This document shows positions 1 to 64,000 of a stretch of 64,000 nt of DNA, in pieces; position 1 is the stretch's first letter; every line of letters starts with the position of its first letter. Made by a program: the position numbers and the translations under genes. A model generated the notes under the pieces. It searched no databases. It saw nothing but the letters and a program-made list of their open reading frames with translations, and had not been told where the DNA came from. This DNA is from Macrostomum lignano (Eukaryota): NCBI GenBank assembly GCA_002269645.1, contig NIVC01001006.1, positions 151,147-215,146 on the forward strand, in the 5' to 3' direction.

Positions 1-585
1 GTAACATCTGCCGAGCCATCACCGGTGCGTATCCATCCACCCCTTACGAGGGGCTCAACACCATCCTCAGCATGCCTTCGCTGCATTTGTTCATTAGAGC
101 TGAAGCGATGAAGGGCGCCAAGCGTCTCATTTGTGATAAATTTATTTCTAACACGCCCTCGGGCTTCATGCCCGAGAAGACTCTTTTCCCGCATCTGGAC
201 TACTTCCGTCGCGATCTTCAACGCATCCACCTTAATTTAGACGAGGTGGACTGCAAATCCCCCACTCTCTCCTCAGGAGGGGCTTCAAGTATACTCTTCC
301 ACCGAGAGGGAGTCACCCGCTGGACGTGGGCATCAACCGGAGAAGCCAAGGTATTCACTGCTTCACTGACGGATCCCTGTGTGACGGTCTCGCTGGTGCA
401 GGCATTGCCATTTTCCACAAGGGTGAGGCGATCTTACAAGAGAGTCTTCATCTTGGTGAGAATGTCTCGGTTTTTCAATCCGAAGTTGTAGCTATCAACC
501 AGTGCGCTGAGCATTTGCACAAAGCTGGCATCAGCAGCTTTGACATTTATTTTTACTCTGACAGCCAGGCCGCTATTAAGGCCTT
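1..585 (+). mobile_element. RNase H-bearing non-LTR retrotransposon (LINE, R1/LOA/I-like), upstream fragment: post-RT region and first half of RNase H; degenerate
   Basis: Frame from base 3 reads NICRAITGAYPSTPYEGLNTILSMPSLHLFIRAEA, a typical post-RT LINE motif. After a frameshift near 240-280 it reads HCFTDGS...GAG...[10 protein letters not shown]...[11 protein letters not shown] (RNase H). Truncated by the window edge and by the LTR insertion at 586. Confidence 0.85.
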
Positions 586-766
586 TGTAAAAACTCCACT
601 TCGGGGGTAAGACCCCCCCAAAGGCAGAGAGCTTGTATTTAATATAGCTGGCCAACAATAAAGGTTGTCTGACAAAGCGTCAGCCAATCACACGCACGCG
701 TGCAGGTGTACACCTGCACTGTACATTACACTGAGCAGAGCCACTGAGCAGACCCACGCTACCACA
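586..766 (-). repeat. 3' LTR (181 bp)
   Basis: TG...CA termini. Differs from the 5' LTR by one substitution and a 9-bp duplication. Confidence 0.95.
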
Positions 767-775
767 TCCCTCCCC
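767..775 (-). other. Polypurine tract GGGGAGGGA
   Basis: Lies immediately upstream of the 3' LTR on the element sense strand. Confidence 0.85.
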
Positions 776-1030
776 ATCTACATGGGGATCAGGGATCGCA
801 AGAGAATACATTAGCGCAACACATTTTAGTGAGGAACAATAACTCAAAAAAATAACTTAATAATAAATAATAATTAATTAACCAGCACCAAAACTACGCA
901 AACGCCAGATAGGAAAGCAACGACACAACAAAATAAAGGAAAATAAACCATAACCATAACAAAGTTCAAAATCCAAAATTAAACGTCCGAATACTACAGT
1001 AATTCAAAACAGTCTCTTTCACAGATGACG

Positions 1031-3735
1031 TCACCCGTAGCTCAGGCGCTCCGGGGGACGTCGAACTCGCGACGATCGGCGCAGAGACCCGTCGATCTCA
1101 GGGTCTCCAGGAGCAGCCAGGTTTGGCGGCTCGTCCACGGCCGGCATCGCAGCTTCCGGCTCAGGTGCGGCCTTGGCGTCGGTAGCACCGTCTGTCACGC
1201 CAGCTCCTGTAGGCCGCGGCTGCTCAGGACCACCGCGGACATGGTCAACGTGCCGCCGCACCACTCGGTCGTCGCCATCGAATCCGCACAGGTAGGAGGT
1301 CGGACCGGTGGCACCGACAACTCGCGCCGGCTTCCACCGACCTCCGTTGGCTCCAAAGTCTCTGGCCAGTACAGCGTCTCCAGTCTCGAAGGTCCTAAAC
1401 CGAGCTTTGCAGTCGTGGTGCTCTTTTTGCTGATTTTGCTTACGCTGTACTCTTGCTCCCAGGTCTGGCCGAGCTCGATCTAGCAACGTGCACAGGTGCC
1501 GTCCCATCAGGAGTTCGCAGGGAGCCACACCAGTTGTCGCATGCGGAGTGACCCGGTAGCTCAGCAGGAACCGGGCGACCTTATCCTCCAAGGAGTCTTC
1601 GCGCTGCTTCTCCAGGGACCGCTTCAGCGTCTGGACAGCTCGTTCCGCCAGGCCGTTGGACGCCGGATGGTAGGGAGCAACGCGCACGTGCTGAATGCCG
1701 TTCTTCTGGAGAAAGTCGGACATCTCCTCGCTGACCAAGTTGGGCCCATTGTCCGACACCAGCACATCTGGCAACCCGTGCGTCGCGAAGCTGGAGCGGA
1801 GTTTCTGGATGGTGACAGCTGAGGTCGCTGACGTCACCACATGCACATCCAGCCACTTTGAATGGGCATCGACGACAACCAGCAGCATCTTGCCAGACAC
1901 CGGACCCGCATAGTCGATATGCACTCGAGACCACGGTCGGTCAGGCCACGGCCACGACAACATTGGCGAAGGCGCCGGGGCGTTCTGCAACTCCTGACAG
2001 TCGGAGCAGGCCTTGGCCAGGTTTTCGATCTCCGAGTCTAATCCTGGCCACCAGAAATAACCTCGGGCTAACGTCTTCATGCGTGACGCCCCCGCATGAC
2101 CTTGATGCAGCACCTGGAGCAGTGCAGCTCGCGCTCCAACCGGGACCACCACTCGAGCGCCCCACAGGAGGCAGCCGTCTTGCACACTGAGCTCAGCCGC
2201 TCTCTTGGAGTATGGCAGCAGATCGTCACTGACCCGCTCTGGCCAGCCGATTTGCGTGAAGTGCAGAGCTCGGGCTAGTGTGGGGTCCCTTCGAGTCAGG
2301 CCGCGTATCTGAGCTGCCGTGACAGGTCCATCGTCCAGGTGGTCCATCAGCATGACCAGTTCTGCCAGCTTCGGGACCGTCGCCGGCTTGCCGGGCAGCG
2401 GCAGGCGACTCAGGGCATCGGCGCATAGCAGTGAGGCTCCGGCTCGGTGAACCATGCGGTAGTTATAGCCAGACAGCAGCAGAGCCCACCTCTGAATTCC
2501 TCCAGATGCCAGGGCCGGCACGGCCTTGTTCTCAGCAAGCAATCCAAGCAGAGGTTTGTGGTCACTCACCAGCAGAAATGGGCGGCCGAACAGGTACGCG
2601 TTGAACTTCTTGACCGCAAACACTACAGCGAGGGCTTCCTTCTCGAGCTGCGAGTAGTTTTTCTCAGCGTCGTGCAACGTACGCGAGGCAAAGGCCACAG
2701 GCCGGACAGCTCCATCGATCCTGTGGCTGATGACCGCACCCAGACCGTAAGGGGACGCGTCGCACTCGAGCAGCAGGTCTTCGCTCGGGTCAAAGTGCGC
2801 CAATACCGGAGCCGAAGACAGCAGGGCCTTGCACTTCTCGAAAGCGGAGTTCTGAGCAGCGCCCCAGTTCCAGCGGTGTTGCTCACGCAGCAGCAGGTGC
2901 AGCGGTGCCAGGATTTGAGACAAATTAGGCAGGAATTTGCCATAGTAGTTCACCATGCCTAGGAAGCTGCGCAGCTGAGTTGCGTCCTTGGGAGCTGGAG
3001 CGCTGACAATTGCCTCGACCTTGTCTTTGATCGGGTGCAGGCCGTCGGCATCGATGCGGTGACCGAGATAACTGATGCTCGTCTGCATGAACTGGCACTT
3101 CTCCAGTTTGCACCGGAGGCCACTCTGGCTCAGCTTCTCCAGAACCTGCTCCAGGGAGTTCAGATGACTGCTGTCGTCCTTCCCGGTGATGATGAGGTCA
3201 TCGATGAAGCAGGCGGTGCTGGTGATTCCTTGCAGCAAGCAGTCCATCCGGCGCTGAAAAATCCCGACCGCTGGCGAGACACCGAAGGGCAGCCGCGTGT
3301 ACCGAAGCAGCCCTTTGTGCGTATTGATCGTGCAGACTTCCTGGGAGGCCTCATCGAGTGGCAGCTGCATGTACGCCTGCGACAAGTCGAGCTTAGTAAA
3401 GAGCCGCCCACCAGTCAGCTTCGCGAACAGCTCTTCGATCCGTGGCAGAGGATACGAGTCGGGCTCCACGTTCGGGTTGACGGTCTGCTTAAAGTCGGCG
3501 CAGACCCTCACAGAGCCGTCGGACTTGAGCACTGGCACCACCGGCGATGCGTACTCGGAGTGCTGCACGGGCACCAGGATTCCTTGTTCGATCTCGCGGT
3601 TCAGTTGGCTCTCCACCTTGTCCTTCAAAGCAAAGGGGAGATTCCTGGCCTTCATAAAGCGAGGTTGAGCATCGGGCTTCATATTCAAGCTCACTGGCGG
3701 TCCGTTGTACTTCCCTAGCTCAGGTGAAAAAAACA
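1031..3735 (-). CDS. pol: Gypsy Pol: reverse transcriptase, RNase H, integrase
   Basis: Part of ORF 4087..1031. RT: YPLPRIEELF, LDLSQAY, PFGVSPAVGIFQ, FIDD. RNase H: CDASPYGLGAV, EKEALAV, DHKPL, DALSRL. Integrase: HHCC (LHQGH...CSDC) and D-D-E core (HIDYAGP, SDNGP, NGLAERAV). The part of the ORF upstream of about 3735 is out-of-frame sequence. Confidence 0.95.
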
Positions 3736-4952
3736 TCGCTGTACTTGTCGAGCAGCTGCTGCAGTCTGGGCGACACCTCAGGAGCAGCTGCCACCTGCTT
3801 GATTGATCTCCAGTCGAGCCGCAACTCGGACAGCCAGTCTCTTCCGAGCAGGTCGGATCCGCAGCCGGCGACCACAAGGAGGCTGAGTGACTTGGGCGGT
3901 GCTTCAGCAGCTTCCACAGCAACGCAGATGCAGCCTTCAATTGGCACTTTCTCACCGGAGTATGTTCGCAGCTGCACGGACGCAGGCTGCAGTGCTGGCT
4001 GGGAGTTGAGCACGGTCCTGTAGGTCTTCGAGGATACAAGGGACACGGAGGCTCCGGTGTCCACTTCCATGACAACAGGTCGGCCATTGATGCGCACCGT
4101 CGTTGTAATTGGCGGCACCTTCGACACCCGCTTGCCGGACAGCTGGTACAGAGAGTGGGCCGTTTCCTCCTTGCAGCTGTCTTTTTCCTCGCCGTCCTGC
4201 ATCTGCAGAGCCTCTCTTCTATCGTCCTTCGACTGGAATTTGCAGGCAGCCGCCGTGTGGCCGGTCTTTGAGCACTTGTAGCACTTCTGGGTGGCGAACG
4301 GGCACTTATTAGCGAGATGCTTCGTTGACAGGCACCTGAAGCACCTCCTCGTCGAAGATGACTTCTGCTGTTGCTTGAAAATGCTGACGGACTCCTGACT
4401 GACTGGATCTGGCTTACTCGCTCCCGACACCAGCTGGCAGCCCTTGGCGGCGGACTCGTGGGCCAGGGCCAGCTTCAATGCCTTCGCTAGAGTGAGATCG
4501 GGCTCCGCCAGCAGCCGCCGCTGAGCGCTGTCGTTGTTGATTCCCAGCACCAGCCTGTCGCGAAGCATCGAAGTCAGGCTGTCGCCGAACTTGCAGTCGC
4601 GAGCCAGGTCTCGGAGGTCTGCGACGAAGTCCGCGACGCCCTCACCTTCCCTGCGATTTCTGGTGTAGAACCGGTAACGATGGACGATCTCGGACTTCTC
4701 AGGCTCGAAATGGCTCTTCAGTGCTTCGCAAATTTCGGTGTAGCTCTTGGCTGATGGCTGTGCAGGAGACAGAAGACTGAAGGCCAGATGGAAGACTTTC
4801 TTGCCGCATGAACTCAGCAGAATCGCTCGCTTTTTCGCTTCCTCAGTGACGTCATTGGCAACAAAATATTGTTCTAACCTTGCTTGGTACATATGCCACG
4901 GCTCAGAGCCTTCTTCGTATGGGCCGACAAGCCCTAGTGCACTTGCACTCAT
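3720..4952 (-). CDS. gag: Gypsy Gag (two CCHC knuckles) plus aspartic protease
   Basis: W..Y..RLEQYFVANDV; CFRCLSTKHLANKC and CYKCSKTGHTAAAC; protease MEVDTGASVSLV...LLGRDWL. Confidence 0.95.
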   Translation of the reverse strand: MSASALGLVGPYEEGSEPWHMYQARLEQYFVANDVTEEAKKRAILLSSCGKKVFHLAFSLLSPAQPSAKSYTEICEALKSHFEPEKSEIVHRYRFYTRNRREGEGVADFVADLRDLARDCKFGDSLTSMLRDRLVLGINNDSAQRRLLAEPDLTLAKALKLALAHESAAKGCQLVSGASKPDPVSQESVSIFKQQQKSSSTRRCFRCLSTKHLANKCPFATQKCYKCSKTGHTAAACKFQSKDDRREALQMQDGEEKDSCKEETAHSLYQLSGKRVSKVPPITTTVRINGRPVVMEVDTGASVSLVSSKTYRTVLNSQPALQPASVQLRTYSGEKVPIEGCICVAVEAAEAPPKSLSLLVVAGCGSDLLGRDWLSELRLDWRSIKQVAAAPEVSPRLQQLLDKYSDVFFT

Positions 4953-4972
4953 TTGCGCAGGGTCGTTTCAGT

Positions 4973-4982
4973 CTCGTCGCCA
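4973..4982 (-). other. Primer-binding site TGGCGACGAG
   Basis: 1 nt inside the 5' LTR. Complementary to the 3' end (CUCGUCG-CCA) of metazoan tRNA-Ser(GCU), from recall. Confidence 0.75.
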
Positions 4983-4983
4983 C

Positions 4984-5173
4984 TGTAAAAACTCCACTTC
5001 GGGGGTAAGACCCCCCCAAAGGCAGAGAGCTTGTATTTAATATAGCTGGCCAACAATAAAGGTTGTCTGACAAAGCGTCAGCCAATCACACGCGCGCGTG
5101 CAGCGCGTGCAGGTGTACACCTGCACTGTACATTACACTGAGCAGAGCCACTGAGCAGACCCACGCTACCACA
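4984..5173 (-). repeat. 5' LTR (190 bp)
   Basis: Near-identical copy of 586-766. Confidence 0.95.
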
Positions 5174-5938
5174 GCCTTGTCTTCCATCAAGCTCTCAACC
5201 AAGTCAGTTTCAGACTGCCTCAAAAGCTTGCAGACCCTAGTGATTCTCAACAGGATCAATGTTATCTGGACACCAGGCCATAGCAACATCCTCGGCAACG
5301 AGCTTGTGGATCAGCTTGCCAAGCGGGGTTGCACCCCTGATGGAGCGCTACGCTCAGTCAAGTTACCTTCTCCGAAGTCATCGCTCAACCGCGCCATTCA
5401 AGATTGGCTGAACCGCCAGCATCAGACTCACTGGGACAGCTGCTCCGAATACCGGCAAGCACGAAAGGCTATGCCTGCCATTAACCGGAAAGTATCCGAA
5501 TATCTAATCTCCTTAAGTAAAACTGACCTGAGGGAGATGTACATGGTCATTACTGGCCATGGCTTCTTCCAGAGACATATTTCACTGCAGTGGCTGCTCC
5601 CCTATCTGCCCATTCTGTGATTTAGAAGAGGAAACCTCGACGCACCACGTCACTTTCTGCCCGCACTTCAACGAGGCGCGGAGACGTCACCTCGGTCAAC
5701 CGCTAAGGCTTGACGAGCTCACCACTCCGGACCGGATCCGTGACCTACGCGCATTCGTTCGGGATTCTGGGCGGATGAAGATCGCAGACGCCACTCTCGC
5801 GAGCTCTTCTGCTGCCGGCGAGGGGTGGGCGCGGCCCCAAGGCTAACGCCTTTCTGTTTTTAGCTTGGGGTTGCGATAGGGGCCTCGCGGCCTATTCGCG
5901 GCGCTCTGCCCCCCGTCGGTAGTAAGTAAGTAAGTAAG
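5174..5938 (+). mobile_element. Same LINE, downstream fragment: second half of RNase H, C-terminal CCHC finger, 3' UTR and (TAAG)4 tail
   Basis: Removing the LTR element restores IKA-LSSIK...[23 protein letters not shown]. Then ITGHG, a frameshift near 5590, and [23 protein letters not shown] repeats at 5923-5938. Confidence 0.88.
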
Positions 5939-6248
5939 TTGTCGCCGAATTAACTGGAAGCCTATTAGATCATGCATATTAGCATATTAGTCGAATTAGC
6001 TTGTCGCTGAATTAACTGGAAGCCTATTAGATCATGCATATTAGCATATTAGTCGAATTAGCTTGTCGCCGAATTAACTGGAAGCCTATTAGATCATGCA
6101 TATTAGCATATTAGTCGAATTAGCTTGTCGCCGAATTAACTGGAAGCCTATTAGATCATGCATATTAGCATATTAGTCGAATTTGCTTGTCGCCGAATTA
6201 ACTGGAAGCCTATTAGATCATGCATATTAGCATATTAGTCGAATTTGC
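5939..6248. repeat. Tandem repeat, 62-bp unit x5
   Basis: Unit TTGTCGCCGAATTAACTGGAAGCCTATTAGATCATGCATATTAGCATATTAGTCGAATTAGC, near-perfect copies. Confidence 0.95.
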
Positions 6249-7546
6249 TATCATATGGTGTCTCAACCATAGACATAAAATTGAGCTATTTTGAACACGA
6301 GTAAGGACCTGTGTTTATGAAACAACAAAATCGTTGACGCTTGACACTTGTCACTTGTCATTTGTCGACTTGTCACTTGTCACGAGTAGCTTTTTATGAA
6401 ACCAGCCCCTGCCATGCAAGTCCCAAACTACTCAACCTGGCAGGTCCAGTCCTTTATTATACTGAAAAAGCATTTCGTAAAACAAATTTTTCTTGACAAA
6501 AGAACGAAAAGTTTGCAAATGTTTGAGGGACCCTGGAATGGAAATACTTAAATAATATAATCATACTGATACTATACAAGAAGTTTATATTTTGCATAAA
6601 TAAAGTTTTTATTAGAGTGATTCTCATCGAGAGGTTTCAGAGGTTTTGAGGTTTTTCAGAGGTTTCATTTTGAACAAATATTTTTGCACAAAATTTTTAA
6701 TACTGTACAAAAATTGAAATCTTATTAAAATTTACTAATGAATACAAATTTTCCTTAGAAAATAGCTCGGAGGTTTTGGATTCTTTTTAAATTTGCTTCT
6801 GATAGGCACGCGCGGAAATTATTTAACTTAGGCAACTATTTTTATGCTTTAAGAAAGTGGTTTTTAAAAACACTACACGCAACACAACACACTGGTAATG
6901 TCATCGTTGCCATTGGCATTTACATTTAAGGTGGAAAAAATATTCGACTTTAAGGCGCTGCTTGAAATATACTGAAAACATATAGACAGCTGTTTCATCC
7001 GTTTCCTGTTTTTACTTGAGTGCTGCATACCATTTTGCATTCGAATTATGTAATGACATTGACGACCTGCATGCATACTGCCTCAGTGAAGTAAATAGAA
7101 GAATTATTCTTGTCTCAATGTTTTTTTTTAAAAAATATCTGAGGGCCTAGAATTACAAGTATGCATTTTACTTTTTATTACTTACAGCAGAGCATTTTAC
7201 TTTTAATCATGAAAATTATTTTTAACTACTAAAAGCTATTAGCTTTTCTCTCATAAATAACACTAGTTGCACAACTGTTACTGCTGACAAAAGCTCTAAC
7301 ACCTTAGATTTAGTTCTTATACAAACAAAATGCTTGCAGTAAGACTTTGTACACATTTTGACATTGTTTTTTAAAAATATTATAATTTCTTCAATATAAA
7401 TGTATTATTGGAATCTTTAAAGATTGCAAGAACAAATGTATAGGAAAATCATTGTTTATTGACTTTTGAAATTGATTGTTTATGAAAAGTTATAGATGAA
7501 AGTAACCATAATCAATACCTTTTATTTCAACATACTTATTGTTATT

Positions 7547-7787
7547 GCTATCTAACTAGGCTTACTTTTTTATCTTTTAGTTTGACTTTGGCTAGAGTCT
7601 AGAGCTAGATTCCTAGGCCTAGGCCTACTTTTATTGATCAGATAGACCCCTAAGCAATATTAAACTGGTAGGCCTGGCTAGACTTAGGCCCCTATAATAG
7701 GGGTATAGGCCCCAAGATAACTCTAAAATTAAGACAGCCTAGCTAAATATGACAGATAGATATTATAAGGCCTATTAGCTAATATGC
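7547..7787 (+). repeat. 241-bp direct repeat, copy 1 (inside the MULE)
   Basis: Identical by eye to 11385-11625. Confidence 0.93.
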
Positions 7788-10098
7788 ATATATTTCAACT
7801 ACCGCTTGCCTGGTCTCCTGCCTGCATTCTGAGCCTGTACAGGCCAACAATGCTTCATGTTTGTATAATCTAATAACTGTCATTATGGCATTCCATGTCC
7901 TATACCCACTTATGTTGCGACTCAGTGCAACCTAGCTCGCCATCGCCACCCTTAGAGCTTTGGCAGGCTGGTTGCTTTTGTGGTGGCAATTGGTTTGGTT
8001 GTCAGCATACAGAAGATGGCTGTGCTCTAGCTACTAACCAGATGACATCAACCGACAGCCTAGGGGCTAATCTACTGCGCACTGCCTTCGAGATGAGTGA
8101 CTGAAGTTCTTCAACTGCTTGCTGGCTGACGCGCTACAGCCTTCATTTTTGCAGGCATCGTCTTTCATATGCGCATTAAATTTAGTTAAGAAAAGTTAAG
8201 AACTTCACTTTCATCTGAGTAAATAACAAGAAAAGACTTATATTCTCTCATGTAAAGATCTGAAATGGTAACTTTTAAACTGTTTTGATTTGACTCTCAA
8301 AGAATATTTATAATATAGTGTATTTAGGCAATGTACAGCAATGTATGGATAAATATACATACTGATAAAGAAAATACAAAACGTTCCTTCTTTGATTGTG
8401 AAATGCATTCTTGCAATGTTCGATGTTTTAAAAATGTAAGGCCTAAAAAAAAGACAAGACCAATTGGCAACTACCGTGAAGCTAATTTGCTTGTATCAAG
8501 TTGGCGTACGCTGGCTGACATTGGATTATCTATGAGACTTGGAGTCTCGCTGCACTAAACCCTTGAAAAAACGTTAGCCAGCCTTTTGAGATTCAGCATA
8601 GCATTCCAGGTTCAATGGCATGTCTATGAAGATGCATCCTACATCGTCAAGACCACCGAGGTGATCGAGACCTCAATATTGTAGGGTGAGGAACATGGGC
8701 GATGCTTCTCCAGTGCGCGGTTGCCGCTACGGCCAGCAAAGTGCAATCGGGCAGTCGCATTATGTCAGTTGTAGTGAGTTCCATTTGGATCAGTAACACT
8801 CGGCTGCTGCTGCTGCTGGACAAAAATGATTGGTGTGAGTTCCCTTGACACAATTCCCGCAGGGCAATCAGGTGGGCTGCAAATTCCTCTCCAAGATTGG
8901 CACCAGCATGCCTGACATTGGTTTTCATGGCCTCCAATTGAGACTATCGAACCAGTTGATGCTGGAAGCCCAAAAATGCGACAATGGGACTCGAGTGCTG
9001 CAATGATGAGCAACAATGCTGAAGTCGAGCTGCGCCAAAATCTCCTGTAATGGGTAATAGTGAAATGAGGAATTTTATCTGTCTAATCATTGGAATGAAC
9101 TTCCCTGAAAGGTCATGCCATAACTTTTGCTGAAAATCGCGCCATTAGGAATTTAGGGACACTAGCCATGTAACATGTATGAATGTCATCTCTTGCCCCA
9201 ACCATTGGCCTTTGCTTTCAGCTACCCTTGATCCTCATAACATGTATATTGGAAAGACAGTATTTAGAAAATTTACTCACTTGTTGCAGTCAAATGTAGT
9301 GAAGACCTTGGGGTGTCAAGAAAGACACTTGGTGGATTAATTTAATCGACTTCTAGAAGCATATCATCTTGTGCAATGGTATTTTAGTAGGCCATTGCTT
9401 TGCACGAATTCCCATAGTTTGATGGGCTCTGGAAAGATGGCATGATTGATAAAGGAATACAATGTTAGTCTTACATTTTAATATATGAATGTAGTGTAAG
9501 TACTTAACATCATAAGAAAATCTAAAGATTTATAACCTTCTCCCCAACATGGTTGGCACCATGCATTTCATTGGCATGATAACTACTGTGGATGATAAGA
9601 GAGTATATTTGTTTAATATTAAAACAATTAACTTATAAAGTAAATTAAAAATTGAATAAAAATGTGATGACTAGGCATACATAAGTACAAGCTACTATTT
9701 ACTTTGAATATTTGCATAAAAAGACAAAAACTAAAGCAAGTTACTAATGTATAAGAGTAATAGAAATTGTACTCACCTATATAAACTTAAATTATAACTG
9801 AATATAAATAGCTATTAATAAATTATATTTAAATTTAATAAGTAAAAATTTCAGTTCATTAGAGCTTTCAAATTTATACGTAGAGGTAGAGCAATCAAAT
9901 AAAAAATTGCCATTTTTAAAGCCTGGTGAAGAGAATTATTCACTAGGATTAGAGACTTAGTCTTAGGTAATAAATATTTTTATCCTGTGCATAGTGTGTT
10001 AGGATTTAGGATGATGATGTAAAAATAGTAAAATGAGATAAAATAAAAATATTTTTTAATATATTGGATGTAAAATAAAAAAGAATATCAAATAAGTG

Positions 10099-10370
10099 CA
10101 GGGGCGTAGCCAGGATTTTTTTTGGGGGTATCGGTTAGCTGTTATCAGAAAGCAAGGGCTTGAGGTCCACATATCCCCTTAATGTAGGCCTATTTCTAGT
10201 GCATAATACATATAATTACTCTATTTGTTTGTTAATTGTTATTCTTTCGATTTTGATAAATTCTCTTCCTTAAAGGTCACAATTGCAACTGAAAAAAAGG
10301 AAAAAAAATGTTGCTTTGGAAATTTGGGGGTATCGGCCGATATACCGATACCCCCCTCGCTACGCCCCTG
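10099..10370. mobile_element. hAT-type MITE (272 bp) nested in the MULE
   Basis: 12-bp TIR CAGGGGCGTAGC / GCTACGCCCCTG. 8-bp TSD AATAAGTG at 10091-10098 and 10371-10378. Confidence 0.9.
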
Positions 10371-11384
10371 AATAAGTGAAATTAAAAATAATATATTTTA
10401 CATTAAATATGCCTAGTAAAATACTGAGTGCCTTTAGTTAGTTAGACTAACAATCTATATTAAATAGCAACTGATACTGACTTGATGAAAAAAATACTGA
10501 ATTGGTCTTGTTAGTGTTAGTCATAATTTAAGTCTGGCTTAAAAATTGACAGCTTTCTTAAGACAAGTAAAAAACAATATGAAATTCGCATTGGTAAATA
10601 GTGTCTGTATTTAATTACATGGACAGGTCTAGTAGAAATTAGGATAGTTACGAATATGCATTGAAAGGGACAACACACACTTGTGACGGCTCGCAACTTT
10701 GCGCTTATGAAATGAAATGTGTCAGACTACCACTTCGCACAAAAACAGTTAAATAATTTTCGCGCGTGCCTATCAGAAGCAAAATTAAAAAGAATCCGAA
10801 ACCTCCGAGCTATTTTCTAAACAAAATTTGTATTCATTAGTAAATTTCAGTAAGATTTAAATTTTTGTACAGAATTAAAAATTTTGTGTAAAAATATTTG
10901 TTCGAAATGAAACCTCTGAAAAACCTCAAAACCTCCGAAACCTCTCGATGAGAATCACCCTTTTTATTACTCTTTCCGGATAGTGTTCGCTATAAGCTCG
11001 CGCTAGAGGTCGAGACGGGGCGATACGTTAGAGAGCTAATAGGCCTAACCTCCATGAAGTAACTATTGAGGTATTGGCGGGTCGGGGTCTACAGAGTTGC
11101 TCGATGGTTCATTTGGAAGCTATAACCATTCTTCAGATAGTTGTCATGGTTATTTGTACGAGCTATAATTCATTATAGACTTATCCACGTCTTTGTAGTT
11201 TGTAGATTGCTTGCTTTCCGCCTTCTACGACTCTATGGAGCTTGGGGCCTAGGCTAACTTTTACTAGTTGCTGTTTGCTGTTATATTAAAGACTCAGAGT
11301 TAGTATGTTGAAATATTAGTGTTTTGGCGTCCTAACACCAAGTAGTAATTCTATGGACATGGTAGGCCTAGCCTAGGGCCCTAG

Positions 11385-11625
11385 GCTATCTAACTAGGCT
11401 TACTTTTTTATCTTTTAGTTTGACTTTGGCTAGAGTCTAGAGCTAGATTCCTAGGCCTAGGCCTACTTTTATTGATCAGATAGACCCCTAAGCAATATTA
11501 AACTGGTAGGCCTGGCTAGACTTAGGCCCCTATAATAGGGGTATAGGCCCCAAGATAACTCTAAAATTAAGACAGCCTAGCTAAATATGACAGATAGATA
11601 TTATAAGGCCTATTAGCTAATATGC
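11385..11625 (+). repeat. 241-bp direct repeat, copy 2 (outside the MULE)
   Basis: Identical by eye to 7547-7787. Confidence 0.93.
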
Positions 11626-11806
11626 CTAATATTACAATCATATCTTTACTTACAAAAATATTAGGCTAAATATATGATATTATGAATATCATTATTGCCT
11701 GAGTAAGAATTCATCCCAAAAACAAAAAGGCCTAGGGCCTAATACATTCTATATTAAAAGTAAAAATGCACCTGCATGGCTGCATATAAAACTTTTTTTG
11801 GCCTTA

Positions 11807-12283
11807 GGCCATACGCCCATAGTCAGGAAGGTGGCAGAGTGTGCGCCGGAATAAATTTTGGAAGGACAATCTATGCGCCGTCTGTGTGCCATCTGTGCAC
11901 CATCTGTGTGCCATCTGTGCACCGTCTGTGCGCCATTTGTGTGCTGTCTGTGCACTGTCTATGCGCCATCTGTGTGCCGTCTTTTCAATATTTGAAAAAT
12001 GCAAGTTATAATAACAAATAGGCCTATGCAATTTACGACAAATTACAACTTCTACGAATTTAAAGTGTGTACTGTAGCTTATGAGCCAATGTGCGCCGAG
12101 ACCCTTTGTGTACACTGTGCTTCTGTGCCAATGTGTGCTGAGACCCTTTGTGTGTGCTGCGCTTGTGTGCCAATGTGCTCCAAGACCCTTTGTGTGCGCT
12201 GCGCTTGTGCGCCAATATGCGCCAAGACCCTTTGTGTGTGCGGGAATTTTTCCCCTCAGAGGCCAACTTCCTGACTATGGGCC
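11807..12283. mobile_element. PIF/Harbinger-type MITE with internal minisatellites
   Basis: 16-bp perfect inverted repeat GCCCATAGTCAGGAAG (11815-11830) / CTTCCTGACTATGGGC (12267-12282). TTA flanks at 11804-11806 and 12284-12286. The left end has a few extra bases. Internal 11-bp and about 38-bp tandem arrays. Confidence 0.65.
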
Positions 12284-12431
12284 TTAGGGAGCTTTAGTAA
12301 ATTAGTATTGGTGCTAGTATTAGTGTTACCATTGCTATATTTAAAAAAAATCCAACAATAGGCCTATGTATGGCTGTATATTCTTCTGATAAAAAATCCA
12401 CTATTTTATGTATCATTCTTAATCAATTTTT

Positions 12432-12884
12432 GGCAATCCTACAGTTTTCTACTTTTAATTATTTTTCAAAAAATTATGGCATAGCAGGATCAGTGATAGG
12501 TGACTCCTAACAAAGAATGAGCCTGTCCTTATTCTGGCCCTATGTCGCTGACACATCTTGCAGGCTCAACACCAGCCATCGCTAGGGCCTACAGTCAGCA
12601 GCTTCGTAGCAATGTAGGCTCTTAGTGATGTTGCAGTTCTCACACTGCAAAGAGTTCCGGATTAGCCCATAACAACTGAGCTAGCACATTGCCAATTGTG
12701 TGTCTGGTATCAGCAGTACCAGCTCCCGATGACTAATATCCAGGGCAGCCAATGCATTTGCAGGTTCAATTTCTGCAGGTGGGATGACTGTCATTGGTGC
12801 AGGTAGACGACTGGCCATTGGGGCTTAGCTGAAATGCAGAAAAATTTTGAAAAATAATTAAAAGTGGAAAACTGTAGGATCGCC
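12432..12884 (-). mobile_element. Merlin (IS1016-like) DNA transposon deletion derivative (453 bp) with a decayed transposase N-terminus
   Basis: About 44-bp TIRs starting GGC(A/G)ATCCTACAG. 8-bp TSD CAATTTTT at 12424-12431 and 12885-12892. The minus strand from ATG 12818 encodes *L..YGLIRNSLQCENC...*R(W/C)...CKMC...IRTGSFF.RSHLSL, which matches the Merlin zinc-ribbon and GSFF motif. Confidence 0.8.
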
Positions 12885-14486
12885 CAATTTTTTTCTTCCA
12901 TGTGCTTAATATATGAAGTATACCTTAGTTTTATTACATTTTATCTAGTAACCTTACTTTTATATGTTTAATTGTTTTCTTAGAAAATTCAAATAGGTAT
13001 AAAATTTCATAGGCCCTAGTTTGAAAGATTGTCTTTGGCATAAAGTATAATTATCAGTTTTGTAGGTAGACTAGGGCCTAGTCAATAGTTAGTTAATGCA
13101 AGGCAGATGCAATAGATTCATGTTATAACTTAAGCAGCTAGGCCTAAGGCTAATATACTACCAAAATCATGGATAGCCATCTACTTATTATAATTATTGA
13201 TTATAATGCTTTTTTTATTTATAACACTATATATTTACTAGTTTCATTAGTTAGCAATTGACTATCTATTTATTAAAACTTATTAATCTTCCATTAAATC
13301 CTTTATACTATTTATCTTTTGAAACTGAATAGAAACTATAATTTTCAAAAGTAAAAGTAAAAGACTTTAATAAAGTCTACTATTATCAATAAAGATATAA
13401 ACAAAAATATTTTAAGCAGTGTCCCATGACTTGCCAATATGTATACAAAAGGAAATTTGAAAAAAAAGGTTTTTTAGAATGAATAACTTTTACTAGATGC
13501 AATTATATAGAATAAACAGCAAATATAAACTAGCAAAAAATAAATATACTATTTAATTTAAAAAACTTGAAAAATATATATCTGAATTTTATTTGGATAT
13601 TAGTAAGCTCTAACATCTCTTTCAAAAAGATAGTTAAAAAATGTGACATTTCGAAAAAAAGAGCTTTTGAATTTTTTATAAATTTAATAAAATAATGTCT
13701 CATCTAAAAAGTCATTATAAAATGAAAAGCCAATATAATAAACATGTTTTTTAGTTTATAACTAATTTTTTGTATTAGATATATTTAAAATTTTGACTTG
13801 AAGTATATTTTGAATTTTGCTTTCACTTTTTCATTAGGTTAGCTTTGTTGCCACCAGTTAGGAAACAACTTCTATCTCTAAATGTTTGAAAGTAGGGTGA
13901 AACTAGAATAGTGAAGAATATAGATGACATCAACTAATTCATTAAATTTTTTGATATTTTGTTGTGCAATTATATGAAAGTTGGTTTTAAATTATTTTTT
14001 TTAAAATAGGGTAAGTTAATTTAAGCTTAATCTAGATATTTACTAGACTTGCTGCAACAAAGTAACTGAAAAGTTATTAAAATGTATACTATTTTGATAT
14101 CCAAATTATGACTCATTTTAATTAGTGCCATTGGATTGATTTTGGTTTTGTTTTAATTTCTCCTATACTTTTTATATGATTAAAACAAATATATTATCAC
14201 TATTTAAACTCTAGCATTTTGATTGCTAGTGAAACATTTGAATAATATGATTTATCAGTTTTTTGTAAAGTATGAAGGTATAAAAAGTATTAAAATAACC
14301 AAAAGTTGTGAGCTTAGTCAGCTGATCCTGACAACTGAGCCAGGACTACATCCACCAATGCATGCCCAAAATTATGCAATTGCGACGTTAAATACTAAGA
14401 CTCGCTTCATATTCTTTTCTGGCTACTGTTTAGTAGGCAATCTCTTCTTTTCAATTCAGTCTCAGCCACAGCGGAATCTTCGCAGA

Positions 14487-17400
14487 ATGTCCGCCTCGTC
14501 CGCCTCCGGCTCTGCCGCTGCCGCCAGTGCCGGCGGGACCGGCGCCGCCTCTTCCTCGGCTTCGTCCGCCTCAACCAGGCGGAAGCGCGGCCGCCGCTCC
14601 GGCCACGGCCAGCAGCAGCTGCAGCAGCGGGCGAGCAAGCGGCCGCGCCTGCAGGACGAGGAGTTGAGCCGTGGCAGCGGCGGCTACTGCTCCGAGGACG
14701 TCGGCGCCCTCGCCGACGCCGATGACGCGGTGAACAGCAGCGGCGGCAGTCTGGACGATCTGGCCGCCAAGGCGGAGCTGTTCCTCGGCGGCGGTGCCGG
14801 CCCCAGTAGTGGCGTCGGCGGCTCCAGCGGCGCCTGCGGTGTGACGACCCGGGCTCGAATCCGTGAGTCGGCGGCCCTGGCTATGGCCGAGGCGCTCCGG
14901 CTGCGACCGAAATCGTTCGACCACCTGCCGCCGGAGGTGTACTGCCGCATCCTGCAGTACCTGTCCGTGGTGGAGCTGCTGCGGGTGACGGCGGTCAATC
15001 GGCAGTTCCGCGCGGCGGTCACGAAGCACCTGCGGCTCACCAAGCGGATCAACTTCTGCAGCGGCCTGCCGTTCACCTTCCTGTCCGAGCGGCTGGACGA
15101 TGCCACGCTGAGCTCCGTGCTGGCACTCTGCCCTGAGGTGACGCACATCCTGGGATTTTATCCCCGCCGGATTCTGCACCGGGCCCAGGTTGGCGGCAGG
15201 CGCGCCCTGACCTACGCCGGCATCCTGCAGGCGCTGAAGCAGTGCAAGAAGCTCAAGTCCATCGAGATCATGGACGTCGACCTGATGTCGCGCATCTTCG
15301 CCACTTTTCCCCGGGTCAAATTTCACGGCATGTTTCGCAATCGGCCCGACGTCTGGGACTGCGAGCGCGCTTACGAGGGACCGAGCCCGCTGCCCGGCAG
15401 CGCCAGCAAGCTGCTGCTTAATCCTCATATTAATAGCCTCACCAAGGTGCTTCTATGGTGTTAGGGTTGCTTAGGGTGCACCCGCTTAGCATACGCCTGA
15501 TCAGAGTACATCCACATTGTAATGAGGGGGTGCAGATTAGAAAAGGGGGGGGATTGAGTGCGCGACTGAGGAAAGAGGCGAGATTGAGCAGCCAATCAGA
15601 AGGCAGCGAAGTAGAGAGAAATAAGAATAACAAGACTGAACAGAGAGGGTGAGAAAACCGAGTAAACAGAGACGAGTGCAGATGAACTGAAGATATTGAC
15701 TAGGAAAGTTGCAATCCGTCTAAAACACACCCATTTAAAGTACATCCGCTCAAAGTACATCAGTTTAAAGTACATCCGCTCAAAGTACATCAGCTTAAAG
15801 TACTCCTGCTCAAAGTACACCCACTTAAGTTTTGCATCTGAAGATCAACTGTTGATAGACGAATTAAAAGCATTTTCATTCTCGCTCAATTCCTCAGGTG
15901 GACTTGCAGTGCGTGTGCCTGAACGCCCTGCCCAAGATGGACTGCGTCCGCTACCTGTACCTGAAGTGGGTCCGCTTCTCCGGCAACGATCCGTTCGGCA
16001 ACTTCAGCGCCCCCAAACTGCAGACCTTCGTGATGAACAACTGCGCCGGGCCCAGCAACGCCTTCCGCTACCTGCGGGTGTTCACCGCGGTTGCCAGGGC
16101 GCAGCAGCTGGCCCGCCTGGAGCTGGTCGGCCTGCGCTTCATCGGCGGCCTAGTTGAGCACATTGTCGACGAGATGAACGGCGAGTCAAGGAGTTTCCGA
16201 ACTATGCAGAAACTGGTGCTGGCTGGCAACAAGGCCATCACGGAAATTGATGCCGGCTACTTCCTGCTGGCCTCCTCCGCCTGTCTCGGCTGCGTCTGCC
16301 TGCAGAGCAGTCTGTGCAAGGACTCCCTGTTTGTGGCCCTGTGCCACTCCCAGCCCGTCTTTCCTAAACTGGACACCCTGGTGCTCGGCTACAGGGACCC
16401 CTGTCCGGATGTGGACAGGTAATTGCGCTTTCTGATTGCTTGTTGCCAGCACATGCATTCCTCTGTTGATGGCACATTTTACCCTCCTATTCACTTCTCT
16501 TCTCTACCGTCTGCATCTCCTCCCTCCCTTGTCTCCTCTATGCTTTCTTCCCCTCTCCTGTCTTCTCTCTGCCCTCCTCCCCTCATGTCTCCTCCTCACT
16601 GCCCTCCCCCTCCCCTGTCTTCTCTCTGCCCTCCTCCCCTCATGTCTCCTCATCACTGCCCTCCCCCTCCCCTGTCTTCTCTCTTCCCTCCTCCCCTCAT
16701 GTCTCCTCCTCTCTGCCCTCCTCCCCCTCTCCTGTCTTCTCTCTGCCCTCCTCCCCTCCCATGTCTTCTCCTCTCTGCCCTTTCCTCCTCCCATGTCTTC
16801 TCCTCTCTGCCCTCCCCTCCTCCCATGTCTTCTCCTCACTGCCCTCCCCTCCCCTGTCTTCTCTCTGCCCTCCTCCCCTCATGTCTCCTCATCACTGCCC
16901 TCCCTGTCTTCTCTCTTCCCTCCTCCCCTCATGTCTCCTCCTCTCTGCCCCTCCCCTCTCCTGTCTTCTCTCTGCCCTCCTCCCCTCCCATGTCTTCTCC
17001 TCTCTGCCCTTTCCTCCTCCCATGTCTTCTCCTCTCTGCCCTCCCCTCCTCCCATGTCTTCTCCTCACTGCCCTCCCCCTCCCCTGTCTTCTCTCTGCCC
17101 TCCCCTCCTCCCATGTCTTCTCCTCTCTGCCCTCCCCTCCTCCCATGTCTTCTCCTCTCTGCCCTCCCCTCCTCCCATGTCTTCTCCTCTCTGCCCTCCC
17201 CTCCTCCCATGTCTTCTCCTCACTGCCCTCCCCTCCCCTGTCTTCTCTCTGCCCTCCCCTCCTCCCATGTCTTCTCCTCTCTGCCCTCCCCTCCTCCCAT
17301 GTCTTCTCCTCTCTGCCCTCCCCTCCTCCCATGTCTTCTCCTCTCTGCCCTCCCCTCCTCCCATGTCTTCTCCTCACTGCCCTCCCCTCCCCTGTCTTCT

Positions 17401-20400
17401 CTCTGCCCTCCCTCCTCCCATGTCTTCTCCTCTCTGCCCTCCCCTCCTCCCATGTCTTCTCTCTCTGCCCTCCCCTCCTCCCATGTCTTCTCCTCTCTGC
17501 CCTCCCCTCCTCCCATGTCTTCTCCTCTCTGCCCTCCCTCCTCCTGTCTTCTCCTCTCTGCCCTCCCCTCCTCCCATGTCTTCTCTCTGCCCTCCCTCCT
17601 CCCATGTCTTCTCTCTGCCCTCCCCTCCTCCCATGTCTTCTCTCTGCCCTCCCCTCCTCCCATGTCTCCTCTCTGCCCTCCCCTCCTCCCATGTCTTCTC
17701 TCTGCCCTCCCCTCCTCCCATGTCTTCTCTCTGCCCTCCCCTCCTCCCATGTCTTCTCTCTGCCCTCCCTCCTCCCATGTCTCCTCTCTGCCCTCCCTCC
17801 TCCCATGTCTTCTCTCTGCCCTCCCCTCCTCCCATGTCTTCTCTCTGCCCTCCCCCTCCCCTGTCTTCTCTCTGCCCTCCTCCCCTCCCACGCATAGGAA
17901 TCGCGTCCGCATTCAAAACCCCAATGCCACACAGCTCGAGTACTGACTCTAGTGAGCGCTAACTGTCCCACTCCTCCCCATCCAGATCCCCATTCAGCGT
18001 GGAGCCGTCCGAGTATCCCTGCCTGATGACCGACTACGGCATGGCCTACGTTGGCCGCTGCTTCCGCCGGCTGGCCAGCCTCACCGTGTCCAGGGCGCCC
18101 TTCCTGACCGACCCGATGCGCTGGCTGGACCAGCCGATGCCGCTGTTCGAGGCCCTGCGCTGCCTCACCCTGGAGAAATGCCCCTGCATCAACCCCAACC
18201 GCCTGGGCGCCCTCATCATCCAGCTGCCCAACCTGGAGATGCTCGTGCTGCGCGACATGTTCGACCCGGCGCCGCGGGGCTGCGGCTTCCTCGGCCTCGC
18301 CGCCGGCCAGCAGTGGGGCATCTTCCCGCAGAGCGCGCCCACCCACGACTCCGTTCAGGGCTTCTTCGTGGCCAACCCGCCAGCCGGCCGCCTGCTGGCC
18401 GCCTTCCCCTACTTCCGCAACCGCCTGTTCGGACATCCGCCCGACGATATCGCTGCCGCGGCGGCCGCCGCCATGCAGCTGCAGCATCAGCATCATCACC
18501 ACCTGCACCAGCAGCACCTGCAGCCTCCGGCCTCGCCACCGCCCCCGCCGCCGCCGCCTGCGCCGCCCGTGCAGAATTCCCAGCAGCAGTCGGGCTCTTC
18601 CGCAACTTCAGCCGTCTCCTTCTACAGCCGCGGCGTCCAGACCTCCGTGCTGCCGCCCGAGGCTCCACCAGAGTCCAGCCAGCCCGCGCCGCCCCACCCC
18701 GCCGACGACCCGCATCCGGCCCGCCCGGCTTCCCCGCCGCCGCCTCCCCCGTCGTTCGGCGCTGCCGGCAACGGGCAAATCAGCGACGACCAGCCGGAGC
18801 CGACGTTTCAGCCAGACCAGCGCGACTTCTGGATGGCCCGCGACGTCTGTCTGGACACCCACGACCTTCGCATGCTGGAGCCCGAGGAGCCCGTCTGCCT
18901 CACCCTGCGCTCCGCCACGCTGCACGCTGTTCACCTGGAGCGTTGCGGCCTCACGTCACTGGTCTGCGCCGCCCCCAGGCTCCGCACCCTCACCACCGAG
19001 GCCTGTCCGCGGCTGCGCGACTTCCACCTGCACGCCAGCCGCTGCCTTCGCCGGGTCCGTGTGGTGGCCTGCGCCGCCTTCAATTACCGCCGGTTCTATC
19101 GCCAGCTGGCTGAGCTCATGGCCTCCAGGCGTGTCGATCAGCGCGAGTCCGGCGCACGACAGTCTGAACGTCTGCTTCCGGCCGCTGGGCGAGTACGACC
19201 CGCTGGCCGAGCGGCTGCTGCTCCAGCTGCCCGGCGCCCACCTGCTGCTCACGCACGATTTCAAGGTGAGAATGCGGGCTGGTCGTTTTTGAAGCTTTAG
19301 TTTACCCAGCATTAGGTCAGGGGTCATATATTTAGCTAAATTTACCCAGCATGAGGTCAGAGGTCATATATTTAGCTAAGTTTACCCAGCATGAGGTCAG
19401 GGGTCATATATTTAGCTAAGTTTACCCAGCATGAGGTCAGGGGTCATATATTTAGCTAAGTTTACCCAGCATGAGGTCAGGGGTCATATATTTAGCTAAG
19501 TTTACCCAGCATTAGGTCAGGGGTCATATATTTAGCTAAGTTTACCCAGCATGAGGTCAGGGGTCATATATTTAGCTAAGTTTACCCAGCATGAGGTCAG
19601 GGGTCATATATTTAGCTAAGTTTACCCAGCATGAGGTCAGGGGTCATATATTTAGCTAAATTTACCCAGCATTAGGTCAGGGGTCATATATTTAGCTAAG
19701 TTTACCCAGCATGAGGTCAGGGGTCATATATTTAGCTAAGTTTACCCAGCATGAGGTCAGGGGTCATATATTTAGCTAAATTTACCCAGCATTAGGTCAG
19801 GGGTCATATATTTAGCTAAGTTTACCCAGCATGAGGTCAGGGGTCATATATTTAGCTAAGTTTACCCAGCATGAGGTCAGGGGTCATATATTTAGCTAAG
19901 TTTACCCAGCATTAGGTCAGGGGTCATATATTTAGCTAAGTTTACCCAGCATGAGGTCAGGGGTCATATATTTAGCTAAGTTTACCCAGCATGAGGTCAG
20001 GGGTCATATATTTAGCTAAGTTTACCCAGCATGAGGTCAGGGGTCATATATTTAGCTAAGTTTACCCAGCATTAGGTCAGGGGTCATATGACACTCATTG
20101 GCCTATTTTTACTTGGGGAGGGGTGGGGCAGCTGACCCCTTTGCCTTGACCTGCCCCTTACTCCATCATAGTATTAATGCTAGGGGACAGCAGCTGTCTT
20201 TTCAGCATCCCCCATTCCGCGGTGCTTGCATCTATAGTAGGTGTAAACAGAAATTTTCGTCTTCAAGTACTGCTAGTAGTTAACTAACTAGATGGCGAGG
20301 TACATTTACTATTACACACGCCGTTTACCCATTTTTCGTGTACTGTGTGCGGCTGACCTTCATCACCCAGGAGCTCAAGCGCCGCGTTAACCAGCAGTTG

Positions 20401-20852
20401 AACTTTTCACTCCCTACGCATCCCCCTCTCGTGCAACCCCGCAGGGCCGCGACGCGGTGGACCGCGACCTGGACCGCCTGCAGTCGCATTTCCAGCAGAT
20501 CTTCCGCGACATCATGCACTTCGCCGACAACCTCATCCGGCGCGACTACGTGAAGGAGACTCAGCCCAGCGACTCGCCTAGCAACCGGTTCGGGCACGGC
20601 CAGCTATTGCGATTCGAGTCCGGACACTCGGCCGAGGGTCATCCGTACGACCTGCTGACCGACATACCCTGGATTGGCGAGTGCGGAGTGAACCCGTTCC
20701 CCAGCCTCACGGATGACGCGGACCAGCTGTACCAGAGCCTGGTGGAGACTCACGCCCTGGCCTGCTACAAGATGGCCAGCAGGGGGCTGTTCCTGCATGT
20801 GCAGTGCCGGGACCTGCGGGCCGCCCAGCCCGCCGCCGCCAGCGCCACCTAG
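14487..20852 (+). CDS. FBXO38: F-box only protein 38 (MoKA) homolog; 4 exons; one apparent 1-bp frameshift in exon 3
   Basis: Exons 14487-15446, 15898-16418, 17986-19265, 20445-20852 (GT-AG, phases compatible). F-box FDHLPPEVYCRILQYL. Recalled FBXO38 motifs GMFRNR, YLYLKWVR, FVMNNCAGPSN, LVLGY and GHPYDLLTDIPW. Confidence 0.9.
15731..15825. repeat. Short array (about 30-bp unit built on AAGTACATC) in FBXO38 intron 1
   Basis: AAAGTACATCCGCTCAAAGTACATCAG repeated about 3 times. Confidence 0.75.
16500..17890. repeat. C/T-rich minisatellite filling FBXO38 intron 2
   Basis: CTCTCTGCCCTCCCCTCCTCCCATGTCTT variants. Confidence 0.95.
19291..20089. repeat. 40-bp minisatellite x about 20, FBXO38 intron 3
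   Basis: Unit TTTAGCTAAGTTTACCCAGCATGAGGTCAGGGGTCATATA. Confidence 0.97.
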
Positions 20853-21533
20853 ACTCATTTCTAATTACCGATAGTTGTTTGCCATGGACTGCGAATCCAA
20901 GGACCCAGTCCACATCTTATCACTGTTTAATCATCGTTAATTTACTAATCTCTATAATAAAATCATTTTTGGTTAAATCCACGAATTTCTGGGTGGGGGG
21001 TGGCGAAGTGGACAAATCCCACTGGTACACTGGAGTTTCTGTTGATATTCATTTTTGCCATGCCCCAGCCACTCTACTCGTAGTAGTGACGGGGCAGTAG
21101 TATCTGCCGGTCACGCCGGGTTTAACTGAATTGTTTATTTTACTGTGTAGTTTTTGATGTCACACTTTGCTGTTTGCCCCGCGATTACAATTGGTCCCCA
21201 CATGAAGCCTCTGTCGCCTGTCTCCATTTTGATTGATTCTAAGTATTTAATGAGTTGTAATATTCATAATTTGTTATACTTTTTAATTCGATATTGACCT
21301 GTCTGACTATTAATAATACAGTATATATAGTATATTTGACTTCAACTTATTGTTATTAATATTAATTATTTCCTTCCTTATAAGCTGTCATCTCGCCCTC
21401 CCTTTATGCAAATATATTATGCCTGTTTATCGCAACTAGAAAAATCGCATTAAAATTTGAAACCTTGCTCGGAGCTACACACTCAAGACTGCAGTATCCC
21501 CTGCATTGCATACCGAATTCTGTACGCCATACT

Positions 21534-21547
21534 GTAGCCATGGTAAC
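21534..21547. promoter_or_regulatory. RFX X-box candidate GTAGCCATGGTAAC
   Basis: 14/14 match to the RTHNYYWTRRNRAC consensus, about 1 kb upstream of the SDR start codon. Confidence 0.55.
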
Positions 21548-21929
21548 AGTTTGTTTACATCTATAACGCGCGCATCACTGATGAGCCTTTTGTTGGTGAA
21601 TTTGTTTTTGTTATAAATTAATATCGATTTAAACAAATATATACATATAATTATATATATTAATTAATTTGACCTTCGCGGCATCGGCCTCAACAGTTTT
21701 CCTTGGCGCTGCTTCGCTTGTTTTAAAATATCTGTTCGTTCGACTTCGTGTTTTGCTTTGCTTTGAAAGAATTGCTTTTGCCAGATGCATCGCTTGCTGA
21801 TTAGAGATTCAAATTTAATTGCCTGCAATTCAAAATTTACTCAGGAATCAGGATATACTACTGTATATTGCATTAACAAGTAGCCATTATTCTTGAATCG
21901 ATATCAACCTGACTCGAACTCGTTTGACC

Positions 21930-22350
21930 TGCATGAATTGATGACTTGACTTGACCTCATTCAACATCAAACCATCACAACTGACGTCATTTGACCTTGA
22001 GCCACCTGACTCCTATTATCTTGAATCACTTGACCTCAGTTGACCTCACTCCACCAATTTGACCTCACTTCATCCATCTGACCTCCCTTGACCTCACTCC
22101 AGTTGACCTCACTCCACCCATCTGACCTCCCTTGACTTCACTCCAGTTGACCTCACTCCACCCATCTGACCTCCCTTGACCTCCCTTAACCTCACTCCAG
22201 TTGACCTCACTCCACCCATCTGACCTCAATCCAGTTGACCTCACTCCACCCATCTGACCTCCCTTGACCTCAATCCAGTTGACCTCACTCCACCCATCTG
22301 ACCCCCCTTGACCTCAGGCTAGTTGACTTTATTCCACTTGACCTTAAGTT
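21930..22350. repeat. TGACCT-rich degenerate minisatellite upstream of the SDR gene
   Basis: TTGACCTCACTCCACCCATCTGACCTCCC units. Confidence 0.85.
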
Positions 22351-22564
22351 TCGTAAGCAATTTGACCCTAAACGATCTGAACTTGCTTGACCCCAAAGAT
22401 CAGTTTTGCAGGCATCCAACACCAATGCGTTCAAGTAGTCACTCAAAGAAATTCGCTGAGGGCAAATCATTTGCCTGAAACCCGCAGCCAGCCCGCTTTC
22501 AGACCGAGCTCAGCGAGAGTTTAGCAATTTTCTGAAAGCTTATCAGGCCTATCAATCAGCACAG

Positions 22565-24890
22565 ATGGAGCGCTGGCGCGGCAGCTTGGCGGTAGTGACG
22601 GGCGCCAGCAGCGGCATCGGGGCCGCCGTCTGCGAGGCCCTCCTTGGCCACGGCGTCAACGTGGTGGGCGTGGCCCGCTCGGCCGATGCCATGGAGAAGC
22701 TGGCGGCCGGCTGGTCGGAGCAGCATCCCGGAGCCAGGTGCGCAAATTGATAGTGGAGAAGTGTGGGATGAAGGAGTGGGTGTGGGGTGAAGGAGTGGGT
22801 GTGGGATGAAGGAGTGGGTGTGGGATGAAGGAGTGCGTGTGGGATGAAGGAGTGGGTGTGGGGTGAAGGAGTGGGTTTGGAATGAAGGAGTGGGTGTGGG
22901 ATGAAAGAAGGTGTGGGATGAATGAGTGGGTGGGATGAAGGATGAAGGAGTGGGTGGGATGAAAGAGTGGGTGTGGGATGAAAGAGTGGGTGTGGGATGA
23001 AGGAGTGGGTGTGGGATGAAGGAGCGGGTGTGGGATGAAAGAGTGGGTGTGGGATGAAGAAGTGAGTGTGGGATGAAGGAGTGGGTGTTGGATGAAGGAG
23101 TGGGTGTGGGATGAAGGAGTGGGTGTGGGATGAAGGAGTGGGTGGGATGAAGGATGAAGGAGTGGGTGGGATGAAGGATGAAGGAGTGGGTGGGATGAAG
23201 GATGAAGGATTGGGTGGGATGAAGGATGAAGGAGTGGGTGTGGGATGAAGGGGATTAAGAAGTGGGTGTGGGATGAAGGAGTGGGTGTGGGATGAAGGAG
23301 TGGGTGTGGGATGAAGGAGTGGGTGGGATGAAGGATGAAGGAGTGGGTGGGATGAAGGATGAAGGAGTGGGTGGGATGAAGGATGAAGGAGTGGGTGGGA
23401 TGAAGGATGAAGGATTGGGTGGGATGAAGGATGAAGGAGTGGGTGTGGGATGAAGGGGATTAAGAAGTGGGTGTGGGATGAAGGAGTGGGTGTGGGATGA
23501 AGGGGATTAAGAAGTGGGTGTGGGATGAAGGAGTGGGTGTTCCAGCCTGCTGATCCACTAAGCCGGCCGGCAATCCCCAGGTTCAGTCCGTTTCCCTGCG
23601 ACCTGTCCGACACTGCCCAGGTGGACTCGCTGATGCAGCGAGTGAAGGAGGCCCACGGCGACGCCTCAATCCTGGTGAACAACGCCGGTATGACGCGGCC
23701 GACCAGCCTGCTGCAGGGCAGCACCGCGGACTGGTCGCACATGCTGGCCGTCAACCTGCTGGCCGCCACTGCGCTGAGCCGCGACTTTCTGGCCGCCCTG
23801 CACGCCCGGAAGGCCGAACAGGTTTGTGACGGGTAGCCTGTGCGCCTTTGGTGTCCGAGATCGCAAAGGTTGTGTCTGAGATTCCCAAGGGTGTGTCCGA
23901 GATTCCCAAGGGTGTGTCCGAGATTCCTAAGGGTGTGTCCGGAATTCCCAAGGGTGTGTCCGAGATTCCCAAGGATGTGTCCGAGATTGCCTAGGGTGTG
24001 TCCAATATCCCTGAAGAATCCAAGATCCCAAGGTGTCTAAGATCCCAAGGTGTCCGAGACCCCAAGCTGTCTGAGATCCTGAGGTCCGAGATGATCTAGG
24101 GTGTCCGGGATCGCATGTTGTCCGAAAGTTAGGTATGCCCGAGTTTCCGTGGGCGTCCAAGATTCATTTGGGTATCCGAGATTGCGAGATTACTTAGGTG
24201 TTGGAGATGCACTATAAAATTCCACCATAGAGCCCGAGATTTCTCAGTGTCCAACAGTCTCTGAAATGTGTCCGGTAATTTCTCAAGCGTGTCCGAAAAT
24301 GTCCGGAATAGATAGACTCTCTAGTGTTGCTAAACTTTAACTACCAGCGCAATTTTTTAAGTTTGGAAGTTCATTCTAGGAGCAATACCACTGTTGCACA
24401 TTCTGTAGTCTGATGTACATCTGGGGCGAATGCTTTGTCCTCATATCTATCGACCGATATGTATCGAAAAAAGAAAATGTGACAGCCGCGCCCCTGTCCG
24501 CCATGCCGCCAGGGCCACGTGCTGAACATCGCCAGCCTGTCGGCCCACCGGGTTCCGGTTGCCATGGACACGGGGCCCAGCTTCGCCGAGCGCAACGGCC
24601 ACTTCTACTCAGCCACGAAGTTCGCCCTGCGCGCCGTGGCTGACGGCACCCGCCTGGAGCTGCGCGCCCTCGGCTCCCCGGCGCGCGTCACCAACATCAG
24701 CCCCGGCCTGGTTGACACGCCGTTCCACGCCAGTCTGACCACGCCCGGGCAGGCCGGCCGGCCGGGCGTCGCCGGTGTCCGCATGCTGCAGCCTGGCGAC
24801 GTGGCCGACGCCGTCGTGTTCGCGCTGACCGCGCCGCAGCGAATGCAAGTCGACGACGTCCTCGTGCGGCCGACCGACCAGCGGCTGTAA
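22565..24890 (+). CDS. DHRS11: Classical short-chain dehydrogenase/reductase, DHRS11-like; 3 exons
   Basis: Exons 22565-22737, 23581-23821, 24513-24890. MERWRGSLAVVTGASSGIG (Rossmann fold), LVNNAG, catalytic YSATK, VTNISPGLVDT. Confidence 0.85.
22760..23540. repeat. 19-bp minisatellite in SDR intron 1
   Basis: GGGTGTGGGATGAAGGAGT units. Confidence 0.95.
23870..24110. repeat. 21-bp minisatellite in SDR intron 2
   Basis: GTGTCCGAGATTCCCAAGGGT units that decay rightwards. Confidence 0.85.
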
Positions 24891-24997
24891 ATCGCTGGCG
24901 CAAATTTTACTACTGATTCACTTATGTTTGTACTGCTAGCAAGTAGTGCAGTTGGAACATGTCAGTTTATATTGATTAAAAGATTCATTTTTGATCG

Positions 24998-25003
24998 TTT
25001 ATT
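24998..25003 (-). terminator. Candidate poly(A) signal AATAAA of the glutamate receptor gene
   Basis: First minus-strand AATAAA seen downstream of the stop at 25473. Confidence 0.5.
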
Positions 25004-25026
25004 GATTTTTTAATTAAAAATCAGAC

Positions 25027-25032
25027 AATAAA
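25027..25032 (+). terminator. Candidate poly(A) signal AATAAA of the SDR gene
   Basis: First plus-strand AATAAA seen downstream of the stop at 24890. Confidence 0.55.
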
Positions 25033-25199
25033 ACCAACCTATAAAAGTCAATTCCGGATTTAATGGAAGGAGCTCAACAACCAGCTTGTCTACGATCGAG
25101 AATTGCGAGTGTATATTTTTTCAGTCGAATCCGTGCATTTCTACTTCTGTTAATGAGTAGCATCGATAGGCTTCAGTGCCTCCAGCTTGGTTTGCTCTG

Positions 25200-25420
25200 C
25201 CCCGCTGTCTCTCCCTCCCCGCTGTCTCTCCCTCCCCGCTGTCTCTCCCTCCCCGCTGTCTCTCCCTCCCCGCTGTCTCTCCCTCCCCGCTGTCTCTCCC
25301 TCCCCTGCTGTCTGCCCCCTCTCTCCCCGCTGTCTCCCTCTCTCTTCCCCTCTCTTCCCCTCATCCCCGCTGTCTCCCTCTCTCTTCCCCTCATCCCCGC
25401 TGTCTCCCTCTCTCTTCCCC
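25200..25420. repeat. C/T-rich minisatellite in the receptor 3' UTR
   Basis: CCCCGCTGTCTCTCCCT units. Confidence 0.9.
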
Positions 25421-25472
25421 TCTTTTCTTCGTTGTCTGCCTCTTTCTCCAGCCCATCGAGAGTCCCGCTGAG

Positions 25473-28400
25473 TCACTTCAAAAACCGCCGGCTGGCGCCG
25501 CCGTCGATGAGATCGCTGCTCTCGTGCGGGCACTCGACGGTCAGGCGGCCCCTGGTGGACAGGATCAGCATGTCGCGGGCCACCTCGCGGAAGCTGCGCT
25601 GCAGAACATGAAGCGGATGGGGTGGCGGTGGCGGCGGCTGAATGCAAATTACAGTAGCTACTGAATAGATTAACAAAAGTAGTGCCGACAGCATTTGCGC
25701 TTTATGGGGTCTTTCTTGGTCTGTTTTCAGTTCATAATTCCCTCTACCTTCTTGCGCTTAGCAAGCAGGGCGCAGCGGTAGCCGAACTCCAGCAGGGAGA
25801 GCACCACGCCGAAGGCGGTGCCGGCCACCAGGATGTAGAACAGGCCAGCCACGCTCTGCAGCTCCAGCGACTGCGCAGAGTTTTTCTGGGTGGGGGGGGA
25901 AAGAGATAGATTAGCTATCCATTCTATTCCTGCACCCATGATAGGCTAGATTAGCAATCCATTCTATTCCTGCACCCATGATAGGCTAGATTAGCAATCC
26001 ATTCTATTCCTGCACCCATGATAGGCTAGATTAGCAATCCATTCTATTCCTGCATCCATGATAGGCTAGATTAGCAATCCATTCTATTCCTGCACCCATG
26101 ATAGGCTAGATTAGCAATCCATTCTATTCCTGCATCCATGATAGGCTAGATTAGCAATCCATTCCATTCCTGCATCCATGATAGGCTAGATTAGCAATCC
26201 ATTCTATTCCTGCATCCATGATAGGCTAGATTAGCAATTCATGGCTCACCTTGGCGTCATCCTTCTCCTGGTTGGGGCAGGAGCCCTGCTTCTCGTACCA
26301 CCACTTGGTCTGCAGGGCGCTGATGTCGCCCTTCTCCTTGAGCTGCAGCACATTCAGGTTGATGGGGTCGCGCAGGTCGGAGCCGCTGGGCGTGGCGATG
26401 CCGTAGCCGCGGCCGCTTTCGAGGTTGCCGCCAACCTTCATGGTGCGGCAGTTCTGCTGCGAGTAGTACTCGTTCATTGTGCTCTCCAGCAGGAAGGCGT
26501 AGTCATTGTTGGAGTTGAGCACCCGGTTCACCCCCTCCTGGATGGTGTCCACAAACACGTTCGGGTTGGCCTCCATGAACTGCCACATGCGGCGGAAGTC
26601 CTGGCTTGTGGATTCCTGGGTGGTGGCGGCGGGCGGCTGGTTCCGACTGTGACTGGCCTTCGGGTTCCCGACTGCTGACACACAACGGATCACTTCTGAC
26701 ACACATGTGTCAAGCATGATAAATCAGAGTCACCCCTGACCCCTGCCATATCCACTCCTGACACAAGCATGCGGTCACTCCTGACACAAGCATGCGGTCA
26801 CTCCTGACACAAGCTTGCGGTCACTCCTGACACAAGCATGCGGTCATTCCTGACACAAGCATGCGGTCACTCCTGACACAAGCATGCGGTCACTCCTGAC
26901 ACAAGTATGCGGTCACTCCTGACACAAGCATGCGGTCATTCCTGACACAAGCATGCGGTCATTCCTGACACAAGCATGCGGTCATTCCTGACACAAGCAT
27001 GCGGTCATTCCTGACACAAGTATGCGGTCACTCCTGACACAAGCATGCGGTCACTCCTGACACAAGAATGCGGTCACTCCTGACACAAGTATGCGGTCAT
27101 TCCTGACACAAGCATGCGGTCACTCCTGACACAAGCATGCGGTCACTCCTGACACAAGCATGCGGTCACTCCTGACACAAGCATGCGGTCATTCCTGACA
27201 CAAGCATGCGGTCATTCCTGACACAAGCATGCGGTCATTCCTGACACAAGCATGCGGTCATTCCTGACACAAGTATGCGGTCACTCCTGACACAAGCATG
27301 CGGTCACTCCTGACACAAGCTTGCGGTCACTCCTGACACAAGCATGCGGTCACTCCTGACACAAGCATGCGGTCACTCCTGACACAAGCATGCGGTCACT
27401 CCTGACACAAGTATGCGGTCACTCCTGACACAAGCATGCGGTCATTCCTGACACAAGCATGCGGTCACTCCTGACACAAGCATGCGGTCATTCCTGACAC
27501 AAGCATGCGGTCATTCCTGACACAAGTATGCGGTCACTCCTGACACAAGCATGCGGTCACTCCTGACACAAGTATGCGGTCATTCCTGACACAAGCATGC
27601 GGTCACTCCTGACACAAGCATGCGGTCACTCCTGACACAAGCATGCGGTCACTCCTGACACAATTATGCGGTCACTCCTGACACACTGATATTGATGATA
27701 TCTCTGGAGCACTAATCCGCCGTATTTTCATTTCCCCAGGCTGCAATTTCACACCCGAAACCTCGAAGCCACGCCGGCTCACCCGGAAGAAGTCCTTGGA
27801 CGAGCCCGAGTTCACCACGCCGTACTTGATCTTGGTCTGCTTGGCCAGGTCCTCGTAGGACTGGATGGGGGTGGACATTCGCTCCACGGTCAGGAAGGCG
27901 GCCAGGTTGGCCGTGTACGAGCTAACGATGATCAGCGTGAAGAACCACCAGACGCTGCCGACGATCCTGCCCGACAGCGACCTCGGCGAGATGTCGCCAC
28001 CCTGCTGCATGAAGGCGCTTAAAGCGAACCACAGCGAGTTGAAGATGCTGAAATCGTTGATGACGCGACCTGGCGGGCCCCCCGACTCCTGGCTCATGTA
28101 CCACTCGTACGGGCTGAACCGGCTCACCACGAACAGCACCACGCTGACGCCCAAGTAGGCGAAGGCGATGCACATCCAGATCTCCATGGACAGCGGCTTC
28201 ATGAAGCCGAACCGGTCCGACTCCGCCTTGGTCGGGCGCAGGAACATCACGCTGAGCCCCACCTCCATGTAGGGCGTGGAGAAGTCCACCGCCTTCTCCC
28301 TCTTCGACGTGATGGTCAGCGGCGCCACGGCGATGTCCGCCTCCTGTTGGGGCAGGTTGGGATGGGATGGGCCCGGCTGCTAACGGCAGATCAAAGTGTT

Positions 28401-31400
28401 GCACTGAAAGCATAAAGTATGAAAAGTACTGTAATGCGCGTCACAAGCCTACTATTAGTAGGTTTGTCAAGTCGCGTTGCGGCTACTATTGGAGAGTCTT
28501 GAGAGTGACGAATGGAGTCCCTGAAGCCAGGCAAAGCCGAGCCGCGCCGCACGCACCTGTCTGTACAGCTCGCCGATCATGCCGTTCCACGTGCCGTTGT
28601 TGCTGTCGTCCCCGAAGTTTCCGTCCGCCACCGGCTTGATGACGTAATCAAAGCCGATCTTCCGGGCCAGCTGCTTGATGAAGTCGGCGCAGAATCCCGT
28701 AAATCGCTCGTTGCCGACCAGCGGCGTGCCGTCAAAGCTGGTGTTGCCGCGCAGCATCAGGAACGGCTCAGACAGGATGCTCGTCACCACCCGGGTCCGG
28801 TTGCTGAAGTTCAGGCGGAGGCCTTTCTTTCGCAGCTTGCTGCGGGTGATGCGGAAGCCGCCGTCACGTGACCACTCGCTGATCTGGAGAAGGCGGATCC
28901 GGTGACAGCTGGCTGATTCATCTGTCCGCTGGTTGACTTGTCACAGTACCGTGAATGCGTCAGTGGGTCAGGCAGTTTGTCAGGTCATTGTGTCAGCAGG
29001 TGTCATTCAAGGGAGCAGTCACTGTTTCAGTCAGCGTGTCATTTAGTGGGTCAAGTATTGTCAGTGTTTCAGGCAGTGTGTCAGGTAGTGGATCAGGCAG
29101 TGGGTCAGGCAGTGTGTCAGGCAGTGTATCAGGCAGTGTGTCAGGCAGTGTGTCAGGCAGTGTGTCAGTCAGTGGGTCATGGAGTGTGTCAGGCAGTGAT
29201 CTGTCAGTGGGTCAGGTAGTGTGTCAGGCAGTGTGTCAGGCAGTGGGTCATGGAGTGTGTCAGGCAGTGGTCTGTCAGTGGGTCAGGTAGTGGGTCAGTC
29301 AGTGGGTCAGGCAGTGGGTCAATCAGTGGGTCAATCAGTGGGTCATTCAGTGGGTCAGTCAGTGGGTCAGGCAGTGTGTCAGACAGTGGGTCAGTCAGTG
29401 GGTCAGTGAATGGGTCAGTCAGTTGCTCACGGGCAGCAGCTCGGACTTGACCCCGGCCTCGAACACCTGCACCCGGAAACGGTCCCGGTAGCCGGTCCTG
29501 TTGAACTCCACCCAGCCCGTTAGGCCTTCAAAACCAGCGCCGGCGCCGTGGCGGGCGCTTTTGATGGCGCCAGACAGGCTGGCAGCCGGGTAGGCGGGCG
29601 TCAGCGTCGGCAGGCAGTCGTCGGCCTGGCGGCGGGTCTGGCGGACTGCGGGCAGCTGCTCGTGCGCCCGGACCAGGGCCTCCATGCCGTCTAGCATCAG
29701 CGCGGCGGACAGCTGCGGCCGAGTGACGGTGGGAGTGTCTTTAGAGTGACGGTGGGAGTGTCTTTAGAGTGACGGTGGGAGTGTCTCTAGAGTGAAGGTG
29801 GGAGTGTCTTTAGAGTGAAGGTGGGAGTGTCTCTAGAGTGACGGTGGGAGTGTCTCTAGAGTGAAGGTGGGAGTGTCTTTAGAGTGAAGGTGGGAGTGTC
29901 TCTAGAGTGACGATGGAAGTGTCTCTAGAGTGAAGGTGGGAGTGTCTTTAGAGTGACGGTGGGAGTGTCTTTAGAGTGACGGCAGGAGTGTCTTTAGAGT
30001 GAGGGTGAGAGTGTCTCTAGAGTGACAAAAGAGGAGAGAGTTTTATGAGGACTAGTGAGATTAGGAGTGAGATCGTCTTTAGGGTGACAACAAGAGTGCC
30101 CTCAGAGTACGAGTAGCAGCGGGATCTCTGTGAAGTCACTGGACCTGCCGCGAAGCCTCACCGGCACGACCCCCTGCAAGTTGTCGAACTTCGTCGGCCA
30201 CCGCCTCAGCCGCTCCTCCTGGCTCCAGAACTCGTCGCGGAAGCGGCGAAATTTGGGATTTGAAGCGTTCAGCAGGGAGAATCCCGTGATGTTAACGCCG
30301 CCGTGACGGAAGGATGTCATATTCAGCTCGTTCATGTCCTGAGAGGTTATCGGGTGCATTTCAGATCCAAATCTGTTGGAAAAGGCAATCTGACAACTTG
30401 TATAAAAATATGCAGCCTCACCGATCCCATGATCAGGTAGTGGTAGTTGAACCGGCTGCTCCTGATCGATCGGATCTGCGAGAATGCGAGTGATTTCTAA
30501 GAAATTGAAACTTTGGTTCCTCGTGATTTTTAAGAAATCAACTCTGCTCTCATTGCTGTAAAAGTTTTCTAAGAAACCAATTTTTCCTAGCTTCCTAAAA
30601 AGCCAAAAGCGTTTATTTTAAGAAACTTCGTGTAAATTTCTAAGAAATCAAAATTTTGGAGAGCTTTCTACGAAACCAATACCCTGTACAGCTTTCTAAA
30701 AAACCAACATCTTGGAGAAATTTCTAAGAAACCAATATCCTGGAGAGATTTCTAAGAAACCAATATCCTGGAGAAATTTCTAAGAAACCAATATCCTGGA
30801 GAGATTTCTAAGAAACCAATGTCTTGCAGAACTTTCTCGAAGCCAATACCTGCCTAAGTTTCTAAGAAACCAATATCTTGGAGAGATTTCTAAGAAACAA
30901 ATATCTTGGCGAGATTTTTAAGAAACAAATATCTTGGAGAGATTTCTAAGAAACAAATATCTTGCAGAGATTTCTAAGAAACCAATATCCAGAAGAGATA
31001 TCTAAGAAACCAATATCTTAGAGAGATTTCTAATAAACCAATGCCTTGCCCAAGTTTCTAAGAAACTAATGCCTTGCTCAAGTTTCTAAGAAACCACTAT
31101 CTTGGAGAGATTTCTAAGAAACCAATGCTTTGCCCAAGTTTCCAAGAAACCAATATGTCCTCGAGTTTTCTTAAAAGCAAAATCTTGCAGAGCGTTCTAA
31201 GGAACCAATATTTTATTGAGTTTTCTAAGAATTCATTATCTTGTTAAGCTTCCTAAGTAGCCATAAGAGCACACACAGGTGTCTAAGAAATAAATCGACA
31301 CAAATGCTCAGCTATCACAGAAACCGACAACAGCCCGCAGCTTTCCATGAAATCAGTCAGCGCTACTGAAAGGTCAAGGATTGCCCAATTTTCCCAGCAA

Positions 31401-34400
31401 AGCCCTGGAACAGTTTCCATAAGCGGCCCCAACTAACCTCAGCAAAGAGTTTCCGCTGCAGTTCCTGATCGGAAACGTCTAGAAAGACTCGTTTCAGCGT
31501 CTCCTTGGACTTTTTATCGATATAGTTCAGTACGGTGGCCGCCGCGGCGCTCCTGTCGCTGTTGTCCGTCAGATCCCGGATGTCAGCGCTGATTGTGGCG
31601 TCCCGGTTGTTGTAGGCCTCGAATAGCTCGCGCAGGCGGAGCAGGGCTGCAGATTGGGGAGCGGATTGCGCCAGTCTGACTGGGAGAGGAGCCTTAGCGA
31701 CCAGGTGCCAGTTTGCGTGCGGCCTTAGCAACCGAATTTCATATTTGTGCGGCCTTAGCAACCGAATTTCAGATTTGTGCGGCCTTAGCAACCGAATGTC
31801 AGACTGTGTGTGGCCTTAGCAACCGAAATTTCAGATTGTGACCATATGATCGTCTCTAAACAGTAACTATAGCACTGTGAACTACTGTCTTAGCAACTGG
31901 TCTTAGCAACCGGCCTTAGCAACCGACTTAGCAACTGCATCTACGAAAGAGTGTTTCAAACGCTTTTGCGGAGAAGCTCTCCGAGGCATATCGCTCTGTC
32001 ACCATAGTGACAAATACTAATCCCATATGCTAGTTTAAGCTAAAAGTCTTCTTTGATGTTTTGCTCAGCGGCTCCGGTCCATCAGCGGAGCACCCGCAAG
32101 ACATTGCGATTCCCAGGGGACACCAAGGCGGCCTCTGTTTCCGCACAGACTCGAGCCAGTTTGCAGCAGTTTGCCTGCGCAGCCCCATGCTAATGAGGCT
32201 CCTGCTGTGCTGGAAGACTCGAATGCCTCTACGCTAATTTTTCCAATTGATTTTTCAGCTCATCAAGAATCTGGCATGCAGCTGGGACACTCAGATCTGT
32301 CCAGCTCCGCATATCTTAAAGAGACATCCCAGCGTACGAAAAGTACAATTCAAATCTCACATATGAACTCATGTATCCCAATTGGACACTGCATCATCCC
32401 AACCGGACACCGCATAATCCCAACCGGACACTGCATAATCCCAACCGGACACTGCATCATCACAACCGGACACTGCATAATCCCAACCGGACAATGCATC
32501 ATCACAACCGGACAATGCATCATCACAACCGGACACTGGATCATCCCAACTGGACACTGCATCATCCCAACCGGACACTGCATAATCCCAACCGGACACT
32601 GCATCATCCCAACCGGACACTGCATAATCCCAACCGGACACTGCATCATCCCAACCGGACACTGCATCATCCCAACCGGACAATGCATCATCACAACCGG
32701 ACACTCATCATTCCAACCGAACACTCATCATCACAACCGGACACTGCATAATCTTAACCGGACAATGCATATTCCCAACCGGACACTCATCATCACAACC
32801 GGACACTGCATCAACCCAACCGGACACTGCATCAACCCAACCCGACACTGCATAATCCCAACCGGACAATGCATCATCACAACCGGACAATGCATCATCA
32901 CAACCGGACACTGCATCATCACAACCGGACACTGCATCAACCCAACCCGACACTGCATAATCCCAACCGGACAATGCATCATCACAACCGGACAATGCAT
33001 CATCACAACCGGACACTCATCATCACAACCGGACACTGCATCATCCCAACCGGACACTGTATCATTCCAACTGGACACTGCATCATCCCAACCGGACACT
33101 GCATCATCCCAACCGGACACTGCATCATCCCAACCGGACACTGTCCAGTCCCAGCCCACCCAAACGGCTCACCGGACTGGCTGTCGTACAGGAAGAAGAA
33201 CCGCTCCCAGTTCTCATGGTCAATGATGGCAATGAGAGCCTGGGTGATGACCGGCTTCAGCCTGATGAGGAACTTGCCATGCACCCTGCTGCCTCCGCGG
33301 CCGCTGGAGCTTCCGCCGCCGCCGCTAGCTCTGCTGGCGCCTCCTCCGCTGCTCGTCTTTTGGCGCCGGTGCACAATCCTGTCCGGCTGCAGCTGATCAA
33401 CGAAGCTGTTGGTCAGGTACAGCACGGCCAGGTTGTCCGTCATCGACTGCACCATGGGCAGCGTCTTGTAGTGGGCCGGCCCGAATATGGCGAGAACGCC
33501 TCGCGACACCAGCCGGCAGACTGCAGCGGTTGTGGGGGGTGACAGGGGGCGACGCACTCGTACGCTCGAGGGTAACAGATAGTGACAGATAGTGACAGAT
33601 TGTGACAGATAGTGACAGATAGTGACAGATTGTGACAGATTACGCCAGATGAGACAGAGATTGATAGATAGTGACAGAGAGTAACAGATAGTGGCAGATA
33701 GTAAAAGTGTGACAAATAGTGACAGATAGTGATCGATGGTGACAGATAGTGACGAATAGTGACATAGGGTGACAGATAGTGACATATAGTTATAGATAGT
33801 GACAGATAGTGACATATAGTTATAGATCGTGACAGATAGTGACAAATTGTGACAGATTGTGACAGATAGTGACAGAGAGTGACAGAGGGTGACAGATCGT
33901 GACAGAGGGTGACAAAGGGTGACAGAGGTGGACATTGAGCGATACAAAATAGCATATCAGATGTGAAAGAGAGTGAAAGAGGGAAAGCGGTGTGCCGGCA
34001 GTGACTGAGTGAAAAGTGCTCAGCTACCGGCTTGAGCTGGCCCGAATCGAACTCCCCACCCAGCCGGTCAGCGGAGCCGCCCCGCCACTCACTGGCGCTG
34101 CTGATCTGAAACGAGTCCTCAGGATTTTCCACGAACTCGACGGCGGCCTCGTAGCGGTCCCGGCGGCCCCCCAGCGGCCCGAACCAGGAGAAGCTGGCGG
34201 GGCCGGCCAAGCGGTCGCCGCTGTCGCTACGCAAGCGGAGCTGCTCGATGGCGAAGTTGAAGGCAGCGTAGCTGGCAGACTGCAGGCTGCTGTTCTTGAA
34301 GATGCCGCCTGCGGTGGTTAGGGTGTGGGGATTCGTAGCTGCGGAGTGTGGGGATTCGTAGCTGTGGAGTGTGGGGATTCGTAGCTGTGGAGTGTGGGGA

Positions 34401-36423
34401 TTCGTAGCTGCGGAGTGTGGGGACTCGTAGCTGTGGAGTGTGGGGATTCGTAGCTGCGGAGTGTGGGGATTCGTAGCTGTAGAGTGTGGGGATTCGTAGC
34501 TGCGGAGTGTGGGGATTCTTAGCTGTGGAGTGTGGGGATTCGTAGCTGCGGAGTGTGGGGATTCGTAGCTGCGGAGTGTGGGGATTCGTAGCTGCAAAGT
34601 GTGGGGATTCGTAGCTGTGGAGTGTGGGGATTCGTAGCTGTGGAGTGTGGGGATTCGTAGCTGTGGAGTGTGGGGATTCGTAGCTGCAAAGTGTGGGGAT
34701 TCGTAGCTGCGGAGTGTGGGGATTCGTAGCTGTGGAGTGTGGGGATTCGTAGCTGTGTAGTGTGGGGATTCGTAGCTGTAGAGTGTGGGGATTCGTAGCT
34801 GCAAAGTGTGGGGATTCGTAGCTGCGGAGTGTGGGGATTCGTAGCTGTGGAGTGTGGGGATTCGTAGCTGCAGAGTGTGGGATTCGTAGCTGTGGAGTGT
34901 GGGGATTCGTAGCTGCAAAGTGTGGGGATTCGTAGCTGTGGAGTGTGGGGATTCGTAGCTGCAAAGTGTGGGGATTCGTAGCTGCAAAGTGTGGGGATTC
35001 GTAGCTGCGGAGTGTGGGGATTCGTAGCTGTGGAGTGTGGGGATTTCGTAACTGCGGAGTGTGGGGATTCGTAGCTGTAGAGTGTGGGGATTCGTAGCTG
35101 CGGAGTGTGGGGATTCTTAGCTGTGGAGTGTGGAGATTCGTAACTGCGGAGTGTGGGGATTCTTAGCTGTGGAGTGTGGGGATTCGTAACTGCGGAGTGT
35201 GGGGATTCTTAGCTGTGGAGTGTGGGGATTCGTAGCTGTGGAGTGTGGGGATTCGTAGCTGTGGAGTGTGGGATTCGTAGCTGAGGAGTGTGGGGATTCC
35301 TAGCTGAGGAGTGTGGGGATTCGTAGCTGTGGAGTGTGGGGATTCGTAGCTGAGGAGTGTGGGGATTCGTAGCTGTGGAGTGTGGGGATTCGTAGCTGTG
35401 GAGTGTGGGATTCGTAGCTGAGGAGTGTGGGGATTCGTAGCTGTGGAGTGTGGGATTCGCAGGCGCTAGTTGATTCCCGCATGCGAAGAGCAGCCACCCG
35501 GCAGTTGAGTCGATTCCATTTGATTTCCAACCGCCATCCCAAGGCGGCGCTGCGGCGGTCTCCAAGTTGCAATCGATTTTCCCTTTGATGAAGTCGCTGG
35601 CGGCGTGCGGCAGTGCGGGCTTGGAGAGCCCGGGGGACCCCAGCTGATCTAATGGACAGCTAAATAATTCAGGGGCCCGCGGTCTCGACAGTAAGGGATG
35701 GAAGGCGGGGGACTTCAGAGAAAACTGAGTTCCTTTTGACGTGCCTGTTTGCGGTTGAAGATGTGCTTGGAGGGTCTCTGAAGGGGCCGCGCTATCTACT
35801 CACTCACCAACTATGCATCACTTACCAACTCATATATCACTCACAAACTCATGCATCACTCACAAACTCATGCATCACTCACAAACTCATGCATCACTCA
35901 CAAACTCATGCATCACTCACAAACTCATGCATCACTCACAAACTCATGCATCACTCACAAACTCATGCATCACTCACAAACTCATGCATCACTCACAAAC
36001 TCATGCATCACTCACAAACTCATGCATCACTCACCACTTATGCATCACTCACCAACTCATGCATCACTCACCACTTATGCATCACTCACCAACTCATATA
36101 TCACTCACAAACTCATGCATCACTCACAAACTCATGCATCACTCACCACTCATGCATCACTCACAAACTCATGCATCACTCACCAACTCATGCATCACTC
36201 ACAAACTCATGCATCACTCACCACTTATGCATTACTCATGATCTCACTTATTAAATCACTCACAGACTCACTCATAAACTCACCCATGAACTCACTCATA
36301 GCGTCACTCACCAATAAGATAGGTTTTCTTGGCGGCCATTGCGCCTGGCGGAGCGGCGGCAGCCCAGATGAAGCAGCAGAGCAGCAAGCCGCAGCCGCCT
36401 CTCGGGAGGCTGAAGTGCTTCAT
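25473..36423 (-). CDS. Ionotropic glutamate receptor subunit, AMPA/kainate type; 12 exons
   Basis: Exons on the minus strand: 36423-36311, 34308-34093, 33520-33173, 31646-31438, 30475-30422, 30338-30162, 29712-29431, 28883-28557, 28343-27783, 26615-26250, 25885-25748, 25637-25473. Signal peptide then YLIGGIF; [10 protein letters not shown]; WNGMIGEL; [10 protein letters not shown]; [13 protein letters not shown]; [11 protein letters not shown]; LLESTMNEY; M4 SVAGLFYIL. Start codon and last exon are less certain. Confidence 0.92.
25906..26240. repeat. 40-bp minisatellite x about 8, filling receptor intron 10
   Basis: GATAGGCTAGATTAGCAATCCATTCTATTCCTGCACCCAT. Confidence 0.95.
26755..27690. repeat. 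23-bp minisatellite x about 40, receptor intron 9
   Basis: CTCCTGACACAAGCATGCGGTCA. Confidence 0.97.
28960..29420. repeat. About 12-bp degenerate minisatellite, receptor intron 7
   Basis: GGGTCAGTCAGT / GTGTCAGGCAGT units. Confidence 0.9.
29720..30030. repeat. 23-bp minisatellite, receptor intron 6
   Basis: GAGTGACGGTGGGAGTGTCTTTA. Confidence 0.93.
30495..31290. repeat. About 28-bp degenerate minisatellite, receptor intron 4
   Basis: TTTCTAAGAAACCAATATCTTGGAGAGA. Confidence 0.9.
31715..31935. repeat. 30-bp minisatellite near the 3' end of receptor intron 3
   Basis: GTGCGGCCTTAGCAACCGAATTTCAGATTT. Confidence 0.85.
32385..33145. repeat. 21-bp minisatellite near the 5' end of receptor intron 3
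   Basis: CCAACCGGACACTGCATCATC. Confidence 0.95.
33575..33930. repeat. 10-bp minisatellite, receptor intron 2
   Basis: GTGACAGATA. Confidence 0.92.
34320..35460. repeat. 23-bp minisatellite, 3' part of receptor intron 1
   Basis: GTGTGGGGATTCGTAGCTGCGGA. Confidence 0.97.
35810..36310. repeat. 19-bp minisatellite, 5' part of receptor intron 1
   Basis: TCACTCACAAACTCATGCA; the sense strand contains GTGAGT. Confidence 0.95.
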
Positions 36424-36884
36424 CCTGTCTGGCAGAAGAAAAAGCAACCGAGCTGCAACTGCAAACTGCAACGCGCTGAGCAGGCAGAGAAGCGGAGAGA
36501 AGGGCGATGATAAACTGCTCATGCCTCCGCAGAGATCGGGTTTCCCGCCATAGCGGCTCATCCGCCTCTCCTGGGGCCACAGGAGGAGAATTCCCGTCCC
36601 GGGCAAGGGGCTGCTGCTCCAATCGGCTTGGGCTGAGCATTTCTGGGTCGCCTCTCTTCAAGCTGGCGGCTTAGGACAAGCCTCTCCTCTATCCTGCTTC
36701 ATCGGAATCTCAGCCTCTCCACCTCGCTGTGGCGCCGCACTCAGACAGGGGGGGGGGGCAGTTTGTCACCAAACGGCCGCCACTCAGACCCCGGCTTGAG
36801 AACTCGAGCGGAGAGGAAGGAGGGACACTGCGGTGCCAGCAGCGCGGCAGTGACCTCTGCGGCACGCCTGCTGACTGGCGCTGC

Positions 36885-37063
36885 GGCTGTCTGTCTGTCT
36901 GCCGCCTGTGTCCGCCTAGCTGTCTGTCTGTCTGTCTGTCTGTCTGTCTGCCTGTCTATCTGCCTGTGTCTGTCTGTCTGCCTGTCTGTCTATCTGCCTG
37001 TGTCTGCCTAACCGTCTGTATGTCTGCTGCCTGTGTCTGCCTATCTGTCTGTCTGTCTGCCTA

Positions 37064-37094
<31 letters not shown>

Positions 37095-37372
37095 GCCTGT
37101 GTCTGTCTGTCTGCCTGTCTGTCTATCTGCCTGTGTCTGCCTAACCGTCTGTCTGTCTGCTGCCTGTGTCTGCCTATCTGTCTGTCTGTCTGCCGCCTGT
37201 GTCCGCCTAGCTGTCTGTCTGTCTGTCTGTCTGCCTAACCGTCTGTCTGTCTGCTGCCTGTGTCTGCCTAACTGTCTGTCTGTTTGCCTGTGTCTGCCTG
37301 CCTGTCTGTTTGTCTGTATCTGCCTGTCTGCCTGCCTGCCTGTGTCTGCCTAACCGTCTGTCTGTCTGTCTC
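36885..37372. repeat. Degenerate (CTGT)n microsatellite upstream of the receptor start
   Basis: CTGT/CTGC tetramer runs. Confidence 0.92.
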
Positions 37373-39363
37373 AGAAGGGATACTGTTTGTGAACAAGTCT
37401 CAAAGAAGCCAAGTGCAAGCTGCAATGTTTTCTCATTTCCCTTGGAACTGCACGAGCCCCCCGACTGCCGCAGCTTCATGCGCTAATCCCATTATCTGCC
37501 CCGCGGGGTCCAGCAGAGCTCCACCGCGCTCCCCTCATTCAAATACGACAGCAATTTGATTTTCAATCTAGACGCCAAAGTCTAGCCTATAATTAGCATA
37601 AAAAACCTAATTATCGGACCAGTGCTTCAGCCGAGAGTGCTCAGCTCCCATAGCAGTATTCAATCAGCGCCATCACAGGCTGCAGTGTTATTGAATGTGT
37701 ACGCTAACAAAATCATTCGAACGGCAGGTTGAAGGGGCCTTCAAACTTGGCGATGAGCGAGTCACCGTCCTGTCCTGCGGCGCCGTCGGAGACTCCAGCT
37801 GGCAGGCTGCATCATCATCCGAGAAGTGTCATGTACATGAAAACCTATGCTAGCAGAAAGACTGCGCGGGCCCCCTGGTGCAGCGCCTTCGGCGAGACCG
37901 TCCCGCAGCCATAGTTATGAACTGCACGTGAGCCACACAGGCCAATTTCCAAACACACAAGCCCCCACTTGCCCTGCCAGTTCAATAAGCCAGTTCAAAA
38001 GGCTTTCTCGCGCAGTTTAGAGATTAAGAAGTGCTCAAACATAAAGACTACTGCATTGGGTCAGTAGTATAGATAAAACAGAGCATCAAGTGCCTTGGTG
38101 AATGTATTTGCTGACTCGACTTTGCACAGGACGGATGGTTGCTAATATTTTTGGGGAGGATCCGGGAGACAGAGGGCGACGGAATGCGATTTGAGTAAAC
38201 AGGTGCCGCTGAGGTAAAACAGATTCACAGGCACAGTTGGACGGATCAGAGTGACATTGGTTTGGTAGCAACTATTTATTGATGGGCTCAAGATGCCAAT
38301 GAAAAACTAATCTAATCTGTAAAGCTAAAAGTTTTGCAACAGATAACTGCTACTGCAAGTAGAAGAGTAAGCATTTTGTTAGAATTACAAATTTTGAAAG
38401 TTTTGAAAGAATAACCATATATTAAATGGAGGGTTTCTTAGGTTAAAGCAATAAAAATATTGCGTATAGTAAAATTGTAGATTACTTCATTTCCATATAA
38501 GTTTACTTTCAAACATGGATAACTTTGTTATAATGTCTAGTAATTTCCGGGTTTGCACCTTTCCCAGACTCCATTCATTATTAAATGATGCAAAAGAAAA
38601 CTTTGGACGAAGATTAACCTGTTAACTCCCCCAAAGTAGTTAAGACCACAGATACTAGAATAACTGGATAGACAACTCAGCACATTTGCGTGCAAGCTAC
38701 TTTCAGTTCAGTAGTAAGTTAAACAGAAGCATTTTAATGTATTTTTAAAGCCAAGGCTCATTTATTGGCTCTTACCCCCCTTCAACCCTCCAACCGCGCC
38801 TTTCCACACTAACCCCCGCCCCTCCCCAATTTTTATTGCCTTTCTCGGAAATCCAGCCTAAATCTGCCATGTAATTTCAGTGGACTGGCAAATGTACATT
38901 ATTCCTGAACCAATTAGCAAGTTGTTTACGCCTGCAAGCTTGGGCTTGTAAATTTATCAAAGTCATTTCAGCTGCCTTTAATTTTATAAAATAGCTTATG
39001 TATTCTTCATTGCTACTGAACTGAAAGTAGAAAGCTGTTTTACTAAGTATATGCCTGAGTGGCCCATCCAGTTATTGCATGCAGTATATGTGGTTAAGAT
39101 AAAGTGCATTTTCAAAACAGTGCATTACCCCAGCAAATAGAAAATTACATTGAAAATGACTCAAAAGTTAATTTGCCAGTGCATACAACACATAAAAGTA
39201 CATTTCCATAACTGAATTCTAAAATTCGCAAAAAGCAGAGGCGTGAAAAGTGCGCACTTGAAGAATAGTAACAAAGAAGGTCAAAGAGGCGGTGCAGCAC
39301 GGTGGAATGCGGGTGAAGAGGAAAATTAAGTCACCAGAGCTCGACATGGGGTCGAGCCGTCCG

Positions 39364-41648
39364 TCAGTCGTCATCCTCGTCGTCGTCCTCGAACTGGGCA
39401 AGGCGGCGGCGGAGGTCTTTGATCTGGTCGTTTTTCTTCTGCAGCATCTGCTTCAGATTGCGGAACGGCGCCGTCTGCGACACCTTCAGCTCCAGTTCCT
39501 GCTCCGCCAGGCTGAGCAGGGCGCGAACTCGCGACAGCTCGTCCTCGGCCTCGTCGGGACCCAGCCCGGAGTGCTGGCGTGCAGGGGGGGGGGTCCGGCA
39601 GGTGAGCCCCTGGGGACTGGCGTGGCTTCCCCTGGCCTGAACTGACCTGTCCGACTGATGGACCTTGCTCTTGTGACCCGGCTTGACCTTCAACTCGGGA
39701 ACTGGCCTGGCCCTACCTTTGTGACCTGACCCGAACTTGTCACCTCACCTGACCCCGTCATTGCGACCTGACCAGACCCAATCCTTGTGACCTCACCTGA
39801 CCTCGTCATTGCGACCTGACCCGAACTTGTGACCTCACCTGACCTCGACATTGTGACCTCACCTGACCTCGTCATTGTGACCTGACCAGACCCAATCCTT
39901 GTGACCTCACCTGACCCCGTCATTGCGACCTGACCAGACCCAATCCTTGTGACCTCACCTGACCCCGTCATTGCGACCTGACCAGACCCAATCCTTGTGA
40001 CCTCACCTGACCCCGTCATTGCGACCTGACCAGACCCAATCCTTGTGACCTCACCTGACCCCGTCATTGCGACCTGACCAGACCCAATCCTTGTGACCTC
40101 ACCTGACCCCGTCATTGCGACCTGACCAGACCCAATCCTTGTGACCTCACCTGACCCCGTCATTGCGACCTGACCAGACCCAATCCTTGTGACCTCACCT
40201 GACCTCGTCATTGCGACCTGACCCGAACTTGTGACCTCACCTGACCTCGACATTGTGACCTCACCTGACCTCGTCATTGTGACCTGACCAGACCCAATCC
40301 TTGTGACCTCACCTGACCCCGTCATTGCGACCTGACCAGATCCAATCTTTGTGACCTCACCTGACCCCGTCATTGCGACCTGACCAGATCCAATCCTTGT
40401 GACCTAACTTGACCATTCGATCTGAACTGACCCACCGTGACCTTTGACCTTGTTTTTATTACCAGACCTGACCTCTCGATCTGAACAAATTTTTTTACCT
40501 GAGACCCGATTTGGCCTGACAATGGAGACAAGACTCACCTGAGCTCGCATCTCGCGCCGGTCGTCCCGCATCCGTTCGAGCTCCTTCTCGAGGTCGCGCA
40601 CCAGCCGGTCGCCGCCCTTGACGCCCTGGGCGAGCTGCCTGGCCAAGTCCAGCTTGTCCGTCTTCAGCCGCTCGGCCTCGATCTGGGCGTCCTGCAGGCG
40701 CTCCTCCAGCTGGCCGATCTGGACGTGCAGGCGGCCGATCTCCTGGCGGAGCAGCTCCGTGCTGCCCGTGTCGTTCACCGGGGCCAGGTGCGGCCTGGCG
40801 TCGGCGCCGGCGCCGCTGAACTCGGCTTCCTCGAATTCGCGGATGCGGTCCAGCAGGGCCTTGTTCTCCAGCTCGGACACGTCCGCGGACAGGCGGAGGT
40901 GCCACTTCTCCGCCTGCGGGGATCGGAGCTCTGATGCTAGTGCATTCTAATGCAAGTCCTAATGCTAGTGCATTCTAATGCAAGTCCTAATGCTAGTGCA
41001 TTCTAATGCAAGTCCTAATGCTAGTGCATTCTAATGCCAGTCCTAATGCTAGTGCATTCTAATGCAAGTCCTAATGCTAGTGCATTCTAATGCAAGTCCT
41101 AACGCTAGTGCATTCTAATGCAAGTCCTAATGCTAGTGCATTCTAATGCAAGTCCTAATGCTAGTGCATTCTAATGCAAGTCCTAATGCTAGTGCATTCT
41201 AATGCAAGTCCTAATGCTAGTGCATTCTAATGCAAGTCCTAACGCTAGTGCATTCTAATGCAAGTCCTAATGCTAGTGCATTCTAATGCAAGTCCTAATG
41301 CTAGTGCACTCTAATGCAGTTCCAAACGCACTGTACCTGCCCATTCCGCACCCCAGCAGCAGCGAGCCCAGTTACCTGTTGGAACAGCTGCCTGAGCAGC
41401 AGAATATTGGTGTGAGCACCGTTAATGAGCTCAGCCTCCACCTCGGTGCGCACATTCTCTTCCAGGTCGGCCAGCAGGTCTTCCACCTCGTCGATAGTGA
41501 AGTTGGCCTCGTCCTTCAGCCTGGAGTCGCGGATGTCGTCAAAGCAGCCAAGGACACTTTTTAGTCTCTGGCCGCGCTGGTAGCGAGCGAAGCGCAGGTA
41601 CTGCACAATGTTGGTCTGGTGGTGATCGTTCAGGCCCAGGGCTGACAT
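39364..41648 (-). CDS. LZTFL1: Leucine zipper transcription factor-like 1 (BBS17); 3 coding exons
   Basis: Exons 41648-41376, 40913-40539, 39573-39364. MSALGLNDHHQ...YLRFAR...FTIDEV...ELIN.AHTNILLLRQLFQQAEKWHLRL..DVSELEN...KKNDQIKDLRRRLAQFE closely follows recalled LZTFL1. Confidence 0.95.
39715..40410. repeat. 48-bp minisatellite, LZTFL1 coding intron 2
   Basis: GTGACCTCACCTGACCCCGTCATTGCGACCTGACCAGACCCAATCCTT. Confidence 0.95.
40935..41320. repeat. 28-bp minisatellite, LZTFL1 coding intron 1
   Basis: GCTAGTGCATTCTAATGCAAGTCCTAAT. Confidence 0.96.
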
Positions 41649-41674
41649 GGCGTGGCTGCGGGGTTAGGGAGGCA

Positions 41675-42090
41675 CTCGCACCTGATTGGCTGCTCAATTA
41701 TCCACCACTGATAACTGCTGGCCAGGCAATCACACCTGATTGGCTGTTCAATTATCCACTGATAACTGCTGGCCAGGCACTCACACCTGATTGGCTGCTC
41801 AATTATCCACTGATAACTGCTGGCCAGGCAATCACACCTGATTGGCTGTTCAATTATCCACTGATAACTGCTGGCCAGGCACTCACACCTGATTGGCTGC
41901 TCAATTATCCACTGATAACTGCTGGCCAGGCAATCACACCTGATTGGCTGCTCAATTATCCACCACTGATAACTGCTGGCCAGGCACTCACACCTGATTG
42001 GCTGCTCAATTATCCACTGATAACTGCTGGCCAGGCACTCACACCTGATTGGCTGCTCAATTATCCACTGATAACTGCTGGCCAGGCACT
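41675..42090. repeat. 51-54-bp minisatellite in the putative LZTFL1 5' UTR intron (42145-41656)
   Basis: CACACCTGATTGGCTGCTCAATTATCCACTGATAACTGCTGGCCAGGCACT x about 8, bounded by a GTGAGT donor and a CTAAC...GCAG acceptor on the minus strand. Confidence 0.9.
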
Positions 42091-42145
42091 CAGGGTTCGT
42101 GGGGTGAGTCACCACTGAGCTGCCGCACCCTTGCCAGACACTCAC

Positions 42146-42200
42146 GCCTACATAAGCCTATAAGCGCTGGACACAAATGAGAAGTCAACAAGAGCAAACT
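42146..42200 (-). promoter_or_regulatory. Unpaired 3' splice acceptor (U-rich tract plus CAG at 42167) and a 21-nt non-coding exon: candidate SL trans-splice site for LZTFL1
   Basis: Minus strand reads TTTGCTCTTGTTGACTTCTCATTTGTGTCCAG|CGCTTATAGGCTTATGTAGGC|GTGAGT, about 60 nt downstream of the AATAAA at 42232-42227. Confidence 0.55.
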
Positions 42201-42226
42201 GTACAGGTACTTCTGCAACATCGCAA

Positions 42227-42232
42227 TTTATT
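42227..42232 (-). terminator. Candidate poly(A) signal of ENTR1
   Basis: Minus-strand AATAAA about 450 nt after the ENTR1 stop. Confidence 0.6.
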
Positions 42233-42677
42233 GAGTGCCAGATATCGGACCCGATCTACTCAAAAATCCCTAAGCAGGATGATATAAAAATGGCTGAAGG
42301 CGTGCAGGAACAAATTATCATAAATTACATTAGCTGAGCGCTAGGGGTGCAGTTGAAGGCATGCTGGGCGCAGACAGGTGGATGAGATAATCCTGGCTAA
42401 TTATTAATTAACACAATAAGCATTAATCACGCGAGAATCACACAAGTCGGAGTGAGCACTGATTAGAGTTTGCGGGACTGCCAGTTGCCAATAAAAATAA
42501 TGAATGATTTGTCCTTGCCAGACAGAGCGCAGCGTCGGCTTGAAGAATTCATATTCTCAATTTCAATAAATCTGCATCCAGCGGGCATCTCGGGCGATAT
42601 AAAACAAGCAATGCATTAATTATGCTAATGAGATGTCCATAATAGGAAAACGCGCTAAAGGGGGGGGGGCGGCAGCC

Positions 42678-43673
42678 TCAGTCCGGGTCGTCCATCCGGG
42701 CCGCCCCGCCGCCGCCCGCCTCCTCCCGCAGCCGGCCGAGAGAGTCCAGCCGGTCCGCCAGCAGGTGCGCCGCTTCCAGGCCCTTCAGCAGCGCCTGGAG
42801 AGCCGTCTCCTGCTGCCGGGCGCCCAGCCGAAGCTGCCCGGCAATGCCGCGGGCCTCCGCGGTCACCGCGTCCTGCTCCCCCGACGGCTGCTGCGGAGCT
42901 GAAGTCACCGACGCTCCTGCCGAGGCCGCCGATGCAGCTGAGCGCGCCTCCTGCAGCTGCTGCCGCAGGCGGGCCACTCGCTGCTCGGCCCGGGCCGCCC
43001 GGTCGTTGGCAGCGGTGAGGGCGGCCTCGACCTGGCGCAGCTGGTCTGTCTCCAGGCGCTCCTGGTCCTCGCGCTGGCGCAGCCGGCGGCGCAGCTGGTC
43101 GCACTCGCGGCCGAGCCGGGCGCAGCCGGGGCAGCCGTGGACGGCTGGCGAGCCGGGCGGGGCGGCCGAGGCGGCAGGCGGCGAGCCCGCCGACAGAATT
43201 GGCGAGGCGGAGGCGTCGCTCGGCGTTGAGGCGGTTGCCGCGGCGGCGGTCGCGGGTTCGTGCCCCGCTAGGAAGTCGGGCAGCGGCGTCGGCTCGGCCG
43301 GTGGGGAGGCGGCGGTGGCGGCAGCTGAGGACGCCGCGGCAGCTGCTGCTGCTGACGCGGCCGAAGCTGCTGCAGCGGCAGCGACAGCGGCGGCGTCTCG
43401 CGGCGGCACGGGAGGCGGCGGGGGCGGAGGCGGCGGCGCGTGGTGGTGATGGTGCAAATGCGAGGCCGGGCTGCTGCCTTCGGCCGACTGCACAAAATCT
43501 GGCAGATGGTGATTGGCCAGGCTGAACGGATTCTGATTGGCTGGGGGCGGCGGCGGCGGGGGAGGCTGGTGGTCAGAGATGAGGAAGCGCCGGAACGAGT
43601 AGGGGTTGTCCTCAGGAGGCGGTGGCGGCGGGCCCGGTGTCGCCTCGTGGCCGGTTGCGGCGCGGCTCGACAT
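42678..43673 (-). CDS. ENTR1: Endosome-associated trafficking regulator 1 (ENTR1/SDCCAG3)-like; intronless, 331 aa
   Basis: N-terminal EDNPYSFRRFL (ENTR1 NPFSFREFL motif), NPFSL..LPDF, coiled coil QVEAALTAANDRAARAEQRVARLRQQL, and a C-terminal helix ending LLADRLDSLGRL. Confidence 0.75.
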   Translation of the reverse strand: MSSRAATGHEATPGPPPPPPEDNPYSFRRFLISDHQPPPPPPPPANQNPFSLANHHLPDFVQSAEGSSPASHLHHHHHAPPPPPPPPPVPPRDAAAVAAAAAASAASAAAAAAASSAAATAASPPAEPTPLPDFLAGHEPATAAAATASTPSDASASPILSAGSPPAASAAPPGSPAVHGCPGCARLGRECDQLRRRLRQREDQERLETDQLRQVEAALTAANDRAARAEQRVARLRQQLQEARSAASAASAGASVTSAPQQPSGEQDAVTAEARGIAGQLRLGARQQETALQALLKGLEAAHLLADRLDSLGRLREEAGGGGAARMDDPD

Positions 43674-44097
43674 GGCGGCGGCTGCGGTGGCAGCTTCTGC
43701 AGCTGGAAAGCAGGAGAGAGGCAGCAGGGTGCTGGCTAATTAGGCTCAAAATGGTGGCTTTGGCCACTGCTAGCCAGCAAGGAGGCAAGCAGTTTAAGGA
43801 GTGAACATGAGCATGAACATGGGTATGTACACAGGCAAACAGGGTTTTCAGTTCAAGTTTGGGAATGTACATAGGTTATAGTTTATTATATAAGGTCGCA
43901 ATTACACCTTTAAGCATATAGACATAAACAGCTTTTTTTGAACTTATAATTTTATACTTTTAGCTAAACAATCAAACAAAAGTACAAAAGTGAAAATTAT
44001 AGATTACATTCAATAGTTTGTATGAACTTCAAGATTTAAATTATATTATATATTTTAATGAATCTAAATTAAAATAACAAAAATATGATATTTTTAA

Positions 44098-44467
44098 CAG
44101 TGGCAGCATAGGGGGGCAGGGGAGGGGCAGCTGCCCCTAGGTGACCACAGGTCACTGCCTCAAGGGGGGTGACCACCCCACCATCCCCACGGCCCTCAAA
44201 AAGACCCTAAGAAGGGAGGGCAGATGGTCACCCCCTGCTATGCAAATGCAACTTGCATCAATGATTAAAAATGCATTTTTATTAGAATTTTTATGCTGTA
44301 CATTTGTTTCGTAAGAAGTGTGTCATAATTTGTTTGTAATTTTCTACTTTCTTAGAAGATTTGTGTTCTAATTCAAATGTTTTTATTTGTTTAATTACAA
44401 TAGATAGGGGAAGGGGGGTGACCACCTAACTACTGCCCCCCCAACCAGAGATACTGCACCATCACTA
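44098..44467. mobile_element. Possible old hAT-type MITE
   Basis: CAGTGGCAGCA start, degenerate TGCACCATCACTA end. 8-bp flanks ATTTTTAA / TTTTTTAA match 7/8 but are low complexity. Confidence 0.35.
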
Positions 44468-45317
44468 TTTTTTAATAAAATGATTCTATTCAATGAAAAG
44501 ACAGATTGTTTCTAATTAATAAGTATTAATTTTAATAATCTCTATGATAACTTGCTTTCCTATTATATAAGATATAACTATTTGTATTAGGTTGATTTTT
44601 TGGTTTTAGCTAAATCAATAAAAAACTTTTGTTTAAGACTATTTAATGATAACTTGGTAAATAAAAAAGACTACTAAATATATAAACAAGCTTAATAAAT
44701 GAGACAACTCAATAAGTTAAAATATATTTGATAATTGCTAAGAGTTTGAAATTATATAGTATATAGCATAATTAACATTTCTACTAAGGGGATAAGGGGG
44801 GATTTTTTATTAAAGGGGGGCTAAATGAATACATGTTAATATAGGGGATTAGTAAAGCACTTAGCTAATAGAAAACAGCAATGTATAGCCTAGCTACAAA
44901 CTGAGGGATAAGGCCTAAAGCCTACAAGTCAATATCAATTAGAATATAGCAAGTCTAGCCCTAGCAAAGTCTTTTACAGGGTAAGCTAAATAATAGGTCA
45001 ATGGACAAAGGCCTAATACCTTATATATAGACATAGATAATGGCCAATAAACATCTAGTAGGGCCTTTGCAAGGTGTAGCTTAGAGGTAGCATAAGGGTC
45101 TAGGCCACTAGCTTGGCATTGCTTAGGCTGTTGCCCCTGGATAACTATTTTCCTACCTGTGAGGACAAGCTTTGCCCCCACTCCACTTTGCAACCTATCA
45201 TAAATTTTTTTATTTCTTCAGGGTGCCAAAATGAATGCTAACACAGATACTCAAAATAATGAATTTATTTATGTCCATTCTTGGATTTGACCCCGCTATA
45301 TAATCTAAAGTGATACC

Positions 45318-45507
45318 TAGGGGCCTAGGGAGGGGGATAGAAGGGATAACACCCCCCAAAAAGCCTGACCAAAACTTTTTTGTTGCCCTTTGTTGCTATA
45401 CATGCTACCATATGACTTTGTCATAGCACTTTTACCTTGGTGTATCCCCCCTATAGAAAATTCACCTTGGTGTATCTCCCCATAGGAAATTCTTGGCTAC
45501 ACCCCTA
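45318..45507. mobile_element. Possible decayed hAT-type MITE
   Basis: TAGGGGCCTAG / CTACACCCCTA termini. Flanks GTGATACC / GTGAAACC match 7/8. Resembles the element at 10099-10370. Confidence 0.45.
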
Positions 45508-45829
45508 GTGAAACCCCTGATAAGTATAATTACAAGTACATGTACTATGCAAAAATTAGTAATATGGATTCAAATGTATGGCCAGTGTGGTAGCTATACT
45601 GGTCAGTTATTTAATGGTTTGCTTTTATTTAGGCTTTTCATATTATTGATTCCAGAACCAGAATTAGTTCAAACAGGATGCCCGCATATTTTGAGAAAGT
45701 AAAATAAAGGAGACTGTTTGACTGATCCCAAAATAAAGGAGATTTAATTTGGTAATGTAACAGTGATAGGCAATGTCTGTCTAAGGCCTGTATAGGCAAA
45801 CTCTGGCCTCTTGCCTCTGAATCTCTGTG

Positions 45830-46480
45830 TCCTTTGGGTCCTCTGAAACTTCTATCTTTTTTCTATCTCCTCTCTTTCTTTCCTTTTATCTCTTTTCTAT
45901 TTTTCCTATTCTCCTGTCCTCTCTACTCTCCTCTCTTCTCTCTGATCTTGCTCATCTCTATTCTATTTTTCTACTCTTTCCTGTATCCCCTTTGGGCTCT
46001 CTCATCTTTCCTCTCATCTCTCCCCTCTTTTTTCTCTTTCCTTTGCTATCCCTCTCTCTTCTTGTCTCTCTTATTTGCCTCTTCCCCTCTATTGTCCCCA
46101 TACTCCTCTTCCCTCCTCTCTGCCCTCTCTTTCTCTCCTTACCCTCCTGTCTACTCTTATATTTTATCTATTCTCTTATCCCTTCTCTCACATTTCCTTT
46201 CTCTTATTGTCTATTCATTCTTCTTTCCATTCTTATCTGCCCCTGCAGCCATTAGCTAGATTCTTTATCTGGCCTTTGAGGTAAAAATCTACCCATCCCT
46301 GCTTCAAAAGCCAGTTGTACTCTTATGTACTCTCCTAGTTATATTCTCAAGGGATGTAGTACTCTCATGGTTGTTTCATTCTGTGGCCTATTTGTTGACT
46401 GCTTTGATCACATCATCTTTCTAGCCAATTTGCAGTCCTGAGAAGAACTTGTATATTTCTAGCTCCAAAGTTCCACATAT
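45830..46480. repeat. Unclassified interspersed repeat, copy A (C/T-rich tract plus about 230 bp of unique sequence)
   Basis: Shares GATTCTTTATCTGGCCTTTGAGGTAAAA, GTAGTACTCTCATGGTTGTT and GCTTTGATCAC.TCATCTTTCT.GCCAATTTGCAG with 48940-49890. Confidence 0.75.
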
Positions 46481-47617
46481 CTGATATTGTGGCTAACCCA
46501 GGGTTGTTGCTTTAAAGTTTGTTCAAATATTAACTAATTGTATATACAAACCTTTGTTGAGACTTCCAAACTATTCTTCTACATAACTTTGCCTAGGAAA
46601 ATAATACAAGTCAATGGAATAGGCCTAGTCTTCAAATAAATCATTATTTAAAAGGACCCTAAACTAACAATACATTAAGTACAAGTGCTAAAAATCCTAG
46701 TAGCTAAAGTGGCTAAAACAAAGGAGAAAGTCCCAAAAGTCTTCTAAATAAAGGAAATAAAGGAAATAAAGGAGGGCGCAGGCACCCTGTAATCAAAGCT
46801 TTTCATATTGTCTATTTCATTTTCAGAATTAGTTTCAGAACTGTGATCAGATTCTGGAGTTTGGTTTAAGAAATTTTCTTAATCCATTGTCATGTTTACA
46901 CTTTAACAGTAAAATATATTTTAAATGGTCAATTTTTATTATTGATATATTAGCCTAGTACAGTGACAGTGTTTTTGTTTGTCATATAGCATAAGACGAA
47001 GCAAAGTCAAGGAGCAAAAAAATAAATTGTAAAGACTGATAAACATAAAATGAGTTCAAAGCATTTCATTTTCCTACCGATTCTGGTTCTGGAATCGGAA
47101 TTATTCTGTTTCTGGAACCGATCTTCGTGAAAAGAGCCTATGGTTAAGCCTATAATCATGCGATGTGAAAAACAACTTTTGTTCACCTCAAAAACTCAAA
47201 TTTCTGTATTTGAGAGCTAAAATCCTTATCGATATCAAAATTATTGACTTAAATACATTGATAGAAGATTATGTATCGTGTCTATCGTCTATTAACTTGA
47301 CTAAACCAACTCATTTTTCTATTATACAATTTCATAGTCGAAAGAAGGTCAATTTCTTAGTAAATATCCCAGAAAAGCGCAATCAAAAATCAAACGCATT
47401 TAAATAAAAATTTAATGCCTGACTTAGAATCTCTGGCTAAAAAACTGTATAAGATATGTTTCGTATTGTGTTAAAGTTATTTTAAGGTACTTATACTTTT
47501 CTATTTTTTTCAATCAAGTTTTTGAGCTTTTAGTCATTTTTAACTTAGTCTCTTCCAGTACATTTTTTACATCTGTATTTCAATAATTCTGCCAACTCAG
47601 TATTGACTTTCGATTCA

Positions 47618-50600
47618 ATGGCAACCCAGGCTGGAGCAACGGCGTATGTGCATTATTTTATTTTAGGAATGTTTTTAATTTTTTACATCAAATGCTCTCT
47701 AAGTCTAAAAAATCTGCTTTATTTGACCGTGTCGAATCTTTCTAAAATTTCTAACATGCATGGCAACACCCTCAAAAAACTAAAGTTAGCGGTCACAACT
47801 AAGAATTGCACAACATACATAATTTAAATATCTATTTATCTAATTATTTCGAAATCGAAGAAAAATCGATAATCGATCATTCACATTCAGCGCCTAATTT
47901 TCCCCTTTTCCTAGTATTAAACTTTAATTCTTAGCCATCTTTTGATGGAAGCTTTAAGCTTGCATGTAGAAGTTACCAATATAAAAAAATTATATTCGAA
48001 TTTTCGCTATCGATAGTTTATCAAAAATCAACTCCTTAAAAACATACTAGATCTACCCCCCCCCCCAAGCACACTAAAGCACCAAACACTTATCATTAAC
48101 AGAGTCCCAAGCAAGGAGTACGTGGACAAGACGCTGACAGAGCAGGACAAGCTCCTCGCCGACCTGTTCCAGTCGTTTGTCGGCTACACCAGGCGCACCA
48201 GCAAGCAGAGGGACAACGGCGACGACATTGCCACCATCGTTGGCGCCTGCGCTCAGTCGGAGAAATACGACAAGACCACCAAGGCGTCGCTGGGCGAAGT
48301 CGCCACCGTCCTGGCCAACGTGGAAGAATACCGGGACAACCACGTGCGCAACCTGGAAAACCACGTGCTGCACGAGTTGGCCAAGTTCGGCAACCAGCAC
48401 AGGGGATCTCAGGTTAGCTCGAAATTGACTTTTTAATACGACTTAACGTTTCGTTTGGAGCTCGATGTTGTGTCGTTTTGTTTAGTTTTACTTGTATTTA
48501 CTTAAACCAATCCAACCAACCGTTCAATCACCCAACCTAGTTGGTAGAATAACTATATGGAGATGGAATTGAGACAATTACTCGTAATTATAAAGCGACA
48601 AGCTGTTGAAACCCGCGGATTTTGAACCCGGGGAATTCCAATACCCGGAACTACTTTTGCATGTATTCTGAAATCTAAGGCCATACACAGCCATACACAA
48701 ACAAAAACTTGTTAATCTTGTTAAAAACTTGTTAAATCTTGTTAGAAATTGTTAAATCTTGTTTGTTAAACTTGTTAAAACTTGTAAGGAAAGAGGTAGA
48801 CATAAAATGGAGCACATTCGTGTAAAATTAGGGTTTGAGACATTGTTGGCTGAGGTACTGCGCAGAATGTCAGGCAATGTCTGTCTGACTCTAAAACATA
48901 TATTGCTAAACTCTGGTCTCTCCCTGACTCTCCCTACGTCCCTTGGATCCTTTAAAATTTCTATCATCTCTTTGTTTCCTCTCATCTCTCTCGTCCCTCG
49001 TCTCTCCTCTCTCCTCTCTCCTCTCTCCCCTCTTCTCTCATATCTTTCCTCATCTCTCTTCTCTTTCATCTCTCTTATCTCATCTCTTGTCTCTTCTTTT
49101 CTCTCTCCTCTCCTCTCTCCTGTCCTCTCTCCTCTCTCCCCCTCTCCTCTCTCCTCTCACCCCCTCTTCTCTCTTATCTTCCTTCTCCTTTCTATTCTTT
49201 TCTCTCTTCTCTTAACTCTCTCCTCTACTCTCTCATCTCTCCCCTCTTCTCTCGTCTCTTCCCTCACCTCTTTTCTCTCTCGTCTTTGCTCTCTCATCTT
49301 TCCTTTTCATCTCCCTCTCTTCTCTCACTCCACTCTCCTCTCTCCGTTATCTCTCATCTCTCATTTCTCATCTCTCCTTCCACCTCTCTCATCTCTACAA
49401 CCTTAGAGATGTAGAGATGTATCTTTATCTCTTCTCTTTTTCCTTTACTCTCTCATCTCTTCTTTCACCTGTTTCCTCTCTGCTCTTCTCTCTGCTGTCT
49501 CCTCTCTCCTCTCATCTGCAGCTCTCTGCTCTCTCATCTCTACTCTCTCCTCTCGCTTTTCCTCTCTCCCCTCTTCTCCCCCTCTCTCTCATCGTCCTCA
49601 CCCCCTCATCTCTACTATTATCTTTTATCTTTTCTTTTATCCCCTCTGTCGCCTCTCCTCTCTTCGAATCGTCTATTCCTTCTTCTTTCCACTTTCATCT
49701 GCCCCTCAGCTATGAGCTGGATTCTTTATCTGGCCTTTGAGGTAAAATTATGCCCATCCCATCCCTGCTTGGAAAGCCAGTTTGTGGGACGTAGTACTCT
49801 CATGGTTGTTCTCATGCTTTGATCACGTCATCTTTCTTGCCAATTTGCAGCCCTGAAAGGAATTTGTGTATCTTCAGCTCCACTGCAGTCTGCATCAGTC
49901 TAACAACCAAGGAAATAAGCATTTCTTAGGAGGCCATTTAAAATTTACACAGTACCTTTAAAAGAAACCTAAAATTTCCATGGTGTGCCTAATTTAGTAG
50001 GGTTTTACGAGCGTATTGCATTGCATCGCATCGCCTTTTCATAAATCTTTCGCTTTTACAAACCATGCTGGATTCCCTCGATTTGCCAATTGCCATCCAC
50101 TGTTAAACTGCTGCAGAGTTTGCCAATACAGAGGGGAGGGCAGTGGTTAGAATTTCTCACTAAACTGTTATGGCTAAACGTAGCCTCTCTACCATAGATA
50201 AAGTATACATAGATTCCACCCCTGCCCCCGCGGAGTGTCTAAATTGTGACCATCACTTTATTCACTGCGCTCCTATTGGCTGGGCCACGCTATGCACATT
50301 GAGTCCACGTGTGTACATTCCCCCAACTCCGGAACACTTGCGTGTCGACTTCATTCTTGCTAAACTGTTGAAACTGGTAAGACATCCTTTCGTTCCGCGC
50401 ATTAAAGTTATAAAGCTTTCTTGTGTGGAAGGGGTGAGGGAATGAAATCGAAGGGGTTGAAAGGAAGGCTTTCGCGCCAGCCAATGAGAGCACGGTGAGT
50501 TTTATGGTGGTCAAAGTTTGGACACGAGCGTGTGTACATTCTGGGCAGGGGTGGAATCTATGTATACTTTATCTATGCTCTCTACTCTCGGGGTGCAGAG

Positions 50601-52487
50601 AAGGCTATAAATAAAGTTATTCAAAAACACTGTACATTTGCTATGTACATTCAGTCCTATCGCCTGACCCTTCGTCTGGCTCTGGGGGAATGAGTGAGTG
50701 AGTGGCACAAACAACAGAAAAAGCAGACAAACTTCACATGCTTACAGTTTCTTTTTCGGTTAAGTTACAAAGTTGAAACTTTACATTTAGATAGAGAATG
50801 GGTCAATGAAGAATTGTGTAAAGTTTGAAGTCAATCGCTTTACGTGGAGCAAACTTATGGCAGCTGAAAGTTAGTCAATTTTGAAACCCTTTTACACATC
50901 TGGGCCCAGATCGGGATCGGGAAAGAGGCAGGCGGGCGGAGGTTGGGGTGGCTGTCTCGCTGAAAAAAAGCAGCCTCACTTTAAAAGTGCACAGCGCTGT
51001 TCAGGATTAACTTTGAGACTCGAAATTTTACATGATTGTGCCAAAATAGTTTAAGATTATCTGTGTCAAATTTGAAGAGAATCGGTAGAAGTGGAGCGGC
51101 GCTATGGAGGATTAAGTGAAAAAATCGCGCATTTTGAGCAGTTTTTTGCACTTGTAGGTGGGAAGACTCAAATTTAGGAAATTTTAAGGTAGCCTAAGAC
51201 ATTCTCCGTAGTAAGTTTAGGGTGGGTGTAAAGTTTGGTGTCATTTGGTTGAGCGGTTTGGGAGTCCATAGCGATCAAAATTGTCCACAGACAGACAGAC
51301 AGACACACAGACAGAGTTTTGATTTTTATATGTAGAGAAGAAGAGTTTTGATTTTTATAGGTAGAGATGAAACCGAAAGGGGTATATTTGAGCGAGATAC
51401 TCTAGGTCGACATTTATAAGCCGAATGAAAACGTACAATACACATACACGATTGAGCGTAGTATGGGGTGGGGCGATCAGTAAAGAGTGAAGGTGGTGCG
51501 ATCAATAATTGGGGAATGTACGAACGAGCAAGATGAATATGCGAACCCCTAATTGAGCGTACATTTAGCTATTGCAAACGTAAAAGTACAAGAAATACCG
51601 CGACACAGTGGCAGCTCCAGAACACAACCAACCGTTCAATCACCCTGTTGTGTTTGTAGTTAATTGATGAATTCAATTCAGTCTAGTCAGACAGTGGTCC
51701 AGACACTTCTGTCTCGGTCAATATATTTATAGTCAAAGCATGCACGATGTACATTACTCAATCGTTAGCTAACATTTGCACGTTAAACTAAACACTGATT
51801 GTGCAATCACTTATCAATAGATATCAGAGCAAACTATTCAATGAGTCATCATGCAAACTAAATCTCGTTGCACCTTCACAACACACCCAACAAACCGTTC
51901 AATCACTTAACCAACCGTTCAATCACCCAACCAACCGTTCAATCACTTAACCAACTGTTCAATCACCCAGCAAAACGTCCAAGCACCCAACCAACCGTTC
52001 AATCACTTAACCAACCGTTCAATCACTTAACCAACCGTTCAATCACTTAACCAACCGTTCAATCACCCAACCAACCGTTCAATCACCCAACCAACCGTTC
52101 AATCATCCGTCTAACCAATTTAACCAATCGCAACACCTCCCGCAGACGAACCTGCGCCGTTCTTTGTCGCAGAGTCAGCGCCGCAAAAGCGGTGCCAACG
52201 GTCAGTCGCAGGCTGAGCAGACCTTCAGTCGGGAGCTCATCGACTTCGAGAGTCGGCGGGTCACCGGCCTGCGCTCGGTGCTGCAGAACTACATGTTCAG
52301 CGAGCTGGCCTGGCACCTGAAGGCTGCCGAGCTGTACTCCAACGCGTTCAAAGCTCTGCAGGCCATAGACGAGAACGAGGACGTCGAAGATTTCAGACGA
52401 TCGCTGCAGTTGCCAAGGGAAACGCAGTCGTTAAAGTCTACGGACCGGCACCAGCTGCCAGGTGGCGGCACCGGCACCCTGTCGTGA
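47618..52487 (+). CDS. FAM92: FAM92/CIBAR ciliary BAR-domain protein; 3 exons
   Basis: Exons 47618-47643 (tentative), 48103-48412, 52146-52487. FVGYTRRTSKQRDNGD, EEYRDNHVRNLENHVLHEL and ELAWHLKAAELYSNAFKALQAIDENEDVEDFRRSL match recalled FAM92A/B. Confidence 0.82.
48940..49890. repeat. Unclassified interspersed repeat, copy B (in FAM92 intron 2)
   Basis: Diverged homolog of 45830-46480 in the same orientation. Confidence 0.75.
50193..50577. mobile_element. MITE (385 bp), P-superfamily-like
   Basis: Perfect 35-bp TIR CATAGATAAAGTATACATAGATTCCACCCCTGCCC. Perfect 8-bp TSD CTCTCTAC at 50185-50192 and 50578-50585. The superfamily is inferred only from CAT termini plus the 8-bp TSD. Confidence 0.85.
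50700..51370 (+). mobile_element. Helentron/DINE-1-like non-autonomous element (tentative)
   Basis: Repeated TGTGTAAAGTTTG / TGTGTCAAATTTG blocks, GGTTGAGCGGTTTGGGAGTCCATAG, a (GACA)n microsatellite near the 3' end and a TTTATATGTAGA-type terminus. No TIR or TSD found; ends are approximate. Confidence 0.45.
51870..52125. repeat. 19-20-bp minisatellite at the 3' end of FAM92 intron 2
   Basis: CCAACCGTTCAATCACTTAA; isolated units also near 48518 and 51628. Confidence 0.9.
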
Positions 52488-53394
52488 GGCTCGAAAATCC
52501 AGGTGGATCATTGAAGGCTTTGATGGGACAAGAATCGAATACTTACTGATGATGAGTTTGTCTCCTGCTTTGTTGGTACTGTGTATTGTGCTGTAGCTGC
52601 ATGAAGTCTCATTGTGCATAGCTGTGTTATCCCCAAGGCCTTGCAGAGATTGCTACAAGTATGCAGTATTTATTTAAATTCATTAGAAAGGTAGCTTAGA
52701 AGACTACCTACACGTGCACTGTGTCCGTCCCGATTGAACTAATCTGGAAGTTGTACTTCAACGCTTATCACATAAATTTAGCTACTTGACTTTCCGCATG
52801 CCCGCATTAAGAAAACGACAAGACGCATTCTGCGAATTGCGAATAAAAAATTCTTATAATACTACTGATACTTCAGAATGCACACAGGAATGTCAGTGCT
52901 ACAGGAAGGCCGCCAGCAGGCCTGGCTCCGCACGCTAACGAATCCCTGGCCCTCGTCGTGTATTCCAAATCCCCATTTTAAACTCCCCTCCCGCATGCTG
53001 CATCAATGTTTACCGCAGAAAAACTGGGATATTTTCCTACATAAGTATTTTCTTACGGAGTTCTGTGACTACAAAAATAACTATTTTCATGTCGTAATTG
53101 ACAACTCAAAAATGATAGAATTCGATTCTCAGATTAATCTATTCGATAATTAATTCAATTTTCACCCGCCACCTTAATGTATCGCCCCAATGCTTACACT
53201 GTTGACTCACTGTGTAGAGTTGTTGTAATTTTGGCTTGCACCTACTTCCACGTGTCTGCAAGTCTTCTAGGAAAATCATCAAATATAAATGCAAGTTTTC
53301 AAGCAAAGTTGAGATTCTGGACCAATGAGAACATCAAAACACGGTCTGTGCTTTTTTTAGAATATTAAATAAAATAGTTGAGTCACAACCTGAG

Positions 53395-54260
53395 CCTAGC
53401 AGTCCACAGTTAGCAGCCCCAGTTAGCAGCCCCAGCTAGCAGCCCCAGCTAGCAGCCCCAGCTAGCAGCCCCAGCTAGCAACCCCCAGCTATCAGTCCAC
53501 AGCTAGCAGCCCCAGCCAGCAGCCCCAGCTAGCAGCCCCAGCTAGCAACCCCCAGCTAGCAGCCCCAGCTAGCAGCCCCAGCCAGCAGCCACCAGCCAGC
53601 AACCCCAGCTAGCAGCCCCAGCCAGCAGCCACCAGCCAGCAACCCCAGCTAGCAGCCCCTAGCTAGCAACCCCAGCTAGCAACCCCAGCTAGCAGCCCCT
53701 AACTAGCAGCCCCAGCTAGCAACCCCAGCTAGCAGCCCCAGCTAGCAGCCCCTAACTAGCAGCCCCAGCTAGCAACCCCAGCTAGCAACCCCAGCTAGCA
53801 GCCCCAGCTAGCAGCCCCAGCTAGCAGCCCCAGCTAACAACCGCCAGCTATCAGTCCACAGCTAGCAGCCCCAGCCAGCAGCCCCAGCTAGCAGCCCCAG
53901 CTAGCAACCCCCAGCTAGCAGCCCCAGCTAGCAGCCCCAGCCAGCAGCCACCAGCCAGCAACCCCAGCTAGCAGCCCCTAGCTAGCAACCCCAGCTAGCA
54001 ACCCCAGCTAGCAGCCCCTAACTAGCAGCCCCAGCTAGCAACCCCAGCTAGCAACCCCAGCTAGCAGCCCCAGCTAGCAGCGCCCAGCTAGCAACCCCAG
54101 CTAGCAGCCCCAGCTAGCAATCCCAGCTAGCAACCCCAGCTAGCAACCCCAGCTAGCAACCCCAGCTAGCAGCCCCAGCTAGCAACCCCAGCTAGCAACC
54201 CCAGCTAGCAGCCCCAGCTAGCAACCCCAGCTAGCAACCCCAACTAGCAGCCCCAGCTAG
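53395..54260. repeat. 14-bp minisatellite between the convergent FAM92 and PHKG 3' ends
   Basis: CAGCTAGCAGCCCC / CAGCTAGCAACCCC. Confidence 0.96.
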
Positions 54261-54979
54261 AAATACCCAAAATAACTGTACACACAAAAGTGAAATAAAG
54301 CGGACAATTTACAGGGTAGAACCAAGCTGTCAATAACGAACAGCGAACAGGAGCAAAACTATCAACATACACTCGTACATATTTTTTATTAGCAATAATA
54401 GAAAAAATAAGCTCTGAATCAAAAAGTAATCAGAAAATAAAAGTACCAGTGTACAAAATTCGACTGATCAGAAGGTCTAGAAATCTATTTTTTTGACTAA
54501 ACAAATAAAATAATGCTGCTAAAACAGAACGGGATCAGCTTGGAGACAAAATATTCTCAGTTTTGTTATCTATCCAGTTTATTAGACTACAGAAAGCAAG
54601 CAGGGAACAATAGCGGATGAAGTGTGCAAAAATTAAAATAATTATGAAACAAAATGACGCAGCCGGGGGTTACAGCTGCATTGCAATTGTAGTTGTCAAG
54701 CAAGGCTGCCTGATGCCGAAGTATCTGGACTCGGACTGTTTTGCGGAGAGACTAAAAGCTAATAATCACATGTTGAGCCTAAGAGCAGACAGTGAAGGGT
54801 TGGAAGACGGCAAAAATTATCTGCAGCGCTAAGAATCTACACATGCTAATGTAGCTACTTGTAGTAAGCTAAGAGCTAGCCAAATTTATCTGTACATATT
54901 CTAGGCAGGTGATGCCACTGTAGCGGTAGGAGACAGCATACTTTTATACGAGCTATCTCGAAGGTTGGGTAGGGAATCC

Positions 54980-55460
54980 AGGGTGAGAGGAGAGGGGAGA
55001 GGGGAGAGTGGAGAGAGGAGAGAAGACAGGGGAGAGAGGAGAGAGGAGAGGGGAGAGTGGAGAGAGGAGAGAAGACAGGGGAGAGAGGAGAGAGGAGAGG
55101 GGAGAGTGGAGAGAGGAGAGAAGACAGGGAGAGAGGAGAGAGGAGAGGGGAGAGTGGAGAGAGGAGAGAAGACAGGGAGAGAGGAGAGAGGAGAGGGGAG
55201 AGTGGAGAGAGGAGAGAAGACAGGGAGAGAGGAGAGATGAGAGGGGAGAGGGGAGAGGGGAGAGTGGAGAGAGGAGAGAAGACAGGGAGAGAGGAGAGAG
55301 GAGAGGGGAGAGAGGAGAGAGGAGAGGGAGAAAAGAGAGAGGAGAGGGAAAAGAGGAGAGATGAGAGGGGAGAGAAAAGATGCGAATAGAGATGGGGTAG
55401 GAGATGAAGGGAGCGAAAGGATGAGAGAGAAAAAGAGAGGGGAGAGGAGATGCGAGAAGA
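54980..55460. repeat. G/A-rich minisatellite downstream of PHKG
   Basis: GGAGAGAGGAGAGAAGACAGGG units. Confidence 0.92.
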
Positions 55461-55664
55461 GACATAAGCCTTTAGCGGTCCGGATTGCTCTTGTGAAGTT
55501 TGAAAGGACCCGATGGTCAGACATAGAGGCTTTGCGTGTCCTGGTGCAGCGAATAATTGATGGGTGCAAATTTACGTGTACAGTTCGAGACCTGCGCTTG
55601 GGGTGGCACAAAAAGGCTTGATGGGGGGCGTCTGTCAGCTAAACAAAGAGTTGAGAGGCAGCAC

Positions 55665-56395
55665 AGAATCGGGATGGCGGACACACCAATAGGATCGGGA
55701 GTTGATAACGGACACACCAATAGGATCGGGAGTTGATAACGGACACACCAATAGGATCGGGAGATGATAACGGACACACCAATAGGATCGGGAGTTGATA
55801 ACGGACACACCAATAGGATCGGGAGATGATAACGGACACACCAATAGGATCGGGAGTTGATAACGGACACACCAATAGAATCGGGAGTTGATAACGGACA
55901 CACCAATAGGATCGGAAGTTGATAACAGACACACCAATAGGATCGGGAGTTGATAACGGACACACCAATAGGATCGGGAATTGATAACGGACACACCAAT
56001 AGGATCGAGAGTTGATAACGGACACACCAATAGGATCGGGAGTTGATAACGGACACACCAATAGGATCGGGAGTTGATAACGGACACACCAATAGGATCG
56101 GGAATTGATAACGGACACACCAATAGGATCGGGAGTTGATAACGGACACACCAATAGGATCGGGAGATGATAACGGACACACCAATAGGATCGGGAGTTG
56201 ATAACGGACACACCAATAGGATCGGGAGTTGATAACGGACACACCAATAGGATCGGGAGTTGATAACGGACACACCAATAGGATCGGGAGTTGATAATGG
56301 ACACACCAATAGGATCAGGAGTTGATAACGGACACACCAATAGGATCGGGAGTTGATAACGGACACACCAATAGGATCGGGAGTTGATAAGAGAC
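55665..56395. repeat. 31-bp minisatellite x about 23, just downstream of the PHKG stop
   Basis: GTTGATAACGGACACACCAATAGGATCGGGA. Confidence 0.97.
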
Positions 56396-56470
56396 ACATC
56401 ACAGAATCCAAATCATGCAGTCGTGAGTTGGGATCATCAAAGGGATTTGAGCTCTCAGTCTATGCAAGCA

Positions 56471-58881
56471 TCAGCCGCTGTCCTGAGCAGCCAGATCCAT
56501 TTTCGGCGAGTTCTCAAACAGCGCGGCCCGGTTCTGGTCCTCGGCCTTCTTCACCCAGTGGCTGTAGACCAGGAAGGCCGTGTTGTCAATGAGGCGGCGC
56601 ATGTTGCGGATGGTGTACGGGTCCGCGCGAAGGCGGCGCAGCTCCAGCCGGGCTGGCATGGCGTAGGCCCGGTGCAGCCGGCAGAGGCAGCGGACGGCCA
56701 GGATGGCCGAGCGGAACCGGGTGCGCCTGTCGAAGGTGACGCAGGGCAGCTCCTGCCGGGGTGAGAGATGGTGGCGGCATAGCGGTGCAGCGCGGATGGC
56801 ACAGCAACTGAGGATCTGGGAGGCTGGCCCAGCAACTGAGGATCTGGGAGGCTGGCCAAGCAACTGAGGATCTGGGAGGCTGGCCCAGCAACTGAGGATC
56901 TGGGAGGCTGGCCAAGCAACTGAGGATCTGGGAGGCTGGCCAAGCAACTGGGGATCTGGGAGGCTGGCCAAGCAACTGAGGATCTGGGAGGCTGGCCAAG
57001 CAACTGAGGATCTGGGAGGCTGGCCAAGCAACTGAGGATCTGAGAGGCTGGCCAAGCAACTGAGGATCTGGGAGGCTGGCCCAGCAACTGAGGATCTGGG
57101 AGGCTGGCCCAGCAACAGGATCTGGGAGGCTGGCCCAGCAACTGAGGATCTGGGAGGCTGGCCAAGCAACTGAGGATCTGGGAGGCTGGCCCAGCAACTG
57201 AGGATCTGGGAGGCTGGCCAAGCAACTGAGGATCTGGGAGGCTGGCCAAGCAACTGGGGATCTGGGAGGCTGGCCAAGCAACTGAGGATCTGGGAGGCTG
57301 GCCCAGCAACTGAGGATCTGGGAGGCTGGCCAAGCAACTGAGGATCTGGGAGGCTGGCCAAGCAACTGAGGATCTGGGAGGCTGGCCCAGCAACTGAGGC
57401 TCTGGGAGGCTGGCCCAGCAACTGAGGCTCTGGGAAGGCAGCAGCTCAATCAGTCAATCAGGGGATCCGGGAAGAGCTGACCGAACAGTCAGTGAAATCC
57501 TCACCTGCTTAGCGAAGAAAGGATGCGCCAGCGCCTGCACGGAGGTGAGCCGCTGGCCGGGGTCCACCCTGAGCAGGCTGGCGATGAGGCTCTTGGCCGC
57601 CTCGGAGACTTCCTCCCACTCGGGCGTGTCGAGGCTGAAGCGGCCCTCCATGATCATCCGCAGCATGGTCATCTGGCGGCGGTGCCAGAAGGGCGGGGAG
57701 CCCACCAGCAGGGTGTACATGAGCACCCCGCTGGCCCACATGTCCACCGGGCGGCCGTAGCCGCGGATGCTGCGGGATTCGTACATGTTCACCACGAGGA
57801 TCTCCGGGCTGAGGTAGCTGGGCGTGCCGCACAGGTCAGTCAGACAGTCGTCGGTTTCAACTTCGGTGGCGAAGCCGAAGTCGGTCAGCTTGACGCTCAT
57901 TTCAGCGTCCAGCAGGATGTTCTCGGCCTTGATGTCGCGGTGTACAATCTGCCGACTGTGCAGAAACTCCAAAGCGTCCAGCAGTTGGCGCATCACCCGC
58001 GGGTTCGCTTCTCGGACATTCGGACTACCTTGTTCAGATGCTCGAATAGTTCGCCGTGGGGGCAGCTGCGTGAGAGATGGGGGGACTGATGGGGTGCAAG
58101 TGCCTGAGGACTGGTGTGGCTACCTGAGGATCGGTGTGGCTACCTGAGGATCGGTGTGGCTACCTGGGGATTGGTGTAGCTACCTGGGGATTGGTGTGGC
58201 TACCTGGGGATTGGTGTGGCTACCTGAGGATCGGTGTGGCTACCTGAGGATTGGTGTGGCTACCTGAGGATTGGTGTGGCTACCTGAGGATTGGTGTGGC
58301 TACCTGAGGATTGGTGTGGCTACCTGAGGATTATTGTGGCTACCTGAGGATTGGTGTGGCTACCTGAGGATTATTGTGGCTACCTGAGGATTATTGTGGC
58401 TACCTGAGGATTATTGTGGCTACCTGAGGATTAGTGATGAACAGCCTGTGGGTGCCGACTCACATTTCAAACACAAAGAAGATGTAGGCCTCGGTCTCGA
58501 AGTGGTCGTGCAGCAGGATGATGTTGGCGTGGCCCTGCACCAGCCGCAGGATCCGCAGCTCCTTGAGGGCGTCCTGCCTGGCGTCCTCGCTGTTCGTGTC
58601 GAGATTGTTGAGGTCGATGACCTTCACGGCAAACTCGGTCTTGCTGGACTTCTCAACGCATCTGCGGACAACGCTGCTGAGACCTCTGGAGAAGATTTGC
58701 GGGATTGTTTGAGGTCAAGGACGAGTACAGAGACAAAATACTCACATGTAGATTATTGTTGCAAAAATATATCTAAATAAAAAACTCACCGACCAAGAAT
58801 CTCCTTGGGCTCATACTTGCTATGAAACTGATTGCAATATTCGTTGTTCTCTTCTGATGGAATGCTATTGGCAATTGTCAT
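56471..58881 (-). CDS. PHKG: Phosphorylase b kinase gamma catalytic subunit; 4 exons
   Basis: Exons 58881-58790, 58685-58464, 58065-57505, 56752-56471. YEPKEILGRGLSSVVRRC, FAVKVID, HRDIKAENILL, DFGFA, CGTPSYLSPE, and the calmodulin-binding tail DPY...RRLID..AF.VYSHWVKK..DQNRAALFEN. Confidence 0.95.
56805..57440. repeat. 28-bp minisatellite, PHKG intron 3
   Basis: GCAACTGAGGATCTGGGAGGCTGGCCAA. Confidence 0.96.
58105..58432. repeat. 20-bp minisatellite, PHKG intron 2
   Basis: GTGGCTACCTGAGGATTGGT; the sense strand contains CTCAGGTAG. Confidence 0.95.
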
Positions 58882-61242
58882 GGTGCTGGAATTGAGCAAA
58901 AAAGTGCATTGCTGAAATCAAAGGTAATAATTGTATTTAAAGGCGCAGTAATATTACTCGCCAAAATAAATAAAACATCATCTTTATTAAATATTTAAAG
59001 GTTTGAGCTCAAATATATTTATCCTAGTAAATCAACAGAATTTTATCATGTCATCTAGAAAGTTTTTGTGCTTTTTATAAACTATGATTGGTCAGAGCAA
59101 AAAGCTTATATAATATATGTAATATTTATTCAAAAAATTGTCATCCCTAGCTGCAACAACAGTTTTGCCAATGAGTTATAGGCCTAAGCCACTCCAAACC
59201 AGATCTGTAAAACTGACCATCCTTGGATGAAAAATCAATTGAATCTTGTTTAACTCATCTATATTTGAGAAAATTTTGATAGTCAAAAAGTTGGTTAAGT
59301 TTAAAAGTAATAAATAATTGGAATGAGAATTTTCTAGGCTATAATTTAGAGATGGTAACATATCCCAACCTAACTAAATTAGCTATTGAACTGCCATGTT
59401 TAAATTGTTAAAATAACTCTCAGATATAGATATCAACTTTTGATAGGTACCAAAAACCTTTTTTGGTGACATAGAACCTTTTTGCTACTGACCATATTTG
59501 AGGCTAGTAATAAAGGTACTTTTTGCTTTTGGGAGATCAACATGGCTTACTAAATGTCTAAAAAATATTTCATCACCATGCCACATGTCTGCTAGTTTTT
59601 AACATACTCTATTAGTATTAGGGTCATAAAATGTGCTTAAAAATTAAATAGCTATAGTATAGGCCTAACAAAATTATAATCTATATTTTTATGCATATCA
59701 ATTTTAATGAAATGACAATAACACAAAAATATGCATTATATCATATTTTTAATTTAAATTGTACAGCAAAATCCTTGGCTGGATTTTGACTTAAATCATC
59801 AAAGGGCTAATTTTCTTCTTAGAATAGAATTTCCTTTTTTTAGTTCTAAAACTAAAGTATTTTTATGACTATTTATCATGTTTATTTACAATCAGAAAAA
59901 AAATGGATTAGGCATTAGAATTTTAAATGCTAAAAACTATTACAATTAAAACATTATTGTGAAATGATATATTATTTGTTAGTCAAAATAATAGGCATAT
60001 ATATACTAATATTATTATTAGAAAGCATACAATTAATTTTATTTTTGTATCACAGAAAAAATAATCAATTTGTTCAATCACTTTTATCTAACGCCACAAC
60101 ATCAAGATCAATGTCCGGCTTCTTGAATATCGCTCGGGGAATCCCTGCATCTATTAGTTCGCTTTCCAAGAAACAGGTAATATTGGACATTTCGAATTTC
60201 TGCACTTGACATTTTCGCGAGCTCTGTTCCTTCTCGCGCATCTAATAGAATGTTAGGTAAAATTTTATCTTTTTTATTAAAAGGTATTCAATCTCATAAT
60301 TTTTAACATTTCTGTCTTTGCCTATCAAATTGAACTGTTGCTACTTGTTTAATTGTTGGCAAGCAACAACACGCATATTTAACGTGCTAGAGCTCTATAA
60401 TATTTTTCTGACTTAAGCCACTTACCTTAAACTTATACCACCCTGATAATTATAATTTATTATTAGTAAAGTCGAGTAGACAAAATAGCTATCCAGTACT
60501 ATGTTTTCTGTTCTCTTAAGTCAACCCAGAAGGCAGGATTAAAATTATTTGCGCTCTTCAATGTTGTTTAAGGTACTGGCTGGTTATATACTTCAACTTC
60601 GAGGGTATATAACTGGCTGGTTTATGGTCACTGTTTTGTTTCTGTTATACTTATATATTTTTTATATTTAAACAACTTCTCTAAACACCAATCTAGTTCT
60701 AGACTGACTAGGATCTATTTCAAGCATACTAACATACTAGCATTATATGAAATCTCCATTTAAATTTAAATAACCAAAAGAAAAGCAGAATGAAGCAAAC
60801 AAGTCAATGACAATACAGTATATTTCAATACCTGTGTGATAGATTTGCACTATGCCTAGTAAGCAAATTCAAATCATTTAGTATATAAAAAATCAGTTTA
60901 ACTACTAAATATATATTACCATTGGCGTCAACCATCAATGTATTAATTGTAAATCAATGAATGTTATTATGTCAAAAAACTAAACTTGTTCTGCTTTTAA
61001 AGTCCTAAACAAAAAATTTTAAGTTGGGATATGCAATATATAAAATTTCATTAGTTTAAATTCTCTGCCACTATATCTACCACATTACCCTTAAAATCCT
61101 AGATTTGATACTACCTAAAAGACTTTAATATATATCTTAATATTGATTTTAGCATATCCTTTATAAAACTAGAAAGTAATATATCAATGATCATTACATT
61201 GAATTTCTGGTATTGAAATCCTAGACTACAAGCTTAGGCATC

Positions 61243-62983
61243 ATGGCACTAGACAAGCTGCTAGTGATCTCGCTAGTGCTATTTAGCTTAGCAGAAGTAT
61301 TTGTACTAGTCAGTCTAGCTATGCCCAACTGGTTGGTGTCTAGCCTCAATGGGGAACTGCGCATTGGCCTGCTCTCAGCCTGCCTGACATTGCAAGGCAA
61401 CTCAGATGAGGTTGGTTTCTGTTTCTAATGGCATTTCATTGAACTTCAATATATCCTAACTTATCTATATTAAATGTTGTAGCATTTCATGATATTCCTT
61501 CCTTTGATAATGATATCACACTTTGAGATCACATTATCTTTGTCATTTGATGCATCATTGAATGTCACATCCTCTAGTGTTACATCCTCTAATGTCACAT
61601 CCTCTAGTGTTATATCCTCTAATGTCACATCCTCTAGTGTTACATTCTCTAATGTCCCATCCTCTAGTGTTACATCCTCGAATGTCATATCATTTAGTAT
61701 CACATCCTCTAATGTCATATCCGTGAATGTCACATCACATCCTCTAATGTCACATCCTCTAATGTCACATCCTCTAGTGTTATATCCTCTAATGTCACAT
61801 CCTCTAGTGTCAACCTCTAGTGTCACATCCTCTAATGTCACATCATCTAGTGTTACATCCTCTAATGTCACATCCTCTAGTGTTATATCCTCTAATGTCA
61901 TATCATTTAGTATCACATCCTCTAGTGTCATATCCGTGAATGTCACATCACATCCTCTAATGTCACATCCTCTAGTGTCACATCCTCTAGTGTCACATCC
62001 TCTAATGTCACATCCTCTAGTGTTACATCCTCTAATGTCACATCCTCTAGTGTTATATCCTCTAGTGTCACATCCTCTAGTTTTACATCCTCTAATGTCA
62101 CATCCTCTAGTGTTATATCCTCTAGTGTCACATCCTCTAATATCACATCCTCTAGTGTTACATCCTCTAATGTCACATCCTCTAGTGTTATATCCTCTAA
62201 TGTCACATCCTCTAGTGTTACATTCTCTAATGTCCCATCCTCTAGTGTTACATCCTCGAATGTCATATCATTTAGTATCACATCCTCTAATGTCATATCC
62301 GTGAATGTCACATCACATCCTCTAATGTCACATCCTCTAATGTCACATCCTCTAGTGTTATATCCTCTAATGTCACATCCTCTAGTGTCATATCCTTTAG
62401 TGTCACATTCTCTAATGTCATATCCTTTAGTATCACATCCTCCAATGTCACATCCTCTAATGTCACATCCTCTAGTGTCACATCCTCTAATGTCACATCC
62501 TCTAGTGTCACATCCTCTAGTGTCACATCCTCTAGTGTCACATCCTCTAATGTCACATCCTCTAGTGTCACATCCTCTAGTGTCACATCCTCGAAGGTCA
62601 CCTCCACTAATGCCTCATCCTTGACTGCCCCAAAGGTGTGCTTCTCCCACCAGCCGACCAACACCGCCTGGCTGCTGGTGTTCGCCCTGGTGGTCATTGG
62701 CGTTGTCGGCCTGCTCGGCACTGTCGGGCTGCTGGCCGCCTCCCATCGCAAGGCCTCCATGGCGGATCCGGCCCGCTGGCTGGGCTTCGCCACCATGCTG
62801 GTGCTGTCGGTGGCCGCCGTGGTCTTTCCGCTCGGCTTCTCCAGCGAGCAAGTTGGCGGCGAGCTGTACAACCTGCCGCTGATGTACCAGGTGGGCGTCT
62901 CCTACGTGTTCTTCTTCGTGGCGCTGTGGATGACGGTGCTGGCCGAGCTGTTCATGGGCAAGGGCTGCATCCCCCGCTTCTAG
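61243..62983 (+). CDS. MOSMO: Modulator of Smoothened (MOSMO/C16orf52), claudin-like tetraspan protein; 2 exons
   Basis: Exons 61243-61410 and 62636-62983. LDKLLVIS...SLAMPNW...LRIGL, LLAASH, ARWLGF, VFPLGF..EQVGGELYNLP..YQVGVSY and LFMGKGCIP follow recalled MOSMO. Confidence 0.85.
61560..62600. repeat. 15-bp minisatellite with higher-order blocks, MOSMO intron
   Basis: CCTCTAGTGTCACAT / CCTCTAATGTCACAT. Confidence 0.96.
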
Positions 62984-63109
62984 TCTGACCCGACCCGACG
63001 TTCCTATCAGATGACGAGGCACTAAATAATCTTAAAAGCAACTATAGTTACTCCGGCCGTTTACCCTTCCGGCTACCGTTTCACTTTACTAGTCACTCCC
63101 TTAGTTGTC

Positions 63110-63415
63110 CGTTGCTAAAGTTTAACTATCCGTTGCTATGGTTAAGCTATCAGTTGCTATGGTTAAACTATCAGTTGCTATGGTTAAACTATCAGTTGGT
63201 ATGGTTAAACTATCAGTTGGTATGGTTAAGCTATCAGTTGCTATGGTTAAACTATCAGTTGCTATGGTTAAACTATCAGTTGGTATGGTTAAACTATCAG
63301 TTGCTATGGTTAAACTATCAGTTGCTAGGATTAAACTATCCGTTGATAAAGTTAAACTATCAGTTGCTAAGGTTAACTATCCGTTGCTAAGGTTGAACTA
63401 TCCAATTGCTAAAGT
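63110..63415. repeat. 21-bp minisatellite downstream of MOSMO
   Basis: GTTGCTATGGTTAAACTATCA. Confidence 0.93.
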
Positions 63416-64000
63416 TTAAAATGTCAATCTCACTCTGTTGCTATGCGGTTGCTACGCGAGCTGTCTTGTGTGTTGCCTACTCCATTTTCACTCGTTTGAT
63501 TTGCTAATATTTGTTGCAATTCGCAGCGAAGCAAATTCTCGAATGCCGGAGCCTCACAGGTCTTTCTGATCCACGATGGGTTTCATTTGCTTGTAATTTT
63601 GTAAGACGTTAATTAGTTTATGTACTTTTGTGCGAATCTGGATGATGAATTTCAGACAGCCTAGCAGAGGATGGTCTCTGCATTTTATCATCAAATTTTT
63701 TTGTACTATTCAACTGTCTACGCTGTAAAAATATAACAGAAGAACAGAACAATTCAAGTTCCGCTTTGCACTTTGACGTCACAAAAATGGTAAATTATGA
63801 TTCTAAGAAACAGTTCGCTTAGGCCTGCCATTAAAGTTCATTTCGTGGCGTGTTATATGACCAACTCATTAATATTGAATTTCCTTCAATAGCAATTGGT
63901 TTTGCATTGCATTTTAAAAATTTATGCGCTCCACGCCTACTGTGAGTAGAAATGCAAGGAAAATCGATTGAAATTCAAAGGGAGACAATAGACTGCTTGG

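Follow-up and report, generated by a model that had tools for sequence, protein, structure and literature searches.

Sequence signals consistent with a two-gene spliced-leader operon of ENTR1 and LZTFL1 in Macrostomum lignano

The orthologues of ENTR1 and LZTFL1 in the flatworm Macrostomum lignano probably form an ordinary two-gene spliced-leader (SL) operon, judging by the signals in the DNA between them. ENTR1 (43673-42678) and LZTFL1 (41648-39364) are head-to-tail neighbours, both on the minus strand of the 64,000-nt stretch of DNA that was analysed (the window). Window position p is position 151,146 + p of the 215,146-bp Mlig_3_7 scaffold bearing BOX15_Mlig011437g2. A preliminary description of this DNA had located the ENTR1 stop codon, an AATAAA, a U-rich tract, a CAG acceptor, a 21-nt segment, a splice donor, a second acceptor and the LZTFL1 ATG, and all of these coordinates proved correct on the minus strand. 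The features of the locus are listed below in the direction of transcription, with a slash marking splice boundaries.

43703..43720, minus strand: candidate SL (or cis) acceptor of ENTR1, ctctctcctgcTTTCCAG/; exon start at 43702, 29 nt 5' of the ATG
42681..43673, minus strand: ENTR1 (SDCCAG3) orthologue CDS; single exon, 331 aa, stop TGA at 42680-42678
42205..42677, minus strand: ENTR1 3' UTR; about 465 nt, 44% GC, its end inferred from the single AATAAA
42227..42232, minus strand: AATAAA poly(A) signal of ENTR1; kept in each of the three genomic copies
42213..42218, minus strand: alternative acceptor TTGCAG/; 14 nt past AATAAA, weak pyrimidine tract (0.44)
42170..42198, minus strand: U/GU-rich tract gtttgctcttgttgacttctcatttgtgt; poly(A) downstream element, polypyrimidine tract of the 42167 acceptor, or both
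42167..42168, minus strand: proposed trans-splice acceptor AG (gtgtcCAG/); kept in all three copies
42146..42166, minus strand: proposed 21-nt 5'-UTR micro-exon cgcttataggcttatgtaggc; identical across all three copies
42140..42145, minus strand: consensus 5' splice site GTGAGT, within a degenerate repeat unit
41670..42092, minus strand: locus-specific 51-bp minisatellite (TRF, 8.2 copies, 423 nt)
41656..41657, minus strand: strong C-rich acceptor AG (cctccctaaccccgcAG/); 7 nt 5' of the ATG, pyrimidine fraction 0.72
41642..41643, minus strand: next AG downstream (atgtcAG/CCCTGG); coincides with the 5' boundary that follows from GenBank's partial CDS
41376..41648, minus strand: LZTFL1 coding exon 1; ATG at 41648, donor CAG/gtaact
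40539..40913, minus strand: LZTFL1 coding exon 2, from the Pfam match and a reading of the gene structure
39364..39573, minus strand: LZTFL1 coding exon 3, stop codon included, from the same two sources

Both gene names given in the preliminary description are correct. A phmmer search of 1.8e9 proteins with the ENTR1 ORF returned three matches, two of which are named endosome-associated-trafficking regulator 1 (Cryptolaemus, E-value 5.2e-4; Tachypleus, 5.3e-4). With the Tachypleus protein, pairwise BLASTP yields 6e-14 across the C-terminal coiled coil; the N-terminal motif E-x-NP-[FY]-SF-x-x-F and the string LPDFVQ are shared. The invariant columns of the comparison are E..NP.SF..F and LL.G...L. 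The ORF thus combines the three marks of the ENTR1 family: the NPFSF-type motif, the C-terminal coiled coil and significant similarity to named ENTR1 proteins. No Pfam model matched it. Word-index protein searches with the whole protein or with residues 176-331 gave no match either, probably because poly-P and poly-A words swamped the candidates. Looked up as exact proteins, the ENTR1 ORFs of the C1006 (window) and C1880 copies matched no entry, which fits GenBank leaving out transcripts that overlap repeats. The three LZTFL1 exons match PF15294 (Leu_zip) with E-values of 7e-27, 1e-23 and 1e-17 (95.1, 84.7 and 65.1 bits; Pfam gathering score, 28.2 bits) and span profile positions 1-175 and 223-274 of 275; the best named protein matches are LZTFL1 proteins from many animals. 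Inspection of the ORF list revealed no ORF of coding character on either strand of the spacer, and no Rfam family reached the gathering score anywhere in the window.

The AATAAA at 42232-42227 is the sole poly(A) hexamer between 42700 and 41600 when 13 canonical and variant forms are scanned, and it puts the predicted cleavage of the ENTR1 transcript at about 42215-42200. The U/GU-rich tract takes up the very position expected of a poly(A) downstream element and is therefore not independent evidence for an acceptor at 42167. Among the 64 AG dinucleotides between 42235 and 41640, only 42167 (pyrimidine fraction, 0.72) and 41656 are preceded by at least 70% pyrimidines at positions -20 to -3; the preliminary description had thus chosen the two best acceptors. 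The 42167 acceptor (GTCCAG) fits TNCAG and has a G at -6. It and the 41656 acceptor (CCGCAG) are each one position off the published trans-acceptor motif [T/C]TNCAG, which is present in 9,551 of 21,754 real sites (44%), and which the candidate acceptor of ENTR1 itself matches completely (PMC8629364). The only full match to this motif in the spacer, TTGCAG at 42213..42218, overlaps the expected cleavage zone.

How often such an arrangement arises by chance was gauged from 111 AATAAA hexamers, taken from both strands of the window and from four unrelated loci. A pyrimidine-rich AG at +20 to +100 follows 18% of them, and a GTRAG 10-85 nt further on is added in two cases (1.8%). Among the 93 AATAAA hexamers of the window, the combination at the ENTR1 3' end is unique (1/93).

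In the operon that we favour, RNA polymerase II would start upstream of ENTR1, in the AT-rich 43.7-48 kb spacer, and transcribe both genes. The ENTR1 mRNA would be cleaved and polyadenylated about 15-30 nt past the AATAAA, with the U/GU-rich tract at 42198-42170 serving as the downstream element, and the LZTFL1 mRNA would obtain its cap and 5' end from the 35-nt SL (CGGTCTCTTACTGCGAAGACTCAATTTATTGCATG), trans-spliced onto one of the two strong spacer acceptors. From the signals described above we infer that the genes are co-transcribed, where the poly(A) site lies, that the SL is added and which acceptor receives it.

Two layouts can be drawn for this operon. According to the preliminary description, the SL would be added at 42167 to the 21-nt exon, followed by excision of a 490-nt, minisatellite-filled 5'-UTR intron (42145-41656). 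We regard this exact layout as possible, and put it forward tentatively; the SL ends in ATG, and this AUG would then open a uORF of three codons (AUG CGC UUA UAG). Alternatively, the SL would be added directly at AG 41656, 7 nt from the ATG, making the minisatellite part of an intercistronic stretch of 545-560 nt. This seems slightly less likely than the first layout. The outron would contain five consensus GTGAGT donors, and the AUG of the SL would begin an out-of-frame uORF of 39 codons that overlaps the start, both of which count against it. The AG at 41657-41656 could end the proposed intron in cis, receive the SL directly, or do both; it has the string 'ccccgcag' in common with the genuine acceptor of LZTFL1 intron 1. 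Given that flatworm acceptors are often common to cis- and trans-splicing, 42167 and 41656 may both be used.

In M. lignano, a single 35-nt SL is found on about 30% of genes and 45% of conserved genes, and 10,458 genes (about 15%) have been catalogued in operons (PMC8629364). The flatworm origin assumed in the preliminary description is right, and SL RNA gene arrays are present in this genome (assembly Mlig_3_7; 764,410,778 bp in 5,269 contigs): the exact SL exon occurs 43 times, mainly in arrays spaced about 11 kb apart, accompanied by 14 variants with a single mismatch. The SL exons are followed by GTAAG, three hairpins and the Sm-like AUUUUUAG, as described in PMC8629364. The catalogue requires operon genes to be immediate neighbours in the same orientation, with no opposite-strand transcript in between, and separated by a repeat-adjusted distance of <1 kb (mode near 100 bp); repeats inflate intercistronic distances in this species (PMC8629364). 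At our locus, the distance from the predicted cleavage site to 42166 is 35-50 nt; to 41655 it is 545-560 nt raw, or about 120-140 nt after subtraction of the 423-nt array. ENTR1 and LZTFL1 agree with all criteria of the catalogue that can be read from sequence: strand, adjacency, one poly(A) signal, the presence of SL RNA genes, and 35-140 nt between the genes after adjustment for the repeat. The operon architecture claimed in the preliminary description is borne out to this extent. Gene identities, order and strand, the signals and their conservation among copies, the SL RNA genes and the fit to the catalogue are established.

The minisatellite is central to the main alternative. Each 51-bp unit bears AGCCAATCAG, a CCAAT (NF-Y-type) box, and the palindrome TTATCAGTGGATAA, giving eight CCAAT boxes in the window array. 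The GTGAGT donor at 42145 lies in a degenerate first unit (GTGAGTGTCTGGCAAG, compared with the standard unit GTGAGTGCCTGGCCAG), and GTGAGT recurs in four further units. The 36-nt core of the unit, with up to three mismatches allowed, is confined, in the 764-Mb genome, to this locus in its three copies; an origin of the unit from a dispersed repeat was rejected for this reason. The two other introns of LZTFL1 also contain minisatellites and have the same build as the proposed 5'-UTR intron. The statement in the preliminary description that there is almost no room for a promoter holds if 42145-41656 is an intron; otherwise about 560 nt with eight CCAAT boxes are available.

LZTFL1 could therefore have its own promoter in the spacer and belong to no operon, with transcription starting near the ATG and a very short 5' UTR. 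On the sequence signals we find this doubtful. The eight CCAAT boxes and palindromic GATA-like sites, spaced by 51 nt and ending about 37-40 nt before the ATG, would constitute the promoter, the CAG at 42167 would merely come after the downstream element of the ENTR1 poly(A) site, and the GTGAGT would owe its presence to the repeat unit. In a variant, transcription would start between 42227 and 42146, in the 3' flank of ENTR1; the intron 42145-41656 would be real, and its upstream exon would be capped rather than SL-spliced. Several of the observations above speak for an own promoter: every unit has the CCAAT box with its flanks, the array is specific to this locus and not dispersed, the U-rich tract occupies the expected position of the poly(A) downstream element, and the donor at 42145 belongs to a degenerate unit. 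However, the CCAAT boxes were noticed post hoc, and we estimate that about 9% of 51-nt units would contain CCAAT on either strand. The minisatellites in the other two introns need no promoter role, and the roughly 130 nt of non-repeat DNA between the ENTR1 poly(A) signal and the ATG belong, in a large, repeat-rich genome (764 Mb), to the short spacing class that is the published operon mode. An own promoter also has to contend with the rarity by chance of the combined poly(A) signal, acceptor and donor, and it does not account for the strong acceptor that precedes the ATG by 7 nt. At a distant LZTFL1 locus (L014, 61% identity), an acceptor-like ttttaAG has exactly the same spacing.

'Hybrid operons' are known from C. 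elegans, where the downstream gene is expressed both from the precursor and from an internal promoter. LZTFL1 might likewise come both from the polycistronic ENTR1 precursor, by SL addition, and from a promoter inside the spacer, which we consider improbable. Both sets of features do coexist (the acceptors and single poly(A) signal, and the CCAAT array), shared cis/trans acceptors are frequent in flatworms, and there are often several SL sites per gene (PMC12582326; PMC5730564). The proposal is purely combinatorial, however, and overlaps the operon and own-promoter readings, in which its probability is already partly counted.

The LZTFL1 locus is present in three genomic copies only, which are 98.5-100% alike. 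We had hoped to read conservation from older paralogous copies, but the three are too similar to reveal constraint. The C1880 copy, which carries the complete CDS in GenBank, is 98-99% identical to the window copy and differs from it in having two extra 51-bp units (10 compared with 8), a 1-nt T deletion within the U/GU-rich tract, and an A to T substitution that turns the AG of the proposed intron acceptor into TG (CGCTG compared with CGCAG). The A/T difference at 41,657 sets C1880 apart from both the window copy (C1006) and the C1353 copy. The GenBank CDS of the window copy (BOX15_Mlig011437g2) is 5'-partial and begins at codon 3 (ALGLNDHH), placing the annotated mRNA 5' end at 41644-41642, rather than at 42166 or 41655. 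The TG acceptor of C1880 and the codon-3 start argue against the layout with the 21-nt exon being the annotated one. Both can be accommodated by an own promoter: the loss of the AG would be harmless, in keeping with the complete annotation of C1880, and an mRNA with a very short genomic 5' UTR, once truncated at its 5' end in assembly, would naturally yield a CDS starting at codon 3.

Where there were peaks of SL or poly(A) reads, the M. lignano annotation took its gene boundaries from them (PMC5730564), and the codon-3 start is predicted by neither acceptor model if SL peaks had set it. It might be taken to mean that the SL is added at AG 41643-41642, inside the genomic start region of LZTFL1, given that the annotated start lies at or beside this AG and that the pipeline draws boundaries from such peaks. 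This is very unlikely. The resulting mRNA would lack the ATG, the AUG of the SL would be out of frame (ATG CCC TGG GCC TGA), and no in-frame AUG follows for about 200 codons, so that this form cannot be productive; moreover, C1880 has the identical sequence and carries a complete annotation. The codon-3 boundary more likely reflects a truncated assembly or a minor, non-productive site.

The locus tags provide a hint. LZTFL1 is tagged Mlig011437g2 and g4, and since there are three LZTFL1 copies, the transcriptional-unit cluster sharing this prefix holds at least four 'genes', as two genes per unit would give (naming as in Suppl. Fig. 5a of PMC5730564). We rejected the tag numbers as proof of a shared transcriptional unit, because gN also numbers duplicate loci and alternative forms. 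Neither Mlig011437 nor LZTFL1 or ENTR1 is mentioned in the supplements and full text of the M. lignano papers that were searched.

A comparison with other loci, suggested in the preliminary description as a check, did not favour an old association. No ENTR1 was found within 10 kb on either side of LZTFL1 in Dimorphilus or Capitella, none in the 1.7 kb upstream of LZTFL1 at L014, and no LZTFL1 on the 8.6-kb ENTR1 contig L018. With the adjacency missing from all four loci (0/4), the linkage of the two genes is not old. That the two genes are functionally linked, as had been proposed, is an argument from annotation. A third gene related to cilia, FAM92/CIBAR, starts at about 48.1 kb on the plus strand and is divergent from ENTR1. 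A scan of 39-48.2 kb for X-boxes (RFX) gave five matches with one mismatch, compared with 3.1 in shuffled sequences, and none beside LZTFL1; RTGGCAAC occurs at chance level across the window. One could imagine a cilia module of the Macrostomum lineage, in which FAM92/CIBAR and the divergent ENTR1-LZTFL1 operon share one regulatory region and the CCAAT/GATA minisatellite acts as an evolvable internal promoter tuning LZTFL1 dosage through its unit number (8 or 10). We consider this a long shot; if true, it would amount to function-driven operon and cluster formation in a flatworm.

If confirmed, the operon would add one more gene pair to the approximately 10,000 operon genes of M. lignano, which changes little. 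The locus would then allow a clean test of whether flatworm operons ever bring functionally related genes together, all three genes here (ENTR1, LZTFL1 and the divergent FAM92/CIBAR) being cilia-related. It also exemplifies the lengthening of intercistronic regions or 5'-UTR introns by minisatellites, and the confusion this brings to gene-boundary annotation in a polyploid, duplicated genome. For the design of cilia-specific LZTFL1 reporters in this transgenic model, it matters whether the promoter is to be sought in the spacer or upstream of ENTR1.

Among known systems, TATA-less promoters with NF-Y/CCAAT boxes resemble the spacer in that AGCCAATCAG, repeated eight times and ending about 40 nt before the ATG, looks like a candidate NF-Y box, with flanks that presumably fit the NF-Y preference. 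Unlike in those promoters, the CCAAT motif, which is all that is seen here, sits in a minisatellite, as found in the other introns of LZTFL1. In the SL2 operons of C. elegans, an intercistronic region of about 100 nt contains a U-rich Ur element, and 3'-end formation is coupled to SL2 trans-splicing. The order of signals (poly(A) signal, cleavage, U-rich tract, acceptor) is the same at our locus, with an acceptor within about 60 nt of the AATAAA, and the arrangement would in principle operate alike, but the spacing of the 42167 layout (35-50 nt) is shorter. Furthermore, C. elegans uses the specialised SL2, whereas M. lignano reportedly has one SL for all targets; our genome search, which found one SL and its single-mismatch variants, likewise saw no SL specialisation of the SL2 kind.

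Candidate operons of the parasitic flatworms Schistosoma and Echinococcus are recognised by same-strand spacing of 300 bp or less and an SL on the downstream gene, and their acceptors can be common to cis- and trans-splicing, which would let 41656 serve both (PMC12582326). They differ in SL sequence and lineage, and the ENTR1-LZTFL1 pair is not discussed in that work. A further parallel is with the operons of M. lignano itself (PMC5730564; PMC8629364). These papers define operons by SL reads, whereas the ENTR1-LZTFL1 pair is known here from sequence alone, and they do not discuss a 21-nt exon and 5'-UTR intron following the acceptor. As to what they have in common, the species and assembly are the same, operons of two genes are the most frequent (75%), SL splicing favours conserved genes, and our locus presents a co-oriented pair with a single AATAAA and a repeat-adjusted spacing that falls in the published mode of roughly 100 bp and under the 1-kb threshold, its raw distance inflated by a tandem repeat as reported in PMC8629364.

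ENTR1 and LZTFL1 lie on one strand of assembly Mlig_3_7 (764,410,778 bp in 5,269 contigs; the window is positions 151147-215146 of contig C1006), and nothing coding was found between them among the ORFs and in the spacer.

TGA at 42680-42678, minus strand: ENTR1, a GC-rich single-exon ORF of 331 aa
41648-41376, minus strand: LZTFL1 coding exon 1
40913-40539, minus strand: LZTFL1 coding exon 2
39573-39364, minus strand: LZTFL1 coding exon 3

The three LZTFL1 exons match the Pfam family PF15294 (7e-27, 1e-23 and 1e-17), and their products match Macrostomum lignano proteins at 100% identity. The ENTR1 ORF has no Pfam match; phmmer, run exhaustively against 1.8 billion proteins, gave three matches, two of them named endosome-associated-trafficking regulator 1 (5.2e-4 and 5.3e-4), and its C-terminal coiled coil scores 6e-14 by pairwise BLASTP. 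In the ENTR1 alignment an N-terminal E-x-NP-[FY]-SF motif is invariant and LPDFVQ is common to both. Given the Pfam, phmmer, BLASTP and alignment evidence, both genes had been named correctly in the preliminary description. The M. lignano ENTR1 protein is absent from the public protein sets searched, in line with GenBank's practice of leaving out transcripts that overlap repeats. The genome contains only three copies of the locus, that on contig C1353 being identical to the window copy in the region and that on contig C1880 about 98.5% identical. On C1353, ENTR1 has lost one nucleotide of a G5 run (near window position 42875), and the shifted frame is open for 269 aa from the ATG as against 331; the duplicated copy may truly be decaying, or the homopolymer may have been misassembled.

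Direct reading of the spacer on the minus strand bore out the position of every feature first described there.

42232-42227, minus strand: AATAAA poly(A) signal, the sole hexamer in the spacer among 13 forms tested
42198-42170, minus strand: U/GU-rich tract, read from sequence
ending at 42167, minus strand: candidate acceptor CAG, read from sequence
42166-42146, minus strand: 21-nt segment cgcttataggcttatgtaggc, read from sequence
42145, minus strand: GTGAGT donor-type site, read from sequence
41670-42092: 51-bp tandem repeat, 8.2 copies, 94% matches
ending at 41656, minus strand: candidate acceptor cctccctaaccccgcAG, read from sequence, with the LZTFL1 ATG at 41648

The ENTR1 stop codon is followed by a 44%-GC tail holding one AATAAA. 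Upstream pyrimidine content reaches 70% at just two of the 64 AG dinucleotides in the spacer (42167 and 41656), and four of the five GT[AG]AG sites fall within repeat units. Our chance control comprised 111 AATAAA hexamers from both strands of the window and from four unrelated loci: 18% are followed at +20 to +100 by a pyrimidine-rich AG, and 1.8% by such an AG with a GTRAG 10-85 nt later. Within the window the full combination occurs at one of 93 AATAAA, the ENTR1-LZTFL1 site. This pattern of poly(A) signal, acceptor and donor is genuine and uncommon. Neither the U-rich tract nor the GTGAGT at 42145 is independent evidence, since the former sits where the poly(A) downstream element belongs and a degenerate repeat unit begins with the latter.

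Cleavage is predicted at about 42215-42200, which lies 35-50 nt from 42166 and 545-560 nt from 41655, or about 120-140 nt once the 423-nt array is subtracted; non-repeat DNA from the ENTR1 poly(A) signal to the LZTFL1 ATG amounts to about 130 nt. The layout first proposed, with the spliced leader (SL) added at 42167, a 21-nt exon and a 490-nt intron (42145-41656), is favoured by the rarity of the combination and by the succession of a T-rich acceptor and a cis-type C-rich one, which has 'ccccgcag' in common with the genuine LZTFL1 intron-1 acceptor. The resulting 5' UTR would contain just two tiny terminated uORFs, the four other GTGAGT sites would be harmlessly intronic, and all three LZTFL1 'introns' consist of minisatellite with short flanks, each interval being almost filled.

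39737-40414: minisatellite, 24/96-bp units
40934-41318: minisatellite, 28-bp units
41670-42092: minisatellite, 51-bp units

Against this layout, which we consider rather doubtful, C1880 has TG for AG at the intron acceptor (CGCTG vs CGCAG; window 41657-41656). C1880 keeps the AATAAA, the CAG at 42167, the 21-nt segment and the GTGAGT; its U tract has a 1-nt T deletion, and its array has two extra 51-bp units.

It is also possible that the SL is added directly at 41656, without a 5'-UTR intron. The repeat-adjusted spacing would then be close to the mode for M. lignano operons, whose spacers are repeat-expanded (PMC8629364), and an acceptor-like ttttaAG (tatatatttttaAG, 1690-1706) stands exactly 7 nt ahead of the ATG in a distant LZTFL1 locus on an ENA contig (L014, 61% identity; the spacing equals that in the window). 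However, direct addition would leave five consensus donors inside the outron, and the SL AUG would open a 39-codon out-of-frame uORF. Both acceptor uses could occur, since cis- and trans-splicing in flatworms often use common sites (PMC12582326). Upstream of LZTFL1, L014 carries a decayed mariner-type transposase ORF, and the contig ends 1.7 kb upstream.

In the M. lignano annotation pipeline, peaks of SL and poly(A) reads served to divide RNA-seq 'transcriptional units' into genes (PMC5730564). The GenBank model for C1880, BOX15_Mlig011437g4, has a complete CDS of 285 aa, and that for the window and C1353, BOX15_Mlig011437g2, is 5'-partial, with ALGLNDHH from codon 3. The annotated mRNA of the window copy must therefore begin at 41644-41642, the next AG being 41643-41642; such an mRNA cannot encode LZTFL1, with its ATG missing and the SL AUG out of frame. 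SL peaks at 42166 or 41655 would be expected to yield a complete CDS in the AG-bearing copies. No simple model predicts the codon-3 boundary, which we interpret either as a truncated gene model or as a minor, non-productive site. Truncation would come more easily if the genome-encoded 5' UTR were very short, as it would be with the SL added directly at 41656 or with a start site just upstream of the ATG. More speculatively, SL-end bases (..TG) retained in reads fit the TG of C1880 better than the AG copies and could move the boundary evidence to C1880; another Macrostomum pipeline left the SL ATG untrimmed on purpose (PMC10468722). Tags g2 and g4 for a three-copy gene imply at least four 'genes' under one transcriptional-unit prefix, as expected from two genes per unit (Suppl. 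Fig. 5a, PMC5730564), yet duplicate loci and alternative forms receive gN numbers as well, and the count is ambiguous.

The argument that almost no room is left for a promoter depends on 42145-41656 being an intron; if it is not, there is room, and LZTFL1 might have its own promoter within the minisatellite. The 51-bp unit is found in the genome at this locus only and carries the palindrome TTATCAGTGGATAA and the CCAAT box AGCCAATCAG, whose flanks fit what NF-Y prefers; about 40 nt separate the last box from the ATG. A promoter here would make the AG to TG change in C1880 neutral and would explain the truncated 5' end. However, the CCAAT motif was spotted post hoc, the other introns of the gene are also filled with minisatellite, non-repeat spacing as short as this typifies operons, and the strong acceptors would be left without explanation. 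We regard an own promoter as unlikely, and a hybrid of operon and own promoter as improbable.

In vertebrates, the ENTR1 protein functions in basal-body and endosomal trafficking and LZTFL1 (BBS17) in BBSome traffic. Synteny had been suggested as a check on their pairing, and the adjacency did not extend to the other loci searched: tblastn found no ENTR1 within 10 kb on either side of LZTFL1 in Dimorphilus or Capitella, nor in the 1.7 kb of L014 that precede LZTFL1; the ENTR1 contig L018 likewise showed no LZTFL1. Next to LZTFL1 lie an enoyl-CoA hydratase gene and DcpS in Dimorphilus, and CEP70 and a prefoldin gene in Capitella. Judged by these homology searches, the adjacency is not ancient. 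Beyond a 4.3-kb spacer of 34% GC, the gene adjoining ENTR1 on its upstream side is read divergently from it and makes local clustering of cilia genes possible, as CIBAR would be a third cilia-related neighbour beside ENTR1 and LZTFL1.

48101-48433 and about 52200-52400, plus strand: FAM92/CIBAR homologue, a BAR-domain ciliary-base protein (PF06730, 6e-12)
47618-47625, plus strand: ATGGCAAC octamer, RFX X-box right half
47760-47767, plus strand: second ATGGCAAC octamer
14.2-19.3 kb, plus strand: F-box protein
22.5-24.9 kb, plus strand: short-chain dehydrogenase
25.7-29.8 kb, minus strand: ionotropic glutamate receptor
57.4-58.7 kb, minus strand: Ser/Thr kinase

RFX X-box scans gave nothing above chance. 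The two octamers are 142 bp apart and 330-480 nt upstream of the CIBAR exon; with RTGGCAAC at chance level across the window (5 vs 4.2 expected), the pair hints only weakly at RFX control. An LTR-retrotransposon-type gag-pol with zinc knuckle, aspartyl protease, RT, RNase H and integrase occupies two long overlapping ORFs at 1034-4967 on the minus strand.

M. lignano has a single 35-nt SL, ending in ATG, on about 30% of its genes, and its trans-acceptors are enriched in [T/C]TNCAG (PMC8629364). We found 43 exact SL exons in the genome, largely in arrays and each followed by GTAAG; the SL RNA genes carry an Sm-like site and are predicted to fold into three hairpins (-32.9 kcal/mol, z = -3.1). 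SL exons with one mismatch (e.g. A18G, T27C) occur at 14 genomic sites, some paired 7-11 kb apart. The candidate ENTR1 acceptor cTTTCCAG (ctctctcctgcTTTCCAG, 43703-43720, minus strand) has the full consensus and ends 29 nt before the ATG, so that ENTR1, at the head of the putative operon, may be SL-spliced as well.

Spacing, strand, poly(A) signal and SL RNA genes all fit the operon proposed in the preliminary description, whereas its splice layout and its case against a promoter are weakened. We conclude that ENTR1-LZTFL1 is probably an ordinary operon of the M. lignano type. Its novelty is low, since this well-known phenomenon has been catalogued genome-wide in Mlig_3_7 itself: 10,458 genes (about 15%) have been placed in operons, 75% of which are of the two-gene class, the criteria being co-oriented neighbours less than 1 kb apart after repeat subtraction and an SL-spliced downstream gene (PMC8629364). 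Spacers in these operons are inflated by repeats, and the repeat-adjusted ENTR1-LZTFL1 spacing is near their published mode of about 100 bp (PMC8629364).
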